NCBI RefSeq assembly: GCF_988242995.1
Contig: NZ_OZ547043.1
Strand: one strand, 5' to 3'
Length of the DNA stretch: 64,000 nucleotides
How positions within the stretch are numbered: the first letter of the stretch is position 1; each line of letters starts with the position of its first letter. This document shows positions 1-64,000 of this stretch, piece by piece. The notes under the pieces were generated by a model, which saw nothing but the letters and a program-made list of their open reading frames with translations, ran no database searches and was not told the origin of the DNA. Made by a program: the position numbers and the translations under genes.

Positions 1-608
1 GCGCGGTCGATCAGATCCTGACTCGTTCTGGCAAGCTGGATTGTTTTATCGGCAATGCGGGCATCTGGGATCACAATGCCTCACTGGTTAATACTCCCGC
101 AGAGACGCTCGAAACTGGCTTCCACGAGCTGTTTAACGTCAACGTACTCGGTTACCTGCTGGGCGCAAAAGCCTGCGCTCCGGCGTTAATCGCCAGTGAA
201 GGCAGCATGATTTTCACACTGTCAAATGCCGCCTGGTATCCCGGCGGCGGTGGCCCGCTGTACACCGCCAGTAAACATGCCGCAACCGGACTTATTCGCC
301 AACTGGCTTATGAACTGGCACCGAAAGTGCGGGTGAATGGCGTCGGCCCGTGTGGTATGGCCAGCGACCTGCGCGGCCCACAGGCGCTCGGGCAAAGTGA
401 AACCTCGATAATGCAGTCTCTGACGCCGGAGAAAATTGCCGCCATTTTACCGCTGCAATTTTTCCCGCAACCGGCGGATTTTACGGGTCCGTATGTGATG
501 TTGGCATCGCGGCGCAATAATCGCGCATTAAGCGGTGTGATGATCAACGCTGATGCGGGTTTAGCGATTCGCGGCATTCGCCACGTAGCGGCTGGGCTGG
601 ATCTTTAA
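1..608 (+). CDS. hcaB: 3' portion of 2,3-dihydroxy-2,3-dihydrophenylpropionate dehydrogenase (short-chain dehydrogenase family); 5' end upstream of window
   Basis: Reading frame open from window start ([20 protein letters not shown]...) to stop at 608; SDR-type YxxxK region ([10 protein letters not shown]); followed 10 nt later by hcaD. Confidence 0.85.
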
Positions 609-1820
<1,212 letters not shown>

Positions 1821-1916
1821 CCAGGATAATTAGCGAATATCTCAATGCCTGGGGCGTGGCGAGGTGCAAGAGTGTGTATTACGTTTAAATCACATTATCT
1901 TGCAAAGGGATTGGTT

Positions 1917-2339
1917 ATGAACACACTACGTTATTTTGATTTTGGAGCTGCCCGCCCCGTTTTGTTATTAATTGCCCGTATCGCCGTGGTCTTAATTTTC
2001 ATTATTTTTGGTTTTCCCAAAATGATGGGCTTTGACGGTACGGTCCAATATATGGCCTCGCTGGGCGCGCCGATGCCGATGCTGGCAGCGATTATTGCGG
2101 TAGTTATGGAAGTGCCCGCCGCGATATTAATCGTGCTTGGCTTTTTCACCCGTCCGCTGGCGGTGCTGTTTATTTTCTACACGCTGGGTACAGCGGTAAT
2201 TGGTCACCATTACTGGGATATGACCGGCGATGCGGTTGGGCCAAATATGATTAATTTCTGGAAGAATGTCAGTATCGCTGGCGCATTCCTGCTGTTGGCA
2301 ATTACCGGGCCGGGGGCAATTTCTCTCGATCGGCGTTAG
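1917..2339 (+). CDS. yphA: DoxX-family inner membrane protein
   Basis: Hydrophobic ORF; internal ATG at 1917 gives 140 aa, the length I recall for YphA; track ORF starts upstream at 1845. Confidence 0.8.
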
Positions 2340-2345
2340 GAAAGA

Positions 2346-2377
2346 TGCCGGATGCGGCGTGAACGCCTTATCCGGCA
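2346..2377. repeat. REP (repetitive extragenic palindromic) element
   Basis: tgccggatgcggcgtgaacgccttatccggca imperfect palindrome typical of E. coli REP units, in the yphA/yphB convergent gap. Confidence 0.8.
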
Positions 2378-2386
2378 TTTTATAAA

Positions 2387-3259
2387 TTACAGTAACGCAA
2401 CCCGCAACGACATCTCTGAAGTTGTTGATTCCCCTGGTGCAAGCGCAATGAGATCCCCCCCTTCCGGGCGATGATGGTCATCCGGCGCATGGCTCATCGG
2501 TTCCAGACAGAAGAAATCAAACGCATATCCTTTATCAAACGCCGGGTCGGAAACAAAGATGAAATAACATGGTGCAGGTGGCGTCGTTTCCATGATGATG
2601 GCATAACCCTCCTGCGGCTGCTCGATGCGGGCCTGACCATTCCATCCGGCAAAGCCATTGTTCACCCACTGGTGCGGCAACGGCGCGAGCTGGTTGAAAT
2701 CCAGCTCTTGCGGTAGCTGCTCGCAAAACTCACCCGCCAGCCACTGCTCCCGCTCCCGCCAGTAACCGCTCGCCTGCGCCTGAATCCGCGTTTGTGGTGA
2801 CAACGGAAAATAAGGATGCCAGCCGGTACCAAATGGCAGCGTCTCTGCCCCTTGATTGGTGACAGAGAGCGTCACCGTCAGCGTATCTGCCGTTAAATGA
2901 AACGCCTGACTTACCCGATAGTGATAAACACCGCTGCGATGTTCATACACCAGACACAAGCTATCTTCGCTGCGCGAGACACATTGCCACTGCCCCAGCC
3001 AGCCGTCGCCGTGCAGATAGTGCGCATCCCACTCAACATTCGGTTGCAGTTGATACTCACGCCCCTGCCAGACAAAACGATTGCCGCTCACCCGGTTTGC
3101 AAACGGCACCAGCGGAAAACAAGAGGCATCGGTTGCCACACCGCTTTTTTTACCGGGACGTAAGAGCGGCGTCGCGTCACGCCAGAAGCCTTCGATGACG
3201 CCGCCCCGGTCAGAAACGTCCAGCTTTAGCGGCCCGTGAGATAAGGTATAGATGGTCAT
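2387..3259 (-). CDS. yphB: aldose 1-epimerase (mutarotase) family protein
   Basis: 290-aa ORF; last gene of the co-directional yphG-yphB cluster. Confidence 0.85.
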   Translation of the reverse strand: MTIYTLSHGPLKLDVSDRGGVIEGFWRDATPLLRPGKKSGVATDASCFPLVPFANRVSGNRFVWQGREYQLQPNVEWDAHYLHGDGWLGQWQCVSRSEDSLCLVYEHRSGVYHYRVSQAFHLTADTLTVTLSVTNQGAETLPFGTGWHPYFPLSPQTRIQAQASGYWREREQWLAGEFCEQLPQELDFNQLAPLPHQWVNNGFAGWNGQARIEQPQEGYAIIMETTPPAPCYFIFVSDPAFDKGYAFDFFCLEPMSHAPDDHHRPEGGDLIALAPGESTTSEMSLRVALL

Positions 3260-3270
3260 CCGCTGACTCC

Positions 3271-4332
3271 TTAATCCGGGAAGTTAATCACAACTTTCCC
3301 GCATTTACCGCTCGCCATCAGCGCATAGGCATCTCCTGCCTGTTCCAGTGAGAAGCGATGGGTAATGGCATTACGCGGCCACAGTTTCCAGTCCGTTAAA
3401 TCGTGGGCGCATTTTTCCATATGGAATAGACTGGTCACCCAGGAGCCAATAATCCGCCGTTGATGGTGCATCAGATCGGCGCTAACCTCGAACTCCACTT
3501 TTCCGGTTTCCCCGATGTAAACCACCCGTCCCCAGTCAGCAGTGGATTGCAACGCCAGTAAGCGACCTGCGGCATTACCGGAACAATCGAGCGCAACATC
3601 CGCGCCACCGTGGGTGAGTTCGGCGATAATCTGCGGCAGACCTTCGGTGGTTGCTAAATAGCCGTGATCCATCACCCCTAACTGTTTCGCCATCGCCAGA
3701 CGTTCCGGCAGCATATCAACGCCGATGATCCTTTTTGCACCGCGACCTTTCGCCAGCATCATCGCCATCATGCCGACCGGCCCCAGACCGACCACCAGCA
3801 CGTTATCGCTACCGGAAACTTCGCCGCGCAAAATCCCTTCATACGCTGTACCAACGCCGCAACTGATAAACGCACCATCTTCATAGCTCAGCGCGTCCGG
3901 CAGCAGGATCAGATCTTTTTCTTCCGCCAGCAGGTATTCAGCATGGCCGCCGTCACGCTGCCAGCCGTAAGCCGCTTTTCCTTTGCCAGTACAAGAGATA
4001 GGAAAGCCGCGGCGGCAGTTCGGGCAAAAACCACAGCCAGAAATGTGATACACCAGCACGCGGTCGCCCTCTTTAAAATGGCGGCAGCCTTGCCCCATCG
4101 CCACAATCTGCCCGCACGGTTCATGACCGTTGATAAATCCCTGGTATAACGGTTTATCGGGTGCCGCTGCCGTGGCACGGTGTTGATGATAGATATAGTG
4201 GACATCACTTCCGCAAATCCCGGAGGATTTCATTTTGATCAGTACCTGGTTAATCCCCGGCGTCGGCACCGCAACTTCCCGCAGATCGACGGTCGAATTT
4301 CCTGGTAAATAAGCTGCCAGCATCGTTTTCAT
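3271..4332 (-). CDS. yphC: zinc-dependent alcohol/polyol dehydrogenase (MDR family)
   Basis: GHEPCGQIVAMG zinc-ligand motif and GLGPVGMMA Rossmann motif; start moved to internal ATG (353 aa). Confidence 0.85.
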   Translation of the reverse strand: MKTMLAAYLPGNSTVDLREVAVPTPGINQVLIKMKSSGICGSDVHYIYHQHRATAAAPDKPLYQGFINGHEPCGQIVAMGQGCRHFKEGDRVLVYHISGCGFCPNCRRGFPISCTGKGKAAYGWQRDGGHAEYLLAEEKDLILLPDALSYEDGAFISCGVGTAYEGILRGEVSGSDNVLVVGLGPVGMMAMMLAKGRGAKRIIGVDMLPERLAMAKQLGVMDHGYLATTEGLPQIIAELTHGGADVALDCSGNAAGRLLALQSTADWGRVVYIGETGKVEFEVSADLMHHQRRIIGSWVTSLFHMEKCAHDLTDWKLWPRNAITHRFSLEQAGDAYALMASGKCGKVVINFPD

Positions 4333-4397
4333 AAATCCCTCATTAACAATACGATTAATTTTCATCCCTGCCGCACCCGCGCCAGGGGCGTTAAGGT

Positions 4398-5396
4398 TTA
4401 GCGTTTCGCTTTACTGCTACGCTGGGTCAGCAAGATATTCGCCAGCACCGCCACCACGATGATGACGCCGCGCACCACCTGCTGGAAAAAGGAGTTAATC
4501 CCGAGCAGCACCAGACCGTTACCGATTAGCGTAATCACCAACACACCAAGCAATGTACCAAACAGGGAACCGCGACCACCGGAAAGCGCCGTACCGCCAA
4601 CCACGACCGCGGCGATGACGTCAAACTCCAGACCGTTTGCGGCACCTGCGTTACCGGAACCGAGGCGCGCCGCCAACAAAATGCCGGTCACCGCTGCTAA
4701 TAATCCCGAAAGGGTAAAAATAAGAATGCGTACCCGACGAACGTTAATACCGCACAACTGTGCTGCAGTGGCATTACCGCCAACAGCAAAAACCGAGCGC
4801 CCGAAGGCGGTTTTGCGGCTAATGAACACAAACAGCGCAAATAACACCATCATGATCAGCGCGGATACCGGCACACCGAGAAATTGTCCCCCCAGCCAGT
4901 CCAGCACTTCGTTTTCGTCAATCGGCACTGGCAAGGCGTTCGTCATAAACAGCCCCATTCCGCGCAGGGCGCTCCACAGCCCCAGCGTGGCCACGAAACT
5001 TGGCACGTTAAACACGCCGCGCAGCACCCCGGCGAGCGTTCCCATCAGCGCGCCTAACAGCAACACCAGCAGACAAGCAATCGCCAACGGAACTTCAAAT
5101 TGCAGCAAAAATGCCAGGCACACCGAGACAAAAGCCACCATCGGCCCAACGCTGACATCAATTTCACCGGAGATAATAATCAGCGTCATCGCCCAGGCGG
5201 CAATCCCAATGGTGGCGGCATCGCGCAGCACGTTCATCTGGTTATTCAATGAGATAAAGCCCGGCGCGTTCAGGGAGAAGACCAGATAAAGAATGGCGAT
5301 CACCACCAGCAAACCGATCTCATTAATATGGCGACTGACAAATTGTTTGAGCGAGACGCTCTTGCCCTGCGGCAATGGTAATGACGAAGCAGACAT
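4398..5396 (-). CDS. yphD: ABC transporter permease (monosaccharide, CUT2 type)
   Basis: 332-aa polytopic hydrophobic ORF between the ATPase and dehydrogenase genes. Confidence 0.88.
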   Translation of the reverse strand: MSASSLPLPQGKSVSLKQFVSRHINEIGLLVVIAILYLVFSLNAPGFISLNNQMNVLRDAATIGIAAWAMTLIIISGEIDVSVGPMVAFVSVCLAFLLQFEVPLAIACLLVLLLGALMGTLAGVLRGVFNVPSFVATLGLWSALRGMGLFMTNALPVPIDENEVLDWLGGQFLGVPVSALIMMVLFALFVFISRKTAFGRSVFAVGGNATAAQLCGINVRRVRILIFTLSGLLAAVTGILLAARLGSGNAGAANGLEFDVIAAVVVGGTALSGGRGSLFGTLLGVLVITLIGNGLVLLGINSFFQQVVRGVIIVVAVLANILLTQRSSKAKR

Positions 5397-5420
5397 CTTC
5401 AGGTTCCTCGGTAAAATTCA

Positions 5421-6932
5421 TCAGTGCACAGACAGAATGGCGGACATCAGCTCATCCACATTGACCGGCGAGTGAAACTCCTGCGAGAACGTACCGTGCT
5501 GTAATAACAGGATGCGGTCACACACCAGCGGCAACTCCTCCACTTCACTGGAGATAAACACCACACTTTTTCCTTCGGCAGCCAGCTCGCGGACAATACG
5601 GTAAATCTGCTGTTTGGCTTCGATATCGACGCCACGCGTTGGCTCGTCGAGCAACAAAATCTGGCTGGCGGCATAGACCCAACGACCGATCACCACTTTT
5701 TGCTGATTGCCGCCAGAAAGCGTGCCGATGGGCGTTTCGCTACTGGCGGCCTTGACCGTCATCCGCTGCATCACCTCTTCGGTCAGGCGGCGGATGGTGG
5801 ACCATTGCAGCACACCGTTGGCGCTGATTTTTTGCCGATTGGTCAGCACTGTATTTTCGTCAACGCCCAGCCAGGGAATGATCCCCGCTTCTTTGCGGTT
5901 TTCTGGCGTATAGCCAATGCCGCGTTTCAGCATGTCGCCGTAATCGGGGCGCGTGATTTTCTCGCCGTTGATAACAATTTCGCCCTGTTCATACGTCTCC
6001 AGCCCAACTATGGCTTTCAACAATTCACTGCGCCCTGCCCCCAGCAGGCCAGCAATGCCGAGCACTTCGCCACGACGGAGCGTAAAGCTGATATCCTCCA
6101 GCTTGGGCTTATGGCGTAACGCACGGACTTCCAGCACAGCCTGATCGACAATTTCCTGAGGGGAAACCGGCGCAATATCAACGTGATCGCGCCCGAGCAT
6201 TAGCGACACAATATGATGCGTGGAGGTGTTTTCGAGCATCACATCGCCCGCTACCTGACCATCGCGCATAACGGTGGCACAGGAGGCAATGCGGCGGATT
6301 TCTTCCATCCGGTGGCTGACATAAATCACCGCCACGCCCAGTGCCGACATCTTTTTAACCGCGCTGATCACCAGTTCAACTTCCGCACTGGCAAGCGAAC
6401 TGGTAGGTTCATCAAGAATGACCACGCGCGGCTCGCCCTTCATCACCCGCGCAATTTCCACCAGTTGCTTTTGCGCCGGGCTTAGCGTTGAAACAAGTTG
6501 TTCAGGGCTAACGTCAACGCCCAGCGCCTGTAAGCAACGTTGGGCATCCTGCGCCATTTGCAGGTAATCAATCATGCCGTTGCGGCGGGGCCACTGACCG
6601 AGGCAGAGGTTTTCCGCCACCGTCAGTCCCTCCACCAGACTTAACTCCTGATAAACCGCACGAACCCCCAGTTCAGCGGCACGGCGAGTCAACGTAGCTT
6701 CGTCACCTTCCAGTCGCGTCTCGCCAATCCAGATATCACCGCTATCCGGACGTTCACTGCCGGTAAGCATTCGAATGAGGGTCGATTTGCCCGCGCCGTT
6801 TTTGCCTAACAGCGCACGAACTTCTCCTTTATTGAGCGTGAAGTTAACGTTATCCAGCGCAACGACGCCGGGATAACGCTTATTTCCAGCTACCACTATT
6901 GCTACCGGGACTGCCTCTGTTGCCGTGAACAT
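5421..6932 (-). CDS. yphE: ABC transporter ATP-binding protein with duplicated ATPase domains
   Basis: 503 aa with two Walker A motifs (GKNGAGKST and GLLGAGRSEL), as in RbsA/MglA-type sugar importers. Confidence 0.9.
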   Translation of the reverse strand: MFTATEAVPVAIVVAGNKRYPGVVALDNVNFTLNKGEVRALLGKNGAGKSTLIRMLTGSERPDSGDIWIGETRLEGDEATLTRRAAELGVRAVYQELSLVEGLTVAENLCLGQWPRRNGMIDYLQMAQDAQRCLQALGVDVSPEQLVSTLSPAQKQLVEIARVMKGEPRVVILDEPTSSLASAEVELVISAVKKMSALGVAVIYVSHRMEEIRRIASCATVMRDGQVAGDVMLENTSTHHIVSLMLGRDHVDIAPVSPQEIVDQAVLEVRALRHKPKLEDISFTLRRGEVLGIAGLLGAGRSELLKAIVGLETYEQGEIVINGEKITRPDYGDMLKRGIGYTPENRKEAGIIPWLGVDENTVLTNRQKISANGVLQWSTIRRLTEEVMQRMTVKAASSETPIGTLSGGNQQKVVIGRWVYAASQILLLDEPTRGVDIEAKQQIYRIVRELAAEGKSVVFISSEVEELPLVCDRILLLQHGTFSQEFHSPVNVDELMSAILSVH

Positions 6933-6954
6933 AGGGACCTCTGCGAATCAGCGA

Positions 6955-7938
6955 TTAGGGCAGACCATCAACGTGCGTTGCCAGCCACTGTTTACCGTCT
7001 TCCGTTTTGGTATAGAGATCGATAGGCACCTGAATCACTTTTTCACCGTCGGCTTGTTTATTGATAACCTTCAAAGTTTGCGCGAAAACAGCATTGCCCA
7101 TTTTCTTACCGGAAATATCCACCACCGCTTTCAGCACCTGATTGTTTTCCAGCTCCTGAGCAATTTCAGTGGTCATATCCGAACCGAAAACAGCAATTTT
7201 TCCGGTCTGATTTTGATTACGTACCGCTTTTACCGCGCCGAGTGTCGCACCGCCCGATTCCCCCATAATGGCGTTGAGATCCGGCGTGGAGATAATTAGT
7301 TTTTCACCAACGGAAATCGCTTTATCTAAAACAGTCCCTTCCTGATTAGCGACAATTTGCGCGCCGGGAACACGGATTTTTAATACTTCTTCAAATCCTT
7401 TACGGCGCTGCACACAAACTTCAAAGGCTTCGCAATTGATGACGGCAATTTTCGGCTGGTCAATTTTGTTGGCAATAAAATAATCGGCGGCAGCGTTACC
7501 CAGTTTTTTACCAAATTCCAGCGGATCGCCGACCAGATACGCCGAGACATATTTATCGACGCCTTTTTGATTAATACAGGTGTTGTAGCAAATTACCGGA
7601 ATACCCGCTTCACTGGCGCGACGAACGGTACGGCTACTGCCATTTTCAGACACTGCCGATAAAATAATGGCATCGACATTACGCGCCACGAGGGTATCAA
7701 CAAAGGTACTTTCTTTCGAAATATCACCCTGGGCGTTAGTTTCAATTAACTGTACCTGTACTGAAGAATCTTTTGCCGCATCCTGAACGCCCTGACGCAC
7801 ACCAGCGTAATATCCCTGGGTATCAAGGTATATTGCGCCAATGGTCATTTCTTTATCCGCAGCCCTGGCAAATAGTGCGCTACCTAATAGCGTAGCCATT
7901 AATAATAGATTACGGGTTGTTCTCATTTTTTTAGGCAT
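6955..7938 (-). CDS. yphF: periplasmic sugar-binding protein of ABC transporter
   Basis: 327-aa ORF with N-terminal signal peptide (MRTTRNLLLMATLLGSALFARA). Confidence 0.88.
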   Translation of the reverse strand: MPKKMRTTRNLLLMATLLGSALFARAADKEMTIGAIYLDTQGYYAGVRQGVQDAAKDSSVQVQLIETNAQGDISKESTFVDTLVARNVDAIILSAVSENGSSRTVRRASEAGIPVICYNTCINQKGVDKYVSAYLVGDPLEFGKKLGNAAADYFIANKIDQPKIAVINCEAFEVCVQRRKGFEEVLKIRVPGAQIVANQEGTVLDKAISVGEKLIISTPDLNAIMGESGGATLGAVKAVRNQNQTGKIAVFGSDMTTEIAQELENNQVLKAVVDISGKKMGNAVFAQTLKVINKQADGEKVIQVPIDLYTKTEDGKQWLATHVDGLP

Positions 7939-8034
7939 AGTACCTCCTGTAGGGTTTTTATTTACAACGGCTTATTTTAATTATTTGAGCGTGAGCGGCA
8001 GCGCGTGCCGCTCAAATATTACAGTTAATAAGGT

Positions 8035-11000
8035 TTAGCGAACGCGGTTAAAAATAAAAGGCATCACGGTGGTGAATAATGCTGCTTTCGGCCAGGCCGG
8101 ATTAATCGCCGTCAATTCAGCGCGAGCAGATTCATATTGCGCAACCTCCCCTAGTCCCGCGGACGCCAGCATCGCCACCATCAGGCATTTTTCTTTATGC
8201 TGCTGTTGTAAATCGCCATACAGCGACAACAGGTCAGGTTGCGAGACGGCAAAGAAATCCGCTTCGATACTGGTTTTCGCCATCTCTTGCGCCCACAGTT
8301 TCATTTCACTAAACAGTTGCTGTGCGGTGTGTTGTTCGCCCAGCAGTCGCAGCGCCATTCCTTGCCAGAAGAGATAATCAACCGGCTGATCGTTGTAATA
8401 ACTGTGGATGTTAATGGTGCGATCGCCGGTCGCCGCCAGACGTAAACAACGCGTCGCTTCAGTTTCATCGCCCTGCGCGTTGGCGCATATCGCCTGCCAG
8501 AACCAGATGTCGTTATCAGTTTGCCCCGGTAAACGGCCTTCGCTTAAATTCTCCGGATAATGCAGCGCGGCATGAAGCAGTTCGCTGGCCTGCTGCGGCT
8601 CTCTGGCATCAAGATGCTGCCAGGCGCGTAATAACTGGTTGAGGATAAACTGACTGGTGATCTTCCCTTCCCCGCCTTCCCACGGGTGGAATTTGCGCGT
8701 GGCGAGAATGTCCGCCGCTTTGTCTGCCTGACCCGTGAGATGCCACAAATTGAGCAGTTCTGCGGTCATGTCGTCGCGTTTCAGCGCAATTTCCAGATTA
8801 TTTTCCAGACGCGCCAGTCGTTTCTCCGGTGTGGCTCCACTTAACTTATCCAGCAAATCCCGTTCGAAAAGCAGACGTGCATCCTGCGGCGCAAGCTGAT
8901 AAGCATTATCAAGATAACGCGCGGCCAGCTCATAATCGTGTTGCTTATTCCACGCATGGATCGCTAACCCGCGCCAACCGTCGGCAAACTCCGGCGACAT
9001 CTCTACGCAACGTTGCCATAAAGTAATGGCTTTGTTGTAGCTGCGCTTGTTGTAGTAGAAGCAGGCCAGTAAATGACGGGCAAACCAGCACTCTTCAATA
9101 CTCTCCAGCGCCGCCACTTCTTCCAGCGTATTCGGGAAACGGACAAACTGCGGGAAGACATCAATGGCTTTTGCGACCAGTTCGCCGCGTTCGGCTTTCG
9201 GCAGCAAGCTGGCTTGCAGGTAAAGCGGCAGCGTGCGCTGGCAGTCCAGTGCGTTCAGCATCTCTGCCGCCAGGGTGGGCATTCCCCAGTTAATCAGTTG
9301 CCCGGCGGTCATCAGGGCGTTAACGTCGCGTCCCTGACACAGACCGCGCCACTGCGCGAGGGCTGATTCGCTACGACCATCGAACCAGTTCAGCCACCAC
9401 AGAGTGGCGTTCAGCGGATAATCGCGCAGCAGTTTCTCGCGCTGCAAACGCGCGTTGTCCTGACGACCACTTAACACCAGCAGCAGATTATGCAGGCAAA
9501 GCACTTCCTGATTGGTTGGGCAGGCGCGAAGACTTTGTTGGCAAAAATCCAGACCAGCATCGAAGTGACCATTACGCGTCGCCAGTCGTGCCAGACCATA
9601 ATAGCCGCCTGCTTTACTATTGCCGCTCCAGACCGCACGCCAGAAATCCTCTTCGGCTTGTTGATATTGTCCCTGACGTTCGTAAGCACTGGCGCGAATC
9701 AAACTGGCCTGTCCGCACTGCGGATTTTTGTTCAGCGCATGTGCGCGTTTCAGCGCCTGAGTGGCATACGCCACCGCTTGCGGGAAATCGGCGCGGTTAT
9801 ATTCCAGCATCGCCAGCGCCAGGTTACAGCGATAATCCAGCGGATCCAGCGCCACGCCGCGCAGGTAGTAATCGAACGGTGAACGGCTGGCGTGATGATA
9901 TTGCTCCAGATGCTGACCGATAAACCAGGCTTCATCTGTACTGGTAATGTCTTGTGCTGCCAGTGGCGCTTTGGCGACGTCCGGCAACGGCAACTCTTGC
10001 GGCTGATGTTCCTGATAACTCAGTATGATATTGCCGTCGGCATCGGAGAGTTCAATGGTCAGCCTTTCAGGATTGATACCGTGCAACACGCCCTGGATGG
10101 CGGTCGCTGGTGTCAGGGCCACGGCATCATCGAGTAACGCGTTGCATTTGCCGATTTCGCGGATCGCCAGACGGTATCCTTTCAACGGAGAGATGGCATA
10201 CAGCCCCCACTCAATCCCCCGCTCACTACGCTGGAGTTTTATCACCGCATCGCGGGAGGCATTTTGCACCATGCCCAGAGAATGATAAGGCAGGAAATAC
10301 TGCTCGAAACGCTTCTCTTCGTACGCATCAAGCCAGGTAAAATCAGGCTGGTTATCGGCAAAAATACCGGTCATCAGTTCGATATACGGGCCGTTATTGT
10401 CGGTCAGACTCTTATCCCACGCCTGGCCAAATTCACTGTGTCCCCAACTCCACTGTTTTTTACCTGGCGCAATATGGTGGTTGGCAACGTGCAGCAAACC
10501 GCCATCTTCATCGTGACACCACGCGCCAACAAAATCGTACTGTGATTTTTCAGCCATATATGAGGTTGGAACAGGCACATTTTTATAGCGAGAAATGTCC
10601 ACTCCAGCGGAGTAGTCCACTTTGTAGTAAGTGCCGGTGGCGATGGGGAAAGCAGAGACGGCCCGTTTGCCGTGATCAAACACCGCAGTCACATCCGGTG
10701 GGAAAACGCTCTGATGCCCTTCACCCCCTTTCACTGCCGGGTTGGCCCACCACAAGAAATGACGCGGCGTGGCGTTGCCGTTATAGACGCGGCTGGCGAT
10801 TTCCAGCGCCGCCCGGTCAGGACGCAGGGTGAAACCTGTCATCACCTGTAAACCATGCATCGGCTCCGTTTCGCCTACCCACACCGTCTGTGCGCCGTCT
10901 TCATGGGCTTCGAGGGTGAAATCAACGGGCATAAAGGTGGTCGGGCGATGGTGTTGCGGCCAGTTAAACTCAATCCCGCCGGAGATCCACGGTCCCAGCA

Positions 11001-11316
11001 GCCCCACCAGCGCCGGTTTAATGACTTCATTGTGATAGACAAAATCGCGCTGTTTCACTTTATCCCACGCGCGATGCACCCGACCGCCCAGTTCCGGCAG
11101 GATCATCACTTTGATGTAGTCGTTTTCCAGCCACACCGCCTGCCAGGATTTCAGGGTTTTCTGCTCGCTCAGCGTATCGGTCACGCCGTAGGGATAAACC
11201 GCGCCGGACGATCCCTGATAAACGCGATTTTCCAGGAACATGGGATGTATATCCTGCGGCCCGGTTTCATAGGTCGGGATCTCAACGCGCTCTTGCCACA
11301 CTTTTACTGGAGTCAT
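8035..11316 (-). CDS. yphG: large two-domain protein: N-terminal ~450-aa domain of unknown function plus long C-terminal TPR-like helical repeat region
   Basis: Track ORF 8035-11409 starts at TTG; I prefer ATG at 11316 because it is preceded by GAGGG; alternative start 11409 cannot be excluded. Confidence 0.8.
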   Translation of the reverse strand: MTPVKVWQERVEIPTYETGPQDIHPMFLENRVYQGSSGAVYPYGVTDTLSEQKTLKSWQAVWLENDYIKVMILPELGGRVHRAWDKVKQRDFVYHNEVIKPALVGLLGPWISGGIEFNWPQHHRPTTFMPVDFTLEAHEDGAQTVWVGETEPMHGLQVMTGFTLRPDRAALEIASRVYNGNATPRHFLWWANPAVKGGEGHQSVFPPDVTAVFDHGKRAVSAFPIATGTYYKVDYSAGVDISRYKNVPVPTSYMAEKSQYDFVGAWCHDEDGGLLHVANHHIAPGKKQWSWGHSEFGQAWDKSLTDNNGPYIELMTGIFADNQPDFTWLDAYEEKRFEQYFLPYHSLGMVQNASRDAVIKLQRSERGIEWGLYAISPLKGYRLAIREIGKCNALLDDAVALTPATAIQGVLHGINPERLTIELSDADGNIILSYQEHQPQELPLPDVAKAPLAAQDITSTDEAWFIGQHLEQYHHASRSPFDYYLRGVALDPLDYRCNLALAMLEYNRADFPQAVAYATQALKRAHALNKNPQCGQASLIRASAYERQGQYQQAEEDFWRAVWSGNSKAGGYYGLARLATRNGHFDAGLDFCQQSLRACPTNQEVLCLHNLLLVLSGRQDNARLQREKLLRDYPLNATLWWLNWFDGRSESALAQWRGLCQGRDVNALMTAGQLINWGMPTLAAEMLNALDCQRTLPLYLQASLLPKAERGELVAKAIDVFPQFVRFPNTLEEVAALESIEECWFARHLLACFYYNKRSYNKAITLWQRCVEMSPEFADGWRGLAIHAWNKQHDYELAARYLDNAYQLAPQDARLLFERDLLDKLSGATPEKRLARLENNLEIALKRDDMTAELLNLWHLTGQADKAADILATRKFHPWEGGEGKITSQFILNQLLRAWQHLDAREPQQASELLHAALHYPENLSEGRLPGQTDNDIWFWQAICANAQGDETEATRCLRLAATGDRTINIHSYYNDQPVDYLFWQGMALRLLGEQHTAQQLFSEMKLWAQEMAKTSIEADFFAVSQPDLLSLYGDLQQQHKEKCLMVAMLASAGLGEVAQYESARAELTAINPAWPKAALFTTVMPFIFNRVR

Positions 11317-11433
11317 GGTGCCCTCAATATTAACAAGACATACTGAATTAAAAGATTTGTGGCAGTGTATTGAACAATCTGGCAATGTTTTCGCGGAATA
11401 ATCACGCAATTAACTAAACAAGGTTTAGTGAAG

Positions 11434-12627
11434 ATGAGAGCCTGCATTAATAATCAACAGATTCGCCACCATAACAAATGCGTGATTCTGGAACTGCTGT
11501 ACCGGCAAAAGCGCGCCAATAAATCAACCCTGGCCCGGCTGGCGCAAATTTCGATTCCGGCGGTCAGTAATATTTTGCAGGAACTGGAAAGCGAAAAACG
11601 GGTGGTGAATATCGACGATGAAAGCCAGACGCGCGGGCATAGTAGCGGTACATGGCTGATTGCGCCGGAAGGTGACTGGACGCTGTGCCTGAACGTGACG
11701 CCCACCAGTATTGAGTGTCAGGTCGCTAACGCCTGTTTAAGTCCGAAAGGTGAATTTGAGTATTTACAGATTGATGCACCGACGCCGCAGGCGCTGCTGT
11801 CCGAAATCGAAAAATGCTGGCATCGCCACCGTAAATTGTGGCCGGACCGCACCATCAATCTGGCGCTGGCAATCCACGGTCAGGTTGATCCTGTGACCGG
11901 CGTGTCGCAAACCATGCCGCAAGCGCCCTGGACAACGCCGGTTGAGGTAAAATATCTGCTGGAAGAGAAGCTCGGCATTCGGGTGATGGTCGATAATGAC
12001 TGCGTGATGCTGGCGCTGGCGGAGAAATGGCAAAATAATTCGCAGGGCCGGGATTTCTGCGTGATCAACGTTGATTACGGCATTGGCTCGTCGTTCGTGA
12101 TTAACGAGCAAATTTATCGCGGCAGTTTGTATGGTAGCGGACAGATTGGTCACACCATCGTTAATCCGGATGGCGTCGTCTGCGACTGCGGACGTTATGG
12201 CTGCCTGGAAACCGTCGCCTCGTTAAGCGCATTAAAAAAACAGGCGCGGGTATGGCTAAAATCACAACCGGTTAATACTCAGCTTGATCCTGAAAAACTG
12301 ACTACCGCGCAGTTAATCGCTGCCTGGCAGAGTGGAGAACCGTGGATCACCAGTTGGGTTGATCACTCTGCCAACGCCATTGGTTTGAGTCTGTATAACT
12401 TCCTCAACATCCTCAATATTAATCAGATTTGGTTGTACGGTCGCAGTTGTGCCTTTGGTGAGAACTGGCTTAATACCATTATTCGCCAGACGGGATTTAA
12501 CCCGTTCGACCGCGACGAAGGACCGAGCGTGAAAGCGACGAAAATTGGCTTTGGGCAATTAAGCCGCGCACAACAGGTGCTGGGGATTGGCTATTTGTAT
12601 GTTGAGGCGCAGTTACGGCAGATTTGA
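11434..12627 (+). CDS. yphH: ROK-family (NagC/XylR-like) transcriptional regulator
   Basis: ROK zinc motif CDCGRYGCLE; N-terminal helix-turn-helix region; divergent from yphG; ATG at 11434 gives 397 aa. Confidence 0.85.
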   Translation: MRACINNQQIRHHNKCVILELLYRQKRANKSTLARLAQISIPAVSNILQELESEKRVVNIDDESQTRGHSSGTWLIAPEGDWTLCLNVTPTSIECQVANACLSPKGEFEYLQIDAPTPQALLSEIEKCWHRHRKLWPDRTINLALAIHGQVDPVTGVSQTMPQAPWTTPVEVKYLLEEKLGIRVMVDNDCVMLALAEKWQNNSQGRDFCVINVDYGIGSSFVINEQIYRGSLYGSGQIGHTIVNPDGVVCDCGRYGCLETVASLSALKKQARVWLKSQPVNTQLDPEKLTTAQLIAAWQSGEPWITSWVDHSANAIGLSLYNFLNILNINQIWLYGRSCAFGENWLNTIIRQTGFNPFDRDEGPSVKATKIGFGQLSRAQQVLGIGYLYVEAQLRQI

Positions 12628-12642
12628 TGGCGCGATAACGTA

Positions 12643-12670
12643 GAAAGGCTTCCCGAAGGAAGCCTTTTTT
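12643..12670 (+). terminator. intrinsic terminator after yphH (also abuts glyA 3' end)
   Basis: gaaaggcttcc-cgaa-ggaagccttttttc hairpin followed by T-run. Confidence 0.7.
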
Positions 12671-12690
12671 CAACAGATTAACCGTTTCGC

Positions 12691-13944
12691 TTACGCGTAA
12701 ACCGGATAACGTGCGCAGATGTCGAGAACTTTACCTTTGATGCGCTCAATAACCGCTTCATCATTGATGCTGTCCAGCACGTCACACATCCAGCCAGCCA
12801 GTTCTTTCGCTTCTGCTTCTTTGAAACCACGACGGGTAATCGCCGGAGTACCCACGCGAATACCGGAGGTCACAAACGGGCTCTTTGGATCGTTTGGTAC
12901 GCTGTTTTTGTTGACGGTGATGTTAGCACGGCCCAGAGCGGCGTCAGCTTCTTTACCAGTCAGGTTTTTATCAACCAGATCAACCAGGAACAGGTGGTTA
13001 TCAGTACCACCAGAAACCACTTTGTAGCCGCGTTCCAGGAACACTTCTACCATCGCTTTGGCGTTTTTCGCGACCTGCTGCTGGTAAGTTTTGAACTCAG
13101 GCTCCATCGCTTCTTTCAGAGCAACCGCTTTACCGGCGATTACGTGCATCAACGGACCGCCCTGACCACCAGGGAAAACGGCAGAGTTCAGTTTTTTGTA
13201 CAGCTCTTCGCTACCACCTTTCGCCAGGATCAGGCCACCGCGCGGACCCGCCAGGGTTTTGTGAGTGGTGGTAGTCACTACGTGAGCATGAGGAACTGGG
13301 TTCGGGTAAACGCCAGCAGCAACCAGGCCCGCAACGTGCGCCATATCAACGAACAGGTAAGCACCGATGCTGTCAGCGATTTCACGCATTTTCGCCCAGT
13401 CCACCACGCCGGAATATGCAGAGAAGCCACCGATAATCATTTTCGGTTTGTGTTCTTTGGCTTGTTTTTCCAGATCGGCGTAGTCGATATGACCGGTAGC
13501 ATCGATACCGTAAGGAACGATGTTATACAGTTTACCGGAGAAGTTAACCGGAGAACCGTGAGTCAGGTGACCGCCATGCGCCAGGTTCATACCCAGAACG
13601 GTATCGCCTGGTTCCAGCAGCGCGGTGTACACCGCAAAGTTAGCCTGGGAGCCGGAGTGCGGCTGGACGTTAGCGTAGTCAGCGCCGAACAGTTCTTTCG
13701 CACGATCGATCGCCAGTTGTTCAACGATATCAACATACTCGCAACCGCCGTAGTAGCGTTTGCCCGGATAACCTTCAGCATATTTGTTGGTCAGCTGAGA
13801 ACCCTGCGCCTGCATTACGCGCGGGCTGGTGTAGTTTTCGGAGGCGATCAGTTCGATGTGCTCTTCCTGACGTACTTTTTCCTGCTCCATAGCCTGCCAC
13901 AGTTCGGCATCATAATCGGCAATGTTCATTTCACGCTTTAACAT
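12691..13944 (-). CDS. glyA: serine hydroxymethyltransferase
   Basis: ORF matches GlyA ([23 protein letters not shown]...); start set at second ATG for 417 aa. Confidence 0.93.
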
Positions 13945-14197
13945 CCGCATCTCCTGACTCAGCTAACAATAAAATTTTTGGCCTTTATAGGCGGTCCTGT
14001 TGGACAACGGCGAACAGTATAACCGAATCATTGTGCGATAACAGGTCTTGACAAAGGAATTTACGCAAACGATTACCTTCAGGCTGCGCAAGGCTTTGGA
14101 GAATAAAGAGCTTGCAACCGGAAACGGATTTCTTTTCAGGTTTGTGATGCAAATTTTTCACTTCATCACATTCTTTCTGAAAAACACCAAAGAACCA

Positions 14198-14245
14198 TTT
14201 ACATTGCAGGGCTATTTTTTATAAGATGCATTTGAGATACATCAA
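14198..14245 (+). promoter_or_regulatory. hmp promoter (-35 TTTACA, -10 TATAAG) with overlapping FNR-like box TTGAG-N4-ATCAA inside a longer NsrR-like palindrome
   Basis: Hexamers at 14198-14203 and 14220-14225 (16-bp spacer); TTGAGATACATCAA at 14232-14245 just upstream of the hmp SD. Confidence 0.6.
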
Positions 14246-14272
14246 TTAAGATGCAAAAAAAAGGAAGACCAT

Positions 14273-15463
14273 ATGCTTGACGCTCAAACCATCGCTACAG
14301 TAAAAGCCACCATCCCTTTACTGGTGGAAACAGGGCCAAAGTTAACCGCCCATTTCTACGACCGTATGTTTACTCATAACCCAGAACTCAAAGAAATTTT
14401 TAACATGAGTAACCAGCGCAATGGCGATCAACGTGAAGCCCTGTTTAACGCCATTGCCGCCTACGCCAGTAATATTGAAAACCTGCCTGCGCTGCTGCCA
14501 GCGGTAGAAAAAATCGCGCAGAAGCACACCAGTTTCCAGATCAAACCGGAACAGTACAACATCGTCGGCGAACACCTGTTGGCGACGCTGGACGAAATGT
14601 TCAGCCCGGGCCAGGAAGTGCTGGACGCGTGGGGTAAAGCCTATGGCGTACTGGCTAATGTATTTATCAATCGCGAGGCGGAAATCTATAACGAAAACGC
14701 CAGCAAAGCCGGTGGCTGGGAAGGTACTCGCGATTTCCGCATTGTGGCTAAAACACCGCGCAGCGCGCTTATCACCAGCTTCGAACTGGAGCCGGTCGAC
14801 GGTGGCGCAGTGGCAGAATACCGTCCGGGGCAATATCTCGGCGTCTGGCTGAAGCCGGAAGGTTTCCCGCATCAGGAAATTCGTCAGTACTCTTTGACTC
14901 GCAAACCGGATGGCAAAGGCTATCGTATTGCGGTGAAACGCGAAGAGGGTGGGCAGGTATCCAACTGGCTGCACAATCACGCCAATGTTGGCGATGTCGT
15001 GAAACTGGTCGCTCCAGCAGGTGATTTCTTTATGGCTGTCGCAGATGACACACCAGTGACGTTAATCTCTGCCGGTGTCGGTCAAACGCCAATGCTGGCA
15101 ATGCTCGACACGCTGGCAAAAGCTGGCCACACAGCACAAGTGAACTGGTTCCATGCGGCAGAAAATGGCGATGTTCACGCCTTTGCTGATGAAGTTAAGG
15201 AACTGGGGCTGTCACTGCCGCGCTTTACCGCGCACACCTGGTATCGTCAGCCGAGCGAAGCCGATCGCGCTAAAGGTCAGTTTGATAGCGAAGGTCTGAT
15301 GGATTTGAGCAAACTGGAAGGTGCGTTCAGCGATCCGACAATGCAGTTCTATCTCTGCGGCCCGGTTGGCTTCATGCAGTTTGCCGCGAAACAGTTAGTG
15401 GATCTGGGCGTGAAGCAGGAAAACATTCATTACGAATGCTTTGGCCCGCATAAGGTGCTGTGA
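14273..15463 (+). CDS. hmp: flavohemoglobin / nitric oxide dioxygenase
   Basis: 396-aa ORF with N-terminal globin domain and C-terminal FAD/NAD reductase domain. Confidence 0.93.
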
Positions 15464-15469
15464 TTTGAT

Positions 15470-15495
15470 GTTGCCGGATGGAAACATCCGGCAAC
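15470..15495. terminator. GC-rich hairpin between convergent hmp and glnB; putative bidirectional terminator
   Basis: gttgccggatg-gaaa-catccggcaac perfect 11-bp stem; no strong U-tract on either side. Confidence 0.45.
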
Positions 15496-15507
15496 CCTTG
15501 ACGCGGT

Positions 15508-15882
<375 letters not shown>

Positions 15883-15906
15883 CTAAACGTAACACATAAC
15901 GCCAAT

Positions 15907-17241
15907 TCATTCCTTGAAATCGTTTGCATCCAGCTCGTGTCGGGAAAGCAGTTTATAAAATTCTGTCCGGTTGCGCCCCGCCATTCTCGCCGCGTGGGTG
16001 ACGTTGCCTTTGGTGATTTGCAGCAGCTTACGCAAATAGTTGAGTTCAAACTGATTACGTGCCTCAACAAAGGTTGGCAGCGCCGTATTTTCACCCTCCA
16101 GCGCCTGCTCCACCAGCGCATCACTAATCACCGGAGATGAGGTCAGCGCCACGCACTGTTCAATCACGTTGACCAACTGGCGCACATTACCCGGCCAGCT
16201 CGCGGTCATCAGGCGTTTCATCGCATCGGTAGAGAACGCGCGGACAAACGGTTTATGTCGCTCTGCCGCCTGGCGCAACAGGTGATTTGCCAGTAGCGGA
16301 ATGTCTTCTGTGCGCTCCGCCAGTGCCGGAATTTTCAGGCTGACAACGTTGAGGCGGTAATAGAGATCTTCGCGGAATTCCCCGCGCGCCATCGCTTTTG
16401 GCAGGTCGCGGTGAGTGGCGGAAATAATCCGCACGTCGATATCAATATCGCGGTTACTGCCCAGCGGGCGCACTTTACGCTCCTGCAACACGCGCAGCAG
16501 TTTGACCTGCAACGGTGCGGGCATATCGCCAATCTCATCGAGAAATAGCGTACCGCCTTCCGCCGCCTGGAATAAACCTTCGCGATTGCTGACAGCGCCA
16601 GTAAACGCGCCACGCGCATGACCAAATAGCTCCGACTCCAGCAATTGCTCGGGTAATGCGCCACAGTTAATAGCAATAAATGGCTTGCTGTTGCGCGGGC
16701 TGGCGTTGTGGATAGCCTGGGCGAAAATCTCTTTCCCGGTGCCGCTCTGGCCGTTAATCAAAACGCTAACGTCTGATTGCGCCACCAGCCGCGCCTGTTC
16801 CAGCAAACGCAGCATCAGCGGGCTGCGGGTGACAATCGCCTCGCGCCAGCGTTCATCGGTGGCTGGCGCGGATTGTTCCAGCGCATCGTCAATTGCCTGA
16901 TATAGCGCATCTTTATCGACAGGCTTGGTGAGGAAACTGAACACTCCCTGCTGTGTTGCAGCAACGGCATCGGGAATAGAACCATGTGCGGTAAGAATAA
17001 TTACCGGCATTCCCGGCTGCACTTTCTGGATTTCAGCAAACAGCTGCATACCATCCATTTCATCCATCCGCAGGTCGCTGATAACTAAATCTACTTTTTC
17101 GCGATTCAGTACCCGTAATCCTTCAGCACCACTTTCCGCCGTGACCACGCTGTAGCCTTCGCTGGTCAGGCGCAGGCCAAGCAGTTTCAGCAATCCCGGA
17201 TCGTCATCGACCAATAATAAATGCGCAGGTTTATGGCTCAT
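15907..17241 (-). CDS. glrR: sigma54-dependent two-component response regulator (NtrC family)
   Basis: Receiver domain (LLVDDD), AAA+ domain with GAFTGA motif, C-terminal HTH; start at ATG 17241 gives 444 aa. Confidence 0.88.
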
Positions 17242-17944
17242 CAGGAGTGACCTCATCGGTGGATGGCGCGGGCTTTTCACTCTCGTGTGGCGTATCCGGC
17301 GAGAAATTTCCAGCCGGTTTGCGGGTCGAGAGCTGGCGTTCAATATCAGTCAGGTTTTCCAGCTTGCGGGTGGTGAGTTCCAGTTGCTGCTGTAGAACGT
17401 GATGTTGCTGGCGCAAAGTATCCAGCTCGCTGTCGCTGGACTGCTGGAGTTTGCTGTAGCGTTGGCGCTCTTCCGCCAGTTGCAGTTGCAGCGCCTGACC
17501 GTCGCGCCAAAGTTGATACAGTGGGCGAACCTGTGCCGGGATCTCGGTACTTAACGCATCAATACGCGCGACCAGCTGGCGGCGCTCATACGGCGTAATT
17601 TTGGCATCGGCGAGCAAAATCCCTTGTTTAAAGGTATTTTGCCAGCTGCCGTCATCATATTGGCGGGCTTGCTGACGCGACTGCGCAGGCATTAAACGAT
17701 CAGCACAATCCATCACCCGCAGCCAGTAAAGCGGATTGGTTTCGGTTGATTTACCTTGCAGCGCCCAGATGTCGCTACATTCGGTAGAAAGATAGTCAGC
17801 CCGTTGATAAACCGGAATTTTTTCTTCTGCTGGCGTATCAATGGCTGGCTTATTGTGACTCTGCACGCAACCCAGCAATGCCAGACATGGCAGCCCTGCC
17901 AGCCACAGCCGTCGGGGCAATAATCGTTGAAAAATGTGTCGCAT
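17231..17944 (-). CDS. qseG: lipoprotein accessory factor of the GlrK/GlrR (QseE/QseF) system
   Basis: Signal peptide with lipobox LLGC; Gln-rich coiled-coil C-terminus; 3' end overlaps glrR start by 11 nt. Confidence 0.8.
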   Translation of the reverse strand: MRHIFQRLLPRRLWLAGLPCLALLGCVQSHNKPAIDTPAEEKIPVYQRADYLSTECSDIWALQGKSTETNPLYWLRVMDCADRLMPAQSRQQARQYDDGSWQNTFKQGILLADAKITPYERRQLVARIDALSTEIPAQVRPLYQLWRDGQALQLQLAEERQRYSKLQQSSDSELDTLRQQHHVLQQQLELTTRKLENLTDIERQLSTRKPAGNFSPDTPHESEKPAPSTDEVTPDEP

Positions 17945-18108
17945 ATTCACCAGACTTAGCGCCTTTCCCAGTGGGCGTAATTGTTACAGACAGTCTGGAC
18001 ATGGACAGCGCGGAGAAACCGGAGCGTACATGTCGTACGTGAGGATTTCGAGCACTGCCCAGGGCCAAACTGGCAAATAAAATAGCCTGATGGGATAGGC
18101 TGTTAGCA

Positions 18109-19536
18109 TTATTTCGTGTTTTTCGACGACGGCAATTCAATGCGGAAGCAAACGTCTTGCCCGCTCTCGTCGACCAGATACAGTTCCCCTTGCATACGGC
18201 GAATACAATCCCTGGCAATGCTTAATCCCAGACCGCTGCCCTTCACCGCCCCTTTTCGCTGGTGGCTTCCCTGAAAAAAGGGTTCGAAGATCATGGCGCG
18301 TTCCTCTTGCGGAATGGGTGTTCCTGTATTGATGACATCAATATAAACCCGCGCGCCATGTAAACTGCTGCGAAGGCAAATGTTACCGGATTCAGCCCCG
18401 TAGTGCACCGCATTGGAGTAAAGATTATCCAGTACGCTCATCAGCAGCATTGGCTCCGCCAGGCAAGCTGTTGCTTTGAGATCGACATCGGTATGCATCA
18501 TTTTAGCCCGCGCGGGCAGGCTATGAGCAGAAACCACCATTTCCACCAGTGGCGCTAACTCAACATTCTCCAGTTCCACCGCACTGTCCGCCTGTTTACG
18601 GTTGTAATCAAGCAGTTGTTCGATCAGTTTTTGCAAATTGCGGCTGCTGCTATCAAGAATGCTCACAACCTCTTTTTGCTCTGGCGTAAGCGGCCCGACA
18701 ACCTGGTCAGCCAGTAATTCAGTGCCCTCGCGCATACTCGCCAGCGGCGTTTTTAATTCATGAGATAAATGTCTTAAAAATTGATGACGTTGGGATTCCA
18801 GCCATGACAGGCGCTCACTTAACCAAAGAATACGTTGCCCAACCGAGCGTAACTCGCTCGGTCCACTGAACGAGACGCTATTGCCCAGAGAACGCCCTTC
18901 CCCCAGCCGGTTGATCATGCGCTCGATATTTTTCACCGGACCGATAATCATCCTCGTGAAAAGCAGTACCATCACCAGACTCACCAGAAATAGCACCAGC
19001 GATTGCCAACCAAAATATTGCCCACGTTCGGCGATTTCACGCTGAAGTTGCTGCCCACGAGAGAACACCACTGTGCGCGTGGCCTGTACCATTTCGGTAT
19101 TGGCACTGGCAAAGGCTTCAAGACGTGCGGCGGCGGCAGCATCGGGACCGCTGTTGTTACACTGAAGTTGAGCCAGATTGTTCAAATCCTGACGTAATGC
19201 CTGGTAGAGTTTATCGTCCGGCAGCACGCCTGCGTGGGCATCGAGCATTTCGCTGTAACGCTTGCGCTGGCTTTGATAAACCTTCGCAAGCGTAGGGTCG
19301 TCCAGCACGCAATACTGACGGTAGCTACGCTCCATCTCCAGCGCCGCGTTGGTCATCGCTTCACTGCGCCGGGCATCAATAAGCGTAGTGCGGTTAACCA
19401 GCGCCGCCTGATCGCTAAGCGCATTCAGGCTTTGCCAGGCTTGCCATGCCAGCACCAACAGGGGCAGCAGAATCAGCAAAAATGCCAGCATTACCAGTTG
19501 TCGTAATGAGCGGGGAAAAACGGGCCAGCGTTTCAA
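18109..19536 (-). CDS. glrK: sensor histidine kinase
   Basis: H-box LSHELKTPLASM plus ATPase G-boxes; start set at in-frame TTG (475 aa); track ORF extends to 19599. Confidence 0.82.
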   Translation of the reverse strand: MKRWPVFPRSLRQLVMLAFLLILLPLLVLAWQAWQSLNALSDQAALVNRTTLIDARRSEAMTNAALEMERSYRQYCVLDDPTLAKVYQSQRKRYSEMLDAHAGVLPDDKLYQALRQDLNNLAQLQCNNSGPDAAAAARLEAFASANTEMVQATRTVVFSRGQQLQREIAERGQYFGWQSLVLFLVSLVMVLLFTRMIIGPVKNIERMINRLGEGRSLGNSVSFSGPSELRSVGQRILWLSERLSWLESQRHQFLRHLSHELKTPLASMREGTELLADQVVGPLTPEQKEVVSILDSSSRNLQKLIEQLLDYNRKQADSAVELENVELAPLVEMVVSAHSLPARAKMMHTDVDLKATACLAEPMLLMSVLDNLYSNAVHYGAESGNICLRSSLHGARVYIDVINTGTPIPQEERAMIFEPFFQGSHQRKGAVKGSGLGLSIARDCIRRMQGELYLVDESGQDVCFRIELPSSKNTK

Positions 19537-19594
19537 GGTGTTACTCTCGTCAGACGCGAATAGCCTGATGCTAACCGAGGGGAAGTTCAGATAC

Positions 19595-19778
19595 AACAAA
19601 GCCGGGAATTACCCGGCTTTGTTATGGAATAAGGCGGTGCCTAACTCGACGTTTCGCCCGATGGTTGATATAGCTACGCTGATATCAGAAGTTGGACGGC
19701 AGGCACCTTGTTGTGCGTCATTCGAATTTTATGTAGCACGTCCCGAAGGGGCTGACATAAGTCGGTGAATGAGCCACT
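19595..19778 (-). ncRNA. glmY: GlmY small RNA (about 184 nt)
   Basis: Transcript read from 19778 begins AGUGGCUCAUUCACCGACUUAUGUCAGCCCCUUCGGG and ends in terminator caaagccggg-taat-tcccggctttg plus U-run (19597-19621); no ORF. Confidence 0.8.
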
Positions 19779-19789
19779 GGTTACTATTA

Positions 19790-20008
19790 TGCAGTAACTG
19801 TGCCAATAAAGAAAATAGTTTGGTAACGTACTGATTATACGCTGCTTTAAGGGATTTATGGCTTCTTCGCTATTTGAATGTAAATCAGCCACTGTGTCGC
19901 TAAAAAGAGACAACTTAAGATAAACTTATTAGATGCCATTAAAATCAATGAGTTAAGTGTCGCCAGAAAGCGACACGGTAAACCACCCATTGTCGTGATT
20001 TACAGACA
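19790..20008 (-). promoter_or_regulatory. glmY promoter: sigma54 -24/-12 element plus three upstream TGTC-N10-GACA activator sites
   Basis: Minus-strand TGGCACAGTTACTGCA at 19790-19805; palindromes at 19895-19912, 19958-19975 and 19991-20008. Confidence 0.75.
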
Positions 20009-20056
20009 CAAAAAAGCTCCCGAAGTTGGGAGCTAATAATAGTGGTTGGTGCTTAA

Positions 20057-20087
20057 TGCCGGATGCGGCGTGAATGCCTCATCCGGC
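20057..20087. repeat. REP element downstream of purL
   Basis: tgccggatgcggcgtgaatgcctcatccggc, near-identical to the REP at 2346. Confidence 0.8.
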
Positions 20088-20110
20088 TGCAAAACCAATG
20101 GGTTGACGGC

Positions 20111-23100
20111 TTACCCCAACTGCTTACGTGCATTGCGGAAAATACGCATCCACGGCCCATCCTCGCCCCAGTTTTCCGGATGCCAGGAGTTGCTGACAGT
20201 ACGGAAAACACGTTCCGGGTGCGGCATCATAATGGTGACTCGACCACTTTCAGTCGTAACCGCCGTAATACCGTTCGGTGAACCGTTCGGGTTAGCCGGG
20301 TAGGTTTCAGTGACTTTACCGAAGTTATCGACATAGCGCAGTGCCACCAGCCCTTTGCTTTCCAGTGCCGCCAGATGCGCCGCATCACGCACTTCCACGC
20401 GCCCTTCACCATGAGAGACAGCAATCGGCATTTGCGAGCCCACCATCCCCTGCAACAGCAGAGACGGGCTTTGGGTTACTTCAACCAGGCTGAAACGCGC
20501 TTCAAAGCGATCGGAGGTATTGCGCACAAAACGTGGCCACAACTCACTACCTGGGATCAGTTCGCGCAGATTAGACATCATCTGGCAACCGTTACATACC
20601 CCCAGCGCCAGCGTTTGCGGACGATGGAAGAAGGTTGCAAACTCATCGCGTACACGGTCATTGAACAGGATAGACTTCGCCCAACCTTCACCGGCACCCA
20701 GCACATCACCGTAGGAGAAACCACCGCACGCGACCAGGGCGTGGAAATCCTCCAGGCCCGTGCGTCCAGCCAGCAGGTCGCTCATATGCACGTCGATAGC
20801 ATCGAAGCCTGCACGGTGGAAAGCTGCCGCCATTTCAACATGTGAGTTCACGCCCTGCTCACGCAGCACAGCAACTTTCGGACGTGCGCCAGTGGCAATA
20901 TACGGTGCTGCCACATCTTCGTTGATATCGAACGACAGTTTTACATTCAGGCCCGGATCGGCGTCGTTTGATTTCGCCTGGTGCTCCTGGTCGGCACACT
21001 CCGGGTTGTCACGCAGGCGCTGCATCTGCCAGGTAGTTTCTGCCCACCAGACACGCAACGTGGTGCGGCTTTCGCTGAATACAGTCTGCCCGTTGGCGGT
21101 AATCACAAAACGGTCACCGGAAACCGCCTGCCCAACATAATGGACGCAATCAGCAAGCCCATGCTGTGCCAGTACCGCTTCAACTGCTTCACGGTCAGCG
21201 GCACGAACCTGAATCACCGCACCCAGTTCTTCGTTAAACAACGCCGCCAGGCGATCGTCACCCAGAGTGGCGATATCCGCGTCAATGCCGCAATGACCAG
21301 CAAAGGCCATTTCCGCCAGCGTTACCAGCAGGCCGCCATCCGAGCGATCGTGGTACGCGAGCAGCTTACGCTGTGCTACCAGCGCCTGAACCGCGTCATA
21401 GAAACCTTTCAGTTGCGCGACGTCGCGTACATCTGCCGGTTTGTCGCCAAGCTGACGATAAACCTGCGCCAGCGCCGTTGCGCCCAGCGCGTTATTGCCT
21501 TTGCCCAAATCAATCAGCAGCAGTGCGTTATCTTCGGTAGAAAGCTGTGGCGTGATGGTGTGACGTACATCTTCCACGCGGGCAAATGCAGAAATCACCA
21601 GCGACAGTGGCGACGTCATTTCGCGCTCTTCGTTACCTTCCTGCCAGCGGGTTTTCATCGACATAGAGTCTTTACCCACCGGGATCGTCAGGCCCAGCGC
21701 CGGACAAAGTTCTTCGCCCACAGCTTTAACGGCTTCATACAGGCCCGCATCTTCACCAGGGTGGCCTGCCGCCGCCATCCAGTTGGCGGAAAGTTTAATG
21801 CGTTTGATATCGCCAATTTGTGTTGCGGCGATGTTGGTTAACGCTTCACCGACCGCCAGACGGGCAGAAGCGGCGAAATCCAGCAGCGCAACCGGCGCAC
21901 GCTCGCCAATCGCCATCGCTTCGCCGTAGTAGCTATCGAGGCTGGCGGTAGTGACCGCGCAGTTAGCGACCGGCACCTGCCACGGACCCACCATCTGATC
22001 GCGCGCTACCATGCCGGTTACGCTGCGGTCACCAATGGTCACTAGGAAAGTTTTCTCCGCCACGGTCGGCAGGTGCAGCACGCGTTTCACCGCGTCAGCA
22101 ATGGTAATCCCTTCACGAACCAGCGCATCACCCTTCGCTTTCAGCGTTTGTACTTCGCGGGTCATCTTCGGCGTTTTACCAAGCAGTACGTCCAGCGGCA
22201 GATCGATCGGCTGATTATCAAAATGACGATCGTGCAAAGAAAGATGCAGTTCTTCGGTCGCTTCACCAATCACCGCGTATGGCGCGCGCTCACGCTTACA
22301 CAGTTCGTCAAACAGCGGTAACTGATCGGCAGCAACCGCCAGCACGTAGCGTTCCTGGGATTCGTTACACCAGATTTCCAGCGGGCTCATGCCCGGTTCG
22401 TCGCTCAAAATATCGCGCAGTTCGAATTTACCGCCGCGCCCGCCGTCGCTCACCAGTTCCGGCATGGCGTTAGAAAGACCGCCAGCGCCGACGTCGTGGA
22501 TAAACAGGATTGGGTTGGCATCACCAAGCTGCCAGCAACGGTCGATCACTTCCTGGCAGCGACGCTCCATCTCCGGGTTGTCGCGCTGTACGGAAGCAAA
22601 GTCGAGGTCGGCATCAGACTGACCAGACGCCATGGAAGACGCCGCGCCGCCGCCAAGACCGATGTTCATTGCCGGGCCGCCGAGAACGACCAGCTTCGCA
22701 CCAACGTTGATCTCGCCTTTTTGTACGTGATCGGCGCGAATGTTGCCGATCCCCCCCGCCAGCATGATCGGTTTGTGATAACCGCGCAGCTCTTCGCCAT
22801 TGTGGCTATTCACTTTTTCTTCATAAGTACGGAAGTAGCCGTTCAGTGCCGGACGACCAAATTCGTTGTTAAATGCCGCGCCACCCAGCGGGCCTTCGGT
22901 CATGATGTCCAGCGCGGTGACAATGCGCTCAGGCTTACCGAAATCTTCTTCCCACGGTTGTTCGAAGCCAGGAATTCGCAGGTTGGAAACGGAGAAACCA
23001 ACCAAACCAGCTTTCGGCTTTGCGCCACGTCCGGTGGCACCTTCATCGCGGATTTCACCGCCGGAACCGGTCGCCGCGCCCGGCCACGGAGAAATCGCCG

Positions 23101-23998
23101 TCGGGTGGTTGTGAGTTTCGACTTTCATCAGAATATGCGCCGGTTCCTGATGGAAATCGTAGCGGCCCGTTTCGTGGTCAGCAAAGTAGCGGCCCACTTC
23201 AGAACCTTCCATTACGGCGGCGTTATCTTTATAAGCAGAGAGAACGTGATCCGGCGTGGTTTCGAAGGTGTTTTTGATCATCTTAAACAGCGATTTCGGC
23301 TGCTGTTCACCATCGATAACCCAGTCGGCGTTAAAAATTTTGTGGCGGCAGTGCTCGGAGTTCGCCTGGGCAAACATATACAGTTCGATGTCGTTCGGGT
23401 TACGACCAAGCTTTGTGAAAGCATCCTGCAAATAGTCAATTTCATCTTCCGCCAGTGCCAGGCCAAGACGCAGGTTAGCGTCGATTAGCGCCTGACGGCC
23501 CTGCCCCAGCAAATCAACGCTGGTGACCGGAGTCGGTTGATGGTGTGCAAACAGCTGCTCTGCATCATCTAAAGCAAAAAAGACCGTTTCCATCATGCGG
23601 TCGTGCAGTTCAGCGGTAACCTGCTGCCATTGTTCATTGGTCAGCGTACCGGCTTCTATATAGTAAGCCACGCCGCGCTCAAGACGGTTTACCTGTTGCA
23701 GCCCGCAGTTATGGGCAATATCGGTCGCTTTCGAAGACCAGGGAGAGATGGTGCCAGGACGCGGGGTCACCAGCAGGAGTTTGCCTTGCGGGGCGTGGCT
23801 GGCGAGTGCCGGGCCATATTTCAGCAGGCGTTCAAGTTGTGCGTGCTCATCATCGTTTAACGGCGCATTGAGGTCAGCAAAATGGACATACTCGGCGTAA
23901 ATAGTGTGAACCGGGAGCCTGGCAGCCTGAAAACGTGCCAGCAGTTTGTTGATTCGGAATGCCGACAATGCAGGCGAACCACGCAGAATTTCCATCAT
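20111..23998 (-). CDS. purL: phosphoribosylformylglycinamidine synthase (large single-chain form)
   Basis: 1295-aa ORF with C-terminal glutamine amidotransferase domain. Confidence 0.95.
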
Positions 23999-24074
23999 AA
24001 GTCTCTCGTCTTCTAAGCTTTCGGTGTACCCAAGGGGGGGAAACGGGCGTCATTATAAAGAATCTGATGCGCTG

Positions 24075-24090
24075 ACGAAACCGTTTGCGT
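24075..24090 (-). promoter_or_regulatory. PurR operator (PUR box) upstream of purL
   Basis: acgaaaccgtttgcgt, reverse complement ACGCAAACGGTTTCGT, a 16-bp palindrome fitting the PurR consensus. Confidence 0.7.
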
Positions 24091-24255
24091 GGAAATAAAA
24101 TCACCATCGCGAATTAGCAACGCGTGCCGCCAATGGCTGTAATAAGTTGCCAACTGGCGCAGGTTTACGCAAAATGCCGCTCATTTATGAGTAAACCTTT
24201 CACTATTATTACGTTTTTTCAAGCTGGGACGCGCACGACACAGAGAATTAACTAA

Positions 24256-26357
<2,102 letters not shown>

Positions 26358-26369
26358 CTATGCTTTACT

Positions 26370-27005
26370 CTATTCCAGTTGCTGGAGTTCACCGCGCGGG
26401 GTTACTCGCCAACGATGCTGACAGAAATAAAGCAGCGGGTTGTCCTGATTACTGTCGCTATAGCCACTGTACAACCGCAGTGGCGTGCCGATTTTACGCT
26501 CCAGTTGCGCGACCTTCTCATGCCCGAGGCAACGCATCGTCAATACCCAACCACCATAGCCACGCTGAATCTGACTGGCGATAAGATTAACCCGCGGCAG
26601 CCAGGGAGTATCGAAATAAACCGCTTCAACCAGCGGCTGCGGAGAGCCGGTAATCAACCAGATATCAGCATCGGAACTTAACAGGTAGGTGGTTAATCGC
26701 TCCTGAACCAGCGGAAAGGCGGTAACATTGTCACGAAACCAGCGTACGAAATCGGCCTGCAACGCCTGCAAACGCGCTTCATTGTGACCAAAAGTGCATC
26801 CCCACAGAAGCAGACTCATCGGCCAGCGTGCCGCACGGCCTTTTATCAATAACGCAATGGCTATGATCGGCAACAACGGCAGGACAAGCAACGCATTCAG
26901 CGGTTGGCGACGCAGTAAATAACGCAAAAAACTGCCGAACATATCCTGCTGATGCAATGTTCCATCTAAGTCAAAAAACACCACACGACGCTCGTGAGTT
27001 GCCAA
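26370..27005 (-). CDS. pgpC: phosphatidylglycerophosphatase C (HAD-like)
   Basis: 211-aa ORF with HAD motif I FFDLDGTL. Confidence 0.85.
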   Translation of the reverse strand: MATHERRVVFFDLDGTLHQQDMFGSFLRYLLRRQPLNALLVLPLLPIIAIALLIKGRAARWPMSLLLWGCTFGHNEARLQALQADFVRWFRDNVTAFPLVQERLTTYLLSSDADIWLITGSPQPLVEAVYFDTPWLPRVNLIASQIQRGYGGWVLTMRCLGHEKVAQLERKIGTPLRLYSGYSDSNQDNPLLYFCQHRWRVTPRGELQQLE

Positions 27006-27213
27006 ACCATACTCCTCTGGACTGAAACATCCTGATTAATTTTCGCTACTACATAGCCTAACAGATAGATCATCACTTTTCCGGCAACAATCGACCGCAT
27101 CATGGCTAACTGGAATTTTTAATTCATGGAAATTAGCGGCAATGGAATATAAAATTCACTCGCGTTTGTCTCATATTGCCTGTTGTCGCCACTATTTCAT
27201 CGCGAGGAAAGAT

Positions 27214-28062
27214 ATGAACGGCTTACTTCGTATCCGTCAGCGTTACCAGGGGCTTGCCCAGAGTGATAAAAAACTGGCGGATTATCTGCTGCTACAACCT
27301 GATACGGCGCGCCATTTAAGCTCTCAGCAACTGGCCAACGAAGCCGGAGTCAGTCAGTCCAGCGTCGTGAAGTTCGCGCAAAAACTCGGCTATAAAGGTT
27401 TTCCGGCGCTTAAGTTGGCGTTGAGTGAAGCGCTGGCAAGCCAGCCGGAATCGCCCTCCGTGCCCATTCATAACCAAATCCGCGGTGATGATCCGTTACG
27501 GCTGGTCGGCGAAAAACTGATTAAAGAAAATACTGCCGCTATGTACGCAACGCTAAACGTTAATAGTGAAGAGAAACTGCATGAATGCGTAACAATGTTG
27601 CGCTCTGCGCGGCGGATAATTCTGACCGGTATTGGCGCTTCGGGTCTGGTGGCGCAAAACTTTGCCTGGAAGCTGATGAAGATTGGCTTCAATGCTGCCG
27701 CAGTGCGCGATATGCATGCGCTACTCGCTACCGTACAGGCGTCGTCCCCTGACGATCTGTTATTAGCCATTTCTTACACCGGTGTACGACGCGAGTTAAA
27801 CCTGGCGGCAGATGAGATGCTGCGAGTGGGCGGAAAAGTGCTGGCGATTACCGGCTTTACTCCGAATGCCCTGCAACAGCGTGCTTCTCATTGCCTGTAT
27901 ACCATTGCCGAAGAACAAGCGACAAACAGTGCTTCAATCTCTGCTTGTCACGCTCAGGGAATGTTAACGGATTTGCTGTTCATTGCGCTGATTCAGCAGG
28001 ATCTGGAACTGGCACCAGAACGTATTCGTCATAGTGAAGCGCTGGTGAAAAAACTGGTCTGA
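27214..28062 (+). CDS. yfhH: RpiR-family transcriptional regulator (HTH plus SIS domain)
   Basis: ATG at 27214 preceded by GAGGAAAG gives 282 aa; track ORF starts upstream at 27142. Confidence 0.8.
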   Translation: MNGLLRIRQRYQGLAQSDKKLADYLLLQPDTARHLSSQQLANEAGVSQSSVVKFAQKLGYKGFPALKLALSEALASQPESPSVPIHNQIRGDDPLRLVGEKLIKENTAAMYATLNVNSEEKLHECVTMLRSARRIILTGIGASGLVAQNFAWKLMKIGFNAAAVRDMHALLATVQASSPDDLLLAISYTGVRRELNLAADEMLRVGGKVLAITGFTPNALQQRASHCLYTIAEEQATNSASISACHAQGMLTDLLFIALIQQDLELAPERIRHSEALVKKLV

Positions 28063-28081
28063 GTAAAGAATGCGCGTATAA

Positions 28082-28378
<297 letters not shown>

Positions 28379-28522
28379 TATTCTACTCTGGATGTAGAGT
28401 GTTAATTATTTTATAGAGAAACCTTAACGCTATTATATTTATTTGATTGATGACATTGGCATAATCATTCACTAAGTTAATTTATATAGTATCTGCCCAG
28501 ACACTTATTTATAGTTATTAAA

Positions 28523-28552
28523 GGCGCGTCCGACTGGTTCACCGGACGCACC
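28523..28552 (-). terminator. putative terminator of the shoB mRNA
   Basis: ggcgcgtccg / cggacgcacc stem followed on the minus strand by a U-rich tract. Confidence 0.4.
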
Positions 28553-28571
28553 TTAAGTACGTTTCCTTGTG

Positions 28572-28652
28572 TTATAAGAACAGAAGGATCAGCTGTAAAA
28601 CAGCAATGATGATTTTGATAACCCGTTTAATCAGGTATCGGCAATCAGTCAT
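28572..28652 (-). CDS. shoB: 26-aa hydrophobic type I toxin peptide
   Basis: Minus-strand ORF ATG ACT GAT TGC CGA TAC CTG ATT AAA ... TAA = MTDCRYLIKRVIKIIIAVLQLILLFL; too short for the ORF track. Confidence 0.8.
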   Translation of the reverse strand: MTDCRYLIKRVIKIIIAVLQLILLFL

Positions 28653-28974
28653 TCGTTTTTCCTTAAACAAGGAATGCAGCCGTTCAGATTAGCCCTTACA
28701 TCACCCCAAAACTGAACGTGCGAGTTATTGGAATCGAGTGCTGCACTCCACATCAGAGCTTTGACGACACCACTCGTTTCAATGGGGGAATTCAGTGGCA
28801 TGGTGTAAAGCACAGCAAAATTGCCAATAACGAAACCGATTTTAATGTACTTATCAAAAAGCGGTCACGTTAATCTTTTCATCAATGTCGATTTCTTCGT
28901 AAAGGCTCGCGTTTTTTATGTCAGAGATTGCAAGTTGCTTGTACAGGTCAACTAAATTGATCCATAATCATTTC

Positions 28975-29055
28975 CGTTGGAATCGTGTGCTGCACAAAAT
29001 TAAAGTTGTAAAGTAAACCCCCTGTTCCTTACCAGTTCGGGGGTTTTACTTTTTA
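28975..29055 (+). ncRNA. ohsC: antisense small RNA repressing shoB (OhsC-like)
   Basis: Sigma70-like promoter (-35 TTGTAC 28939-28944, -10 CATAAT 28963-28968); 19-nt segment 28977-28995 matches 28728-28746 with one mismatch; terminator 29015-29055; ends inferred. Confidence 0.5.
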
Positions 29056-29072
29056 AAGAGAACGGTATTATT

Positions 29073-29453
29073 TTAACTTTCAATAATTACCGTGGCGCAA
29101 GCATAGTGGCGTTCATCTGCCAGCGTTACATGCATATTTACAACGCCGAGCTTTTCCGCCAGTTTTAATGCCTCGCCCCACAGTCGCAGCCGTGGCTTAC
29201 CAAGCTCATCGTTAAATACTTCAAACTGATTAAACGCCAGACCATTGCGGATCCCGGTGCCAAACGCTTTTGCTGCGGCTTCTTTTACGGCAAAGCGTTT
29301 CGCCAGAAAACGCACCGGCTGGTGGTGCGTTTTCCAGATTGCCCATTCGTTATCGCTTAATACGCGGCGTGCCAGACGCTCACCGGATCGGGCGATCACC
29401 GATTCAATGCGAGCGATCTCCACAATATCCGTACCTAAACCTAATATTGCCAT
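29073..29453 (-). CDS. acpS: holo-[acyl-carrier-protein] synthase
   Basis: 126-aa [20 protein letters not shown]...; start overlaps pdxJ stop by 1 nt. Confidence 0.93.
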
Positions 29454-30184
29454 TAGCCACGCGCTTCCAGCATCAAACGCTTCATTTCTGCCACCGCATC
29501 TTTCAGTCCGGTCATCACTGCACGACCAATAATGGCATGACCTATATTCAGTTCATGCATCTCAGGGATGGCGGCAATGGCTTTCACGTTGTGATAGGTC
29601 AGACCGTGACCAGCGTTAACTTTCAGACCGAGACTAGCGGCAAAGGTCGCGGCTTTGGCGATACGCGCCAGCTCTTGCGCCTGTTCGGCGTCAGTTTTGG
29701 CATCAGCATAGCAACCGGTGTGGATCTCGATAAACGGTGCGCCAACCTCTGCCGCAGCTTTGATCTGCTCTTCATCGGCGTCGATAAACAGAGAAACCTG
29801 GATCCCGGCCTCCGCCAGACGTTTACAGGCATCGCGCATTTTGTCACGCTGCCCTGCGACGTCCAGGCCGCCTTCGGTTGTTACTTCCTGACGCTTTTCC
29901 GGTACCAGACAGCAAAAATGTGGCTTCGTCTCAACGGCGATCGCCAGCATCTCTTCGGTCACCGCCATCTCCAGATTCATGCGGGTATCCAGCGTCTGAC
30001 GCAGGATGCGCACATCGCGGTCAGTAATGTGGCGGCGATCTTCACGTAAATGCACGGTAATGCCGTCTGCTCCCGCCTGCTCGGCAATAAACGCCGCTTG
30101 CACTGGATCCGGGTAAGCAGTACCGCGTGCGTTACGCAGCGTTGCAATATGGTCAATGTTGACGCCTAACAGTAATTCAGCCAT
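29453..30184 (-). CDS. pdxJ: pyridoxine 5'-phosphate synthase
   Basis: ORF with start set at [21 protein letters not shown] (243 aa). Confidence 0.9.
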
Positions 30185-30195
30185 GACAATCCTCA

Positions 30196-30924
30196 TCATT
30201 CATAATGTGTTTTCACCGTTCGCTTAGGCATAAACTGCCGGAACAGTTCCCTGCTCTTTAATGGTTTACCGCCAAGATACGGCTTAAGCGCCATGCGGGT
30301 AAAGCGTTTCGCGGCGCGCAGTGTGTCTGCGTCAGGAAATTCCCGCGCGTTTAACGCTTTTAACTGCCTTCCGGTGAACGTTTTATTGTCGATAACGACG
30401 CTTGCGATAAACCCTTTTTCTTCGCGATAACGATACGTCATGGTGTCATCTACCGGCTCGCCGCTACCCGCACAATGGGTAAAATTGACGCCATAGCCCA
30501 GATGCCCGAGCAGTGCCAGTTCAAAGCGGCGCAGCGCGGGTTCTGGCGTACCAGTGACCCCGGCAAGAGACTGAATGCAGTGCAAGTAATCGAAAAAGAG
30601 TTCAGAGAAGCGCGTCTCGTATTCCAGTACGCGGGAGAGAAGTTCGTTGATGTACAGACCGCTGTAAAGCGTGATACCGCTTAATGGCAGCGCCAGCGAG
30701 ACGGCTTCAGCACTGCGCAGCGTTTTGACTTCGCCACGCCCGCCGAAACGTAGCAAGAGAGGGGTGAAAGGCTGTAATGCACCTTTCAGAGTAGAGCGTT
30801 TAGAGCGTGCGCCTTTGGCAACCAGACGCACGCGACCCGATTCCTCCGTGAAGACGTCCAGCATCAGGCTGGTTTCGCTCCACGGGCGACTATGCAGGAC
30901 AAATGCGCGCTGCCAGCCTTCCAT
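30196..30924 (-). CDS. recO: DNA repair protein RecO
   Basis: 242-aa ORF in the rnc-era-recO-pdxJ-acpS gene string. Confidence 0.9.
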
Positions 30925-30935
30925 CGGAGTTACTC

Positions 30936-32548
<1,613 letters not shown>

Positions 32549-32790
32549 TCAGCACACGAAACAGACCTGATATACATGGCTCTGCTAACTGCTTCGCTGC
32601 AGTTTCAGTTTACCGGTATATGGGGACCAACGCTGTTTCGTGTGCCGTGGCAACCTGGAGGTGCCAACCTTAAACTTCGGGGGAATATTCTATACACAAC
32701 GACGGGGGATGTCGTTAGCCACGGGAGATTTATCTCATAAATAATTCACGTTGTCGCCATAACGGCGACAACGTGAACGAAGATGGGCTA

Positions 32791-33765
32791 TTAATGGATG
32801 CCGCCAATGCGACTTAAGCGCACACCTGTCGGCCATTCGCCTTCTTGCTTATCGAAGCTCATCCAGATAGCCGTTGCCCGACCGACCAGATTCGCTTCCG
32901 GCACAAAGCCCCAGTAACGGCTGTCCGCGCTGTTGTCGCGGTTGTCACCCATCATGAAGTATTGTCCCGGCGGAACAATCCAGGTTGCCAGTTGTTGCCC
33001 TGGCTGCTGGTAATACATCCCCACCTGGTCCTGCGCAATCGGCACTGTCAGAATGCGGTGCGTCACATCACCCAGTGTCTCTTTACGCTCGGAAAGACGA
33101 ATTCCATTTTCTTTGGTTTCGTTTTTCGGCACTTCAAAGAATCCGCTGGTCGCTTCCCCACCATTACGGCGTGAGAAGGTCTGAACGAAATCACTCGGTT
33201 CCACGTTTGAGTAGGTGACCGGCAGCGCGTTTTCACATGCCTGGCCGGAACTGCATCCCGGTTGAATCGTCAGCTCTTTTGAGACCGGATCATAAGTGAC
33301 TTTATCGCCCGGTAAACCCACCGCGCGCTTGATGTAATCAAGCTTTGGATCTTCCGGATATTTAAAGACCACGATATCGCCGCGTTTCGGATGACCGGTT
33401 TCGATCAGCGTTTTCTGGTAGATAGGATCTTTAATGCCATAAGCAAACTTCTCTACCAGAATAAAATCACCGATTAACAGAGTCGGCATCATCGAACCTG
33501 ACGGGATCTGGAACGGTTCATAAATAAACGAACGCACAATCAATACGATAGCCAGCACCGGAAAAACAGAAGCACCAGTTTCCAGCCAGCCAGGCTTCGG
33601 CGCAACCTTTTTCAGTGTTGCTTTATCCAGTGAGTCACCGGCAGCCGCCTGCGCCGCTGCCTGATGTTCCCGCCGTTTAGGTGCGAAAAAGAATTTATCC
33701 ACGCACCATAAAATGCCCGTCACTAGTGTGGCAATCACCAGAATCAGGGCAAACATATTCGCCAT
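32791..33765 (-). CDS. lepB: signal peptidase I
   Basis: 324-aa ORF with catalytic Ser region (SGSMMPTL) and two N-terminal transmembrane segments. Confidence 0.93.
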   Translation of the reverse strand: MANMFALILVIATLVTGILWCVDKFFFAPKRREHQAAAQAAAGDSLDKATLKKVAPKPGWLETGASVFPVLAIVLIVRSFIYEPFQIPSGSMMPTLLIGDFILVEKFAYGIKDPIYQKTLIETGHPKRGDIVVFKYPEDPKLDYIKRAVGLPGDKVTYDPVSKELTIQPGCSSGQACENALPVTYSNVEPSDFVQTFSRRNGGEATSGFFEVPKNETKENGIRLSERKETLGDVTHRILTVPIAQDQVGMYYQQPGQQLATWIVPPGQYFMMGDNRDNSADSRYWGFVPEANLVGRATAIWMSFDKQEGEWPTGVRLSRIGGIH

Positions 33766-33780
33766 GCCAACTCCTAAGGG

Positions 33781-35580
<1,800 letters not shown>

Positions 35581-35777
35581 AAAGTATGATTATTGTGCCT
35601 TAATGCCCGGTTAACCAGGCTTTTAGAAGTCGCTGTTCTGAGCTTAACGTCTGTATTAATAGAAACGCCGCATTCTACACTACAACATTGAGGCGAGGAA
35701 ATGTTCATACCGTATGGATTGTGGTATCTGGAAACGTCCTCGCATTTGTTATGCAAAATGCAACAAAGCCAGTGAAA

Positions 35778-36257
35778 TCACTGGCTCGCGTCTTCCGAAG
35801 ATGTTTCAAATCGCACAAGGCCAGGCGGCAATGCCACGCTTAAGATGATCGGTTGCCATTCAGACCGGGCAGCAAACTTTCGAGAGCAGCCACGTGCAAT
35901 CAGGAATCCACCAACGCCACCGAGAATCGCACCGCATAATGCTGCAATATCTGAAGCAAAGAGTAGCTGAAATAGTGAAGCGATGAGGAATAATCCCACC
36001 AGCGGCGACATATAAACCAGTAATGCGGAGCTAAGCAGGCTGCCTTCGGCGATTCCTAATTCTACTTTTTGCCCCGGCACTAACGGCTCATCACAGGGTA
36101 CGACAATGGTATGCGTGGTTTGCGGGCCAAGTTTATTCAACACGCGGCTACCGCAACCGGCACGTGAAGCGCAGCTGCTGCATGAGGCTTTAACATCACA
36201 ACTAACCAGCGCCTGCCCGTTTTCCCAGGAGACGACGGTAGCCCACTCTTTGATCAT
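35778..36257 (-). CDS. rseC: sigma-E regulatory protein RseC
   Basis: 159-aa ORF with Cys-rich N-terminus and hydrophobic C-terminus; start overlaps rseB stop. Confidence 0.9.
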   Translation of the reverse strand: MIKEWATVVSWENGQALVSCDVKASCSSCASRAGCGSRVLNKLGPQTTHTIVVPCDEPLVPGQKVELGIAEGSLLSSALLVYMSPLVGLFLIASLFQLLFASDIAALCGAILGGVGGFLIARGCSRKFAARSEWQPIILSVALPPGLVRFETSSEDASQ

Positions 36258-37210
36258 TGCGCTGCCCCGAACTTAATATTCTCGGCAATGCGTTTCGCCG
36301 TTTGCGGCGGCAGTTCACCGACAATGGTGATTTCGGCGTTATCACGTACGCTTGTACTGACGGTTCTGCGCCCGGTGCGCAACATCTGATCGGTGCTCGA
36401 TGGCGTAGCGCGGTTAACGTTTACCGAGAAGCTGAATAATCCGTCGGAATAGAGACGTGATTCGATAGGCATGTTGTCCATCGTCGGTAGCGGACGTCGA
36501 CTACTGGAAACTTCGCTAAAACCCTGTGGCAACCAGGTTGGCGTCCAGCTGAATTTAGCTTTTTCACCTACAGGAACAGAAAGCAACGGCGGCAAATTTG
36601 CCTTCGCCAGCGTCTGCATACTGCTGCTGATATCCTGATTGACATTAAAAGCAATCACGCGAAATTGTTCCAGCGTTTCACCATCGCGATCAAGGAGATC
36701 AACCCGCATCGGTAATTTCGATTCGGTGTCCATCCACACGATGTAGCTGTAGCGTGTACCATCTCGGGCAACCACACGAATGACTTCGCAAAGACGATCA
36801 GCAATACGCGTGCGCCCGACGGAGATAAAGTCGTAGTAAGGAGAAAGGCGTTTGAAATCGGTATAGATGAGCGATGGTAGAGAATCAACAATGTAATCGC
36901 CATTAAGCGTGAACGGTTCAAGTCCCGGTTCAAAATAGCTGATTTCATTGCCGCGCTGTACCACTTCCCGGCGCGGGCCATCCATTTGCAACAATTGTGC
37001 AAGAGGACGGTTATCGAGGCGTGCATGTCGATAACGCAGAGACTCAACACCCTGTTTATTGATGCTGATGAATGACAGCTCGTAATTCAGTGACTGACTG
37101 GCCAGGTTCATCTGCTGTAATAACGCCCCGGACGCGGGAGTGGCCGAGGCGTTAGCAGAGAATAACAGGCTACCTGTCACTAATGACATGGCAAACCAAA
37201 GTTGCTTCAT
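36254..37210 (-). CDS. rseB: periplasmic regulator of sigma-E, RseB
   Basis: 318-aa ORF with signal peptide; start overlaps rseA stop by 1 nt. Confidence 0.92.
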   Translation of the reverse strand: MKQLWFAMSLVTGSLLFSANASATPASGALLQQMNLASQSLNYELSFISINKQGVESLRYRHARLDNRPLAQLLQMDGPRREVVQRGNEISYFEPGLEPFTLNGDYIVDSLPSLIYTDFKRLSPYYDFISVGRTRIADRLCEVIRVVARDGTRYSYIVWMDTESKLPMRVDLLDRDGETLEQFRVIAFNVNQDISSSMQTLAKANLPPLLSVPVGEKAKFSWTPTWLPQGFSEVSSSRRPLPTMDNMPIESRLYSDGLFSFSVNVNRATPSSTDQMLRTGRRTVSTSVRDNAEITIVGELPPQTAKRIAENIKFGAAQ

Positions 37211-37860
37211 TACTGCGATTGCGTTCCTAAAGTTTGAATTCCTGGCACCTGTACAGCGGCTTGCTGAGTTTGCGCCTGCTCAAACTGAAGCTGTTCAGAG
37301 TGGAGTCGGCGTTGCAGTTCGTAATCCTGCAACATTGCATTAATGCGACGACGCTGCTCCTGTACCTGCTGCTGTTGACCATTATTTGCGGTCGCTTCAG
37401 AAGGTACTCCCAGGCTAACCGGGCTGGCTTTACCCATCATCGGCAGTGTATTAAATACCGGCGTTTCGGGCTGCTGGGACGTTTCAGATTGTCCATTATA
37501 GTGCTGGACCCCAACGATAACTGCAAGCGATACGCATGCTGCTACGCCCATTTGGGTAAGCTGTGCCGCCCACGGACGTACTTTCTGCCAGAATGGCATT
37601 TTCTGCCATTGATGCGGCGCAGGCTGGGCTTCCGGGATCAATGTCGCCGGTTGACGTACTGGCTCTTCTTCAATGACGGCCATCACGCGTGAAGAGATAT
37701 CGAAATGGAGCACCTCGGGAGTATCACCCCGCATTGAGTCACGGATTAAGTGATAGCTTTCCCAGGTTTTCTGCATTTCTGGGTTATGAGCCAGTTCGTT
37801 AAGCAGCTCACTATCCAGCGTTTCGCCATCCATTAAAGCGGAAAGTTGTTCTTTCTGCAT
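37210..37860 (-). CDS. rseA: anti-sigma-E factor RseA
   Basis: Start at MQKEQLSALMDGE (216 aa); single central transmembrane segment; Gln-rich periplasmic tail. Confidence 0.9.
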   Translation of the reverse strand: MQKEQLSALMDGETLDSELLNELAHNPEMQKTWESYHLIRDSMRGDTPEVLHFDISSRVMAVIEEEPVRQPATLIPEAQPAPHQWQKMPFWQKVRPWAAQLTQMGVAACVSLAVIVGVQHYNGQSETSQQPETPVFNTLPMMGKASPVSLGVPSEATANNGQQQQVQEQRRRINAMLQDYELQRRLHSEQLQFEQAQTQQAAVQVPGIQTLGTQSQ

Positions 37861-37892
37861 GCCTAATACCCTTATCCAGTATCCCGCTATCG

Positions 37893-38468
37893 TCAACGCC
37901 TGATAAGCGGTTGAACTTTGTTATCAATAGCTTCCCTCGCTCGGAAGATACGTGAACGCACCGTACCTACCGGACAATCCATGATAGCGGCTATCTCTTC
38001 ATAGCTCAGGCCATCCAGCTCCCGCAAGGTTATTGCCATGCGTAAATCTTCCGGGAGGGACTCAATAGTTCGGAAAACTATCTGTCTCAGTTCTTCTGAC
38101 AACATTAAGTTCTCAGGGTTCGAAATTTCTTTCAACGCGCCGCCACTTTCGAAGTTTTCAGCTTCAATGGCATCCACATCACTGGAAGGTGGACGACGCC
38201 CCTGAGCAACCAGGTAATTTTTCGCTGTATTTACAGCAATCCGATACAGCCATGTATAAAAAGCGCTATCTCCCCGGAACGAATCCAGCGCACGATAGGC
38301 TTTAATAAAAGCTTCTTGTACCACATCGGGAACATCACCCGACGGCACATAGCGGGAAACCAGACTCGCCACTTTATGCTGATAGCGCACTACCAGTAAG
38401 TTAAAGGCTTTCTGATCTCCCTTCTGGACCCGTTCAACCAGGACCTGGTCCGTTAACTGCTCGCTCAT
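37893..38468 (-). CDS. rpoE: RNA polymerase sigma-E (ECF sigma factor)
   Basis: Start at MSEQLTDQVLVERVQKGD (191 aa); track ORF extends to an in-frame GTG at 38501. Confidence 0.93.
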   Translation of the reverse strand: MSEQLTDQVLVERVQKGDQKAFNLLVVRYQHKVASLVSRYVPSGDVPDVVQEAFIKAYRALDSFRGDSAFYTWLYRIAVNTAKNYLVAQGRRPPSSDVDAIEAENFESGGALKEISNPENLMLSEELRQIVFRTIESLPEDLRMAITLRELDGLSYEEIAAIMDCPVGTVRSRIFRAREAIDNKVQPLIRR

Positions 38469-38620
38469 CCGAGGTAAAGTCTCCCCAAACCAAATTTCCA
38501 CGCGCTATCGAAACGCCACTCCATTAGCTGCAATTTGAGCAAGCAAAGGGTTAGAGTGTCTCGTTTTTGTAAAGTTCCGTAACGCATCTGTTTTTGTTTG
38601 TCATGCTGTAGACGGATCAT
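38465..38620 (-). CDS. rseD: 51-codon leader ORF whose stop overlaps the rpoE start codon (ATGA)
   Basis: Minus-strand ORF MIRLQHDKQKQMRYGTLQKRDTLTLCLLKLQLMEWRFDSAWKFGLGRLYLG in the +1 frame relative to rpoE; I recall a published rpoE leader ORF of this length but have not verified the sequence. Confidence 0.55.
   Translation of the reverse strand: MIRLQHDKQKQMRYGTLQKRDTLTLCLLKLQLMEWRFDSAWKFGLGRLYLG
38551..38578 (-). promoter_or_regulatory. sigma-E-dependent promoter of rpoE (autoregulated P2)
   Basis: Minus-strand GGAACTT-N16-TCTAA matches the sigma-E consensus; lies inside the rseD ORF. Confidence 0.75.
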
Positions 38621-38866
38621 TATCTATCATTATAAGTCTACAGAATCTGAACATCGCATTATCTGTGTAGAAATGCCCATTTAACTGCCTGAAGAGTAAC
38701 CCAACGGCCTTTTTATTTCACCACCTAATCCTCCACCAGCCAGTAACTTCTCTTTTTCTCGCCGCCCTGCGTCAACGTGTTTAGCAACTGTAACAAATAT
38801 TAAAATAGCAGGTGTTTATCCGCACAACATGATGCTATGCTGACCAAACCATGTTTAGTAAATTAA

Positions 38867-41220
<2,354 letters not shown>

Positions 41221-41351
41221 GAAAATAAAACCTTGCAGGAAAAACGGCGATAGCACCGGGTGAGAACAATACCCGAGAAGCGATATCCATACAAACAGAT
41301 GAAGATTGCAGCCGTAACGTCTATAATCAGCGCCCCACACAGAGGTAGAAC

Positions 41352-42686
41352 ATGACTGTAACGACTTTTTCCGAACTTGAACTCGACGAAAGCCTGCTGG
41401 AAGCCCTCCAGGATAAAGGTTTCACTCGCCCGACCGCCATTCAGGCTGCCGCCATTCCGCCTGCGCTCGATGGCCGTGATGTACTCGGTTCTGCGCCGAC
41501 AGGCACCGGTAAAACGGCGGCGTATCTGCTGCCAGCGTTGCAGCACCTGCTCGATTTCCCACGTAAGAAATCCGGTCCGCCGCGTATTTTGATCCTCACC
41601 CCAACTCGCGAGCTGGCGATGCAGGTGGCCGATCATGCCCGCGAACTGGCGAAACATACGCATCTGGATATCGCCACCATCACCGGCGGCGTAGCCTATA
41701 TGAACCACGCGGAAGTGTTCAGCGAAAATCAGGACATCGTGGTCGCCACGACCGGACGTTTGCTGCAATACATAAAAGAAGAGAACTTCGATTGCCGCGC
41801 GGTTGAAACGCTGATCCTCGACGAAGCAGACCGTATGCTGGATATGGGCTTCGCTCAGGATATCGAACATATTGCTGGCGAAACGCGCTGGCGTAAACAG
41901 ACCCTGCTCTTTTCCGCAACGCTGGAAGGCGATGCGATTCAGGACTTTGCCGAGCGTCTGCTGGAAGATCCGGTGGAAGTTTCTGCGAATCCCTCCACCC
42001 GTGAGCGCAAAAAAATTCATCAGTGGTATTACCGCGCCGATGACCTGGAACATAAAACCGCGTTGCTGGTGCACCTGTTAAAACAGCCGGAAGCGACTCG
42101 CTCAATCGTATTTGTGCGTAAGCGTGAGCGTGTACATGAGCTGGCAAACTGGCTGCGCGAAGCGGGCATCAACAACTGCTATCTCGAAGGTGAGATGGTA
42201 CAGGGCAAGCGTAACGAAGCGATCAAGCGTTTGACCGAAGGTCGCGTAAACGTACTGGTTGCCACCGATGTTGCCGCGCGCGGTATCGACATTCCTGACG
42301 TCAGCCACGTCTTTAACTTCGATATGCCGCGCAGTGGCGATACTTATTTGCACCGTATCGGACGTACCGCGCGCGCCGGTCGTAAAGGCACCGCAATTTC
42401 GCTGGTAGAAGCCCATGACCATCTGCTGCTGGGCAAAGTTGGTCGCTATATTGAAGAGCCAATTAAAGCTCGTGTAATTGATGAGTTACGCCCGAAAACG
42501 CGTGCGCCAAGCGAGAAGCAAACCGGCAAGCCATCGAAGAAAGTACTGGCAAAACGCGCCGAGAAGAAAAAAGCTAAAGAGAAAGAGAAGCCGCGGGTGA
42601 AAAAACGCCATCGCGACACCAAAAATATTGGTAAGCGCCGTAAACCGAGCGGAACGGGCGTGCCACCGCAAACGACAGAAGAGTAA
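41352..42686 (+). CDS. srmB: DEAD-box ATP-dependent RNA helicase
   Basis: Walker [13 protein letters not shown] box, SAT and HRIGRTAR motifs; Lys/Arg-rich C-terminal tail. Confidence 0.93.
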
Positions 42687-42690
42687 TCTC

Positions 42691-42722
42691 AATGCCGGGT
42701 TTAAGCCCGGCATTATTTTTAT
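42691..42722 (+). terminator. intrinsic terminator after srmB
   Basis: aatgccggg-tttaag-cccggcatt hairpin followed by atttttat; overlaps the stop of convergent yfiE. Confidence 0.7.
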
Positions 42723-43600
42723 CCCGGCAAAAAACACTCTTCAACACACTGAATAAAAGTGTGCATCGCCGGGCTAACCGCTTTTCCAGCATGGTGTGCG
42801 CACATGGCCGTAATGGTCTGCGACTGTTCGCCAAAAGGCAATTCGATTAATTCGCCACTCGCAAGTTCATTTGCCACTGTAAAGCGCGGCAGGTAACTGA
42901 CCCCGATATTTGCCGCGACACAACGCTTGATGCTTTCGATACTTATAAGCTCAATGGTGTTTTCCACCGTGATCCGCCGCTGGCGCAGCGTACTTTCAAA
43001 TAGCTGGCGAAAGACACATTGCGGTTCATTGATAATAAAACTACAGGCGTTATGTATTCCCGGCTCAGTAAAATCGACATCTTTAATTTGCGGTGAAGCC
43101 ACCAGCACCAATGATTGTTCACCCAACTCTCGTCGGTTCAGAGCATCATCATTCCCTACGCGATAAAAGACGCCGACATCAGCCTCATCATTCAGTAGCG
43201 CATCACGGATCACGTAACAGTTCAGAGACTGCAACGATAAACGCACTTTTGGTGCGCGTTGCCGAAAACGCTGCAACACCTGCGGCATTCGGTAAGAAAG
43301 CAACGTTTCGCCTGAAACAACGCGTAGTTCCCCGTCCGGATCCGACTCTTTTTTGGCAGCCTCACGAAGGGTATCCATCACTCTGGTGAGTTCATAAATG
43401 TGCGGCAGCAGCTTTTTTCCTTCGCGGGTAAGGCACATTCGTCGACCAATTTTCTCAAATAACTGGACTGAGAACTCCTGCTCAAGCTGCTGAATATGAA
43501 AAGTCACCGTCGATTGTGTGCAGCACAATTTTTGCGAAGCTCGCAAAAAGGAACCCTCTTCCACCACGGTTTTAAGCGTAATAAAACGGCGCAGATCCAT
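42719..43600 (-). CDS. yfiE: LysR-family transcriptional regulator
   Basis: N-terminal HTH (MDLRRFITLKTVVEEGSFLRASQKL...); start at internal ATG (293 aa); divergent from eamB. Confidence 0.85.
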   Translation of the reverse strand: MDLRRFITLKTVVEEGSFLRASQKLCCTQSTVTFHIQQLEQEFSVQLFEKIGRRMCLTREGKKLLPHIYELTRVMDTLREAAKKESDPDGELRVVSGETLLSYRMPQVLQRFRQRAPKVRLSLQSLNCYVIRDALLNDEADVGVFYRVGNDDALNRRELGEQSLVLVASPQIKDVDFTEPGIHNACSFIINEPQCVFRQLFESTLRQRRITVENTIELISIESIKRCVAANIGVSYLPRFTVANELASGELIELPFGEQSQTITAMCAHHAGKAVSPAMHTFIQCVEECFLPG

Positions 43601-43702
43601 AACCCCAAACCTATCGAAAATATCGAATTTAGAATGTAAAAACATTCATTTTTTTAAATGTTCTGTGTCGGGTACTGTCTACCAAAACAGAGGAGATAAC
43701 AA

Positions 43703-44290
43703 GTGACACCGACCCTTTTAAGTGCTTTTTGGACTTACACCCTGATTACCGCCATGACGCCAGGACCGAACAATATTCTCGCCCTTAGCTCAGCTACAAC
43801 GCACGGATTTCGTCAAAGTACTCGCGTGCTGGCAGGGATGAGTCTGGGATTTTTAATCGTCATGTTGCTATGCGCGGGAATTTCGTTTTCACTGGCTGTT
43901 ATCGACCCGGCAGCAGTGCATCTGTTGAGTTGGGCGGGGGCGGCATATATTGTCTGGCTGGCGTGGAAAATCGCTACCAGTCCAACAAAGGAAGATGGGC
44001 TTCAGACAAAACCAATCAGTTTTTGGGCCAGCTTTGCTTTGCAGTTTGTGAACGTCAAAATCATTTTGTATGGCATTACAGCACTGTCGACGTTTGTCCT
44101 GCCGCAAACGCAGGCGCTAAGCTGGATAATTGGCGTCAGCGTTTTGCTGGCGATGATTGGGACGTTTGGCAATGTGTGCTGGGCGCTGGCGGGGCACCTG
44201 TTTCAGCGATTGTTTCGCCAGTATGGTCGCCAGTTAAATATCGTGCTCGCGCTGCTGCTGGTCTATTGCGCGGTACGCATTTTCTATTAA
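43703..44290 (+). CDS. eamB: LysE/RhtB-family exporter (cysteine/O-acetylserine efflux)
   Basis: 195-aa polytopic membrane ORF. Confidence 0.88.
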   Translation: MTPTLLSAFWTYTLITAMTPGPNNILALSSATTHGFRQSTRVLAGMSLGFLIVMLLCAGISFSLAVIDPAAVHLLSWAGAAYIVWLAWKIATSPTKEDGLQTKPISFWASFALQFVNVKIILYGITALSTFVLPQTQALSWIIGVSVLLAMIGTFGNVCWALAGHLFQRLFRQYGRQLNIVLALLLVYCAVRIFY

Positions 44291-44324
44291 TGAAAAAAGC
44301 GGAAGAGGTCGCCCTCTTCCGCTT
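44291..44324 (-). terminator. intrinsic terminator of grcA (hairpin shared with eamB 3' end)
   Basis: aagcggaagagg-tcgc-cctcttccgctt stem; on the minus strand it is followed by UUUUUU. Confidence 0.7.
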
Positions 44325-44344
44325 AGTAACTTGCTACTTAAGCC

Positions 44345-44728
44345 TTACAGGCTTTCAGTAAAGGTACGAGCGATAACGTCGCGCTGCTGTTCCGGAGTCA
44401 GAGAGTTAAAGCGAACTGCATAACCGGATACACGGATGGTCAGCTGCGGATATTTTTCCGGATGCTTAACTGCATCTTCCAGAGTTTCACGACGCAGAAC
44501 GTTTACGTTCAGGTGTTGACCACCTTCAACGCGAACTTCTGGTTTCACTTCTACTGGAACTTCACGGTACTCAATGTCACCCAGTTTGCTTACTGCAACC
44601 ACTTCGTCTTCTGCAAAACCTGCTTTCGCAACGATGCAACGCGCTTCGCCTTTTTCGCTGTCCAGCAGCCAGAAAGAGTTCAGCAGATCGTCGTTAGCGG
44701 CTTTAGTAATCTGGATACCTGTAATCAT
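44345..44728 (-). CDS. grcA: autonomous glycyl radical cofactor protein
   Basis: C-terminal glycyl-radical motif RVSGYAVRF; start at [10 protein letters not shown] (127 aa). Confidence 0.92.
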
Positions 44729-44835
44729 GTGATGCCTCCCCGGCAAAATTATTTGATTTGTTCAGCCTGTCGCGGCCAATTGGTAAAACCATTGTTGCTT
44801 GAGTGTATATATACTCCTCAAACACCCTTGAATCT

Positions 44836-44902
44836 TTGATTTAAATCAATAAAAACCATACATCAAGTATGGTCGCAAATGGATTTTATTGTTTTACATC
44901 AA
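44836..44902 (-). promoter_or_regulatory. two FNR-type boxes upstream of grcA
   Basis: TTGATTTAAATCAA at 44836-44849 (perfect TTGAT-N4-ATCAA) and TTGTTTTACATCAA at 44889-44902, centres 53 bp apart. Confidence 0.7.
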
Positions 44903-45032
44903 CTTATACAGGTGTGAAATTTTACCAATTTACATTTTTTTGCACTCGTTTAAGTCTAAATAATGAGCATGATTTTGTTCTGTAGAAAGAAGCAGTTAAG
45001 CTAGGCGGATTGAAGATTCGCGGGAGAGCGAG

Positions 45033-45722
45033 ATGGCAAACGAATTAACCTGGCATGACGTGCTGGCTGAAGAGAAGCAACAACCCTATTTTCTTAATAC
45101 CCTACAGACCGTCGCCAGCGAGCGGCAGTCCGGCGTCACTATCTATCCGCCACAAAAGGATGTCTTTAACGCGTTCCGCTTTACAGAGTTGGGTGACGTT
45201 AAAGTGGTGATTCTCGGCCAGGATCCTTATCACGGACCGGGACAGGCGCATGGTCTGGCATTTTCCGTTCGCCCCGGCATTGCGACACCGCCGTCACTGC
45301 TGAATATGTATAAAGAGCTGGAAAATACTATTCCCGGTTTCACCCGCCCTAATCATGGTTATCTTGAAAGCTGGGCGCGTCAGGGCGTTCTGCTACTCAA
45401 TACTGTGTTGACGGTTCGCGCAGGTCAGGCGCATTCCCACGCCAGTCTCGGCTGGGAGACCTTCACCGATAAAGTCATCAGCCTGATTAACCAGCACCGC
45501 GAAGGCGTGGTGTTTTTGTTGTGGGGCTCACATGCGCAAAAGAAAGGGGCGATTATTGATAAGCAACGCCATCACGTACTGAAAGCGCCGCATCCATCAC
45601 CGCTTTCTGCGCATCGTGGGTTCTTTGGCTGCAACCATTTTGTGCTGGCAAATCAGTGGCTGGAACAACGTGGCGAGAAACCGATTGACTGGATGCCAGT
45701 ATTACCGGCAGAGAGTGAGTAA
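45033..45722 (+). CDS. ung: uracil-DNA glycosylase
   Basis: 229-aa ORF with motifs GQDPYH and HPSPLS. Confidence 0.95.
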
Positions 45723-45769
45723 ATTTGCAGGAAAACGCCGGATGGCAGCGTTGCCACCCGGCTGATTTA

Positions 45770-46807
45770 TCAGGCTTTATTCTGACGCCACCATTCACCA
45801 AGCAAAACGCCAGTTGCGACAGAGATATTTAGCCCGGCAACGTTGCCAGTACCGTCAATCTTCACGCGCAGATCGTTTGGATCGCGTGCGGCATCCGGTA
45901 ACCCTTCATATTCCTGACCCAGCACCAGTACCATTTTCGCTGGCAGACTGGTTTTGAACAGCGGTTTACCCTGCTCGCTGGAAGTGGTCACTACGGTGTA
46001 ACCCGCCTGACGGAAATCATCCAGCACGTTAACAATGTTGTCGCCAGTAATCGGCTGAACGTGCTCTGCGCCGCCTTCTGCGGTACGGATAGCCGCACCC
46101 GACTCCAGCAGTGCCGCATCCTGCACCACAACGCCTTTCACGCCGAAGTGCGCACAGCTGCGCATCATGCCACCCAGGTTATGCGGGTTAGATTCGTTTT
46201 CCAGTGCCAGTACACAATCCTGCACGCCTGCCTGGCTTACCCACTGCTGCACGGTTGTACCGTTACGCTTTTTGATCAGGAAGCAAACGCCGCCGTGATG
46301 TTCCGTGCCTGACGCTTTTGTCAGTTCCGCTTCATCCACAACATGGTACGCTTTGCGGTTTGCTGCCATCCAGCGCAAGGCTTCTTTAAAACGCGGCGTT
46401 ACACTCTGGATAAACCAGGCGCGAACAATCGCTTCAGGACGGCTCTGGAACAGTGCCTGACAGGCATTTTCGCCGTAGACGCGGGTTTCTTCCGCACGCT
46501 GACGACGCAAAACTTCCGGATCAATAAAACTTTTACCACTGATGCCACCGTGATCGGCCTTTTCCGGCGTCTCATCACCCGGCGCGCGGGAAACTGTGCG
46601 CCACGGCGACTCTTCCCACTTGCGGTCACGGGGCTGACTCTGTTTGTCATCGCGGGCGGGGCGACGGCCACCGTCAGCACGAGATTTTCCTGGACGCCCG
46701 CCCCCTTTCCCGGTACGCGGGTTGTGGGTACGTTTATCAGAATCATCATCACTGCGGACATACATCACTTTGACCTTGCCGCTTTTACCTTTCATTTCAT
46801 CGTTCAT
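45770..46807 (-). CDS. yfiF: SpoU/TrmH-family RNA 2'-O-methyltransferase with basic low-complexity N-terminal region
   Basis: C-terminal SpoU methylase domain; N-terminal Arg/Lys/Gly/Asp-rich segment; start at MNDEMKGK (345 aa). Confidence 0.85.
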
Positions 46808-47013
46808 GCTTTTCTCCACCAGCGCTGCGCGAAGCGCGCAGATTACCCGAAGTGCGCGCGGTTCGCCATGATTTCGTACCAAAGCCTGCGACTATCATAC
46901 CTATTGAATAAAACAGATTGTTGTCTGGAACAATGTCCCCGATAATATGTAACATATTAGAAACATACCGGCGTCATTGCCGATAAGTCTCCTTACTCAT
47001 CCCGAGGTTAGTT

Positions 47014-47433
47014 ATGAATACCGTTTGTACCCATTGTCAGGCCATCAATCGCATTCCCGACGATCGGATCGAAGATGCGGCAAAATGCGGACGCTGCGGT
47101 CACGACTTGTTTGACGGAGAGGTGATTAATGCGACCGGTGAAACGCTCGACAAATTGCTGAAAGATGATCTACCTGTGGTGATCGACTTCTGGGCACCGT
47201 GGTGCGGCCCCTGCCGTAATTTCGCACCAATTTTTGAAGATGTCGCGCAAGAGCGTAGCGGTAAAGTGCGCTTTGTGAAAGTGAATACCGAAGCTGAACG
47301 TGAATTGAGCAGCCGCTTTGGTATTCGCAGTATTCCGACGATCATGATTTTCAAAAATGGTCAGGTTGTCGACATGCTTAATGGCGCAGTGCCGAAAGCG
47401 CCGTTCGATAGCTGGCTGAATGAATCTCTTTAA
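47014..47433 (+). CDS. trxC: thioredoxin 2 (N-terminal zinc-finger plus thioredoxin fold)
   Basis: CTHC and CGRC pairs near the N-terminus, then WCGPC active site; 139 aa. Confidence 0.93.
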
Positions 47434-47501
47434 TCTTACCGGGGCGCATCTTGTGCCCCGTTTTCTCCTCTGCGACAATGGCGTTTTTTCGACGCTCCCT
47501 T

Positions 47502-48200
47502 ATGACCGAAAACGCTGTTCTCCAGTTACGCGCCGAGCGTATTGCGCGTGCAACACGTCCTTTTCTTGCCCGCGGTAATCGCGTTCGTCGCTGCCAACGC
47601 TGTCTTTTGCCAGAGAAATTATGTCTCTGTTCGACAATTACCCCAGCACAAGCAAAAAGTCGCTTCTGTTTGCTGATGTTCGACACCGAGCCAATGAAGC
47701 CCAGTAATACCGGGCGTCTGATTGCTGATATTTTGCCTGATACCGTTGCGTTTCAATGGTCGCGTACCGAACCCTCGCAAGATTTGCTGGATCTGGTGCA
47801 AAACCCGGACTATCAGCCAATGGTGGTCTTTCCCGCTTCGTATGCTGATGAGCAACGGGAAGTGATCTTCACACCACCTGCCGGTAAGCCTCCGCTATTT
47901 ATCATGCTCGATGGTACCTGGCCAGAAGCTCGCAAGATGTTTCGTAAAAGTCCGTATCTGGATAATCTTCCCGTCATTTCCGTCGATCTTTCTCGGCTTT
48001 CTGCCTATCGCCTGCGTGAAGCCCAGGCTGAAGGCCAATATTGTACTGCCGAGGTAGCCATCGCACTGTTAGATATGGCCGGCGATACCAGGGCGGCGAC
48101 AGGGTTAGGCGAGCATTTTACCCGCTTTAAAACACGCTATCTGGCAGGAAAAACGCAACATCTGGGTAGCATCACAGCAGAACAGTTAGAAAGCGTTTAA
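47502..48200 (+). CDS. tapT: DTW-domain protein (tRNA aminocarboxypropyltransferase)
   Basis: DTW motif (LDGTWPEARK) and conserved Cys cluster; start at MTENAVLQL (232 aa). Confidence 0.82.
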   Translation: MTENAVLQLRAERIARATRPFLARGNRVRRCQRCLLPEKLCLCSTITPAQAKSRFCLLMFDTEPMKPSNTGRLIADILPDTVAFQWSRTEPSQDLLDLVQNPDYQPMVVFPASYADEQREVIFTPPAGKPPLFIMLDGTWPEARKMFRKSPYLDNLPVISVDLSRLSAYRLREAQAEGQYCTAEVAIALLDMAGDTRAATGLGEHFTRFKTRYLAGKTQHLGSITAEQLESV

Positions 48201-48231
48201 AATCATTCGGTCACTTCTGCGGGAGACCGGT

Positions 48232-50892
48232 ATGAGTCAGCGAGGACTGGAAGCACTACTGCGACCAAAATCGATTGCGGTAATTGGCGCATCGATGAAA
48301 CCCAATCGCGCAGGTTACCTGATGATGCGTAACCTGCTGGCGGGAGGCTTTAACGGACCGGTACTCCCGGTGACGCCAGCCTGGAAAGCGGTGTTGGGTG
48401 TGTTGGCCTGGCCGGATATTGCCAGCTTGCCCTTTACACCCGACCTTGCGGTTTTATGTACCAATGCCAGCCGTAATCTTGCTCTTCTGGAAGAGCTCGG
48501 CGAGAAAGGCTGTAAAACCTGCATTATTCTTTCCGCCCCGGCATCGCAACACGAAGATCTCCGCGCCTGCGCCCTGCGCCATAACATGCGCCTGCTAGGA
48601 CCAAACAGTCTGGGTTTACTGGCTCCCTGGCAAGGTCTAAATGCCAGCTTTTCACCTGTGCCGATTAAACGCGGCAAGCTGGCGTTTATTTCGCAATCGG
48701 CTGCCGTCTCCAATACCATCCTCGACTGGGCGCAACAGCGTGAGATGGGCTTTTCCTACTTTATTGCGCTCGGCGACAGCCTGGATATCGACGTTGATGA
48801 ATTGCTCGACTATCTGGCGCGCGACAGTAAAACCAGCGCCATCCTGCTCTATCTCGAACAGTTAAGCGACGCGCGACGCTTTGTTTCGGCGGCCCGTAGT
48901 GCCTCGCGCAATAAACCGATTCTGGTGATTAAAAGCGGACGTAGCCCGGCGGCTCAACGTCTGTTGAACACCACGGCAGGAATGGATCCAGCGTGGGATG
49001 CGGCTATTCAGCGTGCCGGTTTGTTGCGGGTACAGGACACCCACGAGCTGTTTTCGGCGGTGGAAACCCTTAGCCATATGCGCCCGCTGCGTGGCGACCG
49101 GTTGATGATTATCAGCAACGGTGCTGCGCCTGCCGCGCTGGCGCTGGATGCCTTATGGTCACGCAATGGCAAGCTGGCAACGCTAAGCGAAGAAACCTGC
49201 CAGAAACTGCGCGATGCACTGCCAGGACATGTGGCAATCTCTAACCCTCTCGATCTGCGCGATGACGCCAGCAGCGAGCATTATGTCAAAACGCTGGACA
49301 TTCTGCTCCACAGCCAGGATTTTGATGCGCTGATGGTTATTCATTCGCCCAGCGCCGCTGCTCCCGCAACAGAAAGCGCGCAAGTATTAATTGAAGCGGT
49401 AAAGCATCATCCCCGCAGCAAGTATGTTTCTCTGCTGACGAACTGGTGTGGCGAACATTCCTCGCAAGAGGCACGACGATTATTCAGCGAAGCCGGGCTG
49501 CCGACCTACCGTACCCCGGAAGGAACCATCACTGCTTTTATGCATATGGTGGAGTACCGGCGTAATCAGAAGCAACTACGCGAAACGCCGGCGTTGCCCA
49601 GCAATCTGACCTCCAATACTGCAGAAGCGCATCTTCTGTTGCAACAGGCGATTGCCGAAGGGGCTACGTCGCTCGATACCCATGAAGTTCAGCCCATCCT
49701 GCAAGCGTATGGCATGAACACGCTCCCCACCTGGATTGCCAGCGATAGCACCGAAGCGGTGCATATTGCCGAACAGATTGGTTATCCGGTGGCGCTGAAA
49801 TTGCGTTCGCCGGATATTCCACATAAATCGGAAGTTCAGGGCGTCATGCTCTACCTGCGTACAGCTAATGAAGTCCAGCAAGCGGCAAACGCTATTTTCG
49901 ATCGCGTAAAAATGGCCTGGCCGCAGGCGCGGATCCACGGCCTGTTGGTGCAAAGTATGGCTAACCGTGCTGGCGCTCAGGAGTTGCGGGTTGTGGTTGA
50001 GCACGATCCGGTTTTCGGGCCGTTGATCATGCTGGGCGAAGGCGGTGTGGAGTGGCGTCCTGAAGATCAAGCCGTCGTCGCACTACCGCCGCTAAACATG
50101 AACCTGGCCCGCTATCTGGTTATTCAGGGGATCAAAAGTAAAAAGATTCGTGCGCGCAGTGCGCTACGCCCATTGGATGTTGCAGGCTTGAGCCAGCTTC
50201 TGGTGCAGGTTTCCAACTTGATTGTCGATTGCCCGGAAATTCAACGTCTGGACATTCATCCTTTGCTGGCTTCTGGCAGTGAATTTACCGCGCTGGATGT
50301 CACGCTGGATATCGCGCCGTTTGAAGGCGATAACGAGAGCCGGCTGGCAGTGCGCCCTTATCCGCATCAGCTGGAAGAATGGGTAGAATTGAAAAACGGT
50401 GAACGCTGCTTGTTCCGCCCGATTTTGCCAGAAGATGAGCCACAACTTCAGCAGTTCATTTCGCGAGTCACCAAAGAAGATCTTTATTACCGCTACTTTA
50501 GCGAGATCAACGAATTTACCCATGAAGATTTAGCCAACATGACGCAGATCGACTACGATCGGGAAATGGCGTTTGTAGCAGTACGACGTATTGAACAAAC
50601 GGAAGAGATCCTCGGCGTCACGCGTGCGATCTCCGACCCTGATAACATCGATGCCGAATTTGCCGTGCTGGTTCGCTCGGATCTCAAAGGGTTAGGCTTA
50701 GGTCGACGCTTAATGGAAAAGTTGATTACCTATACGCGAGATCACGGACTGCAACGTCTGAATGGTATTACGATGCCAAACAATCGTGGCATGGTGGCGC
50801 TGGCCCGCAAGCTCGGGTTTAACGTTGATATCCAGCTCGAAGAGGGGATCGTTGGGCTTACGCTAAATCTTGCCCAGCGCGAGGAATCATGA
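48232..50892 (+). CDS. patZ: protein lysine acetyltransferase: NDP-forming acyl-CoA synthetase-like domains plus C-terminal GNAT domain
   Basis: 886-aa ORF; CoA-binding N-terminus, ATP-grasp-like middle region, C-terminal GNAT region. Confidence 0.9.
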   Translation: MSQRGLEALLRPKSIAVIGASMKPNRAGYLMMRNLLAGGFNGPVLPVTPAWKAVLGVLAWPDIASLPFTPDLAVLCTNASRNLALLEELGEKGCKTCIILSAPASQHEDLRACALRHNMRLLGPNSLGLLAPWQGLNASFSPVPIKRGKLAFISQSAAVSNTILDWAQQREMGFSYFIALGDSLDIDVDELLDYLARDSKTSAILLYLEQLSDARRFVSAARSASRNKPILVIKSGRSPAAQRLLNTTAGMDPAWDAAIQRAGLLRVQDTHELFSAVETLSHMRPLRGDRLMIISNGAAPAALALDALWSRNGKLATLSEETCQKLRDALPGHVAISNPLDLRDDASSEHYVKTLDILLHSQDFDALMVIHSPSAAAPATESAQVLIEAVKHHPRSKYVSLLTNWCGEHSSQEARRLFSEAGLPTYRTPEGTITAFMHMVEYRRNQKQLRETPALPSNLTSNTAEAHLLLQQAIAEGATSLDTHEVQPILQAYGMNTLPTWIASDSTEAVHIAEQIGYPVALKLRSPDIPHKSEVQGVMLYLRTANEVQQAANAIFDRVKMAWPQARIHGLLVQSMANRAGAQELRVVVEHDPVFGPLIMLGEGGVEWRPEDQAVVALPPLNMNLARYLVIQGIKSKKIRARSALRPLDVAGLSQLLVQVSNLIVDCPEIQRLDIHPLLASGSEFTALDVTLDIAPFEGDNESRLAVRPYPHQLEEWVELKNGERCLFRPILPEDEPQLQQFISRVTKEDLYYRYFSEINEFTHEDLANMTQIDYDREMAFVAVRRIEQTEEILGVTRAISDPDNIDAEFAVLVRSDLKGLGLGRRLMEKLITYTRDHGLQRLNGITMPNNRGMVALARKLGFNVDIQLEEGIVGLTLNLAQREES

Positions 50893-51005
50893 GTAAGGTA
50901 CTGGAAATGTTGACCACTTAATCGGGACTGGTGTTATTATTGCCCGCTTATGTCGTCTGCATTGCACAGAGGACCCTTCAATGAACAGAGAAGAAATGCA
51001 CTGTG

Positions 51006-52361
51006 ATGTTGTCAAAATTTAAGCGTAATAAACATCAACAACACCTTGCCCAACTACCCAAGATTTCTCAATCAGTTGATGATGTCGATTTCTTTTACGC
51101 TCCCGCCGACTTCCGGGAGACGCTGCTGGAAAAAATAGCCAGCGCGAAGCAGCGCATTTGCATTGTCGCCCTGTATCTCGAACAGGATGACGGTGGCAAA
51201 GGCATTCTGAACGCGTTGTATGAGGCTAAAAGGCAGCGTCCGGAACTGGATGTGCGGGTGCTGGTCGACTGGCATCGTGCACAACGTGGACGCATTGGCG
51301 CTGCGGCATCTAACACTAACGCTGACTGGTACTGCCGCATGGCGCAGGAAAATCCGGGCGTAGATGTTCCGGTTTATGGCGTGCCAATCAATACCCGTGA
51401 AGCCCTTGGTGTTCTGCACTTTAAAGGCTTTATCATCGACGATAGCGTACTTTATAGCGGTGCCAGCCTGAACGATGTTTACCTGCATCAGCACGATAAA
51501 TATCGCTACGACCGTTATCATCTGATCCGTAACCGTAAGATGTCAGACATTATGTTTGAATGGGTTACACAGAATATTATGAATGGCCGCGGCGTTAATC
51601 GTCTGGATGATGTTAATCGGCCAAAAAGCCCGGAAATCAAGAACGATATTCGTCTGTTCCGCCAGGAGCTGCGTGATGCCGCTTATCATTTCCAGGGCGA
51701 TGCCGACAACGATCAGCTTTCCGTAACGCCGCTAGTGGGGCTGGGGAAATCGAGTCTGTTGAACAAGACCATTTTCCATCTTATGCCTTGTGCCGAGCAG
51801 AAACTAACCATCTGTACGCCATACTTCAACCTGCCAGCAATCCTTGTGCGCAATATTATCCAGTTGCTGCGCGAAGGGAAAAAGGTCGAAATTATTGTTG
51901 GTGATAAAACCGCGAACGACTTCTACATTCCGGAAGATGAACCTTTCAAGATAATTGGCGCATTGCCTTATCTCTATGAGATCAATCTGCGTCGTTTCCT
52001 GAGCCGTTTGCAGTATTACGTCAATATTGACCAGCTAGTGGTTCGGTTATGGAAAGATGACGACAACACCTATCACCTGAAAGGGATGTGGGTTGATGAT
52101 AAGTGGATGTTGATCACCGGTAATAACCTGAACCCGCGCGCCTGGCGTCTGGATCTGGAAAACGCCATTTTGATCCACGATCCACAACTGGAGCTTGCGC
52201 CGCAGCGAGAGAAAGAACTGGAGCTGATCCGCGAGCATACCACCATCGTTAAGCACTATCGCGATCTGCAAAGTATTGCCGATTATCCGGTGAAGGTTCG
52301 TAAACTCATCCGCCGTTTGCGCCGTATCCGCATCGACCGATTAATTAGCCGCATCCTGTAA
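51006..52361 (+). CDS. pssA: CDP-diacylglycerol-serine O-phosphatidyltransferase (PLD-type)
   Basis: Two HxK(x)4D-like phospholipase D motifs (HFKGFIIDD and HLKGMWVDD); 451 aa from second ATG. Confidence 0.92.
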   Translation: MLSKFKRNKHQQHLAQLPKISQSVDDVDFFYAPADFRETLLEKIASAKQRICIVALYLEQDDGGKGILNALYEAKRQRPELDVRVLVDWHRAQRGRIGAAASNTNADWYCRMAQENPGVDVPVYGVPINTREALGVLHFKGFIIDDSVLYSGASLNDVYLHQHDKYRYDRYHLIRNRKMSDIMFEWVTQNIMNGRGVNRLDDVNRPKSPEIKNDIRLFRQELRDAAYHFQGDADNDQLSVTPLVGLGKSSLLNKTIFHLMPCAEQKLTICTPYFNLPAILVRNIIQLLREGKKVEIIVGDKTANDFYIPEDEPFKIIGALPYLYEINLRRFLSRLQYYVNIDQLVVRLWKDDDNTYHLKGMWVDDKWMLITGNNLNPRAWRLDLENAILIHDPQLELAPQREKELELIREHTTIVKHYRDLQSIADYPVKVRKLIRRLRRIRIDRLISRIL

Positions 52362-52365
52362 TCAC

Positions 52366-52394
52366 AACCCCGTCCTGTACGGGGTTTGTTTTTT
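52366..52394 (+). terminator. intrinsic terminator after pssA
   Basis: aaccccgt-cctgta-cggggtt followed by tgtttttt; the T-tract runs into GGAGG, the likely yfiM ribosome-binding site. Confidence 0.7.
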
Positions 52395-52406
52395 GGAGGC
52401 CACGTT

Positions 52407-52730
52407 TTGCGTATTCTTTTTGTCTGCTCGCTATTGTTACTTTCTGGATGCAGCCATATGGCTAACGATAGCTGGAGCGGGCAGGATAAAGCTCAACACT
52501 TTATCGCCTCGGCGATGCTTTCCGCCGCCGGAAATGAATATGCACAGCATCAGGGGATGAGTCGCGATCGCAGTGCCACTTTCGGGCTGATGTTCTCTGT
52601 TGGGCTGGGCGCGTCAAAAGAACTTTGGGATAGCCGCCCCGAGGGGAGCGGCTGGAGCTGGAAAGATTTTACCTGGGATGTCGCCGGTGCAACTACTGGC
52701 TATACCGTCTGGCAGTTGGCGCATAATTAA
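52407..52730 (+). CDS. yfiM: small lipoprotein
   Basis: Signal peptide with lipobox LLSGC; TTG at 52407 lies 7 nt after GGAGG; the upstream ATG at 52386 sits inside the terminator stem. Confidence 0.65.
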
Positions 52731-54025
52731 AGGCGCATCCCCTTCCCTTTGCGATGTAGCATCAAAGAAACCAGAAACGCCACCACGGCCATCAAGGTCA
52801 CATACCAGAAGAAGGCTGTTTCCATTCCTATTGATTTCAGCGACAACGCTACATACTCTGCTGAGCCACCAAATATAGCATTGGCGACCGCATATGACAG
52901 ACCAACGCCTAATGCGCGAACCTGTGCCGGGAACATCTCAGCCTTCAGTATTCCACTGATTGAAGTATAAAAACTCACTATCAGCAGGGCGCACATCACC
53001 AGACCAAAAGCGGCATAAGGCGAAGAAACGTTCTGCAATGCTGAGAGAATAGGAACGGTAAAAATGGTTGCCAGCGAACCGAAACATAACATTGAGGTAC
53101 GACGACCAATCTTATCCGACAGCGCGCCAATAAGTGGTTGAATAAGCATGAATACAAACAATGCGGCAGTCATAATGCCACTCGCCACGTTGGCATGCAT
53201 TCCCGCAGTATTTACCAGATACTTCTGCATATAAGTGGTGAAGGTATAGAAACAAAGGGAGCCCGCAGCGGTAAAACCGAGAACCATGATGAATGCACGG
53301 CGATTGCGCCATAATCCTTTCAGAGATCCAGCTTCTTTTAAAGCGCGTGTTTCTTGTTGTGAAGTTTCATCTAACTGACGACGTAACCACAACGCCACAA
53401 CAGCTAACACAGCTCCTAACGCGAAAGGAATACGCCATCCCCACTCTCTGAGTGCAGCGTCTTCCATGGTGTGTTGTAAAACCACGACAACCAGTAGAGC
53501 TAGCAATTGCCCGCCGATCAACGTCACATACTGAAATGATGCGTAAAAACCTTTGCGCCCTTCAACGGCAACTTCACTCATATAGGTGGCGCTGGTGCCA
53601 TATTCTCCGCCAACGGATAATCCCTGGAATAAACGAGCAAGAAGCAATAATGCCGGAGCCCAGGTACCGATTGTTTCGTAGCCTGGCAAACAGGCGATAA
53701 CCAGTGAGCCGAAACACATCATACACACCGATAATAGCATCGATTTTTTGCGACCATGTTTATCGGCTATGCGGCCAAATAGCCAACCGCCTATTGGGCG
53801 CATCAGAAATCCCGCAGCAAAAACACCTGCTGTTTGCAGTAGTTGAGTCGTCGTGTTCCCGGAAGGGAAGAAGATGTGGGCGAAGTAGAGTGAACAGAAC
53901 GAATAGACATAGAAATCGAACCACTCGACCAGATTACCTGAAGAGGCCCCCACAATTGCCCAAATGCGGCGACGAGTATCACTACTTGTCAGTTTGCTGT
54001 CTGCCGTTACAGTACTTTCAGCCAT
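52727..54025 (-). CDS. kgtP: alpha-ketoglutarate:H+ symporter (MFS)
   Basis: Start at [13 protein letters not shown] (432 aa); polytopic MFS-type membrane protein; track ORF extends to 54127. Confidence 0.9.
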
Positions 54026-54344
54026 GCCATTATGTCTCCTGCCGTAATCCGATGCTTTTGTCGGTCGCTGTTGTTTATTTTTTTTGGTAAAGAAAATGTT
54101 ATACATTTGTTGCGTATCATTATGCAACCTTAACCATGAATTTAGTTAGCAGGAAAATGGTTATTGAGGAGCTTAAGGATAAATTTCTGGTAAGGAGGAT
54201 GTATGGAAGTGGGCAATTTGGGGAAACCGTATCCGTTGCTGAATCTGGCGTATGTGGGGGGATAATGCGGATATCTACACTCGCCGCAACTCTTCGTAGG
54301 TCGGGTAAGACGCGCCAGCGTCGCATCCGGCATTTATTCCGCAC

Positions 54345-54557
54345 CAGCGCAAAAAGGCCATCCGTCAGGATGGCCTTCTGCTTAATTTGATGCCTGGCAG
54401 TTTATGGCGGGCGTCCTGCCCGCCACCCTCCGGGCCGTTGCTTCGCAACGTTCAAATCCGCTCCCGGCGGATTTGTCCTGGTTGGGAGAGTGTTCACCGA
54501 CAAACAACAGATAAAACAAAAGGCCCAGTCTTCCGACTGAGCCTTTTGCTTTATTTG
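54345..54557 (-). terminator. rRNA operon tandem terminators T1 and T2
   Basis: Reverse complement matches the rrnB-type T1/T2 terminator block; hairpins at about 54517-54546 (T1) and 54351-54379 (T2), each followed by a U-tract. Confidence 0.85.
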
Positions 54558-54677
54558 ATGCCTGGCAGTTCCCTACTCTCGCATGGGGAGACCCCACACT
54601 ACCATCGGCGCTACGGCGTTTCACTTCTGAGTTCGGCATGGGGTCAGGTGGGACCACCGCGCTAAGGCCGCCAGGCA
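54558..54677 (-). rRNA. rrfG: 5S ribosomal RNA
   Basis: 120 nt; reverse complement reads UGCCUGGCGGCC...CUGCCAGGCAU. Confidence 0.93.
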
Positions 54678-54770
54678 AATTCTGTTTTATTAACCCGCTT
54701 GTCGCCGGTTAATTTAATCTGTATCAGGCTGAAAATCTTCTCTCATCCGCCAAAACATCTTCGGCGTTGT

Positions 54771-57675
<2,905 letters not shown>

Positions 57676-57868
57676 TCACAACCCGAAGATGTTTCTTTCG
57701 ATTCATCATCGTGTTGCGAAAATTTGAGAGACTCACGAACAACTTTCGTTGTTCAGTGTTTCAATTTTCAGCTTGATCCAGATTTTTAAAGAGCAAATAT
57801 CTCAAACATCACCCGAAGATGAGTTTTGAGATATTAAGGCAGGTGACTTTCACTCACAAACCAGCAAG

Positions 57869-57944
57869 TGGCGTCCCCTAGGGGATTCGAACCCCTGTTA
57901 CCGCCGTGAAAGGGCGGTGTCCTGGGCCTCTAGACGAAGGGGAC
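57869..57944 (-). tRNA. gltW: tRNA-Glu (UUC anticodon) in the 16S-23S spacer
   Basis: 76-nt reverse complement GTCCCCTTCGTCTAGAGGCCCAGGACACCGCCCTTTCACGGCGGTAACAGGGGTTCGAATCCCCTAGGGGACGCCA. Confidence 0.93.
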
Positions 57945-58029
57945 GTGTCAGTCTGCTTCGCAAGACGCCTTGCTTTTCACTTTCTATCAGACAATCTGTG
58001 TGAGCACTTCAAAGAACGCTTCTTTAAGG

Positions 58030-59571
<1,542 letters not shown>

Positions 59572-59752
59572 AAAAGTTTGATGCTCAAAGAATTAAACTT
59601 CGTAATGAATTACGTGTTCACTCTTGAGACTTGGTATTCATTTTTCGTCTTGCGACGTTAAGAATCCGTATCTTCGAGTGCCCACACAGATTGTCTGATA
59701 AATTGTTAAAGAGCAGTGCCGCTTCGCTTTTTCTCAGCGGCGCGGGGTGTGC

Positions 59753-59925
59753 ATAATACGCTTTCCCGCTACAGAGTCAAGCATTTTTTTTGCTTTTCTC
59801 TGTTGAGATTCTCAGGAGAACCCCGCTGACCCGGCGGCGTGTTTGCCGTTGTTCCGTGTCAGTGGTGGCGCATTATAGGGAGTTATTCCGGCCTGACAAG
59901 CAAAAAATATAAAAACTTTATCGTT
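59753..59925 (-). promoter_or_regulatory. rRNA operon tandem promoters P1 and P2 with AT-rich UP element
   Basis: P1 -35 TTGTCA (59894-59899), -10 TATAAT (59872-59877), GC-rich discriminator; P2 -35 TTGACT (59775-59780), -10 TATTAT (59753-59758); A/T tract 59900-59925. Confidence 0.75.
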
Positions 59926-59980
59926 CGCTCATTTTTCAGGCAAAACATCTTAAGCATAGTCTTTTCCGTCTAATTTATAG

Positions 59981-60008
59981 ACAAAAACGAGCCCCGAAGG
60001 GCTCGTTT
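59981..60008 (-). terminator. intrinsic terminator after clpB
   Basis: acgagccc-cgaa-gggctcgt hairpin followed by UUUUU on the minus strand. Confidence 0.7.
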
Positions 60009-60013
60009 TATCA

Positions 60014-62587
60014 TTACTGGACGGCGACAATCCGGTCTTCATTAACTTCCAGGCGAATAACTTTACCCGGAACCAATTCACCAGACAGTATTTGCTGTGC
60101 CAGCGGGTTTTCGATCTGCTGCTGGATAGCACGTTTCAGAGGACGTGCACCATAGACCGGATCGTAACCGTTCTCGCTCAGCAGTTTCAGCGCCTCGTCA
60201 GAAATGTGGATTTCATAACCACGTTCTTCCAGACGTTTGTACAGACGTTTCAACTGAATCTGCGCAATCGACGCAATGTGCTGTTCACCCAGCGGATGGA
60301 AGACCACCACTTCATCGATACGGTTAATGAATTCCGGACGGAAGTTATGGCTTACCACACCGAGCACCAGCTCTTTCATGTGCGCATAATCCAGTTCACC
60401 GAAGCGTTCCTGAATCAAATCGGAACCGAGGTTAGAGGTCATAATGACAACCGTATTACGGAAGTCGACCGTTCTCCCCTGCCCGTCAGTCAGACGCCCA
60501 TCATCCAGTACCTGCAACAGAATGTTGAAGACATCCGGATGCGCTTTTTCCACTTCATCCAGCAGGATGACGGAATACGGACGACGACGCACCGCTTCGG
60601 TCAGGTAGCCACCTTCTTCATAACCGACATATCCCGGAGGCGCACCAACCAGACGAGACACCGAGTGTTTCTCCATAAACTCGGACATATCGATACGGAC
60701 CATCGCCTCGTCGCTATCAAACATAAAGTTCGCCAGCGCCTTACAAAGCTCAGTTTTCCCCACACCCGTTGGGCCGAGGAACAGGAATGAACCAATCGGG
60801 CGATTTGGATCCGCCAGCCCCGCACGGCTACGACGAATAGCGTTAGATACCGCATCAACCGCTTCGTTCTGACCAATAACGCGATGGTGCAGCTCTTGCT
60901 CCATACGCAGCAGTTTTTCGCGCTCGCTTTCCATCATGCGAGAAACCGGAATCCCCGTCCAACGCGCCAGCACTTCAGCAATTTCGGCATCGGTCACTTT
61001 ATTACGCAACAGACGCATAGTTTTGCCTTCGAGCTGCGTTGCGGCTTCCAGTTGCTTTTCCAGTTCCGGGATTTTGCCGTATTGCAGTTCAGACATCCGC
61101 GCCAGGTCACCCACACGGCGAGCCTGTTCAATAGCGATTTTCGCCTGTTCCAGTTCCGCTTTAATGGTCTGTGTACCAGAAAGCGATGCTTTCTCTGCTT
61201 TCCACTCTTCTTCTAACTCGGAGTACTGACGTTCTTTGTCGCTCAGTTCTTCGTTGAGCATATCCAGGCGTTTTTTACTGGCTTCATCAGACTCTTTCAT
61301 TAACGCCTGTTGTTCCAGTTTAAGCTGGATGATACGACGATCGAGTCGGTCGAGTTCTTCTGGTTTTGAGTCGATCTGCATACGAATGCTGGATGCTGCT
61401 TCATCGATCAGGTCGATGGCTTTATCCGGCAGCTGACGGTCAGCAATGTAGCGATGAGACAACGTCGCCGCTGCAACAATTGCCGGGTCAGTAATTTGCA
61501 CATGGTGGTGCAATTCGTAACGTTCTTTCAGGCCACGCAGAATCGCAATGGTATCTTCAACAGAAGGCTCGGCAACAAACACTTTCTGGAAACGACGTTC
61601 CAGCGCAGCATCTTTTTCGATGTACTGGCGATATTCGTCAAGCGTCGTGGCACCTACGCAGTGCAATTCACCACGCGCCAGCGCCGGTTTCAGCATGTTT
61701 CCGGCGTCCATTGCGCCATCGGCTTTACCCGCGCCGACCATGGTATGTAATTCGTCGATAAACAGGATGACGTTGCCTTCCTGTTTGGCAAGATCGTTAA
61801 GCACGCCTTTTAAACGTTCTTCAAACTCACCGCGATATTTCGCCCCAGCCACCAGCGCGCCCATATCCAGCGCCAGTACGCGGCGGCCTTTCAACCCTTC
61901 CGGCACTTCGCCGTTGATAATACGCTGCGCCAGACCTTCAACGATGGCAGTTTTACCGACGCCGGGTTCACCAATCAGTACTGGGTTATTTTTAGTACGA
62001 CGTTGCAGCACCTGAATGGTACGGCGAATTTCTTCATCACGACCAATCACCGGATCGAGTTTGCCCTGTTCGGCTCGTTCGGTAAGGTCGATGGTATATT
62101 TTTTCAAAGCCTGACGTTGGTCTTCAGCACCTTGATCGTTCACGCTTTCACCTCCACGCATTTGTTCAATCGCTTGAGTAATGTTGGCGGTGGTCGCCCC
62201 TGCTGCTTTCAGGATGTCGGCCAGCGTGCCGCGAGACTCAAGTGCCGCCAGAACGAACAGTTCTGACGAGATAAAGTTATCACCACGTTTTTGCGCCAGC
62301 TTGTCGCAAAGATTAAGAACGCGCACCAGATCCTGTGATGGCTGGACATCACCACCAGTACCTTCAACCTGCGGTAAACGATTTAATGCCTGATTGATAT
62401 CTGTGCGCAACTGGCCAGCATTTATGCCAGCGGATGTTAATAAAGGACTAACCGAACCCCCTTCCTGATTCAGCAGGGCGCTCATTAAATGAAGTGGTTC
62501 GATGAATTGGTTGTCGTGCCCGAGTGCAAGTGATTGGGCATCGGCAAGAGCAAGCTGGAATTTATTAGTAAGACGATCCAGACGCAT
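60014..62587 (-). CDS. clpB: AAA+ disaggregase chaperone ClpB
   Basis: Start at [11 protein letters not shown] (857 aa); two nucleotide-binding domains (GEPGVGKT and GPTGVGKT) with coiled-coil middle domain. Confidence 0.93.
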
Positions 62588-62626
62588 AACTCCTCCCATA
62601 ACGGATCAAAGTTGCTACTGGAGATT

Positions 62627-62654
62627 AAATGAGGTCATCCCTCAATTATTCAAG
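62627..62654 (-). promoter_or_regulatory. sigma32 (heat-shock) type promoter of clpB
   Basis: Minus-strand CCTTGAA-N14-CCTCATTTAA resembles the sigma32 consensus, about 35-60 nt upstream of the clpB ATG. Confidence 0.55.
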
Positions 62655-62716
62655 GTTATTGACCAGATTAATGTGAAAAGAAAATCACGCGTACCGGATC
62701 GTCTTGATTCTTTAGG

Positions 62717-63448
62717 TTATATCAGCCAAATGAAACTTGCCATACGACCGGTGGTCTTGTCGCGACGATAAGAGAAGAAAGTCTCATTTTCCGTATATGT
62801 ACAACGGTCGCCGCCGAAAATTTGTTCAACACCAACGCTCGCCAGACGCTGCCGGGCAAGCTGATAAATGTCCACCAGATACTTATCACCATGCTGAATG
62901 AAAGCTGTACTCGCTTCGGCGTCTACTGCCATAAACGCCTCGCGAACCTCCGCCCCCACTTCAAACGCGCGTGGACCAATTGCCGGCCCTAACCAGGCGA
63001 GAATATTTTCTGGATTATCAGCAAAACAGGAAACTGTCTCTTCCAACACGCCTGCGCACAGTCCACGCCAGCCAGCATGAGCGGCGGCGACTTCCGTTCC
63101 CGCTCGATTGCAAAACAGCACAGGGAGGCAGTCGGCAGTCATCACTGCGCAAACCGTGCCGGGCGTATTGCTATAAGAGGCATCTGCTCGTTTTGAGGCA
63201 TAAGGTTCGCCAGTAAGCTTAAGCACATCTTTGCCGTGTACCTGCTCAAGCCAGACCGGTTTAGAAGGCAAATTGCCCGCAGCAAAAAGTCGCTTGCGAT
63301 TCTCCTCAACGTGAACCGGGTTATCGCCACAATGAGCACCGAGGTTGAGCGAGTCATACGGGGGCAAGCTCACGCCGCCGATACGAGTAGAGCTACAGGC
63401 CGCAACACCTTTTGGCAGCGGCCACTGCGGGACAATCAGCTTACTCAT
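62717..63448 (-). CDS. yfiH: YfiH/DUF152-family protein (peptidoglycan editing factor)
   Basis: 243-aa ORF; start overlaps rluD stop (ATGA). Confidence 0.88.
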   Translation of the reverse strand: MSKLIVPQWPLPKGVAACSSTRIGGVSLPPYDSLNLGAHCGDNPVHVEENRKRLFAAGNLPSKPVWLEQVHGKDVLKLTGEPYASKRADASYSNTPGTVCAVMTADCLPVLFCNRAGTEVAAAHAGWRGLCAGVLEETVSCFADNPENILAWLGPAIGPRAFEVGAEVREAFMAVDAEASTAFIQHGDKYLVDIYQLARQRLASVGVEQIFGGDRCTYTENETFFSYRRDKTTGRMASFIWLI

Positions 63449-64000
63449 AACCAGTCCACTTCATCCTTATGCTCTTCGAAATCGGCGCGCATCACCTCAA
63501 TCAGCTCCACCATATCTTGTGGAATAGGCGCATGCCATTCCATTTCGATGCCGGAGATCGGGTGATAAAGACGCAGCATGGTTGCATGAAGCGCCTGGCG
63601 GTCAAACTTACGCAGCGTGGAGATAAACGCTTCCGAAGCACCTTTTGGAGGACGCGGACGGCCACCATAAATCGGATCGCCCACCAGCGGATGAGTGATA
63701 TGGGCCATATGCACGCGGATCTGGTGCGTACGTCCAGTTTCCAGACGCAACCGCAGACGCGTGTGCACACGGAAGTGTTCCATGATGCGATAGTGAGTCA
63801 CCGCTGGTTTGCCCATCGGATGCACCGCCATGTGAGTACGTTTGGTCGGGTGGCGACTGATTGGCTCATCCACCGTACCGCCAGCGGTCATATGACCAAT
63901 TGCGACAGCTTCATACTCACGAGTAATTTCACGCCGTTGCAAAGATTCGACTAAACGCGTCTGAGCCGGAACGGTTTTTGCCACAACCATCAGGCCAGTG
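63445..64000 (-). CDS. rluD: 23S rRNA pseudouridine synthase D, 3' portion; 5' end beyond window
   Basis: RluA-family catalytic region (HRLDKDTSG-type segment); the track start at 63990 is an internal Met because the frame runs off the window. Confidence 0.85.
   Translation of the reverse strand, partial: TGLMVVAKTVPAQTRLVESLQRREITREYEAVAIGHMTAGGTVDEPISRHPTKRTHMAVHPMGKPAVTHYRIMEHFRVHTRLRLRLETGRTHQIRVHMAHITHPLVGDPIYGGRPRPPKGASEAFISTLRKFDRQALHATMLRLYHPISGIEMEWHAPIPQDMVELIEVMRADFEEHKDEVDWL

What the first reader, a model, noticed from the sequence alone, without database searches (positions are those of the whole stretch)
28380..29072. Type I toxin-antitoxin pair hidden in the long yfhL-acpS gap (ShoB/OhsC-like)
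This roughly 700-bp AT-rich gap has no ORF in the track. It contains a 26-codon minus-strand ORF (28572-28652) encoding an entirely hydrophobic peptide, MTDCRYLIKRVIKIIIAVLQLILLFL. The same 19-nt sequence occurs twice on the plus strand (28728-28746 and 28977-28995, one mismatch); the first copy lies upstream of the toxin ORF on the minus strand and the second lies between a sigma70-like promoter and a strong terminator on the plus strand. That geometry lets a short plus-strand RNA pair with the toxin mRNA leader. It matches what I recall of the E. coli shoB/ohsC locus.
Basis: partly seen in the sequence, partly recalled or inferred. Interest (0 to 1): 0.6.

Follow-up and report, generated by a model that had tools for sequence, protein, structure and literature searches.

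The report
Known E. coli shoB/ohsC toxin-antitoxin locus
The gap between yfhL and acpS holds the already described E. coli shoB/ohsC type I toxin-antitoxin pair, here in a minority allele whose toxin-leader and antitoxin pairing sequences have changed together, so the finding is correct but not new.

Summary
Window 28572-28652(-) encodes a peptide identical to E. coli K-12 ShoB. Window 28976-29052(+) matches Rfam ohsC_RNA (93.9 bits, E 7e-15). The locus sits between yfhL and acpS as in K-12 and occurs in 5425 of 5426 complete E. coli genomes. The 19-nt repeat (one mismatch) is real: 2 matches in 64 kb against 0.02 expected. So this is a rediscovery of a known type I toxin-antitoxin system.

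One result goes beyond the papers I could read. This window carries a minority "W" haplotype (about 31% of E. coli, including O157:H7). In it, 7-8 consecutive bases of the pairing element differ from K-12 in both copies in parallel.
- In 5426 genomes, W/W or K/K combinations account for 5228. Mixed combinations occur in 0 and 1.
- Cognate duplexes are 12-19 kcal/mol more stable than cross-haplotype ones.
- Complete linkage disequilibrium runs exactly from copy 1 to copy 2 and collapses outside.
- The segment between the promoters is about 20% diverged between haplotypes, against 5-7% between Escherichia species.

This is natural compensatory evidence for a pairing that the accessible papers describe only as predicted. 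All W alleles keep one fixed U:U mismatch.

The parts
28572..28652 (-). shoB coding sequence: 26 codons plus stop, toxin peptide MTDCRYLIKRVIKIIIAVLQLILLFL
   Evidence: Translation. Identical to K-12 ShoB. Annotated shoB at the homologous place in E. coli genomes.
28659..28674 (-). Shine-Dalgarno AAGGAA (28664-28659) held in a UUCCUU-GUUU-AAGGAA hairpin with the upstream anti-SD (28674-28669)
   Evidence: Sequence. Six invariant pairs 158-163/168-173 in the consensus fold of 19 haplotypes. SD unpaired probability 0.07-0.22 in all folds. The RBS AAGGAA is 100% conserved in a published survey (PMC11264685).
28728..28746 (-). OhsC target site in the shoB 5' UTR (repeat copy 1). It is mRNA nt 86-104 and ends 75 nt upstream of the AUG. 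The variable block is 28731-28738.
   Evidence: Repeat. Duplex prediction places OhsC nt 1-20 on mRNA nt 85-104. Covaries with copy 2.
28516..28831 (-). Predicted full-length shoB mRNA (316 nt, 5' UTR about 179 nt). The start is inferred from the -10 box and the end from the terminator hairpin.
   Evidence: Promoter scan. The hexamers match those published for shoB. Fold z-score -5.6. The length agrees with the published ~320-nt transcript (PMC5668327). The start site was not mapped here.
28839..28868 (-). shoB promoter: -35 GTGACC (28868-28863), 18-nt spacer, -10 TAAAAT (28844-28839)
   Evidence: The same hexamers are reported as 99.9% and 99.6% conserved (PMC11264685).
28516..28554 (-). shoB terminator hairpin (13-bp stem 28521-28533 / 28542-28554, 8-nt loop) followed on the minus strand by UUUAAUA
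   Evidence: Inverted repeat I1. Terminal hairpin in the MFE and centroid folds. Its stem shows paired changes between haplotypes in the alignment (not formally counted).
28939..28968 (+). ohsC promoter: -35 TTGTAC (the 33% variant), -10 CATAAT
   Evidence: Published hexamers are TTGTAA 66.8% / TTGTAC 33.1% and CATAAT 100%.
28976..29054 (+). ohsC antitoxin small RNA (79 nt by homology to K-12 b4608; Rfam match 28976-29052)
   Evidence: Rfam RF02495, 93.9 bits, E 6.8e-15, model positions 1-77 of 77. Alignment to the annotated K-12 ohsC.
28977..28995 (+). OhsC pairing element (repeat copy 2), nt 2-20 of the RNA. The variable block is 28980-28987.
   Evidence: The published model has the OhsC 5' end pairing with the target.
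29010..29057 (+). OhsC intrinsic terminator: about 15-bp stem, 13-nt loop, U run. It ends about 16 nt from the acpS stop codon.
   Evidence: Structure line of the Rfam alignment. Inverted repeat I3. RNAfold. The window allele has one non-standard pair and a weaker fold (whole OhsC -19.3 against -30.2 kcal/mol for K-12).
28731..28986 (.). W/K haplotype block: a segment in complete linkage disequilibrium, bounded by the variable blocks of the two pairing elements
   Evidence: r2 = 1.00 for the W/K-defining sites from 28731 to 28986. Outside, r2 is 0.21 at 28703 and 0.13/0.07/0.11 at 29008/29009/29018. W-to-K divergence is 0.196 in 28832-28975 against 0.043-0.048 in yfhL and acpS.

Best explanation
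This is the chromosomal shoB/ohsC type I toxin-antitoxin locus of Escherichia coli. A sigma-70 promoter on the minus strand makes a ~316-nt shoB mRNA with a ~179-nt structured leader and a 26-codon ORF for a small membrane-depolarizing peptide. A divergent plus-strand promoter makes the 79-nt OhsC RNA. Nucleotides 1-20 of OhsC pair with leader nt 85-104, 75 nt upstream of the AUG, and this keeps ShoB from being made. In the full-length mRNA the Shine-Dalgarno sequence is locked in a local hairpin, and the invariant flanks of the OhsC site are held by the mRNA's own 5' end. Published work shows that only a form shortened by 41 nt at the 5' end is translated. The window carries the 'W' specificity haplotype. 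Its 8-nt central block differs from K-12 in both partners, so W OhsC matches W shoB (10 + 9 bp around one U:U mismatch, -34 kcal/mol) but not K shoB. Basis of each step: identity, anatomy, covariation, linkage and energetics are shown here. Toxicity, repression by OhsC and the two transcript forms are published for the K-12 allele. That the W allele works the same way, that the U:U mismatch is tolerated, and how pairing 75 nt upstream blocks translation (standby-site competition or a structure switch) are inferred.
For: Identity: ShoB is 26/26 identical to K-12; Rfam ohsC_RNA scores 93.9 bits; K-12 annotates shoB b4687 and ohsC b4608 at the homologous positions; 5425 of 5426 E. coli genomes hold the region; both promoters use the published hexamers. 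Pairing: the 19-nt repeat is far beyond chance. Among 81 metagenome and genome loci with both copies read there were K/K perfect 34, K/K with a U.G wobble 14, W/W 31, two minor variants, and no W/K mixture; the 3 further loci read from an alignment are K-type with two wobbles. In 5426 genomes W+W occurs in 1670, K+K in 3052 plus 506, chimeras in 0 and 1. Position 11 shows U-A, U.G and C-G states, and all K-type copy differences give G.U. Duplex energies are WxW -34.2 and KxK -41.4 against -21.5 and -22.9 for cross pairs; shuffled controls average -15.4, sd 2.5. The LD block is bounded by the two elements, with 19.6% divergence inside and about 4.5% in the flanks. Leader structure: z = -5.6; the consensus fold puts the variable block in an internal loop and pair 8-101 is G.U 9 / A-U 6 / G-C 4. 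Published experiments: ShoB depolarizes 98% of cells and OhsC prevents its expression (PMC8309996); the ~320-nt transcript is inactive and the ~280-nt one active (PMC5668327 and PMC5066626).
Against: Nothing contradicts the identification. The weak points concern mechanism. (1) The papers I could read describe the OhsC-shoB pairing as predicted only, and no transcript or toxicity data exist for this allele. (2) The W allele has a fixed U:U mismatch in the middle of the duplex, and none of 5426 genomes repairs it, so perfect complementarity is evidently not required or not selected. (3) Folding the +42 form with or without the OhsC site blocked does not open or close the SD hairpin, so the step after pairing is unresolved. 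(4) Most leader pairs are invariant, so the structure rests on thermodynamics plus one variable pair. (5) Perfect linkage over 249 bp would be expected to some degree without selection.
Confidence: 0.95

Rival explanations
1. The W/K association of the two copies is neutral. A single diverged ~260-bp segment was imported or retained once, and the two sites stay together only because they are 249 bp apart. There is no selection for RNA-RNA complementarity.
For: E. coli recombination tracts are usually longer than 249 bp (general knowledge), so few breakpoints are expected between the copies. All sites between them are also in complete LD. The metagenome loci and the sequenced genomes are phylogenetically non-independent. 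One recombinant with intact shoB does exist.
Against: Neutral linkage explains co-inheritance but not why the two blocks carry the same new 8-nt sequence (7 of 8 positions identical) while lying in unrelated flanking sequence. The LD block begins and ends exactly at the two variable blocks and drops to r2 0.07-0.22 within 20-30 nt outside, so breakpoints are frequent right next to the block but absent inside it. K-type single differences are all wobble-compatible, and one position completes a U-A to C-G exchange.
Confidence: 0.15
2. shoB translation is coupled to an upstream reading frame, as in hok/mok. A 54-codon frame (28813..28649) lies in the leader, covers the OhsC site, and ends in a TGA overlapping the shoB ATG (ATGA). 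OhsC would then act by blocking translation of this frame.
For: The frame has no stop across the whole leader, while the other two frames have 4 each. It is open in most haplotypes and in E. albertii, E. whittamii and three other species representatives. The SD hairpin would need unwinding.
Against: Variable sites in that frame are 17 non-synonymous to 2 synonymous, against 7 to 6 in shoB itself. There is no Shine-Dalgarno-like sequence before its GTG or internal ATG (sequence). Two independent assemblies (L021, L031) share an indel that closes the frame while ShoB stays intact. The leader is so conserved that an open frame is weak evidence; about a 5% chance for this specific frame is my estimate.
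Confidence: 0.07
3. The repeat and the ORF are chance features of an AT-rich spacer: a duplication remnant and a spurious short ORF, with no toxin-antitoxin function.
For: Short ORFs are common in all six frames of the gap. NCBIfam has no HMM hit for the 26-aa peptide.
Against: Repeat expectation is 0.02 per window. The Rfam match is full length and far above gathering. The peptide is conserved across Escherichia species with conservative I/V/L/A changes only. Toxicity and repression are published. The two copies covary.
Confidence: 0.01

Closest known systems
shoB/ohsC of E. coli K-12 MG1655 (b4687/b4608; formerly ryfB/ryfC; Kawano 2005, Fozo 2008 as cited)
   Same: Same locus. The ShoB peptide is identical. 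The position between yfhL and acpS, the promoter hexamers (except one base of the ohsC -35), the RBS hairpin, the OhsC 3' terminator domain and the divergent layout are the same. The 19-nt complementarity lies at the same place in both RNAs.
   Different: The central 8 nt of the pairing element are GAATCGAG/GAATCGTG instead of AGGGTGCA in both copies. There is one internal U:U mismatch, whereas K-12 is perfect. The inter-promoter region, including the published CpxR box CB2 region, is about 20% diverged. The window's OhsC terminator stem is weaker.
zorO/orzO and zorP/orzP of E. coli O157:H7
   Same: A divergently encoded antitoxin whose 5' ~18 nt pairs with a long toxin 5' UTR. The pairing region is variable and gives pair-specific repression. 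The 5'-processed mRNA is the active form. One internal mismatch is tolerated experimentally (15 nt continuous, or 17 nt with one mismatch).
   Different: In zor/orz the variants are paralogous copies in one genome, so specificity plausibly avoids cross-talk. Here the variants are alleles of a single-copy locus in different strains. The toxin families are unrelated in sequence.
tisB/istR-1
   Same: Divergent arrangement. The antitoxin 5' end binds far upstream of a sequestered RBS. The primary transcript is inactive and a processed form is active.
   Different: tisB is LexA-controlled, and IstR-1 is shown to compete with standby ribosomes. No standby site has been shown for shoB, and my folds do not identify one.
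dinQ/agrB
   Same: A four-element leader model in which the 5' end sequesters the antisense target. A shoB analogue was proposed in PMC5066626. My folds reproduce the 5'-end/target helix.
   Different: The predicted opening of the SD after 5' processing, and its re-closing on antitoxin binding, is not reproduced for shoB by thermodynamic folding.
hok/sok (with mok)
   Same: A small membrane toxin, an antisense RNA, and an upstream frame whose stop overlaps the toxin start.
   Different: Sok is cis-encoded and overlaps mok. The shoB upstream frame shows no coding or initiation signature.

Membership tests
shoB/ohsC type I toxin-antitoxin locus (Escherichia) | 26-aa ShoB peptide | tested here: met
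   26/26 identity to K-12 ShoB. Annotated as WP_000128776.1 ShoB in the best-matching genome. NCBIfam has no HMM for it, so the test is by identity.
shoB/ohsC type I toxin-antitoxin locus (Escherichia) | OhsC small RNA (Rfam RF02495) encoded divergently | tested here: met
   93.9 bits against a gathering score of 50, E 6.8e-15, model 1-77 of 77, window 28976-29052(+).
shoB/ohsC type I toxin-antitoxin locus (Escherichia) | About 19 nt of complementarity between the OhsC 5' end and the shoB 5' UTR | tested here: met
   18 of 19 positions plus a terminal G.U. Duplex -34.2 kcal/mol against a shuffled mean of -15.4, sd 2.5. One U:U mismatch, fixed in this haplotype.
shoB/ohsC type I toxin-antitoxin locus (Escherichia) | Genomic position between yfhL and acpS | tested here: met
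   ORFs and annotation of homologous regions.
shoB/ohsC type I toxin-antitoxin locus (Escherichia) | Published promoter and RBS elements | tested here: met
   GTGACC/TAAAAT, TTGTAC/CATAAT and AAGGAA are all present, as tabulated in PMC11264685.
shoB/ohsC type I toxin-antitoxin locus (Escherichia) | ShoB toxic on overexpression, toxicity relieved by OhsC | not testable with these tools
   Published for the K-12 allele. The peptide is identical here, but the W-type OhsC/leader pair has not been tested as a pair in any paper I could read.
shoB/ohsC type I toxin-antitoxin locus (Escherichia) | Both transcripts expressed (~320/280-nt shoB, ~80-nt OhsC) | not testable with these tools
   Only predicted here: 316 nt and 79 nt from promoter and terminator positions.
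hok/sok-type coupling through an upstream frame | A translated leader ORF required for toxin translation | tested here: not met
   The frame is open, but variable sites are 17 non-synonymous to 2 synonymous, there is no SD, and natural frameshift alleles exist.
dinQ/agrB-type leader switch or tisB-type standby site | 5' processing exposes the RBS or a standby site, and antitoxin binding reverses it | tested here: inconclusive
   Removing nt 1-41 raises OhsC-site accessibility (0.16 to 0.32 in W, 0.32 to 0.43 in K). SD accessibility stays at 0.07-0.22 in all states.

The most novel reading that the evidence does not exclude
E. coli maintains two old, internally co-adapted specificity alleles of a single-copy type I toxin-antitoxin locus. 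In the W allele (about 31% of genomes, including this window and O157:H7) the 8-nt core of the OhsC-shoB duplex was replaced in both RNAs. The two alleles are predicted to be largely orthogonal. The block of complete linkage is bounded exactly by the two interacting elements, and its interior is about three times more diverged than the same segment between Escherichia species. That pattern is what epistatic selection on an RNA-RNA interaction would leave, and it would be the first (natural, compensatory) evidence that the predicted pairing is the functional one. It also predicts that the single recombinant strain (Z1323CEC0015) has an uncontrolled or otherwise compensated shoB.
Probability: 0.55. 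Interest if true: 0.4.

Novelty: already known. Interest (0 to 1): 0.2.

Why it matters
As a scan result it matters little: shoB/ohsC has been known since 2005-2008 and is annotated in reference genomes. It does show that the first-stage reader can recover a real, unannotated small-ORF/sRNA module from raw sequence.

The side result has modest value for the type I toxin-antitoxin field. A 2024 survey noted large variation in the shoB-ohsC pairing regions and said that sufficient pairing potential "cannot yet be said" for this pair. The per-genome analysis here answers the sequence side of that question:
- The variation consists almost entirely of two matched haplotypes. Matched W/W or K/K combinations were detected in 5228 of 5426 genomes, against 1 mismatched.
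- The analysis identifies which nucleotides are free to vary. In the predicted fold these are the internal-loop block.
- It provides ready-made natural "compensatory mutants" and one natural mismatch strain for experiments.

Tried and rejected
1. Upstream-ORF (mok-like) coupling. I examined the 54-codon leader frame that ends in ATGA at the shoB start and rejected it as unlikely. There is no synonymous excess, no SD, and natural frameshift alleles exist.

2. dinQ-like SD switch. I folded the +1 and +42 mRNAs with the OhsC site free or blocked, for both haplotypes. The SD hairpin never opened, so I could not support or exclude the switch.

3. NCBIfam search with the 26-aa peptide gave no family. 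The peptide is also too short for the Pfam tool (30-aa minimum).

4. Simple terminator scan found 0 sites. This is a limit of its loop-length rule, not evidence of absence.

5. Mobile-element origin of the W block. There is no phage match. The only 'plasmid' matches are 1.4-4.9 Mb records, which are mislabelled chromosomes.

6. Search for W alleles that repair the U:U mismatch found none in 5426 genomes.

7. The primary paper (Fozo 2008, PMC2597788) and the 2012 review (10.4161/rna.22568) are not held. I cannot exclude that strain-matched variation of the pairing region was already noted there. Text searches for ohsC with 'compensatory' found only unrelated uses of the abbreviation OHSC.

8. 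The stored loci for E. albertii and E. whittamii were cut before ohsC, so their copy 2 could not be read.

Full report
**Observation**

The region was read directly. The minus-strand ORF 28572-28652 translates to MTDCRYLIKRVIKIIIAVLQLILLFL plus a stop. The 19-nt direct repeat is at 28728-28746 and 28977-28995. It has one mismatch (A at 28737, T at 28986), and the similarity does not extend beyond 19 nt. With up to three mismatches allowed, the whole 64-kb window holds exactly these two copies, against 0.02 expected from dinucleotide-preserving shuffles.

Copy 2 starts one base after the predicted start of a plus-strand transcript. That transcript is driven by TTGTAC-18-CATAAT (28939-28968) and ends in a long G+C-rich hairpin plus a T run (29010-29057). 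The gap is AT-rich, with G+C 0.35-0.44 against 0.50-0.58 in the flanks.

**Identity**

- A scan of 5.5 kb around the site against all Rfam families gave one hit: RF02495 ohsC_RNA at 28976-29052(+), 93.9 bits (gathering score 50), E 6.8e-15, covering the whole model.
- The 693-bp gap matches 5425 of 5426 complete E. coli genomes, always on the chromosome, with shoB annotated under the match.
- In K-12 MG1655 the homologous interval between yfhL and acpS carries shoB (b4687) and ohsC (b4608). The base-by-base alignment puts the K-12 ohsC start at window 28976.
- The peptide is identical to K-12 ShoB.
- The minus-strand promoter GTGACC-18-TAAAAT (28868-28839), the ohsC hexamers and the RBS AAGGAA are those tabulated in a 2,000-genome survey (PMC11264685).

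**What is known experimentally (from papers, K-12 allele)**

- ShoB overproduction depolarizes 98% of cells and kills them. OhsC prevents its expression (PMC8309996).
- A ~320-nt full-length shoB transcript and a ~280-nt transcript shortened at the 5' end exist. Only the shorter one is translated (PMC5668327). The second 5' end lies 41 nt downstream of the first (PMC5066626).
- The pairing of the OhsC 5' end with 19 nt of the shoB 5' UTR is described as predicted (PMC3919570).
- My scan of one genome per GTDB species, using a degenerate back-translation of the first ten codons, found only Escherichia: albertii, whittamii, two unnamed species and two 'coli' representatives. This agrees with the reported distribution.

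**Anatomy in this window**

From the -10 box I place the shoB start near 28831. From the terminal hairpin (13-bp stem 28521-28533/28542-28554) I place the end near 28516. This gives 316 nt and a 5' UTR of about 179 nt, in line with the published ~320 nt.

The mRNA folds much better than shuffles (-106.4 kcal/mol, z = -5.6). In the fold, and in the consensus fold of 19 distinct indel-free leader haplotypes:
- Nt 1-8 and 15-31 pair with nt 101-108 and 77-93. The mRNA's own 5' end therefore holds both invariant flanks of the OhsC site (nt 86-104).
- The central variable block (nt 94-100) lies in an internal loop. All seven bases are unpaired in K-12, and three in this window.
- The SD is in a UUCCUU-GUUU-AAGGAA hairpin that is invariant in all loci.

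Most pairs never vary, so the structure rests mainly on energy. Pair 8-101 does take three standard forms (G.U 9, A-U 6, G-C 4).

**The new element: two matched haplotypes**

The alignment with K-12 showed that K-12 has TTGAGGGTGCATGCTGCAC in both copies. The window has TTGGAATCGAGTGCTGCAC and TTGGAATCGTGTGCTGCAC. Seven to eight consecutive positions are changed in parallel in two places 249 bp apart, inside otherwise unrelated flanks.

To see whether this is general, I fetched 84 metagenome loci with a conserved 31-nt anchor over the shoB start and 6 species representatives. Among the 81 of these loci where both copies could be read:
- 34 were K/K perfect.
- 14 were K/K with copy 2 G at position 11, which is a U.G wobble in RNA.
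- 31 were W/W, always with the same U:U mismatch.
- One had a wobble at position 7 together with a compensated C-G at position 11.
- One low-coverage contig had a 1-nt deletion.
- Three more loci, read from an alignment, were K-type with two wobbles.
- No locus mixed W and K.

Every single-base difference between the copies within the K class has A in copy 1 and G in copy 2, which is the wobble-compatible direction.

**Whole-collection test**

I built 70-nt composite queries: a 38-nt copy-1 context joined to a 32-nt copy-2 context. Megablast then has to seed across the variable block, so coverage of 80% or more means both alleles are present in one genome. Results in 5426 complete genomes:

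| Composite query | Genomes with any match | Genomes with both alleles |
|---|---|---|
| W copy 1 + W copy 2 | 1696 | 1670 |
| K copy 1 + K copy 2 (A) | 3706 | 3052 |
| K copy 1 + K copy 2 (G) | 3693 | 506 |
| W copy 1 + K copy 2 (chimera) | 4759 | 0 |
| K copy 1 + W copy 2 (chimera) | 5384 | 1 |

- The W share (31%) equals the published 33% share of the TTGTAC -35 variant.
- The single exception, strain Z1323CEC0015, is a clean recombinant. Its breakpoint lies in the conserved stretch between the promoters, and its shoB ORF and promoter are intact.
- No genome carries a W allele with the mismatch repaired.
- These counts need exact 28-mers, so they are lower bounds. The genomes are not phylogenetically independent.

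**Energetics**

The first 24 nt of OhsC were tested against the 5' UTR.

| OhsC x shoB leader | Duplex energy (kcal/mol) |
|---|---|
| W x W | -34.2 |
| K x K | -41.4 |
| W x K | -21.5 |
| K x W | -22.9 |
| Shuffled OhsC 5' ends | mean -15.4, sd 2.5, best -26.3 |

The two alleles are thus predicted to be largely orthogonal. The W duplex (10 + 9 bp around a 1x1 loop) would satisfy the rule established experimentally for zor/orz, which is 17 nt with one internal mismatch.

**Is the linkage more than proximity?**

Across 46 loci with full flanks (27 K, 19 W), r2 with the W/K class is 1.00 for sites from 28731 to 28986. These are the first and last variable bases of the two elements. Outside that span r2 falls to 0.21-0.22 at 28703 and 28682 on one side, and to 0.13, 0.07 and 0.11 at 29008, 29009 and 29018 on the other.

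Divergence between the classes, by segment:
- yfhL 0.043 and acpS 0.048, close to within-class diversity.
- Inter-promoter segment 28832-28975: 0.196, against 0.05-0.07 between K-type E. coli and three other Escherichia species representatives.
- The two copies: 0.37 and 0.35.

All non-coli representatives are K-type, so W is the derived or imported state. I found no phage or true plasmid source.

A block of deep divergence whose limits coincide with two interacting RNA elements is what epistatic selection for complementarity would produce. A neutral single import cannot be excluded for the co-inheritance. It does not explain why both blocks carry the same new sequence.

**Mechanism after pairing**

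I tested two ideas.

1. *A mok-like upstream frame.* The frame 28813..28649 is open across the leader, covers the OhsC site, and ends in a TGA overlapping the shoB ATG. It stays open in most haplotypes and species. Against it, its variable sites are 17 non-synonymous to 2 synonymous (shoB: 7 to 6), it lacks an SD, and two independent assemblies share an indel that closes it. I consider it a chance open frame in a conserved structured leader.

2. *A dinQ-like switch.* Removing nt 1-41 roughly doubles the accessibility of the OhsC site in W (0.16 to 0.32) and raises it in K (0.32 to 0.43). SD accessibility remains 0.07-0.22 whether or not the OhsC site is blocked.

The step from pairing to translational silence therefore remains inferred by analogy with tisB/istR-1, zorO/orzO and dinQ/agrB.

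**Verdict**

The finding is real and correctly interpreted, but already known. The interest of the finding as handed over is low.

The matched-haplotype result is a modest addition. It addresses a gap stated in the 2024 survey, with the caveat that the 2008 primary paper and the 2012 review could not be read.

Noticed in passing
window 28649-28813 (-): A 54-codon frame in the shoB leader is open across the whole 5' UTR, spans the OhsC site, and its TGA overlaps the shoB ATG (ATGA). It is open in most Escherichia haplotypes, but shows no coding signature and is broken by an indel in L021 and L031.
   Followed up: yes
L094 (NZ_CP148423.1, E. coli Z1323CEC0015), locus 1046-1557: The only genome of 5426 with a K-type shoB leader target and a W-type OhsC. 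It is a clean recombinant with the breakpoint in the conserved AGATTGCAAGTTGCTTGTA between the promoters, and its shoB ORF and promoter are intact. It is a natural toxin/antitoxin mismatch.
   Followed up: partly
L093 (NZ_CM172720.1, E. coli FCI29), copy 1: A W-type leader target with a 1-nt insertion (TTGGAATCGAGCTGCTGCAC), which adds a bulge next to the U:U mismatch. 26 W-type genomes lacked an exact match to one of the two W alleles, and I did not survey what they carry.
   Followed up: partly
window 29005-29024 and 29038-29052: The window's OhsC terminator stem differs from K-12 (GTAAACCCCCT against AAAAACCCCCG region). It has one non-standard pair, and the whole RNA folds at -19.3 against -30.2 kcal/mol. 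These variants are not linked to the W/K class (r2 0.07-0.13), although they lie about 20 nt from copy 2.
   Followed up: partly
window 29010-29075: The nearly palindromic OhsC terminator ends about 16 nt from the acpS stop codon on the opposite strand. It may also terminate the convergent era-recO-pdxJ-acpS transcript.
   Followed up: no
L061 (metagenome contig), about 45 nt beyond copy 1 on the window plus strand, within the shoB 5' leader (corresponds to window ~28790): The shoB leader is interrupted by unrelated DNA, so the promoter and ohsC are displaced. This is an example of the ~1% 'interrupted' loci reported in the literature.
   Followed up: no
L008, L026, L051, L052, L066-L068 (corresponds to window ~28146, the 5' end of yfhL): In these loci, and in 160 of 5426 E. 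coli genomes, the DNA upstream of yfhL is replaced by an element carrying a tyrosine recombinase/integrase gene, and the first codons of yfhL differ (MSLLITKRC against MALLITKKC). This looks like an integrative element using the 5' end of yfhL as its attachment site. It is not present in this window and is unrelated to W/K.
   Followed up: partly
window 28521-28554: The shoB terminator stem shows paired differences between haplotypes and species (for example GCGCGTCCG/CGGACGCAC against GCGCGCCTG/CTGACGCGC), which suggests compensatory change. I did not count the pairs formally.
   Followed up: no
literature (PMC8081044): [quoted passage not shown] I did not check whether the interaction uses the haplotype-variable 5' block.
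   Followed up: no

What the first reader, a model, noticed from the sequence alone, without database searches (positions are those of the whole stretch)
28380..29072. AT-rich composition of the yfhL-acpS gap
By eye this segment is markedly more AT-rich than the flanking genes, with long A/T runs at 28380-28520 and 28840-28960. That is consistent with a small horizontally acquired or H-NS-silenced islet carrying the toxin pair. I have not computed GC content.
Basis: inference. Interest (0 to 1): 0.3.

Follow-up and report, generated by a model that had tools for sequence, protein, structure and literature searches.

The report
AT-rich shoB–ohsC toxin–antitoxin islet
The AT-rich 694-bp stretch between yfhL and acpS is the already known E. 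coli shoB–ohsC small-toxin/antisense-RNA module, which was inserted in the Escherichia lineage at a spot where the two flanking genes overlap in other enteric bacteria, so the finding is real but ordinary.

Summary
Window 28379-29072 (694 bp) has 38.2% GC against 52.2% for the whole window. It is the lowest-GC 693-bp stretch in the 64 kb, with A/T runs of 8 bases or more about five times denser than average. Two sub-blocks drive this: 28379-28513 (27% GC) and 28833-28975 (35% GC). Judged as intergenic DNA, the GC content is only the fourth lowest of 38 spacers. Its length and position are the unusual features.

The gap holds the known type I toxin–antitoxin pair shoB (26 aa, minus strand) and ohsC (Rfam RF02495, 93.9 bits).

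In 57 of 78 other Enterobacterales species sampled, the yfhL and acpS stop codons overlap by 4 nt. The other 21 species have 12-139 bp inserts, mostly GC-rich. Only E. coli and E. albertii carry the roughly 694-bp AT-rich insert, which is flanked by a TTTAA duplication. A lineage-specific islet is therefore supported.

No donor was found, and there is no copy in phages, plasmids or elsewhere in E. coli. H-NS silencing is untested.

The islet is hypervariable within E. coli. The 19-nt OhsC/shoB pairing block exists in two co-varying versions. The version in this window occurs in about 31% of 5,426 genomes.

The parts
28374..28378 (.). Left copy of the TTTAA duplication; it includes the yfhL stop codon TAA (28376-28378).
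   Evidence: The sequence was read directly. The ancestral junction in relatives is GATAAAATTTAACTTTCGAT, with a single TTTAA.
28379..28513 (.). Block A: an AT-rich spacer (27% GC) lying downstream of both yfhL and the shoB terminator, with no transcript mapped to it here. It holds the longest A/T runs and is the most variable part of the islet. Function is unknown.
   Evidence: GC and A/T runs come. Between 32% and 68% of columns vary among 12 alleles. There is no Rfam hit. The block lies outside the shoB mRNA as mapped from K-12 coordinates.
28514..28832 (-). shoB mRNA (formerly ryfB), 319 nt, with a 180-nt 5'UTR.
   Evidence: K-12 coordinates 2700059-2700377 (PMC8313858 supplement 1) were mapped through alignment A1. 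The start lies 6-7 nt downstream of the -10 box.
28516..28559 (-). shoB terminator hairpin (GCGTCCGG...CGGACGC followed by CCTTTAATA).
   Evidence: Inverted repeat I1, 17-nt arms, 82% complementary. The function is inferred.
28572..28652 (-). shoB coding sequence, encoding the 26-aa hydrophobic toxin MTDCRYLIKRVIKIIIAVLQLILLFL. The ribosome-binding site AAGGAA is at 28659-28664.
   Evidence: Found in the ORF list. The same ORF is annotated as shoB (WP_000128776.1) in RefSeq genomes, and its translation is identical to the window's. The RBS matches the site reported as 100% conserved in PMC11264685.
28728..28746 (-). OhsC target site in the shoB 5'UTR, 76-94 nt upstream of the AUG. The plus-strand sequence is TTGGAATCGAGTGCTGCAC.
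   Evidence: Direct repeat D1 with the 5' end of ohsC. RNAduplex gives -36.8 kcal/mol for the cognate pair. The 19-nt pairing through the 5' end is reported in PMC3919570.
28649..28801 (-). Hypothetical 50-codon upstream ORF in the shoB leader. Its TGA stop overlaps the shoB ATG (ATGA).
   Evidence: The frame is open in 12 of 12 sampled alleles. No Shine-Dalgarno sequence is evident, and the substitutions are mostly non-synonymous. Translation is not shown.
28839..28868 (-). shoB promoter: -35 GTGACC, 18-nt spacer, -10 TAAAAT.
   Evidence: Promoter scan. The same hexamers are reported as 99.6-99.9% conserved in PMC11264685.
28939..28968 (+). ohsC promoter: -35 TTGTAC (the minority variant; K-12 has TTGTAA) and -10 CATAAT.
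   Evidence: PMC11264685 Table 2 gives TTGTAC in 33.1% of strains.
28976..29052 (+). ohsC antitoxin sRNA, 77 nt. Its 5' seed at 28977-28995 is TTGGAATCGTGTGCTGCAC.
   Evidence: Rfam RF02495 scores 93.9 bits against a gathering score of 50, E 1.7e-15, full-length match.
29010..29052 (.). OhsC terminator hairpin. It is nearly palindromic and lies 20 nt beyond the acpS stop codon, so it probably also terminates acpS transcription.
   Evidence: Inverted repeat I3. A weak reverse-strand Rfam match reflects the palindrome. The same near-palindrome is noted in PMC11264685. The role in acpS termination is inferred.
29072..29076 (.). Right copy of the TTTAA duplication; it includes the acpS stop codon (TTA on the plus strand, 29073-29075).

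Best explanation
The gap is the chromosomal shoB–ohsC type I toxin–antitoxin module. It is a single 693-694-bp piece of DNA that entered the ancestor of Escherichia exactly at the 4-nt overlap of the convergent yfhL and acpS stop codons. TTTAA was duplicated in the process, so both genes kept their ends.

On the minus strand, a sigma-70 promoter drives a 319-nt shoB mRNA. This has a 180-nt leader, an AAGGAA ribosome-binding site and a 26-codon ORF for a hydrophobic membrane toxin. On the plus strand, and divergently, a second promoter drives the 77-nt OhsC RNA. The first 19 nt of OhsC pair with the shoB leader 76-94 nt upstream of the AUG and, according to the literature, block toxin synthesis.

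The low GC content has three sources. The first is a 135-bp spacer with no mapped transcript (27% GC). The second is the divergent promoter region (35% GC). The third is the Ile/Leu/Lys-rich toxin ORF (36% GC). The structured leader is 46% GC.

Shown here: the composition, the gene content, the insertion relative to other genera, and the co-variation of the pairing. Taken from the literature: toxicity and repression. Inferred: the insertion mechanism, a foreign origin, and any role for H-NS.
For: Composition.

Identity: the ShoB ORF is identical to the RefSeq-annotated shoB. OhsC matches Rfam at 93.9 bits. The promoter hexamers and RBS equal those catalogued in PMC11264685. The 19-nt direct repeat corresponds to the published 19-nt complementarity.

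Insertion: 57 of 78 non-E. coli species from the three families Enterobacteriaceae, Erwiniaceae and Pectobacteriaceae have a 4-nt overlap. The other 21 have 12-139 bp inserts, mostly GC-rich. Gap-like DNA occurs only in E. coli and E. albertii. The E. albertii islet is 693 bp and 39% GC. Table 1 of PMC2887945 lists one ShoB in E. fergusonii and none in Salmonella, Citrobacter or Klebsiella. The TTTAA duplication is seen.

Functional constraint: the islet is present in 5,425 of 5,426 genomes, with length fixed at 693-695 bp. The shoB ORF and leader are nearly invariant, while the spacer varies at 32-68% of columns. Six of the 19 intermolecular base pairs change on both sides across five allele types, and 97.9% of cells stay paired, against 25-50% in slid controls. 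Cognate duplexes have free energies of -36.8 and -43.4 kcal/mol, against -23.6 and -25.4 for non-cognate pairs.
Against: No donor sequence, mobility gene, terminal inverted repeat or second copy was found, so a foreign origin rests only on composition and distribution. The GC content is within the range of native intergenic DNA. The species sample was capped at 80 loci. It did not include E. fergusonii, S. enterica or S. bongori. The co-variation could arise from gene conversion between the two direct repeats rather than from independent compensatory mutations.
Confidence: 0.9

Rival explanations
1. The AT-richness is simply what native non-coding regulatory DNA looks like (promoters, terminator tails, a small hydrophobic ORF) and carries no signal of foreign origin.
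For: The gap is the fourth lowest of 38 intergenic regions, and three ordinary spacers are lower (32-36%). Two ordinary promoter regions have patches as AT-rich as block A. The transcribed shoB leader is 46% GC. [quoted passage not shown]
Against: The DNA is absent from all 78 other sampled species, in most of which the two genes overlap. The 694 bp must therefore have been inserted as a block and cannot be an old native spacer. This rival explains the composition but not the presence of the DNA.
Confidence: 0.35
2. The islet is xenogeneic DNA that is bound and silenced by H-NS, which is why it is tolerated.
For: The islet has 27% and 35% GC blocks and is lineage-restricted. Near-matches to the H-NS nucleation motif TCGATAAATT (2 mismatches) are about 3.7 times denser than in the window as a whole, which is expected from AT content alone. 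ohsC is listed as strongly up in delta-hns in PMC8313858 supplement 2, but flagged as low-count.
Against: No H-NS motif is listed among the occupancy peaks at ohsC in that same table. No motif match with one mismatch or fewer occurs in the gap. Published transcript coordinates exist for both RNAs in K-12. Both promoters are conserved in over 99% of strains, and CpxR regulates the pair. None of this fits a permanently silent locus. No ChIP data could be reached.
Confidence: 0.2
3. The islet is the remnant of a transposable or miniature mobile element that carried the toxin pair as cargo.
For: An exact 5-bp TTTAA duplication flanks the insert. This is the simplest way for both overlapping stop codons to survive an insertion. 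AT-rich DNA at this site also attracts IS1 and IS5-family insertions in some strains.
Against: There are no terminal inverted repeats and no transposase. No other copy exists in 5,426 E. coli genomes, even at blastn sensitivity. There are no hits in phages or plasmids. The duplication could instead have been retained by selection for the two stop codons.
Confidence: 0.15
4. The long gap is ancestral and was deleted in the other genera.
For: None specific. Some relatives have short inserts at the junction.
Against: Fifty-seven species in three families share the identical 4-nt stop overlap. The short inserts elsewhere are mostly GC-rich (44-83% GC), several are REP-like, and none is related to the islet. 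Many independent precise deletions would be needed.
Confidence: 0.02

Closest known systems
shoB–ohsC of E. coli K-12 (Kawano 2005 and Fozo 2008, as cited in PMC2887945, PMC3919570 and PMC11264685)
   Same: The locus sits between the same genes, yfhL and acpS. The 26-aa ShoB is identical. The sRNA is 77 nt with the same terminator, the promoter -10 boxes and RBS are the same, and the length is the same at 694 bp.
   Different: The gap is only 90.5% identical to the K-12 gap, while the neighbouring yfhH is 99.5% identical. The 9-nt core of the pairing block is GGAATCG(A/T)G here and AGGGTGCAT in K-12, and the change is present in both the sRNA and its target. The duplex pairs 18 of 19 positions with one U·U mismatch, against 19 of 19 in K-12. 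The ohsC -35 box is TTGTAC rather than TTGTAA, in the region the literature calls CpxR box CB2.
[quoted passage not shown]
   Same: In each, a small hydrophobic toxin has a long 5'UTR. A divergently transcribed, non-overlapping sRNA pairs through its 5' end with 18-21 nt of that UTR (PMC4147584, PMC3919570).
   Different: There is no sequence similarity, and the chromosomal sites and regulators differ (LexA for tisB and dinQ; CpxR is reported for shoB/ohsC). The repression mechanism for shoB (standby site or coupled ORF) has not been established.
hok/mok/sok
   Same: The shoB leader contains an upstream open frame whose stop overlaps the toxin start codon (ATGA). This resembles the mok-hok translational coupling, with the antisense RNA acting upstream of the toxin RBS.
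   Different: Translation of the shoB leader ORF is not shown, and no Shine-Dalgarno sequence is evident. OhsC is trans-encoded and pairs inside the frame, not at its start. ShoB is not a Hok homologue.

Membership tests
ShoB/OhsC type I toxin–antitoxin system | A 26-aa hydrophobic ShoB ORF | tested here: met
   The ORF at 28572-28652 (-) translates to MTDCRYLIKRVIKIIIAVLQLILLFL. The collinear ORF is annotated shoB (WP_000128776.1) in K-12 W3110 and O169:H41 and gives the same translation.
ShoB/OhsC type I toxin–antitoxin system | An OhsC sRNA matching the curated covariance model | tested here: met
   RF02495 scores 93.9 bits against a gathering score of 50, over model positions 1-77 of 77, at 28976-29052 (+).
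ShoB/OhsC type I toxin–antitoxin system | Divergent, non-overlapping genes with about 19 nt of complementarity between the OhsC 5' end and the shoB 5'UTR | tested here: met
   A 19-nt direct repeat at 28728-28746 and 28977-28995 has one mismatch. Duplex free energy is -36.8 kcal/mol. The published figure is 19 nt.
ShoB/OhsC type I toxin–antitoxin system | Chromosomal position between yfhL and acpS, with the catalogued promoters and RBS | tested here: met
ShoB/OhsC type I toxin–antitoxin system | Toxicity on overproduction, and repression by OhsC | not testable with these tools
   Known only from the literature for the K-12 allele. It has not been tested for the pairing variant in this window.
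H-NS-silenced horizontally acquired island | AT content well above the genome average | tested here: met
   38.2% GC against 52.2%; blocks of 27% and 35%.
H-NS-silenced horizontally acquired island | Restricted phylogenetic distribution (absent at the same site in related genera) | tested here: met
   Absent in 78 of 78 non-E. coli species with both genes on the locus; present in E. coli and E. albertii.
H-NS-silenced horizontally acquired island | Identifiable donor, or mobility hallmarks such as an integrase, tRNA site, or phage or plasmid homology | tested here: not met
   No hit in phages or plasmids by DNA or by ShoB protein. There is no integrase, tRNA or terminal inverted repeat in the gap. 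Only a TTTAA duplication is present.
H-NS-silenced horizontally acquired island | H-NS occupancy, and derepression in a delta-hns strain | tested here: inconclusive
   ohsC is marked '++ delta-hns*', where the asterisk flags a low read count, and no H-NS motif appears in the occupancy peaks. Motif near-matches are no more frequent than AT content predicts. ChIP tables were not available.
Insertion sequence / MITE | Terminal inverted repeats and multiple genomic copies | tested here: not met
   There are no terminal inverted repeats. The median is one place per genome and the maximum is two. In the sampled loci, IS elements interrupt the gap.

The most novel reading that the evidence does not exclude
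shoB–ohsC may exist in Escherichia as old, deeply diverged allelic classes with two mutually non-cross-reacting sRNA/target 'specificity types'. The GGAATCG type is in this window and in about 31% of E. coli, including O157:H7, E2348/69 and an ST131 strain. The AGGGTGC type is in K-12 and about 68% of E. coli, and E. albertii has a close variant. The classes would be shuffled between backgrounds by recombination and kept polymorphic by selection rather than drift. Three observations fit this reading. Within-species divergence in the islet reaches 16%, which exceeds the E. coli–E. albertii divergence of the flanking genes (about 7%). One E. coli haplogroup is 97% identical to E. albertii across shoB–ohsC. 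Strains with identical flanks carry different alleles.
Probability: 0.3. Interest if true: 0.5.

Novelty: already known. Interest (0 to 1): 0.27.

Why it matters
In itself the finding matters little. It re-identifies a textbook E. coli type I toxin–antitoxin locus by its base composition.

The follow-up adds three modest points. First, it gives a clean dating and anatomy of the acquisition: one insertion into overlapping stop codons, flanked by TTTAA, present in E. coli and E. albertii and absent from 78 other species. This makes the locus a tidy example of how a toxin–antitoxin pair becomes a fixed 'core' gene.

Second, it shows that AT-richness alone would not have distinguished this islet from native promoter regions. 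That is a caution against using by-eye composition as a signal of horizontal transfer.

Third, it bears on a point left open in PMC11264685, namely whether the highly variable shoB/OhsC pairing regions still pair. In 12 sampled loci and in linkage counts over 5,426 genomes, the two sides change together.

Tried and rejected
1. A search for a mobile-element source was negative. It used blastn-distant with the gap and tblastn with ShoB (E up to 10) against phages and plasmids. The only hits were four chromosome-sized records mislabelled as plasmids.

2. A search for paralogues in E. coli by blastn-distant found none.

ShoB is also too short for the search of protein representatives and the look-up of encoding contigs, so a wider protein-level distribution could not be computed.

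4. H-NS binding data could not be reached. The Kahramanoglou 2011 supplements are not held. The H-NS transposon-capture paper's supplements do not mention these genes. Literature searches for shoB or yfhL together with H-NS returned nothing relevant. The H-NS motif scan was uninformative.

5. Fozo 2008 (PMC2597788) is not held, and the Fozo 2010 supplements are not held.

6. The terminator consensus scan found none in the region because the loops exceed its limits. The hairpins were found by the repeat search instead.

7. The CpxR box consensus GTAAA-N5-GTAAA gave one site with a single mismatch, at 28805-28819, in both this window and K-12. The published CB1 and CB2 positions could not be verified from text alone.

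8. Terminal inverted repeats at the islet ends were looked for and not found.

9. The idea that the leader ORF is protein-coding under purifying selection has little support. The few substitutions are mostly non-synonymous.

Full report
**1. The observation**

The segment 28380-29072 is 38.2% GC, against 52.2% for the 64-kb window. Among all 693-bp windows (mean 52.1%, sd 3.5%) it is the minimum. Only 0.11% of positions are as low, and all of them overlap this gap.

28380-28520 is 26% GC and 28840-28960 is 35% GC. The stretch between them is 45%.

Runs of 8 or more A/T bases are 5.4 times denser in the gap than in the window overall (13 per kb against 2.4 per kb). The long runs of 9-14 nt are all in 28402-28513.

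I mapped RefSeq gene calls from a collinear genome onto the window. The 38 intergenic spacers range from 32% to 75% GC, pooled 44.3%, and this gap is the fourth lowest. Its 27% GC block is matched by patches in the glyA/hmpA and grcA/ung promoter regions.

As intergenic DNA, then, the composition is low but not exceptional. What stands out is a spacer of 694 bp, the longest in the window, lying between two convergent genes.

**2. What the gap contains**

The window is E. coli. The flanks are yfhH and yfhL on one side and acpS-pdxJ-recO-era on the other.

- **shoB.** The gap carries the 26-codon ORF MTDCRYLIKRVIKIIIAVLQLILLFL at 28572-28652 on the minus strand. RefSeq annotates this ORF as the type I toxin ShoB.
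- **ohsC.** A full-length match to the Rfam OhsC antitoxin model lies at 28976-29052 on the plus strand (93.9 bits, gathering score 50).
- **Promoters and RBS.** The promoter scan finds GTGACC-18-TAAAAT for shoB and TTGTAC/CATAAT for ohsC. These are exactly the hexamers catalogued across more than 2,000 strains in PMC11264685, as is the AAGGAA ribosome-binding site.
- **Transcripts.** Published K-12 transcript coordinates (PMC8313858 supplement) map the 319-nt shoB mRNA to 28514-28832. That gives a 180-nt leader.
- **Terminators.** Both transcripts end in hairpins, at 28516-28559 and 29010-29052. The second is nearly palindromic and lies 20 nt past the acpS stop, so it probably also serves acpS. 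This last point is an inference.
- **Pairing.** A 19-nt direct repeat (28728-28746 and 28977-28995, one mismatch) corresponds to the published 19-nt complementarity between the 5' end of OhsC and the shoB leader (PMC3919570).

By sub-part, GC is 27% for the 28379-28515 block, which is essentially the spacer with no mapped transcript. It is 36% for the shoB ORF, 46% for the leader, 35% for the divergent promoter region and 42% for ohsC.

**3. Is it an acquired islet?**

I used AcpS to fetch the locus from one genome per species (80 loci from Enterobacteriaceae, Erwiniaceae and Pectobacteriaceae). I then located yfhL and acpS in each.

- In 57 of the 78 non-E. coli species that have both genes on the locus, the two coding sequences overlap by 4 nt, with stop codons sharing TTAA, CTAG or similar.
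- The other 21 have inserts of 12-139 bp. These range from 44% to 83% GC, most are GC-rich, and several in Citrobacter, Salmonella arizonae and Klebsiella look like REP-type palindromes.
- Only E. coli has about 695 bp at 38% GC. Sensitive blastn and nhmmer find gap-like DNA only in the E. coli and E. albertii loci.

The E. albertii type-strain contig ended 57 nt into the gap. I therefore retrieved other contigs encoding its exact AcpS. Their flanks are 99.7-100% identical to the type strain and about 93% identical to the window. They carry a 693-bp, 39% GC islet with a 26-codon ShoB gene.

Table 1 of PMC2887945 lists one ShoB in E. fergusonii and none in Salmonella, Citrobacter or Klebsiella. 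The authors concluded that ShoB 'emerged later'.

The ancestral junction GATAAAATTTAACTTTCGAT has become GATAAAATTTAA|...694 bp...|TTTAACTTTC. TTTAA is present at both ends, so each gene keeps its stop. One insertion in the Escherichia ancestor is by far the most economical reading. The alternative of many precise deletions is not credible.

**4. Is it horizontal, and is it H-NS-silenced?**

The origin is unresolved. The gap and the ShoB peptide have no match in 50,697 phage records. In 72,556 plasmid records the only matches are four mislabelled chromosomes. There is no second copy in any of 5,426 complete E. coli genomes at blastn sensitivity. The islet has no terminal inverted repeats, integrase or tRNA.

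The islet is fixed. It is present in 5,425 of 5,426 genomes and is always chromosomal.

For H-NS I found only a data-mining table in which ohsC is '++' in delta-hns. That entry is flagged as low-count, and no H-NS motif appears in the local protein-occupancy peaks. Near-matches to the H-NS nucleation motif are no more frequent than the AT content predicts.

Both promoters are conserved in over 99% of strains. Published transcript coordinates exist for both RNAs, and the pair is reported to respond to CpxR. The locus is therefore not simply silent. I rate H-NS silencing as untested and not favoured.

**5. Variation within E. coli**

The gap is only 90.5% identical to the K-12 gap, whereas yfhH is 99.5% identical. 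Identity to the 5,425 genomes falls into bands: at least 95% in 1,716, 90-95% in 3,312 and 80-90% in 397.

Twelve sampled loci fall into four haplogroups that differ by up to 16%. Even so, all are 694-695 bp long. Variation is concentrated in three places: the AT-rich spacer, the promoter region together with the ohsC 5' end, and one block inside the otherwise invariant shoB leader.

That block is the OhsC target, and it changes together with OhsC:

| Allele | Target (plus strand) | OhsC seed |
|---|---|---|
| This window, O169:H41, O157:H7, E2348/69 | TTGGAATCGAGTGCTGCAC | TTGGAATCGTGTGCTGCAC |
| K-12 | TTGAGGGTGCATGCTGCAC | TTGAGGGTGCATGCTGCAC |
| A third group | K-12 target | OhsC with A11 changed to G (a G·U pair) |
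| E. albertii | G at position 11 | G at position 11 (a G-C pair) |

Counted on the five distinct duplexes, 6 of 19 pairs change on both sides and 97.9% of cells remain paired. Slid controls give 25-50%. Predicted cognate duplexes have free energies of -36.8 and -43.4 kcal/mol, against -23.6 and -25.4 for the swapped pairs.

Chimeric 49+49-nt queries give the linkage at population scale. 1,696 genomes have a window-type piece, and 1,689 of those have both pieces. 3,715 genomes have a K-12-type piece. The two sets sum to 5,411 of 5,426, and no swapped combination was seen among the sampled loci.

PMC11264685 explicitly left open whether these variable pairing regions still pair. In this sample they do. 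Gene conversion between the two direct repeats could produce the same pattern, so this is evidence that complementarity is maintained. It does not show independent compensatory mutations.

Divergence peaks sharply in the islet. One strain, KE47, is identical to the window from 29330 through about 30500 yet differs by 16% in the gap. One E. coli haplogroup is 97% identical to E. albertii over shoB–ohsC, although the flanking genes are about 93% identical between the species. This suggests old alleles shuffled by recombination. Selection is an inference.

**6. Comparison with what is known, and verdict**

Every testable defining feature of the ShoB/OhsC family is met: the ORF, the covariance model, the arrangement, the 19-nt pairing, the position and the promoters. 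Toxicity and repression rest on the literature for the K-12 allele.

The locus works like the other divergent type I pairs (tisB–istR-1, zorO–orzO, dinQ–agrB), in which a 5'-end seed pairs far upstream in a long leader.

As a 'horizontally acquired island', it meets the composition and distribution criteria but fails the donor and mobility criterion. The H-NS criteria are inconclusive.

The finding is therefore a real compositional feature that marks an already known element. It is unproven as horizontal transfer and untested as H-NS silencing. Interest is low. The co-varying specificity alleles are the only part a specialist might want to follow up.

Noticed in passing
window 28649-28801 (-): The shoB leader contains a 50-codon ATG-initiated frame (71 codons open) whose TGA stop overlaps the shoB ATG (ATGA), an arrangement like mok/hok. 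The frame is open in all 12 sampled alleles, and the OhsC target lies inside it. No Shine-Dalgarno sequence is evident, and the substitutions are mostly non-synonymous.
   Followed up: partly
L004 1-1901; L096 4550-6381: In E. coli MLI108K3 and in one E. albertii genome, a tyrosine integrase, a small HTH gene and an SNF2/DEAD helicase lie immediately upstream of yfhL, where yfhH lies in the window. The two loci align at 94.7% over 4.86 kb. This suggests an integrative element shared between the species next to the islet.
   Followed up: partly
L003 1873-3074; L092 189-886; L097 and L099 3625-4322: IS elements land in the gap. ISKpn26 (IS5 family) in SCPM-O-B-9504 and IS1 in EC96 remove shoB but leave ohsC, giving antitoxin-only strains. 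In E. albertii, IS1 sits between ohsC and shoB.
   Followed up: partly
window 28379-28513 versus L004 and L093: The AT-rich spacer is mosaic relative to the rest of the islet. K-12 and the window share it at 93% identity but differ by 14-19% in the promoter/ohsC part. The M haplogroup has a very different spacer but an E. albertii-like shoB–ohsC part. This implies recombination breakpoints near the shoB terminator.
   Followed up: partly
window 29073-29453 (acpS) and 26370-27005 (yfhb/pgpC): acpS is only 93.7% identical to K-12 and pgpC only 95.6%, whereas yfhH and recO are about 99% identical. Divergence is elevated in the acpS 3' half next to the islet.
   Followed up: no
L007, L010, L012-L014, L023, L045 (junction downstream of acpS): In several Citrobacter species, Salmonella arizonae and Klebsiella michiganensis, the yfhL/acpS junction holds 29-106 bp GC-rich palindromic inserts that resemble REP/BIME elements (for example GCCGGATAAGGCG...CGCCGCATCCGGC). 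Their composition is the opposite of the Escherichia islet's.
   Followed up: no
window 14126-14266 and 44784-45019: Two other patches have 137-bp GC of 30% or less. They lie in the glyA/hmpA and grcA/ung intergenic regions and are as AT-rich as the islet's spacer.
   Followed up: no
window 19631-19778 (-), 32464-32678 (-), 35462-36293 (+), 62568-62706 (-), 54560-59571 (-): Other Rfam matches at gathering score are GlmY, the rncO leader, AsrC (antisense to rseC), RyfD next to clpB, and a complete rrn operon with tRNA-Glu.
   Followed up: no
window 27142-27213: The mechanical ORF list extends yfhH 24 codons upstream of the RefSeq start. The ORF starts at 27142, and the annotated start maps to 27214. 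This is probably just an in-frame upstream ATG.
   Followed up: no

What the first reader, a model, noticed from the sequence alone, without database searches (positions are those of the whole stretch)
38465..38620. 51-codon leader ORF fused to the rpoE start by an ATGA overlap, with the sigma-E promoter inside it
In the +1 frame relative to rpoE there is a 51-codon ORF (MIRLQHDKQKQ...GLGRLYLG) whose TGA shares two bases with the rpoE ATG, the classic translational-coupling arrangement. The sigma-E-type promoter (GGAACTT-N16-TCTAA, 38551-38578) lies inside this ORF. Transcripts from upstream promoters would encode the whole peptide; sigma-E-driven transcripts begin after its first ATG and could only translate the last 19 codons from the internal ATG at 38524. 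Coupling to rpoE could therefore depend on which promoter fires.
Basis: partly seen in the sequence, partly recalled or inferred. Interest (0 to 1): 0.5.

Follow-up and report, generated by a model that had tools for sequence, protein, structure and literature searches.

The report
rseD, the known rpoE leader ORF
The 51-codon reading frame overlapping the start of the E. coli envelope-stress sigma factor gene rpoE is real, but it is the already named and annotated leader gene rseD, so the finding is a correct rediscovery and not something new.

Summary
A 51-codon ATG-initiated ORF lies on the minus strand at 38620..38465. Its TGA (38467-38465) overlaps the rpoE ATG (38468-38466), and the sigma-E promoter (GGAACTT 38578-38572, N16, TCTAA 38555-38551) sits inside it. 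This ORF is already known. RefSeq annotates the identical 51-aa product as 'rpoE leader peptide RseD' (WP_001303621.1). It scores 104 bits against the NCBIfam equivalog NF033697 (cutoff 35). The literature describes the operon as rseD-rpoE-rseA-rseB-rseC (Yakhnin et al. 2017).

Comparison of 120 Enterobacterales loci adds four points.
- The ATGA is universal, because RpoE begins Met-Ser(AGC).
- A long ORF ending there is confined to Escherichia, Citrobacter, Salmonella and a few other lineages.
- The ORF shows no coding signature: 9/11/7 variable sites at codon positions 1/2/3, against 8/1/81 in rpoE. Its start shifts between ATGs through 1-nt indels. The peptide sequence is therefore probably irrelevant and only the act of translation matters.
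- The first 10 nt of the sigma-E transcript are order-wide invariant and complementary to the rpoE AUG region. This would make rpoE translation differ by promoter, but the structure is unproven.

The parts
38465..38620 (-). rseD ORF: 51 codons plus TGA
   Evidence: ORF list. Identical 51/51 to RefSeq WP_001303621.1 'rpoE leader peptide RseD'. NCBIfam NF033697 at 104 bits against a cutoff of 35.
38465..38468 (-). ATGA overlap: rpoE start ATG (38468-38466) and rseD stop TGA (38467-38465)
   Evidence: Sequence. RefSeq CDS coordinates overlap by 4 nt. ATGA is present in 120/120 Enterobacterales loci.
37893..38468 (-). rpoE coding sequence (191 codons plus stop)
   Evidence: ORF list. RefSeq annotation.
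38572..38578 (-). -35 element GGAACTT of the sigma-E-dependent promoter (rpoEP6), inside rseD codons 15-17
   Evidence: Sequence. Conserved across most loci.
38551..38555 (-). -10 element TCTAA of rpoEP6, inside rseD codons 22-24
   Evidence: Sequence. Position matches the published Tn10 at -90, described as 3 nt upstream of the -10 rpoEP6 element.
38585..38587 (-). In-frame ATG at rseD codon 12. It is the only start codon conserved in all 17 Escherichia/Citrobacter/Salmonella sequences.
   Evidence: Clade alignment. Peptide table. C. amalonaticus RseD starts here.
38522..38524 (-). In-frame ATG at rseD codon 33. It is the only in-frame ATG contained in the sigma-E transcript.
   Evidence: Sequence. 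No SD upstream. Not enriched order-wide.
38481..38486 (-). rpoE Shine-Dalgarno GGGGAG, 12 nt upstream of the AUG. It contains a GGA motif and lies in rseD codons 45-47.
   Evidence: Sequence. Near-invariant across 112 sequences. CsrA is reported to bind sites overlapping the SD and the start codon.
38536..38545 (-). Invariant block TGCTTGCTCA at the expected 5' end of the sigma-E transcript (rseD codons 26-28). It is the 5' strand of the proposed long-range helix.
   Evidence: Alignment A1. RNAalifold. Pair counts. Pairing probability ~1.0 in short transcripts.
38458..38467 (-). TGAGCGAGCA: UG of the rpoE AUG, the rseD stop, and rpoE codons 2-4 with invariant synonymous sites. It is the 3' strand of the proposed helix.
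38468..38489 (-). Inner SD-containing hairpin (arms 38489-38483 and 38474-38468). It corresponds to the bulged duplex near the AUG studied for polyamine stimulation of RpoE synthesis.
   Evidence: MFE fold. 97.4% of cells paired across 112 sequences. The literature's -20(deltaU) mutant maps to 38488.
38629..38634 (-). Perfect, clade-conserved TATAAT hexamer 8 nt upstream of the rseD ATG. It is a candidate -10 of a distal promoter whose transcript would have almost no leader before ATG 38620.
   Evidence: Sequence. Conserved in all 17 clade sequences. No TSS data were available here, so function is inferred.

Best explanation
This is rseD, the leader ORF of the rseD-rpoE-rseA-rseB-rseC operon of Escherichia coli.

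Ribosomes that translate rseD on transcripts from the distal rpoE promoters terminate at the UGA that overlaps the rpoE AUG (AUGA). They re-initiate or hand over there, which raises rpoE translation (published). On the way they probably also melt RNA structure that covers the rpoE SD and AUG (inferred).

The sigma-E-dependent promoter P6 lies inside rseD, so its transcript lacks the rseD start. On that transcript rpoE depends on direct initiation at a poorly spaced SD, inside a region bound by CsrA and predicted to be base-paired. Translational coupling is therefore a property of distal-promoter transcripts only (inferred from geometry).

The RseD peptide sequence itself appears not to be under selection. 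The ORF works in cis through being translated, not as a protein (inferred from comparative data).
For: Identity:
- RefSeq annotation as rseD in the region held by 5425/5426 complete E. coli genomes.
- CDS coordinates with a 4-nt overlap with rpoE and 51/51 identity.
- NCBIfam equivalog NF033697 'rpoE leader peptide RseD' at 104.2 bits against a cutoff of 35.
- Database relatives named RseD.

Literature:
[quoted passage not shown] - There are six promoters, and P6 (sigma-E) is the most proximal. Its -10 position matches the window exactly.
- From my own knowledge of the Yakhnin et al. 2017 abstract (J Bacteriol 199:e00484-17, not readable here): ORF51/rseD is translationally coupled to rpoE, and loss of coupling lowers rpoE translation by more than 50%.

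Cis-acting reading:
- Variable columns at codon positions 1/2/3 are 9/11/7 of 40 in rseD codons 12-51, against 8/1/81 of 191 in rpoE in the same genomes.
- Codons 33-51 diverge 0.008-0.036, against 0.141 at rpoE synonymous sites.
- 1-nt indels move the start among three ATGs.
- The long ORF is absent from many genera.

Structure:
- The helix between 38545-38536 and 38467-38458 is the only RNAalifold consensus.
- It is 97% paired across 112 sequences.
- Its predicted probability is ~1.0 in the short transcript, where the AUG is 91% paired, against 11-42% paired in modelled long transcripts.
Against: - The primary experimental paper could not be read here, so the coupling result rests on annotation, secondary citations and my recollection.
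- None of the three in-frame ATGs has a Shine-Dalgarno sequence, so which start is used, and how efficiently, is unknown.
- I found no TSS coordinates for the five distal promoters, so I could not show which of them include ATG 38620.
- The helix has no compensatory double changes because its 3' strand is invariant. The single-sequence fold is not better than shuffles (z = -1.2). Long-transcript folds are low-confidence (MFE frequency 0.002).
- The helix is conserved in genera without a long rseD, so it does not depend on rseD.
Confidence: 0.8

Rival explanations
1. RseD is a functional small protein that takes part in the envelope stress response in trans. On this reading the overlap with rpoE serves co-expression and not control.
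For: - The ORF is retained as 46-54 codons in all sampled Escherichia, Citrobacter and Salmonella.
- A curated protein family model exists.
- As I recall, the discoverers raised this possibility in their abstract.
Against: - No third-position excess: 9/11/7 against 8/1/81 in rpoE.
- The conserved residues coincide with the -35 and -10 promoter elements and with a 5'UTR that is conserved at all three codon positions.
- Frame-shifting 1-nt indels occur in the N-terminal part.
- The ORF is cut to 5-8 codons in Kluyvera, Pseudocitrobacter, Siccibacter, Rosenbergiella and many Pantoea.
- No Pfam domain.
- Truncated 40-aa alleles circulate in E. coli.
Confidence: 0.08
2. The ORF is a by-product of nucleotide-level constraints (a promoter plus a conserved 5'UTR that happen to lack stops in this frame). 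Its translation contributes little, and rpoE translation is set by its own SD, CsrA, polyamines and RNA structure.
For: - The ATGA is universal and uninformative.
- The conserved 75-nt UTR alone gives ~25 open codons in every species.
- Upstream of it the rseD frame is hardly more stop-free than the other frames: 2.11 vs 2.58 vs 2.91 stops per 41 codons, with zero-stop loci 16 vs 10 vs 11 of 115.
- No SD precedes any ATG.
- The chance rate is 0.9-3%.
Against: - Published demonstration of coupling with a >50% effect (my recollection of Yakhnin 2017), reflected in the 'leader peptide' annotation and citations.
- The open length in the rseD frame is larger overall: median 37 codons against 19 and 18, with >=40 codons in 46 vs 7 vs 12 of 115 loci.
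Confidence: 0.1
3. On sigma-E (P6) transcripts a 19-codon mini-ORF starting at ATG 38524 is translated and also couples to rpoE. Coupling would then operate from every promoter.
For: - ATG 38524 is inside the P6 transcript and is conserved in all 17 clade sequences.
- Serratia (6/6) and some Pantoea and Arsenophonus have in-frame ATG-initiated ORFs of 18-23 codons inside the same UTR.
Against: - No SD upstream.
- The AUG lies ~20 nt from the 5' end, next to the predicted 5'-terminal helix.
- In-frame AUGs in the UTR are not enriched against the other frames order-wide: 52/51/37 ATGs, in 40/41/30 loci.
- The AUGGAG here is as well explained by a GGA (CsrA-type) motif.
Confidence: 0.1

Closest known systems
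rseD (ORF51), rpoE leader peptide of E. coli (Yakhnin, Aichele, Ades, Romeo, Babitzke 2017, J Bacteriol 199:e00484-17; NCBIfam NF033697; RefSeq WP_001303621.1)
   Same: Identical in sequence, position, length and the ATGA overlap with rpoE.
   Different: Nothing differs; it is the same gene. My comparative results add three points. The peptide shows no coding signature. The start codon is not fixed within the clade. The long ORF is lineage-restricted.
CsrA-controlled upstream ORF translationally coupled to iraD in E. coli (Park et al. 2017, as summarised in PMC7652899)
   Same: A short ORF in the leader of a stress-regulator gene whose translation drives translation of the downstream gene. Both lie in CsrA-bound leaders.
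   Different: For iraD, CsrA is reported to act on the upstream ORF. For rpoE, the reported CsrA sites cover the rpoE SD and start codon directly. rseD also contains a promoter for the downstream gene.
Polyamine-modulon initiation regions (oppA, rpoE; Terui et al. 2009, as described in PMC4951125)
   Same: The bulged duplex next to the rpoE AUG, with the -20 U at 38488, is the inner hairpin seen here. It lies within rseD codons 44-51.
   Different: That work concerns direct initiation at rpoE and, as far as I could read, does not involve the upstream ORF or the outer 5'-end helix.
Attenuation-type leader peptides (trpL, hisL, pheL)
   Same: A short ORF in the leader of an operon, named 'leader peptide'.
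   Different: rseD has no run of regulatory codons, and no terminator-like structure lies between the ORF and rpoE. The ORF overlaps the downstream start instead of ending before an attenuator.

Membership tests
RseD (NCBIfam NF033697, leader_RseD, equivalog) | Scores above the curated cutoff of the family model | tested here: met
   104.2 bits against a cutoff of 35, E = 3.2e-30. Residues 7-51 match profile positions 1-45 of 45.
RseD (NCBIfam NF033697, leader_RseD, equivalog) | Encoded immediately upstream of rpoE on the same strand, with its stop overlapping the rpoE start | tested here: met
   TGA 38467-38465 and ATG 38468-38466. RefSeq CDSs overlap by 4 nt.
RseD (NCBIfam NF033697, leader_RseD, equivalog) | Identity to the named E. 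coli protein | tested here: met
   51/51 identical to WP_001303621.1.
Translationally coupled upstream ORF (termination-reinitiation at an overlapping stop/start) | Stop codon of the upstream ORF overlaps or abuts the downstream start | tested here: met
   ATGA at 38468-38465.
Translationally coupled upstream ORF (termination-reinitiation at an overlapping stop/start) | The upstream ORF has a functional translation start on the mRNA | tested here: inconclusive
   Three in-frame ATGs and none with an SD. ATG 38620 sits 8 nt after a conserved TATAAT, so it may be near-leaderless. Only ATG 38587 is conserved in the clade. No TSS or ribosome data were available.
Translationally coupled upstream ORF (termination-reinitiation at an overlapping stop/start) | Downstream translation falls when upstream translation is blocked | not testable with these tools
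   Reported by Yakhnin et al. 2017 (my recollection of the abstract). The paper is not held.
Sigma-E-dependent promoter (rpoEP6) | GGAACTT, ~16-nt spacer, TCTAA/TCNAA, at the published position | tested here: met
   38578-38572, N16, 38555-38551. The -10 begins at -87 from the rpoE ATG, as implied by the published Tn10 at -90 lying 3 nt upstream of it. The motif is found at about -110 in most Enterobacterales loci.
Conserved functional small protein | Purifying selection on the amino-acid sequence (excess of third-position change, in-frame indels only) | tested here: not met
   9/11/7 variable sites at positions 1/2/3, against 8/1/81 in rpoE. 1-nt indels in the N-terminal part.
Attenuation-type leader peptide | Intrinsic terminator or alternative hairpins between the leader ORF and the structural gene | tested here: not met
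   No terminator-like site in 38400-38900. The ORF overlaps rpoE, leaving no room for one.
Described cis-regulatory RNA family (Rfam) | Match to any Rfam covariance model | tested here: not met
   No match at E <= 1 in 38300-38900.

The most novel reading that the evidence does not exclude
The first 9-10 nucleotides of the sigma-E-driven rpoE transcript (UGCUUGCUCA, 38545-38536) are invariant across Enterobacterales. They pair with UGAGCGAGCA (38467-38458), which comprises UG of the rpoE AUG, the rseD stop and rpoE codons 2-4, whose synonymous sites are frozen.

This 5'-terminal helix would mask the rpoE start specifically on the autoregulated transcript and so act as a translational brake on the positive feedback loop. 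Transcripts from distal promoters escape it through alternative folding and, in the Escherichia-Citrobacter-Salmonella clade, through ribosomes translating rseD across the 5' strand. rpoE protein yield per mRNA would then depend on which promoter fired. rseD would be a lineage-specific, sequence-indifferent 'helix opener' layered on an older RNA switch.
Probability: 0.3. Interest if true: 0.45.

Novelty: already known. Interest (0 to 1): 0.1.

Why it matters
Sigma-E is essential in E. coli, and both too little and too much of it are harmful, so each layer that sets its level matters. The ORF itself is established knowledge: it was named rseD in 2017 and is annotated genome-wide, so the finding adds nothing new as stated.

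What could matter is the refinement. If coupling and RNA masking really differ between the sigma-E transcript and the distal-promoter transcripts, the six rpoE promoters would differ in how much sigma-E each mRNA makes, as well as in when they fire.

The comparative data also argue against looking for a trans-acting function of the RseD peptide.

Tried and rejected
- **Primary literature.** Yakhnin 2017, Klein 2016, Terui 2009, the EcoSal small-proteome review and the mBio initiation-profiling paper were not held. The bioRxiv version of the profiling paper had no supplements held. I therefore obtained no TSS coordinates for P1-P5 and no ribosome-occupancy data.
- **Salmonella census.** The small-protein census does not mention rseD or rpoE.
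- **Sigma-70 and terminator scan of 38400-38900.** Nothing found, so the attenuator model was rejected.
- **Rfam.** No family in the leader.
- **Sigma-54 (P2) element.** No convincing site in the upstream intergenic region. The only GG-N10-GC match conserved in most of the sampled clade sequences lies at -50 inside the 5'UTR and is probably coincidental.
- **Covariation for the helix.** Uninformative, because one strand is invariant.
- **Single-sequence folding.** z-scores not significant.
- **Large hairpin in the long transcript** (38587-38497). Rejected because Citrobacter substitutions are not compensatory (inspection).
- **Order-wide selection for a mini-ORF inside the sigma-E UTR.** Rejected.
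- **Protein structure prediction.** Not attempted, since the peptide shows no selection on its sequence.

Full report
**1. Observation**

Reading the minus strand confirms every coordinate in the finding. An ATG at 38620 opens a frame of 51 sense codons (MIRLQHDKQKQMRYGTLQKRDTLTLCLLKLQLMEWRFDSAWKFGLGRLYLG) that ends in TGA at 38467-38465. rpoE starts at ATG 38468-38466 (MSEQLTDQ...), so the two genes share ATGA.

GGAACTT (38578-38572), a 16-nt spacer and TCTAA (38555-38551) lie inside the ORF. In-frame ATGs also occur at codon 12 (38587) and codon 33 (38524). The window is E. coli, with rpoE-rseABC on the minus strand and nadB diverging on the plus strand.

**2. What it is**

The region is present in 5425 of 5426 complete E. 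coli genomes. RefSeq annotates the ORF as 'rseD: rpoE leader peptide RseD'. In an identical record the rseD CDS overlaps the rpoE CDS by 4 nt, and the product WP_001303621.1 is 51/51 identical to the window ORF.

NCBIfam has an equivalog model for it, NF033697 leader_RseD. The ORF scores 104.2 bits against a cutoff of 35. Pfam has nothing significant. A search of 5.8 billion proteins returns 17 relatives, of which 13 are named RseD by a source; those come from Escherichia, Shigella and Citrobacter, apart from one partial entry labelled Pseudomonas aeruginosa.

Papers in the library write the operon as rseD-rpoE-rseA-rseB-rseC and cite Yakhnin et al. 2017 for it. That paper was not readable here. 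From my own knowledge of its abstract, it identified this 51-codon ORF (ORF51), showed that rpoE is translationally coupled to it, found that loss of coupling lowers rpoE translation by more than half, and renamed it rseD. It also showed that CsrA binds three sites in the leader, two of them over the rpoE SD and start codon. The CsrA result is confirmed by a review I could read.

**3. The promoter inside the ORF**

[quoted passage not shown] A Tn10 at -90 from the rpoE ATG is described as lying 3 nt upstream of the P6 -10 element. This puts the -10 at 38555, exactly the TCTAA in the window.

With the usual 6-7 nt to the start site, the P6 transcript begins near 38545-38543. That is downstream of ATG 38620 and ATG 38587 and 20 nt upstream of ATG 38524. 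One paper states that all operon promoters lie upstream of or within rseD.

I could not obtain coordinates for P1-P5, because Klein 2016 is not held. I also could not place the sigma-54 element by consensus.

**4. More than chance?**

By shuffling, an ATG ORF of >=51 codons ending at the ATGA occurs in 0.9% of cases. The ATGA itself is uninformative, since all 120 Enterobacterales loci fetched with an rpoE-internal pattern have it. RpoE begins Met-Ser with AGC.

**5. Comparative anatomy**

The ORF ending at the ATGA varies widely.
- It is 46-54 codons with homologous sequence in Escherichia, in Salmonella diarizonae and in 12 of the 13 tabulated Citrobacter. C. amalonaticus has a 40-codon version.
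- It is 85-86 codons in some Cedecea.
- It is 19 codons in Serratia.
- It is only 5-8 open codons in Kluyvera, Pseudocitrobacter, Siccibacter, Rosenbergiella and many Pantoea.

Overall the rseD frame stays open longer than the other two (median 37 vs 19 and 18 codons). This is mostly because the conserved 75-nt 5'UTR is stop-free in that frame. In the 41 codons upstream of it, the three frames carry 2.11, 2.58 and 2.91 stops.

**6. No sign of selection on the peptide**

I compared the 17 Escherichia/Citrobacter/Salmonella sequences.
- rseD codons 12-51 have 9, 11 and 7 variable columns at codon positions 1, 2 and 3. rpoE in the same genomes has 8, 1 and 81.
- The variable stretches are the promoter spacer and the segment after the -10. 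The conserved 'residues' are the -35 element, the -10 element and the UTR.
- Codons 33-51 are more conserved at all three positions (0.008-0.036) than rpoE synonymous sites (0.141). This points to constraint on the nucleotides.
- Upstream of codon 12, 1-nt indels move the start among three different ATGs. E. coli uses 38620. Most Citrobacter and Salmonella use an ATG inside the conserved TATAATG 9 nt further up. Two Citrobacter use ATGACAAAC. C. amalonaticus starts at codon 12.
- The NCBIfam profile accordingly starts at E. coli residue 7.
- Truncated or frameshifted alleles exist in databases, including a 40-aa form in 7 member sequences.

I conclude that rseD acts through being translated, not through its product. 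This is inference.

**7. How coupling may work: a conserved helix**

Aligning 112 distinct leaders shows two order-wide invariant blocks.
- The first is TGCTTGCTCA (38545-38536) at the P6 start.
- The second is TTTGGGGAGAC-TTACCTCGGATGAGCGAGCAGTTAACGGA, which includes the synonymous sites of rpoE codons 2-4. My search pattern left those sites free.

The first block is complementary over 10 bp to UGAGCGAGCA (38467-38458), with a duplex energy of -15.2 kcal/mol. The evidence for this helix is as follows.
- RNAalifold returns this helix as the only consensus structure.
- It is 97.3% paired across 112 sequences, and the structure as a whole is 97.4% paired against 41-51% when the partners are slid. 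The 26 one-sided changes all keep pairing, but there are no double compensations.
- In the thermodynamic model the helix forms with probability ~1.0 in transcripts starting at 38545 or 38544 and leaves the AUG 9% unpaired. In modelled long transcripts it is not predicted, and the AUG is 58-89% unpaired.
- Across 112 species the AUG of the short form has a median unpaired probability of 0.07.

The inner SD hairpin corresponds to the bulged duplex studied for polyamine stimulation of RpoE synthesis, where -20 U maps to 38488. The rpoE SD GGGGAG is 12 nt from the AUG.

These data suggest that rpoE initiation is intrinsically masked on the sigma-E transcript. Ribosomes translating rseD (codons 26-28 are the 5' strand) would keep the start open on distal-promoter transcripts.

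There are caveats. Single-sequence z-scores are not significant, and long-RNA predictions are weak. The helix also exists where rseD does not, so it predates rseD.

**8. The '19-codon' idea**

ATG 38524 has no SD. In-frame AUGs in the UTR are no more frequent than out-of-frame ones across the order. I rate this sub-claim unlikely.

**9. Verdict**

Novelty: already known. Interest is low as a finding. The comparative refinements (a sequence-indifferent ORF, a shifting start, a conserved 5'-end/AUG helix) are modest leads.

Noticed in passing
window 38536-38545 and 38458-38467 (minus strand): The two blocks are invariant across Enterobacterales and complementary over 10 bp. One is the extreme 5' end of the sigma-E transcript. 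The other is the rpoE AUG with codons 2-4, whose synonymous sites are frozen. It is the only RNAalifold consensus helix and is 97% paired in 112 sequences, but it has no compensatory changes.
   Followed up: partly
window 38587-38640 (minus strand); L002, L011, L043, L092, L103: The rseD start is not fixed. 1-nt indels shift it among three ATGs within the Escherichia/Citrobacter/Salmonella clade, and only the ATG at E. coli codon 12 (38587) is common to all. A perfect conserved TATAAT (38634-38629) ends 8 nt before ATG 38620, so a transcript from it would be nearly leaderless.
   Followed up: partly
proteins P0006, P0004, P0013 (E. coli database alleles of rseD): Natural variant alleles exist. 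One is a 40-aa form ending before W41 (7 member sequences, 20 contigs), which would terminate 11 codons before the rpoE AUG and uncouple it. Another is a 48-aa form with a 9-nt deletion in the sigma-E promoter spacer. I did not check whether these are real or assembly errors.
   Followed up: no
window 38503-38518 (minus strand): A GG-N10-GC sigma-54-like motif (TGGCGTTTCGATAGCG) lies at -50 inside the rpoE 5'UTR and is present in six of the seven clade sequences checked. It is downstream of all six described promoters and is probably coincidental.
   Followed up: no
window 35462-36293 (+): Strong Rfam match (503 bits) to AsrC, the antisense RNA of rseC described in Salmonella Typhi as a positive regulator of rpoE-rseABC. 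It is opposite the 3' end of the same operon.
   Followed up: no
window 19631-19778 (-), 28976-29052 (+), 32464-32678 (-), 62568-62706 (-), 54560-59571 (-): Other Rfam matches are GlmY sRNA, ohsC antitoxin RNA, the rncO leader, RyfD and a complete rRNA operon with a spacer tRNA. GlmY's sigma-54/sigma-70 promoter with QseF is described as analogous to rpoEP2/P3.
   Followed up: no
L095 (labelled Chryseobacterium sp. 18061) and L116 (labelled Martelella alba): Two assemblies labelled as non-enterobacterial species carry typical enterobacterial rpoE leaders, Pluralibacter-like and Acerihabitans-like respectively. This suggests contamination or mislabelling of those genome records.
   Followed up: no

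What the first reader, a model, noticed from the sequence alone, without database searches (positions are those of the whole stretch)
44830..44905. Two FNR-type boxes 53 bp apart upstream of grcA
A perfect TTGAT-N4-ATCAA (44836-44849) and a near-consensus TTGTT-N4-ATCAA (44889-44902) lie upstream of grcA. If the proximal site is centred near -40.5, the distal one falls near -93.5. That architecture allows both activation and dampening by the same anaerobic regulator.
Basis: partly seen in the sequence, partly recalled or inferred. Interest (0 to 1): 0.4.

Follow-up and report, generated by a model that had tools for sequence, protein, structure and literature searches.

The report
Known dual-FNR-site grcA (yfiD) promoter
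The two boxes are real and are the already well-studied pair of binding sites for the oxygen sensor FNR in front of the E. coli grcA (yfiD) gene, where the near site switches the gene on without oxygen and the far site damps it, so this is textbook regulation and not a discovery.

Summary
TTGATTTAAATCAA (44836-44849) matches the FNR consensus perfectly, and TTGTTTTACATCAA (44889-44902) has one mismatch. Their centres are 53 bp apart, upstream of grcA, which lies on the minus strand (CDS 44345-44728).

The window is an E. coli chromosome. From the distal box to the grcA ATG it differs from K-12 MG1655 at one base, in the spacer between the boxes.

Myers et al. 2013 list these two 14-mers as predicted FNR sites under an FNR ChIP-seq peak. 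The proximal one has the top score in the part of their table I read. Coordinates in Park et al. 2013 put the TSS at window 44802, which gives -40.5 and -93.5.

New here: in 62 of 81 Enterobacterales and Pasteurellaceae grcA loci, both boxes keep a 52-53 bp spacing (0.2% of shuffles), and the imperfect distal half-site is itself conserved.

Verdict: real, correctly interpreted, already known. Interest is low.

The parts
44836..44849 (-). Proximal FNR box TTGATTTAAATCAA, centred at -40.5 of the grcA promoter (class II activating site)
   Evidence: It matches the consensus perfectly and is identical in K-12. Myers 2013 Table S6 lists it at 2714579 with PatSer score 17.25, the highest in the part of the table I read, under an FNR ChIP-seq peak. 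It is conserved across Enterobacterales, mean 1.70 bits per position.
44889..44902 (-). Distal FNR box, TTGATGTAAAACAA on the grcA-sense strand, centred at -93.5 (down-regulating site)
   Evidence: It has one mismatch. Myers 2013 Table S6 lists it at 2714632 with score 13.87, at the same ChIP peak. The title of Green et al. 1998 names the -93.5 site. The spacing to the proximal box is 53 bp in 56 loci and 52 bp in 6. Mean conservation is 1.66 bits, and the non-consensus A at -90 is itself conserved at 1.4 bits.
44808..44813 (-). -10 element TATATA (-11 to -6); no recognisable -35 hexamer, as expected for a class II activator-dependent promoter
   Evidence: TATA at -11..-8 is invariant in 56 aligned loci, 2.0 bits per position. 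The consensus sigma-70 scan finds no -35/-10 pair.
44802..44802 (-). grcA transcription start (+1) as used in the literature; 74-nt 5' UTR
   Evidence: Derived from Park 2013: the ArcA site at 2714524-2714555 is called -10/+22, so +1 is 2714545, which is window 44802. The sigma-70 ChIP-seq peak lies at 2714544/2714546. The base is a T on the transcribed strand, so an error of 1-2 nt cannot be excluded.
44781..44812 (+). ArcA-P binding site (three direct-repeat elements) overlapping the -10 and the start of the transcript
   Evidence: Park et al. 2013 supplementary tables give the sequence TGGTAAAACCATTGTTGCTTGAGTGTATATAT and ArcA ChIP peaks at 2714537/2714570. The sequence is identical in the window.
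44779..44793 (+). PdhR-like box ATTGGTAAAACCATT at +10..+24
   Evidence: It has one mismatch to ATTGGT-N3-ACCAAT and is the only hit with at most 1 mismatch in the window. That consensus is from my own knowledge. Mean conservation is 1.17 bits. PdhR repression of yfiD is stated in PMC3181329 and PMC10572922, both citing Wyborn 2002. That this box is the site PdhR uses is inferred.
44345..44728 (-). grcA (yfiD) CDS, the autonomous glycyl radical cofactor; Shine-Dalgarno GGAGG at 44735-44739
   Evidence: The ORF is. RefSeq annotation of the 100%-identical record and of K-12 is.
44297..44324 (-). Intrinsic terminator-like hairpin after grcA
   Evidence: A 12-pair stem with 7 G-C pairs and a T-run.
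44854..44874 (-). Palindrome or hairpin between the two FNR boxes (function unknown)
   Evidence: Found by the terminator-like scan. MFE is -10 kcal/mol, z = -3.2. E. coli strains show a paired change, CCATAC/GTATGG versus CCACAC/GTGTGG.
45033..45722 (+). Divergent neighbour ung (uracil-DNA glycosylase), not part of the FNR module
   Evidence: The distance from the distal box to the ung ATG varies from 112 to 300 bp among genera. ung (b2580) does not appear between b2579 and b2669 in the excerpt of Myers' FNR-dependent operon table that I read.

Best explanation
This is the grcA (formerly yfiD) promoter of E. coli. It is a sigma-70, class II FNR-dependent promoter carrying a second, upstream FNR site. 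When oxygen falls, [4Fe-4S]-FNR dimers bind the perfect, high-affinity box centred at -40.5. They recruit RNA polymerase to a promoter that has a -10 (TATATA) but no usable -35. As active FNR rises further under full anaerobiosis, a second dimer fills the weaker box at -93.5. That box is 53 bp upstream, about five helical turns and so on the same face of the DNA, and its occupancy damps the activation. Expression therefore peaks under microaerobic conditions. ArcA-P (site at -10/+22) and PdhR (box at +10..+24) add redox and pyruvate inputs. The product, GrcA, is a spare glycyl-radical domain that repairs oxygen-damaged pyruvate formate-lyase, which fits an expression peak at the aerobic/anaerobic boundary. 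Shown here: the sequences, their positions, identity to K-12, and conservation of both boxes and their spacing. Taken from the literature: FNR occupancy, FNR dependence, the TSS, and down-regulation from -93.5. Inferred: that graded occupancy follows from the conserved weaker distal half-site.
For: The sequence and coordinates are confirmed. The window matches E. coli chromosomes at 100% and the gene is annotated grcA. It differs from K-12 at one base between the distal box and the ATG, outside both boxes. Myers 2013 lists both 14-mers as predicted FNR sites at an FNR ChIP-seq peak (centre 2714607, between the two sites), gives -40.5 for the activating site, and scores yfiD as activated by FNR in 3 of 3 data sets. 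The TSS from Park 2013 (-10/+22 = 2714555..2714524) maps to window 44802, giving -40.5 and -93.5. The sigma-70 ChIP peak falls at 2714544-6. Down-regulation by the upstream site is stated in PMC3445967, PMC11264516 and PMC10208419. In the 2023 study, mutating or deleting the upstream site (yfiD-m, yfiD-P1) gave much stronger anaerobic output than wild type. Phylogenetic footprint: 62 of 81 loci keep the pair at 52-53 bp, against 0.18% of shuffles. The boxes carry 1.66-1.70 bits per position against 0.42-0.79 in the spacers. The SD of the spacing is 0.3 bp, while the box-to-ATG distances have SDs of 11.5 and 29 bp.
Against: Nothing substantial. No experiment was done on this strain. The primary papers (Green 1998, Marshall 2001, Wyborn 2002, Barnard 2003) are not in the held library, so their content comes only through titles and citing papers. 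The implied +1 is a T, which is unusual, so the true start could be off by 1-2 nt. Sigma-70 ChIP occupancy at the yfiD/ung peak was somewhat higher aerobically (323 vs 224), probably because the peak also covers other promoter activity in the shared intergenic region. Park 2013 score ArcA as negative on yfiD, whereas Wyborn 2002 reported a positive effect.
Confidence: 0.95

Rival explanations
1. The distal box belongs to the divergent ung promoter (or to both genes) and is not a damper of grcA.
For: The box lies in a shared 304-bp divergent intergenic region, 137.5 bp from the ung ATG. ung sits divergently next to grcA in 78 of 80 loci, so synteny alone cannot separate the two readings.
Against: The distance from the distal box to the ung ATG ranges from 112 to 300 bp (SD 29), while its distance to the proximal box is fixed at 52-53 bp (SD 0.3). 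ung (b2580) is absent from the excerpt of Myers' FNR-dependent operon list that I read. Citing papers report that removing or mutating this site raises yfiD expression.
Confidence: 0.03
2. Both FNR dimers activate synergistically (a class I plus class II tandem arrangement, as at some CRP promoters), so the distal site boosts grcA and does not damp it.
For: The 53-bp spacing puts both dimers on the same helical face. From my own knowledge, -92/-93 is close to positions where FNR or CRP can act as class I activators at model promoters.
Against: The literature states the opposite for this promoter: upstream-bound FNR suppresses activation (the title of Green 1998). [quoted passage not shown]
Confidence: 0.02
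3. The motifs are chance AT-rich palindromes, or sites for another CRP/FNR-family protein, with no FNR role.
For: The region is AT-rich, and loose matches (up to 1 mismatch) occur about 2.4 times per 64 kb by chance.
Against: A perfect match is expected 0.05 times per window. Both sites lie under an FNR ChIP-seq peak in K-12. Both are deeply conserved with fixed spacing.
Confidence: 0.005

Closest known systems
E. coli K-12 yfiD (grcA) promoter, with FNR sites at -40.5 and -93.5 (Green, Baldwin & Richardson 1998; Marshall et al. 2001; Wyborn et al. 2002)
   Same: It is the same locus. Both 14-mers, their 53-bp spacing, the -10, the TSS region, the ArcA and PdhR-like sites and the 5' UTR are identical.
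   Different: One base differs in the spacer between the boxes (A in the window, G in K-12) and a few differ upstream of the distal box. Nothing suggests a change in function.
Canonical class II FNR-activated promoters with a single site near -41.5 (narG, dmsA, nirB, pykA and others)
   Same: They share a TTGAT-N4-ATCAA box overlapping the -35 position, a weak or absent -35 hexamer, and anaerobic activation (one search lists them with yfiD).
   Different: grcA has a second FNR site upstream that reduces output. describes a second site as otherwise seen only at FNR-repressed promoters.
Other E. coli promoters with tandem FNR boxes about 45-52 bp apart in Myers 2013 Table S6 (cydA 770333/770385; ompW 1311882/1311927)
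   Same: Two predicted FNR sites lie under one ChIP peak, roughly five helical turns apart or a little less.
   Different: These are different genes with different regulatory outcomes. From my own knowledge, cydA is repressed by FNR. They were not analysed here.
Upstream-bound CRP repression at tandem-site promoters (Lee & Busby 2012, PMC3445967)
   Same: An activator of the same family, bound upstream of a class II site, lowers promoter activity.
   Different: The CRP case works through alpha-CTD. That paper states alpha-CTD is not involved at yfiD.

Membership tests
FNR binding site (CRP/FNR-family operator) | Inverted repeat TTGAT-N4-ATCAA | tested here: met
   The proximal box has 0 mismatches and the distal box 1. 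PatSer scores in Myers 2013 are 17.25 and 13.87.
FNR binding site (CRP/FNR-family operator) | Occupied by FNR in vivo | not testable with these tools
   Not measurable here. In K-12, which has identical boxes, an FNR ChIP-seq/ChIP-chip peak centred at 2714607 was called by all four peak callers and by an earlier ChIP-chip study.
Class II FNR-activated promoter | Site centred near -41.5/-40.5 relative to a mapped TSS | tested here: met
   By coordinate arithmetic on published positions. Park 2013 give -10/+22 = 2714555..2714524, so +1 = 2714545 = window 44802 and the box centre 44842.5 is at -40.5. Myers 2013 give -40.5. The TSS itself was not mapped here.
Class II FNR-activated promoter | A -10 element at the right distance and no good -35 | tested here: met
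   TATATA at -11..-6, with TATA invariant in 56 loci. The scan finds no consensus -35/-10 pair.
Class II FNR-activated promoter | FNR- and oxygen-dependent expression | not testable with these tools
   From the literature: activated in 3 of 3 data sets. The aerobic/anaerobic ratio is 0.11; I infer the direction of that ratio from acnB in the same table.
yfiD-type dual-site microaerobic architecture | A second FNR site at -93.5, 53 bp upstream and on the same helical face | tested here: met
   The centres are 53 bp apart. The spacing is 53 bp in 56 related loci and 52 bp in 6.
yfiD-type dual-site microaerobic architecture | The distal site has lower affinity than the proximal one | tested here: inconclusive
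   By sequence only: 1 mismatch against 0, PatSer 13.87 against 17.25, and the non-consensus base is conserved at 1.4 bits. Affinity was not measured.
yfiD-type dual-site microaerobic architecture | Occupancy of the distal site lowers expression | not testable with these tools
   From the literature only.

The most novel reading that the evidence does not exclude
The dual-site layout is an ancient, precisely tuned module. The 53-bp phasing and the deliberately imperfect distal half-site (A, not T, at -90) have been held by selection across several families of Enterobacterales. Pasteurellaceae use an apparently inverted layout: a strong box upstream, a weaker box 42-44 bp downstream, and a near-consensus sigma-70 promoter. 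In addition, a palindrome or hairpin between the boxes in Enterobacteriaceae shows a paired change among E. coli strains and could be an undescribed extra operator or insulator. None of this changes what the finding is.
Probability: 0.25. Interest if true: 0.25.

Novelty: already known. Interest (0 to 1): 0.08.

Why it matters
It adds nothing new about E. coli regulation. The grcA/yfiD promoter is a standard example of one oxygen sensor both activating and limiting a gene so that it peaks at low oxygen, and it has already been used as a part for oxygen-responsive expression in metabolic engineering. What this check adds is confirmation that the first-stage reader located and interpreted the element correctly. 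It also gives a cross-genus footprint showing that the exact spacing and the weak distal half-site are conserved well beyond E. coli.

Tried and rejected
1. The primary papers could not be read: Green 1998, Marshall 2001 and Barnard 2003 (PMC225037) are not held. Wyborn 2002 I did not try to fetch (from memory it is not in PubMed Central). I relied on titles and on what citing papers say.

2. Independent genome-wide TSS tables gave nothing. Thomason 2015 is not held. The supplements of Kim 2012 and Mendoza-Vargas 2009 contain no yfiD/grcA TSS entry or matching coordinates, and some files were truncated when stored. The TSS was instead recovered from Park 2013's -10/+22 annotation and the sigma-70 ChIP peak.

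3. The sigma-70 consensus scan found no promoter here. This is expected for an activator-dependent promoter and does not count against it.

4. I tested whether ung adjacency could separate 'grcA site' from 'ung site'. It cannot, because ung is adjacent in 78 of 80 loci. Distance variance settled the question.

5. I considered that the hairpin between the boxes is a real terminator. I did not pursue it. The signal is moderate (mean z = -1.17), confined to Enterobacteriaceae, and no upstream transcript is known.

6. The PdhR consensus could not be confirmed from the held literature. It is marked as my own knowledge.

Full report
**1. The observation**

The + strand reads TTGATTTAAATCAA at 44836-44849 and TTGTTTTACATCAA at 44889-44902. 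Against the FNR consensus TTGAT-N4-ATCAA, the first is perfect and the second has one mismatch. Their centres (44842.5 and 44895.5) are 53 bp apart.

The perfect box is the only perfect match in the 64-kb window, where dinucleotide shuffles give 0.05. Matches with up to one mismatch number 6, against 2.39 expected.

The gene they precede is on the minus strand, so 'upstream of grcA' means higher coordinates. The grcA CDS is 44345-44728 with its ATG at 44728-44726. ung starts divergently at 45033.

**2. Where the window comes from**

The 801 bp around the site match E. coli chromosomes at up to 100% (for example NZ_CP158426.1) and are found in 5425 of 5426 complete E. coli genomes. The local gene order is srmB-yfiE-eamB-grcA-ung-yfiF-trxC.

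Aligned with K-12 MG1655 (NC_000913.3, grcA at 2716066-2716449), the stretch from the distal box to the grcA ATG differs at a single base. That base lies in the spacer between the boxes. Both boxes, the -10 region and the 5' UTR are identical. Experimental results from K-12 therefore carry over directly.

**3. What is already known**

- grcA is the current name of yfiD.
[quoted passage not shown] I saw both only through reference lists and citing text, because the papers are not held.
- Citing papers say that FNR activates yfiD and that a second, upstream-bound FNR suppresses the activation, without involving alpha-CTD. They also say the extra site is at -93.5.
- Wild-type yfiD promoter activity is higher under microaerobic than under fully anaerobic conditions. 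Variants with the upstream site mutated (yfiD-m) or deleted (yfiD-P1) are much stronger anaerobically.
- Myers et al. 2013 (PMC3688515) Table S6 lists 'TTGATTTAAATCAA' at 2714579 with PatSer score 17.25, the highest in the part of the table I read. It lists 'TTGTTTTACATCAA' at 2714632 with score 13.87. Both are labelled yfiD/ung, lie at an FNR ChIP-seq peak, and overlap IHF ChIP-chip enrichment.
- The FNR peak centre, 2714607, lies between the two site centres. It was called by all four peak callers and by an earlier ChIP-chip study.
- The main table of that paper gives the yfiD site as -40.5, activating. yfiD is FNR-activated in all three expression data sets.

**4. Checking the -40.5 / -93.5 assignment**

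I could not read the primer-extension paper, and two TSS atlases gave nothing. Park et al. 2013 (PMC3798270) provided an independent route. They give an ArcA site at 2714524-2714555 (TGGTAAAACCATTGTTGCTTGAGTGTATATAT) and describe it as -10/+22 relative to the yfiD start.

That fixes +1 at 2714545 in U00096.2. The same 32-mer lies at window 44781-44812, so the offset is 2669743 and +1 is window 44802 on the minus strand. The box centres then fall at -40.5 and -93.5.

The sigma-70 ChIP-seq peak is reported at 2714544 and 2714546. This is consistent, although ChIP resolution is coarser than that. The implied +1 is a T, so an error of 1-2 nt is possible.

**5. Anatomy of the promoter (grcA-sense strand)**

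| Element | Position |
|---|---|
| Distal FNR box TTGATGTAAAACAA | -100..-87 |
| Spacer between boxes (39 bp) | -86..-48 |
| Proximal FNR box | -47..-34 |
| Spacer to -10 (22 bp) | -33..-12 |
| TATATA | -11..-6 |
| +1 | window 44802 |
| PdhR-like box | +10..+24 |
| GGAGG (Shine-Dalgarno) | window 44735-44739 |
| ATG | +75 |

- The consensus sigma-70 scan finds no -35/-10 pair, as expected for a class II activator-dependent promoter.
- The PdhR-like box is ATTGGTAAAACCATT at 44779-44793. It has one mismatch to ATTGGT-N3-ACCAAT and is the only hit with at most one mismatch in the window. That consensus is from my own knowledge.
- PdhR repression and ArcA involvement at yfiD are stated, citing Wyborn et al. 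2002.

**6. New comparative evidence**

One scan of species-representative genomes with GrcA returned 80 loci from Enterobacteriaceae, Erwiniaceae, Yersiniaceae, Pectobacteriaceae, Hafniaceae, Budviciaceae-like taxa, Plesiomonas and Pasteurellaceae.

- In 62 of 81 upstream regions (window included) there is a pair of FNR-like boxes, each with up to 2 mismatches, spaced 53 bp (56 loci) or 52 bp (6 loci). Only 0.18% of dinucleotide-shuffled upstream regions have such a pair.
- The spacing has an SD of 0.3 bp. The distance from the proximal box to the grcA ATG ranges from 109.5 to 159.5 bp (SD 11.5). The distance from the distal box to the ung ATG ranges from 112.5 to 299.5 bp (SD 29). The distal box is therefore tied geometrically to the grcA promoter and not to ung.
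- In an ungapped stack of 56 loci, mean information is 1.66 bits per position for the distal box, 1.70 for the proximal box and 1.70 for TATATA. The flanking and intervening spacers carry 0.42-0.79 bits.
- The non-consensus base of the distal box (A at -90 where the consensus has T) is itself conserved at 1.4 bits. Yersiniaceae and Hafniaceae carry a second conserved deviation (…AACAT). This suggests selection for a weaker distal site, which is what the graded-occupancy model needs. That last step is inference.
- Within E. coli, the 116 bp spanning the boxes is polymorphic: 2488 genomes are only 90-95% identical to the window. In the strains I sampled, the changes fall in the spacers and, in one strain, in the N4 of the proximal box. 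None falls in a half-site.

**7. Mechanism**

The best explanation is the published one. Holo-FNR at -40.5 activates a class II promoter. Holo-FNR at the weaker, in-phase -93.5 site damps that activation when active FNR is abundant. The result is a microaerobic maximum, with ArcA and PdhR adding further inputs.

This fits the role of GrcA as a spare glycyl-radical domain for oxygen-damaged pyruvate formate-lyase. I put confidence at about 0.95.

Rivals:
- The distal box serves ung. The distance variance and the absence of ung from the excerpt of the FNR-dependent list that I read argue against this.
- The two sites activate synergistically. contradict this.
- The motifs are chance matches. Searches exclude this.

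**8. Verdict**

The finding is real, precisely located and correctly interpreted, and it re-describes a promoter characterised since 1998. Novelty: already known. Interest is low (0.08). The most novel reading still open concerns only side observations: deep conservation of the tuned weak site, a different layout in Pasteurellaceae, and an unexplained palindrome between the boxes.

Noticed in passing
window 44854-44874 (minus strand), between the two FNR boxes: A palindrome or terminator-like hairpin, GACCATACTTGATGTATGGTT followed by a T-run (8-bp stem, -10 kcal/mol, z = -3.2). E. coli strains show a paired change (CCATAC/GTATGG in the window, CCACAC/GTGTGG in others, with K-12 intermediate). 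Many Enterobacteriaceae keep ACCAC...GTGGT-TTTTT here, but other families do not (mean z = -1.17; 15 of 62 loci with z < -2). Its function is unknown. It could be an extra operator, related to the IHF ChIP enrichment reported for this region, or chance.
   Followed up: partly
Pasteurellaceae loci, e.g. L046, L049, L053, L054, L056, L061, L067 (about 85-140 bp upstream of grcA): The layout differs from Enterobacterales. A strong FNR box has a second, usually weaker, FNR-like box 42-44 bp downstream of it. That is followed by a near-consensus sigma-70 promoter (TTGACC, about 16 bp, TGaTAAAAT). By my count the boxes would sit near -48 and -92, but no TSS is known.
   Followed up: partly
L050, L065, L071 (Pantoea) and L077 (Plesiomonas): Only one FNR-like box lies upstream of grcA, so the distal site appears to have been lost or never gained in these lineages. 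L059 (Pasteurella bettyae) has no box with 2 or fewer mismatches at all.
   Followed up: no
L083 (E. coli MS 85-1), aligned to window ~44806-44813: A 2-bp (TA) deletion in the TATATATA run that forms the -10 region. This looks like repeat slippage and would shift the sequence downstream of the -10 two bases closer.
   Followed up: no
window 44779-44812: A PdhR-like box (44779-44793, +10..+24) and the ArcA site of Park et al. 2013 (44781-44812, -10/+22) overlap each other and the start of the transcript. Park et al. score ArcA as negative on yfiD, whereas Wyborn et al. 2002 reported a positive effect.
   Followed up: partly
window 14232-14245: TTGAGATACATCAA is an FNR-like box with one mismatch. 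The same 14-mer appears in Myers 2013 Table S6 as the glyA/hmp intergenic site (2683817), predicted but not at a ChIP-seq peak. The hit at 37059 (TTGATGCTGATGAA) is the one that table lists within rseB.
   Followed up: partly
window 43703-44290 (eamB/yfiK), convergent with grcA: In Myers 2013, yfiK (b2578) is scored 'FNR-activated' in one of three expression data sets. It is convergent with the strongly FNR-induced grcA, and the two share one terminator region (44297-44324). The signal may therefore reflect read-through or antisense signal and not regulation of eamB itself.
   Followed up: no
several Enterobacterales loci (L034, L036, L042, L068, L073), 43-44 bp upstream of the distal box: A third, weak FNR-like motif (for example TTGATAATTTACAA, 2 mismatches) recurs 43-44 bp upstream of the distal box in some genera. 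It is absent from the window.
   Followed up: no

Follow-up and report, generated by a model that had tools for sequence, protein, structure and literature searches.

Modular Anatomy of the Charged, Predicted Disordered N-Terminal Tail of the SpoU-Family Protein YfiF

Introduction

Reports on the charged extension of YfiF go back to 2007. In their survey of SPOUT proteins (COG0566B), Tkaczuk et al. (2007) have described the extension of YfiF as positively charged and presumably disordered (PMC1829167); the protein and the feature are the same as those treated here, and the description was given without anatomy. The survey also reported that YfiF keeps all the residues typical of 2'-O-methyltransferases and that it arose by duplication of RlmB within the Gammaproteobacteria (PMC1829167). 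SPOUT enzymes in general recognise their substrates via appended, positively charged extensions (PMC9508554). RlmB (YjfH), the 23S rRNA Gm2251 2'-O-methyltransferase (1gz0), shares with YfiF a two-domain core and three catalytic motifs. It differs in starting at the position of YfiF residue 108 and in having no tail. The mitochondrial enzymes MRM1/Pet56 and MRM3/RNMTL1, eukaryotic members of the YfiF clade, likewise carry an RlmB-type core after a positively charged N-terminal extension (PMC1829167). Both act on large-subunit rRNA within assembly intermediates, and MRM3 is among the fold matches to YfiF (7oi6 and 9hcd). The extensions of the two mitochondrial enzymes include import signals and have no detected sequence similarity to the YfiF tail.

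Several studies have reported on the partners of YfiF in the cell. A 2024 iCLIP study has shown binding of YfiF to rRNA, tRNA, csrB/C, arrS, chiX and its own mRNA, and slower growth upon deletion of yfiF (PMC11066096). In the same study, interactions of YfiF with Rne, Rnr, RluC and PhoL are reported, the protein is postulated to be a ribosome dormancy factor, and its methyltransferase function is only hypothesised (PMC11066096). A data-mining study of 2012 had placed YfiF among the proteins that co-purify with ribosomal proteins and rRNA-modification enzymes (PMC3384335), and proteomics published in 2026 counts it with those proteins that interact with RNase E and are enriched in large particles (PMC13106914). 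In the literature searched, which reaches to 2026, no substrate is assigned to YfiF, as had been stated in the sequence-only reading that preceded this analysis, and few other E. coli SPOUT methyltransferases still lack an assigned target.

The charged, presumably disordered extension of YfiF has thus been known since 2007, and this kind of feature is commonplace among RNA enzymes. New here are the modular anatomy of the tail, its KVKVMYVR and SPW motifs, the conservation of these motifs, the dN/dS values and a disorder boundary at residue 96. The anatomy refines the known picture of YfiF and leaves its current understanding unchanged.

The yfiF Locus and the Folded Core

The stretch of E. coli DNA analysed, called the window below, is 64 kb long, and all positions refer to it. 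It encodes yfiF on the minus strand, with the following features in and just past the gene.

45770..46807, minus strand: yfiF coding sequence, 345 codons and stop (ORF, translation, NCBIfam PRK10864)
46265..46480, minus strand: L30e-like substrate-binding domain SpoU_sub_bind (PF08032), aa 110-181 (Pfam E = 5.8e-15)
45800..46213, minus strand: SPOUT (SpoU_methylase) domain (PF00588), aa 199-336 (Pfam E = 1.1e-31)
45737..45762, minus strand: terminator-like hairpin just past the yfiF stop (consensus scan: 11-bp stem, then a T-run)

Translation of the ORF gives a protein of 345 aa. The gene is flanked by ung and trxC, and the order ung-yfiF-trxC-tapT-patZ is found both in the window and in the E. 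coli reference. RefSeq annotates yfiF with the identical start in 5,425 of 5,426 E. coli genomes, under the product name "tRNA/rRNA methyltransferase". The 1.3-kb yfiF region was matched in 5,425 of the 5,426 complete E. coli genomes, mostly at about 97.8% identity, and the best match (99.6%) came from a soil isolate.

The earlier assignment of the gene to yfiF and the SpoU family is borne out by the profile searches. YfiF scored 665.9 bits against the NCBIfam equivalog NF008117 / PRK10864 (cut-off 267), with residues 1-345 aligned to profile positions 1-344, tail included. The match to PF00588 reached 110 bits against a cut-off of 29.7. The RlmB equivalog TIGR00186 scored 116.6 bits and the RlmB model NF008386 91.3 bits, below their cut-offs of 160 and 366. 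Since YfiF falls below the RlmB equivalog cut-offs, it is a paralog of RlmB, distinct from RlmB itself. The catalytic residues N207, R216, G297, E299, L326, N327 and S329 are kept in 79-81 of 81 orthologs. Of the three SpoU motifs (N..R in motif 1, G.E.G in motif 2 and S-L-N-x-S in motif 3), all are present, with one exception at position 325 of motif 3, where Escherichia has Gly and 68 of the 81 ortholog sequences have Ser. The Gly could mean reduced catalysis in Escherichia.

An AlphaFold2 model of YfiF, built with a 141-sequence alignment, gave a core with pLDDT above 90, and the top Foldseek matches of the model were the SPOUT enzymes 1gz0, 9h1k and 3nk6. The nearest solved structure by sequence as well as by fold is RlmB (1gz0), which is aligned from YfiF residue 108. 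Profiles of RlmB, TrmH and TrmL likewise align only from residue 108 or later and below their own cut-offs, in agreement with the earlier statement that the tail is not found on most SpoU/TrmH enzymes. Because the first Pfam domain begins at aa 110 and the RlmB models at 108, about 108 residues precede the known fold.

Composition and Predicted Disorder of the Tail

Three features were delimited in the tail by charge and by structure prediction.

46520..46807, minus strand: predicted disordered N-terminal tail, aa 1-96 (AlphaFold2 pLDDT 43-53, without secondary structure)
46652..46735, minus strand: basic Gly/Arg/Lys patch, aa 25-52, net +9 over 28 residues, pI 12 (charge segmentation)
46490..46519, minus strand: extra helix, aa 97-106, leading into the L30e-like domain (DSSP on the AlphaFold2 model, pLDDT 78-94)

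The sequence-only reading had placed at 46500-46807, which corresponds to codons 1-102, a low-complexity, basic extension dominated by Arg, Lys, Gly and Asp and preceding the methyltransferase fold by some 110 aa. The N-terminal peptide that it quoted is exactly as encoded, and each of the four residues indeed makes up 10.2-13.9% of aa 1-108 (R 13.9%, G 12.0%, D 11.1%, K 10.2%). The same 108 residues contain 26 Lys and Arg versus 20 Asp and Glu, and about 15% hydrophobic residues. The word basic applies only to aa 25-52, a patch that has the lowest sequence entropy in YfiF (2.9-3.0 bits) and is kept throughout the Enterobacteriaceae. An acidic patch, SDDDSD (aa 19-24, net -4), precedes it and more acidic stretches follow, and the tail as a whole has a net charge of +6 and a pI of 9.8. 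The YfiF tail is a polyampholyte and not simply basic.

The 64-kb window has 56 ORFs of 150 aa or more, and the composition was compared with that of every 96-residue segment in them. The tail of YfiF had the lowest hydrophobic fraction (0.15; next ORF 0.24) and was in the top three for charge, with a fraction of charged residues of 0.42 and a GRAVY of -1.7. The highest charged-residue fraction in the window, 0.46, was that of the C-terminal region of the DEAD-box helicase SrmB, likewise a charged, poorly hydrophobic extension on an RNA-handling enzyme. Tails that are charged and disordered generally lend bacterial RNA enzymes an auxiliary affinity for RNA. SrmB is, like YfiF, linked to the large ribosomal subunit, but its tail sits at the other terminus, on another catalytic domain, and the two tails share no motifs.

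A likeness also exists to the RGG/RG boxes of eukaryotes, since the YfiF tail is similarly rich in Gly and Arg, predicted to be disordered, and could bind RNA non-specifically. Unlike these boxes, the tail is without RGG/RG repeats, and Arg follows Gly only as GGGR and GGRR. Reading of aa 1-108 found neither RGG nor RG, and an RGG box was rejected for the tail on these grounds.

The disorder prediction agreed with the earlier view of the tail as intrinsically disordered. Because low pLDDT extends to residue 96 and a helix occupies residues 97-106, the disordered part would comprise aa 1-96; the extent of about 110 aa before the fold holds with respect to the RlmB models, and the modelled boundary of disorder lies at about residue 96, not 110. 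The helix packs against the core in the model, and R101, R102, Q103, R104, E106 and E107 do not vary among the 81 aligned sequences from Enterobacterales. The tail motifs described below were not docked onto the core in the AlphaFold2 model. Among solved structures, a search for relatives of the tail gave only chance matches to designed armadillo repeats, with no single stretch significant, and no solved SPOUT structure covering the tail was found.

Translation of the Tail

The start of yfiF was compared in 80 orthologous loci drawn from the Enterobacteriaceae and Erwiniaceae.

46814..46820, minus strand: Shine-Dalgarno sequence GGTGGAG, 6 nt upstream of the ATG (sequence read)

The same ATG and an upstream GGAG core were present in 80 of the 80 Enterobacterales loci, at a distance of 4-9 nt and mostly of 5-7 nt. 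Invariant residues of the tail are encoded by two to six synonymous codons (four for V12, five for R74, six for S23), and residues 2-14 vary with codon periodicity. M5 is replaced by Leu or Phe in most genera, and no conserved internal start was found near residues 97-110. The spacing between a conserved leader box and the ATG shifts by 1-2 nt between genera; therefore, the in-frame TTG that lies 25 codons upstream is not the start. The sequence-only reading had named start-codon mapping against the extension as the result that would overturn it. Instead, the tail is translated, because the ATG and the Shine-Dalgarno sequence are conserved, synonymous codons are varied, and dN/dS is low in two blocks of the tail, called A and C here. 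An untranslated tail or another start was rejected from the conserved ATG and Shine-Dalgarno sequence, the loss of the upstream frame and the codon-periodic variation.

Modular Anatomy and Selection

The anatomy of the tail was derived from alignments of 17 and then of 81 Enterobacterales sequences. The dN/dS values are Nei-Gojobori medians over 411 moderately diverged pairs (405 pairs for block A).

46649..46807, minus strand: conserved block A, aa 1-53, ending GGRRPAR (median dN/dS 0.11)
46610..46648, minus strand: hypervariable Arg/Asp-rich spacer, aa 54-66 (median dN/dS 0.82)
46484..46609, minus strand: conserved block C, aa 67-108 (median dN/dS 0.07)
46754..46777, minus strand: hydrophobic/aromatic motif KVKVMYVR, aa 11-18 (invariant in 81 Enterobacterales sequences)
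46580..46609, minus strand: SPW motif, aa 67-76 (P68, W69, S73, R74 and P76 invariant in 81 sequences)

For the folded core the corresponding medians were 0.04 for the L30e-like domain (residues 109-185) and 0.10 for the SPOUT domain (residues 186-345). The values show blocks A and C to be under purifying selection as strong as that on the catalytic domain. Both blocks are also fixed in length: NPRTG stands at position 29 in 75 of 80 loci, and SPW lies 42 aa from RVYGE in 62 of 78 loci. Across genera, the stretch between NPRTG and SPW, which includes the spacer, varies from 34 to 83 aa. The spacer is built of Arg/Asp-rich repeats such as DDRKR, DRPRS and RD, with DNA tandem repeats of 15 nt x 2.7 in Lelliottia and of 6 nt x 8.3 in Superficieibacter, and a search of the E. 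coli tail found no DNA tandem repeats. The spacer is nearly neutral and changes in length through tandem repeats, and it looks dispensable beside the two strongly selected motif blocks. About two thirds of the tail is conserved position by position and not filler, and the label of low complexity was too simple. Overall, the earlier reading of the tail was essentially right. W69, Y16, the patch of aa 25-52 and the length of the spacer offer precise handles on how YfiF finds its substrate.

Distribution and Distant Homologs

Extensions of this kind were followed among the 150 closest relatives of YfiF in a library of 1.8 billion proteins, which gave 127 full-core representatives (50%-identity clusters). 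An N-terminal extension of at least 50 residues was present in 63 of the 127 YfiF-like representatives and one of at least 80 residues in 55, the longest reaching about 370; such extensions are thus common within the YfiF-like clade. The extensions of the 63 representatives typically contain 18-31% Lys and Arg, 10-27% Asp and Glu, and 10-25% hydrophobic residues. Those with names are all gammaproteobacterial (Symbiopectobacterium, Sodalis, Zophobihabitans, Pseudoalteromonas and Corallincola), a distribution that agrees with the published origin of YfiF by RlmB duplication (PMC1829167).

The motifs were found in part of these distant extensions. [ST]PW occurred in 12 of the 63, versus 0.59 expected (about 20-fold), and 0 of 1000 shuffles reached 12. 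V-x-V-M-Y near the N-terminus occurred in 4 of the 63, versus 0.04 expected, and V[KR][VI]MY is kept in Symbiopectobacterium, Sodalis and two further representatives at 41-56% identity. These counts reflect shared descent, yet the motifs outlast the sequence around them. A search of 5.8 billion proteins with the tail only returned fragments of YfiF and nothing else, and the idea that the tail moves as a module between enzymes was rejected on that result.

The Leader of yfiF

One further feature spans the start codon.

46743..46852, minus strand: ultraconserved nucleotides -45 to +65, comprising the leader box CTTCGGGTAATCTGCGCGC and the first approximately 22 codons (nucleotide conservation)

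From Escherichia through Erwinia, the stretch from about -45 to +65 hardly varies in nucleotide sequence. Synonymous codon identity is 0.72-0.79 in codons 1-25 of yfiF and about 0.5 elsewhere in the gene.

Because YfiF is reported to crosslink to its own mRNA, the ultraconserved leader may be a candidate regulatory leader. No covariation was found in the leader and 5' coding region. RNAalifold gave only two hairpins, a GC one of 4 bp and one in codons 9-18, both invariant and without compensatory changes, the single-sequence fold of the leader was not better than shuffled (z = +1.9), and no Rfam family matched it. A hairpin seen in E. coli, GCGCGCA...TGCGCGC, was rejected as a conserved leader element, as its 5' arm varies. 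A sigma-70 promoter scan of the yfiF-trxC intergenic region gave no match at the scan thresholds, and the conserved leader boxes were rejected as sigma-70, sigma-E or sigma-32 promoters owing to a misfit of spacing on manual reading.

Possible Role of the Tail and Alternative Explanations

The tail of YfiF is probably, if only modestly so, a flexible tether between the enzyme and RNA or ribonucleoprotein particles. YfiF is a gammaproteobacterial paralog of RlmB with an L30e-like domain, a predicted knotted SPOUT domain and intact 2'-O-methyltransferase motifs, and its arm consists of three parts. The first (aa 1-53) brings together KVKVMYVR, the acidic SDDDSD and the basic patch of aa 25-52. 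The second is the Arg/Asp spacer of aa 54-66, nearly free to drift in sequence and variable in length by repeat slippage. The third (aa 67-96) carries the invariant SPW motif, followed by the helix of residues 97-106, which is docked on the core in the model. The basic patch may lend non-specific electrostatic affinity for RNA, and the two aromatic motifs may make specific contacts with RNA or a ribonucleoprotein; the most plausible partner would be rRNA in ribosomal or pre-ribosomal particles. The spacer would then act as a flexible tether that sets the reach of the dimeric catalytic core toward a target 2'-OH. We infer that YfiF is catalytically active and that RNA binding is mediated by the tail itself. 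Tethering by the tail fits the rule for SPOUT extensions (PMC9508554) and the reported association of YfiF with ribosomes.

Several observations count against such a tether. With a net charge of only +6 and 20 acidic residues, large parts of the tail would contribute nothing to electrostatic binding of RNA. Strong conservation of short motifs at specific positions is as compatible with a protein partner as with RNA, and the motifs are undocked on the core in the predicted structure. To our knowledge, all known 2'-O-methylations of E. coli rRNA already have assigned enzymes, which also counts against the tether, as does the Gly of Escherichia at motif-3 position 325, with the reduced catalysis that it could mean.

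The tail may instead be mainly a region for protein interaction or condensate recruitment, its motifs docking on a protein partner, for example in RNase E/degradosome bodies, among the ribosomal proteins or in the form of an assembly factor, and YfiF serving in assembly or dormancy for the most part without need of methyl transfer; this explanation, which is held to be rather unlikely though worth weighing, draws on the resemblance of short, invariant, fixed-position aromatic motifs split by a drifting spacer to linear interaction motifs. The presence of YfiF among the RNase E interactors in large particles (PMC13106914), the interactions with Rne, Rnr, RluC and PhoL together with the postulate of a dormancy factor (PMC11066096), and S325G in motif 3 of Escherichia point the same way. 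However, the interaction data come from large-scale screens in which bridging by RNA is possible, and the strict retention of the other catalytic motif residues, with a dN/dS of 0.10 in the SPOUT domain, argues for maintained enzymatic activity. It is less probable still, and on the whole improbable, that the tail is a regulatory element for autoinhibition, stability or protease tagging, in which the acidic patch would mask the basic patch or an RNA surface, and that its coding sequence doubles as an mRNA operator. The adjacency of aa 19-24 (-4) and aa 25-52 (+9), the ultraconservation from -45 to +65 with the excess synonymous conservation of codons 1-25, and the crosslinking of YfiF to its own mRNA (PMC11066096) would be explained by it, whereas the leader has no RNA structure supported by covariation, folds no better than shuffled sequence (z = +1.9) and matches no Rfam family, and other causes commonly lower the rate of synonymous change around start codons.

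Harmless, functionless low-complexity filler produced by repeat expansion is a very unlikely account of the tail. It finds its footing in the spacer, with a dN/dS of 0.82 and a length that varies by tandem repeats, but blocks A and C make up 95 of the 108 residues, are selected as strongly as the catalytic domain and are fixed in length, and the SPW motif persists into distant orders; from these comparisons, filler is tenable for the spacer sequence only and is contradicted for blocks A and C. That the extension is an annotation artefact, with the real start downstream or at the upstream TTG at 46882, is hardly credible. The TTG is in frame, 25 codons upstream of the ATG, and many database entries for the tail region are truncated or frameshifted, but the frameshifted entries follow an alternative open frame at 46399-46761 and look like sequencing errors. 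Against the artefact stand also the ATG at 46807 and GGTGGAG conserved in the 80 of 80 loci, the upstream frame that is not preserved where leader-ATG spacing differs by 1-2 nt, the Leu or Phe in place of M5 in most genera, the codon periodicity of residues 2-14, and the lack of a conserved internal start near residues 97-110.

A bolder reading, which is speculative and to be regarded as improbable, would make the tail a bipartite recognition device in place of an unspecific arm, with its invariant KVKVMYVR and SPW motifs binding a specific site on a ribosomal or pre-ribosomal particle or on RNase E bodies. The tail-coding part of the gene and the leader box CTTCGGGTAATCTGCGCGC would jointly make up an mRNA operator for repression of YfiF synthesis by YfiF. 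If this were true, YfiF would sense ribosome assembly or dormancy under control of its own synthesis, and would not be a simple housekeeping methyltransferase. The rRNA motif published from iCLIP, AACCTTTACW, is absent from the yfiF mRNA, and its sole exact copy in the 64-kb window lies in 23S rRNA.

Conserved leader and start region of yfiF

Nucleotides around the start codon of yfiF, the gene of a SpoU-family RNA methyltransferase, are strongly conserved, and the conserved stretch includes an upstream leader box.

46743-46852, minus strand: near-invariant stretch spanning the yfiF start codon (-45 to +65), from conservation across 80 Enterobacterales loci
46834-46852, minus strand: yfiF leader box CTTCGGGTAATCTGCGCGC, part of the near-invariant stretch

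Synonymous conservation was raised in codons 1-25 (0.72-0.79 vs about 0.5). In the -45 to +65 stretch no covariation was found and there was no match in Rfam. Because the yfiF mRNA is reportedly among the RNAs that YfiF crosslinks to (PMC11066096), the stretch may be a regulatory or autoregulatory leader. A sequence resembling the leader box, CATCAGGTAACCTGCGCGA, also occurs inside patZ (48306-48324, minus strand) with 3 mismatches in 19 nt. Matches of this kind are expected by chance about 0.02 times in the window, and the near-copy may be a coincidence.

Variation in the N-terminal tail and in motif 3

The Arg/Asp-rich spacer of the predicted disordered tail has been lengthened through DNA tandem repeats in genera other than Escherichia, and the tail of the window's own gene contains an open alternative frame. 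The orthologous loci L017 and L037 carry the repeats, and residue 325 belongs to motif 3 of the catalytic domain.

L017 3176-3215: spacer tandem repeat in Lelliottia, 15 nt x 2.7
L037 3184-3233: spacer tandem repeat in Superficieibacter, 6 nt x 8.3
46399-46761, minus strand: open alternative frame of 120 codons within the yfiF tail
45833-45835, minus strand: yfiF codon 325, motif-3 position, from ortholog comparison

The Corallincola-like protein cluster to which P0163 belongs (90% identity) includes members 421, 465, 590 and 617 residues long, a spread that points to recent changes in length. Many database "proteins" jump into the alternative frame (e.g., P0111, P0121, P0123, P0124, and P0131); such entries look like frameshift sequencing errors in a G-rich region and not like real products. 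Position 325 is Ser in 68 of 81 YfiF orthologs and in >90% of the wider family. It is replaced by Gly in Escherichia, Entomohabitans and two Kluyvera genomospecies (VESLN to VAGLN), a substitution that could affect catalysis by YfiF.

Lineage and other RNA-related features of the window

Over window positions 45700-47020, identity to most E. coli genomes is only about 97.8%, and it reaches 99% or more in just 17 of 5,425; the window therefore comes from an E. coli lineage that has been sequenced less often. The top match is an isolate from soil and leaf litter.

41352-42686, plus strand: srmB, DEAD-box helicase of 50S assembly
54560-59571, minus strand: complete rRNA operon (16S, tRNA-Glu, 23S, 5S)
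Rfam, gathering score:
19631-19778: GlmY
28976-29052: OhsC
32464-32678: rncO
35462-36293: AsrC
57683-57791: StyR-44
62568-62706: RyfD

The six Rfam elements are known ones and ordinary for this part of the chromosome. SrmB is a second RNA enzyme that, like YfiF, carries a charged extension at one end, here the C-terminus; of all 96-aa windows in the stretch, the one in this SrmB tail has the greatest fraction of charged residues (0.46, residues ~335-430). The published YfiF iCLIP motif AACCTTTACT has a single exact copy in the window, located in the 23S rRNA at 55596-55605 (about nucleotide 2071).

Follow-up and report, generated by a model that had tools for sequence, protein, structure and literature searches.

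The 45-nt gap between pssA and yfiM in Escherichia coli carries a terminator hairpin whose U-tract runs without a break into the ribosome-binding site of yfiM. We interpret this junction as a partial intrinsic terminator within the trxC-tapT-patZ-pssA-yfiM cluster: yfiM would be reached by read-through and translated by de novo initiation at the TTG at position 52407. To this reading we assign a probability of roughly 0.7. The junction is best filed as a well-conserved case of a known class, the intra-operonic partial terminators, ordinary though unusually compact, and nothing here overturns current understanding. It provides one clean and deeply conserved case of a terminator and a ribosome-binding site within a minimal gap, and thereby a natural test-bed for stop-to-terminator distance versus read-through and for a U-tract as an aid to the next gene's translation. 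It also offers a concrete connection between the expression of PssA and that of YfiM, a protein whose role is predicted in lipid head-group chemistry.

Genomic setting

The window analysed here is a stretch of 64,000 nucleotides, and positions refer to it unless MG1655 is named. Strain CFSAN018748 shares the segment 52200-52800 with 100% identity, and the segment has a match in 5425 of 5426 complete E. coli genomes. Adding 49699 to a coordinate of the CFSAN018748 locus, or subtracting 2671721 from an MG1655 coordinate, gives the position in the window. The RefSeq coordinates of pssA and of the 107-aa yfiM (Table 1) hold in the identical strain and in a K-12-like strain, and MG1655 has the identical layout, with pssA at 2722727-2724082 and yfiM at 2724128-2724451. 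The cluster annotated at the locus is trxC-tapT-patZ-pssA-yfiM, and kgtP, which begins at 52727, is convergent with yfiM. A five-gene cluster of this composition (trx-DTW-PatZ-PssA-YfiM) has been described as a conserved operon in which YfiM-1 was proposed to act on the PssA product, YfiM itself being predicted to be a Lipocone-superfamily enzyme that acts on lipid head groups (10.1101/2025.01.14.632903). The pssA-yfiM junction is not discussed in the papers found to mention yfiM.

Table 1. Features of the pssA-yfiM junction and their positions in the window
Feature	Position	Strand	Basis or remark
pssA coding sequence (phosphatidylserine synthase)	51006..52361	+	RefSeq annotation of identical strain; stop TAA 52359-52361
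Terminator hairpin	52366..52386	+	5' arm 52366-52373, loop 52374-52378, 3' arm 52379-52386; sequence reading, pattern scan, fold
U-tract of terminator, TGTTTTTT	52387..52394	+	doubles as U-rich leader just before the yfiM SD in read-through mRNA
yfiM Shine-Dalgarno (SD) GGAGG	52395..52399	+	anti-SD duplex -9.3 kcal/mol
SD-to-start spacer CCACGTT, 7 nt	52400..52406	+	sequence reading
yfiM coding sequence, 107 aa, TTG start 52407-52409, YfiM-family (DUF2279) lipoprotein	52407..52730	+	RefSeq, NCBIfam NF008028
yfiM lipoprotein signal peptide, lipobox LSGC, Cys15 codon 52449-52451	52407..52451	+	translation, alignment
In-frame TTG at the stem/U-tract junction, longest-ORF rule only (114 aa), judged a non-start	52386..52388	+	
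Internal ATG (Met18), head of the 89-90 aa YfiM versions, 3' of the lipobox	52458..52460	+	

Layout of the junction

Only four nucleotides (TCAC) separate the stop codon of pssA from the terminator stem. The hairpin has an 8-bp stem with six G-C pairs and a 5-nt loop (AACCCCGT/CCTGT/ACGGGGTT; -11.4 kcal/mol), its arms are 95-98% paired in ensemble folds, and seven of the eight nucleotides after the stem are U. The junction thus contains what defines an intrinsic terminator, namely a GC-rich stem-loop downstream of a stop codon with a U-rich tract directly after it. Direct reading and a pattern scan confirmed the earlier observation that the U-tract leads straight into GGAGG, followed after seven nucleotides by the TTG at 52407. 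With an anti-SD duplex of -9.3 kcal/mol, this spacing, a TTG codon and a position conserved in orthologs, the segment has the properties of an initiation site. The SD lies 8 nt and the yfiM start 20 nt from the end of the stem, which covers neither.

As a motif in a single genome the terminator does not stand out. A simple terminator pattern was found three times against 2.2 expected in shuffled sequence, a second scan gave seven against 7.0, and the fold z-score of the 86-nt region was only -0.94; at such values neither the pattern nor the fold energy is evidence alone, and the evidence comes from conservation. A search of 52300-52450 against Rfam returned no family at E <= 1.

Conservation of the junction

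Eighty Enterobacteriaceae loci, one per species, were fetched, and 79 of these together with the window made up the 80 loci analysed. Hairpin, U-tract, SD and start were found in 78 of them. Among the 78 species with pssA upstream, the gap between the two genes measured 39-57 nt (median 44), the distance from stop codon to hairpin was 2-7 nt in 73, the distance from hairpin to start was 15-20 nt in 74, and a T-rich tail followed the hairpin in nearly all. The median hairpin energy across the 80 analysed loci was -14.1 kcal/mol.

The alignment of 78 distinct sequences revealed extensive change within the stem with retention of pairing. Overall, 93% of stem cells were paired and five of nine pairs had changed on both sides; one pair occurred as GC in 55 sequences and AU in 19, another as CG in 52, UA in 14 and UG in 12, and a third as UA in 49 and CG in 10. 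The covariation score of 0.32 was reached by none of 500 shuffles, and slid controls scored 0.16 at most. When the partner strand was slid by one to three columns, stem pairing fell to 30-61%. Judged by these compensatory changes, the terminator stem is kept by selection.

Within E. coli, 5233 of 5426 complete genomes carry an exact copy of the 60-mer at 52366-52425. At greater distance, a 60%-identical ortholog on a metagenomic contig keeps the order patZ-pssA-yfiM-MFS and, at the junction, the stop codon, GC stem, T-run, a GGGA and an ATG start. Homologs of YfiM at 38-49% identity occur in unrelated contexts without pssA, which ties the module to the enterobacterial pssA-yfiM junction. The genes pssA and yfiM are in the same frame in E. 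coli, and a PssA-YfiM fusion made by stop-codon read-through was considered and rejected: the gap varies between 39 and 57 nt and not in multiples of three, and we judge the shared frame to be due to chance.

Two Citrobacter loci depart from the common arrangement. In Citrobacter freundii M-21 a yfiM-like gene, which may be a second copy, has neither pssA upstream nor the hairpin and U-tract layout. Citrobacter sp. Awk 4 keeps the hairpin, the SD and a GTG start; the upstream sequence is not pssA and has another terminator-like hairpin, which suggests a rearrangement exactly at the boundary between stop codon and hairpin.

Start codon of yfiM

The preliminary description had yfiM translated from the TTG at 52407 and not from an upstream ATG at 52386. 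The second codon was misread, as 52386-52388 is a TTG made of the last stem base and the first two bases of the tail; the choice of 52407 is borne out by RefSeq, NCBIfam, ortholog starts, SD strength and spacer indels. This start is not new, being the existing RefSeq annotation in the identical strain and in K-12. The codon at 52386 heads the 114-aa mechanical ORF only because the in-frame stop is the TAA of pssA and no other ATG, GTG or TTG occurs in that frame between the two.

The NCBIfam YfiM equivalog NF008028 ("YfiM family lipoprotein") matches the translation with 192 bits against a cut-off of 117, and its position 2 falls on residue 9 of the 114-aa translation, which puts model position 1 at the codon 52407. 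Homologs are mostly 107-108 aa long with an N-terminus of M-R/K. An ATG, GTG or TTG lies 14-15 codons 5' of the lipobox cysteine in all 80 analysed loci and has the best SD among the candidates. At this orthologous position, window included, the start codon is ATG in 56 loci, GTG in 18 and TTG in 6, the TTG codons being confined to Escherichia. Among the sister Escherichia, three loci (L003, L005, L006) have a spacer shorter by 2 nt and a fourth (L007) a T-run longer by 1 nt; indels of this size would be frameshifts in coding sequence, and thus the stretch 52386-52407 is non-coding. The shorter spacer belongs to these other Escherichia lineages and was found in none of the 5426 complete E. coli genomes.

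Translation from 52386, which would yield 114 residues and would need the terminator stem to be melted, is very improbable. That codon is in frame and is the first of start type after the in-frame stop, and the seven additional residues would leave a workable signal peptide. Against this, it has no SD (its anti-SD duplex is -1.1 kcal/mol versus -9.3 for 52407), its first base is stem-paired and the codon is 84% paired on average. Among the analysed species an in-frame start at its position was found only in E. coli and E. whittamii (L004); in 74 other species it is absent or out of frame, the indels in sister Escherichia displace it, and both RefSeq and NCBIfam use 52407.

Across genera, the strength of the SD is inverse to that of the start codon. 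Loci with GTG or TTG starts had a median anti-SD duplex of -9.3 kcal/mol (n=24) versus -4.8 for those with ATG (n=55; p ~9e-10 by a Mann-Whitney test uncorrected for phylogeny), and the stronger SDs beside non-ATG starts are consistent with a maintained initiation rate. UUG starts about 3% of E. coli genes with an output 10-100% of that of AUG (Hecht et al., bioRxiv 10.1101/063800). Like other UUG-initiated E. coli genes, yfiM combines a near-cognate start with a strong SD at standard spacing, and nothing in it is unusual. A search of INRI-seq and TRAINSPOTTER supplementary data for evidence of initiation at 52407 gave no yfiM entry.

Shorter YfiM versions of 89-90 aa in some datasets (P0044, 90 aa; P0078, 89 aa) begin at the ATG at 52458, which is 3' of the lipobox, and such a product would therefore have no conserved signal peptide. 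The annotated TTG start is supported as the right one and the 114-aa and 90-aa versions are not, a practical gain that is small. The N-terminus of a 112-aa E. coli YfiM (P0101) agrees with the ORF in the +1 frame from a TTG at 52393, and this version presumably represents a frameshifted allele or assembly. An ATG within the TTTTATGGAG junction of Citrobacter and Enterobacter was considered as a conserved alternative start and rejected, as its frame relative to the main start varies.

The N-terminus read from 52407 has the features of a lipoprotein signal: a positive n-region, a hydrophobic h-region and a lipobox of the form [LVI][ASTVI][GAS]C. In an alignment of 23 homologs Cys15 is invariant and Gly14 nearly so. 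Mature YfiM begins at the lipidated Cys15 from either start, and N-terminal sequencing of the mature protein thus cannot decide between them.

Transcripts across the junction

Published transcript data put a drop in read coverage at the junction. In supplementary file 2 of Adams et al. 2021 (PMC7815308), MG1655 2724116(+) is entered as "primary, pssA", a coordinate that corresponds to 52395 in the window, one base past the U-tract. Their DirectRNA-seq counts in 800-nt windows at this site, which are small, were 179 reads upstream versus 30 downstream without bicyclomycin and 90 versus 46 with it, and the site was classed as a Rho termination region with a Rho score of 3.05 and p = 3e-5 (PMC7815308). 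Downstream transcript is therefore reduced and not zero; by our arithmetic it amounts to about 17% per 800-nt window, rising to as much as about 40% should all the reads come from the 324-nt yfiM. In Adams et al., supplementary files 1 and 3 contain no curated plus-strand Term-seq 3' end at the pssA terminator, and the searched supplements of PMC12207403 (TERMITe) and PMC6131387 (SMRT-Cappable-seq) contain no pssA or yfiM ends.

The sensitivity to bicyclomycin indicates that Rho contributes somewhere within 800 nt downstream of the pssA end. We propose that most transcripts would stop at the terminator and that some 17-40% would continue. Rho would then clear read-through RNA beyond the short yfiM, where the RNA is expected to be untranslated and antisense to kgtP; action there would explain most of the three-fold bicyclomycin effect, and Rho may also contribute directly at the pssA-yfiM junction.

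Proposed expression of yfiM by read-through

In the model that we favor, most pssA transcripts would end at the U-tract, and the read-through minority would be the only yfiM mRNA, given that the interval between hairpin and SD is too short for a promoter. On read-through RNA the hairpin would re-form 8 nt upstream of the SD and leave both SD and start free. Ribosomes would initiate de novo at the TTG at 52407, aided by the strong SD and probably also by the U-rich tract 5' of it. The net effect would be a low expression of YfiM at a fixed ratio to PssA. With no room for a promoter after the stem, no promoter-like match in the last 500 nt of pssA and a terminator ahead of any transcript that starts upstream, read-through is the most economical model for yfiM.

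The earlier suggestion that yfiM depends on terminator read-through or on unfolding of the hairpin holds in its first part, since the terminator must be transcribed through. Its second part does not: the hairpin covers neither the SD nor the start, and it need not open for initiation at 52407. Sequestration of the SD by the last codons of pssA was likewise considered and rejected. In the E. coli fold GGAGGC pairs with 52348-52356, but in 77 species such pairing is no stronger than with shuffled upstream sequence; the mean unpaired probability of the SD was 0.25 against 0.29 with shuffled upstream, and the native value was the lower one in only 42 of 77. In reporters, an intercistronic helix of -9 kcal/mol left downstream initiation unhindered (Osterman et al. 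2013, PMC3592434).

Two other accounts of transcription at the junction were weighed. Under one of them the drop in coverage at the pssA end is mainly Rho-dependent, and the hairpin serves chiefly as a block to 3' exonucleases that stabilizes the pssA mRNA end, not as an intrinsic terminator. The Rho classification of 2724116(+) speaks for this account, as do a U-tract that has no discrete Term-seq 3' end listed, the weak TTG start of yfiM and the untranslated RNA antisense to kgtP beyond yfiM, a typical Rho substrate. We nevertheless regard it as unlikely. The motif, with its GC-rich stem followed by a run of U, is a textbook intrinsic terminator, the U-tract beside the stem is conserved in almost all of the 78 species and would not be needed for a mere exonuclease block, and the best-scoring coordinate falls 1 nt past that tract. 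The bicyclomycin effect (from 0.17 to 0.51) could be explained by Rho stopping read-through after the 324-nt yfiM, still inside the 800-nt window. Under the other account, yfiM is transcribed from a separate promoter, located towards the 3' end of pssA or across the hairpin; termination of pssA transcripts is then essentially complete and the two genes are independent units. This we consider improbable. A weak -10-like TGTAAT at 52357-52362, overlapping the pssA stop codon, offers a candidate element, but it does not have the conserved A at position 2, and a consensus scan found no promoter-like match on the plus strand in 51860-52406. The 20 nt after the stem are wholly taken by U-tract, SD and spacer, which leaves no room for a promoter between hairpin and SD, and any transcript that starts upstream of 52366 must still pass the terminator. 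Gene order and gap are moreover conserved as a unit, and the cluster has been described as an operon (10.1101/2025.01.14.632903).

A further but doubtful possibility is a ribosome-gated attenuator. By masking the 5' arm, a ribosome that finishes PssA would let RNA polymerase go on, so that the output of yfiM transcript would scale solely with closely coupled translation of pssA; the switching of start codon and SD across genera would then reflect stabilizing selection on a tight PssA:YfiM ratio. With the stop codon 4 nt from the stem, a terminating ribosome would, more speculatively, cover the 5' arm, and read-through might be favored when pssA translation closely trails RNA polymerase. In a tR2 reporter series, terminators 8-9 bp from a stop codon were almost fully repressed by ribosomes, and full efficiency needed more than 30 bp (Li et al. 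2016, PMC4824070). The conserved distance of 2-7 nt is within this tR2 repression range, which makes a ribosome-dependent tuning of read-through plausible. Ensemble folds of 100-500 nt contexts contained no competing antiterminator fold, the arms remaining paired at the level given above, and without an alternative structure set against the terminator stem the junction is not a classical ribosome-mediated attenuator of the trp or pyrBI type.

Comparison with known systems

Partial terminators inside E. coli operons are common: of the 1774 terminators mapped by Conway et al. 2014 (PMC4161252), 264 are of this kind. The pssA-yfiM junction resembles the internal terminators of that study, such as the one in sdhCDAB-sucABCD, in having a hairpin and U-tract between co-directional genes; in both, coverage drops and stays above zero, and the distal gene is set lower. 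It differs in being far more compact, with a 45-nt gap that has no free nucleotides compared with about 300 nt between sdhB and sucA, and in showing no evidence of condition-dependent use. We scanned 164 kb of E. coli sequence (the window and two 50-kb segments of MG1655) for ORF stops followed within 15 nt by a hairpin at least as stable as -8 kcal/mol, then by a T-rich tail and, 10-30 nt later, by an SD with a start codon. Under this rule, which is crude and not validated on known cases, pssA-yfiM was the only match, and the degree of compaction appears uncommon.

The position of the pssA stop codon, 4 nt from the stem, falls within the repressed range of 8-9 bp or less in the tR2 reporter series (Li et al. 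2016, PMC4824070, where the pyrBI attenuator is also cited). Unlike ribosome-repressed terminators, the junction has no leader peptide, regulated pause or alternative antiterminator, and unlike tR2 near a stop codon, the pssA terminator is not fully repressed in vivo, as seen in the six-fold drop in coverage. The U run that immediately precedes the SD of the second cistron recalls the A/U-rich enhancers that depend on ribosomal protein S1, and in the work of Osterman et al. 2013 (PMC3592434) A/U-rich tracts so placed raised translation 3-5 fold, whatever the start codon or the arrangement of the cistrons. In contrast to those enhancers, the yfiM tract is a terminator tail first, with a length of just 8 nt and a stable stem before it; its possible role as an enhancer is extrapolated from reporters on other sequences.

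Observations on neighboring sequence

A mechanical ORF for pssA begins with a GTG at 51003, one codon 5' of the RefSeq ATG at 51006. A second terminator-like hairpin occurs on the plus strand at 47440-47460 (CGGGGCGCA-TCT-TGTGCCCCG followed by TTTTCTCCTC), close behind trxC and with 41 nt left to the start of tapT. Terminators behind both trxC and pssA would thus appear to divide the five-gene cluster. At the other end, yfiM and the convergent kgtP overlap by 4 nt (52727-52730), and the pair has also been listed as an excludon candidate. Published Term-seq data contain strong minus-strand 3' ends at MG1655 2724366 and 2724397, equivalent to 52645 and 52676 in the window, from which it follows that the kgtP mRNA ends 50-85 nt inside yfiM, in antisense orientation. 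The region of these ends (52630-52730, minus strand) has no terminator with a U-tract, its only GC hairpin lying at about 52632-52653. Farther downstream, in the interval from kgtP to the 5S rRNA gene of the neighboring rRNA operon, the minus strand at 54299-54517 gave weak hits below the Rfam threshold for naRNA4 (25.5 bits) and RtT (24 bits), which are probably REP/RtT-like repeats.
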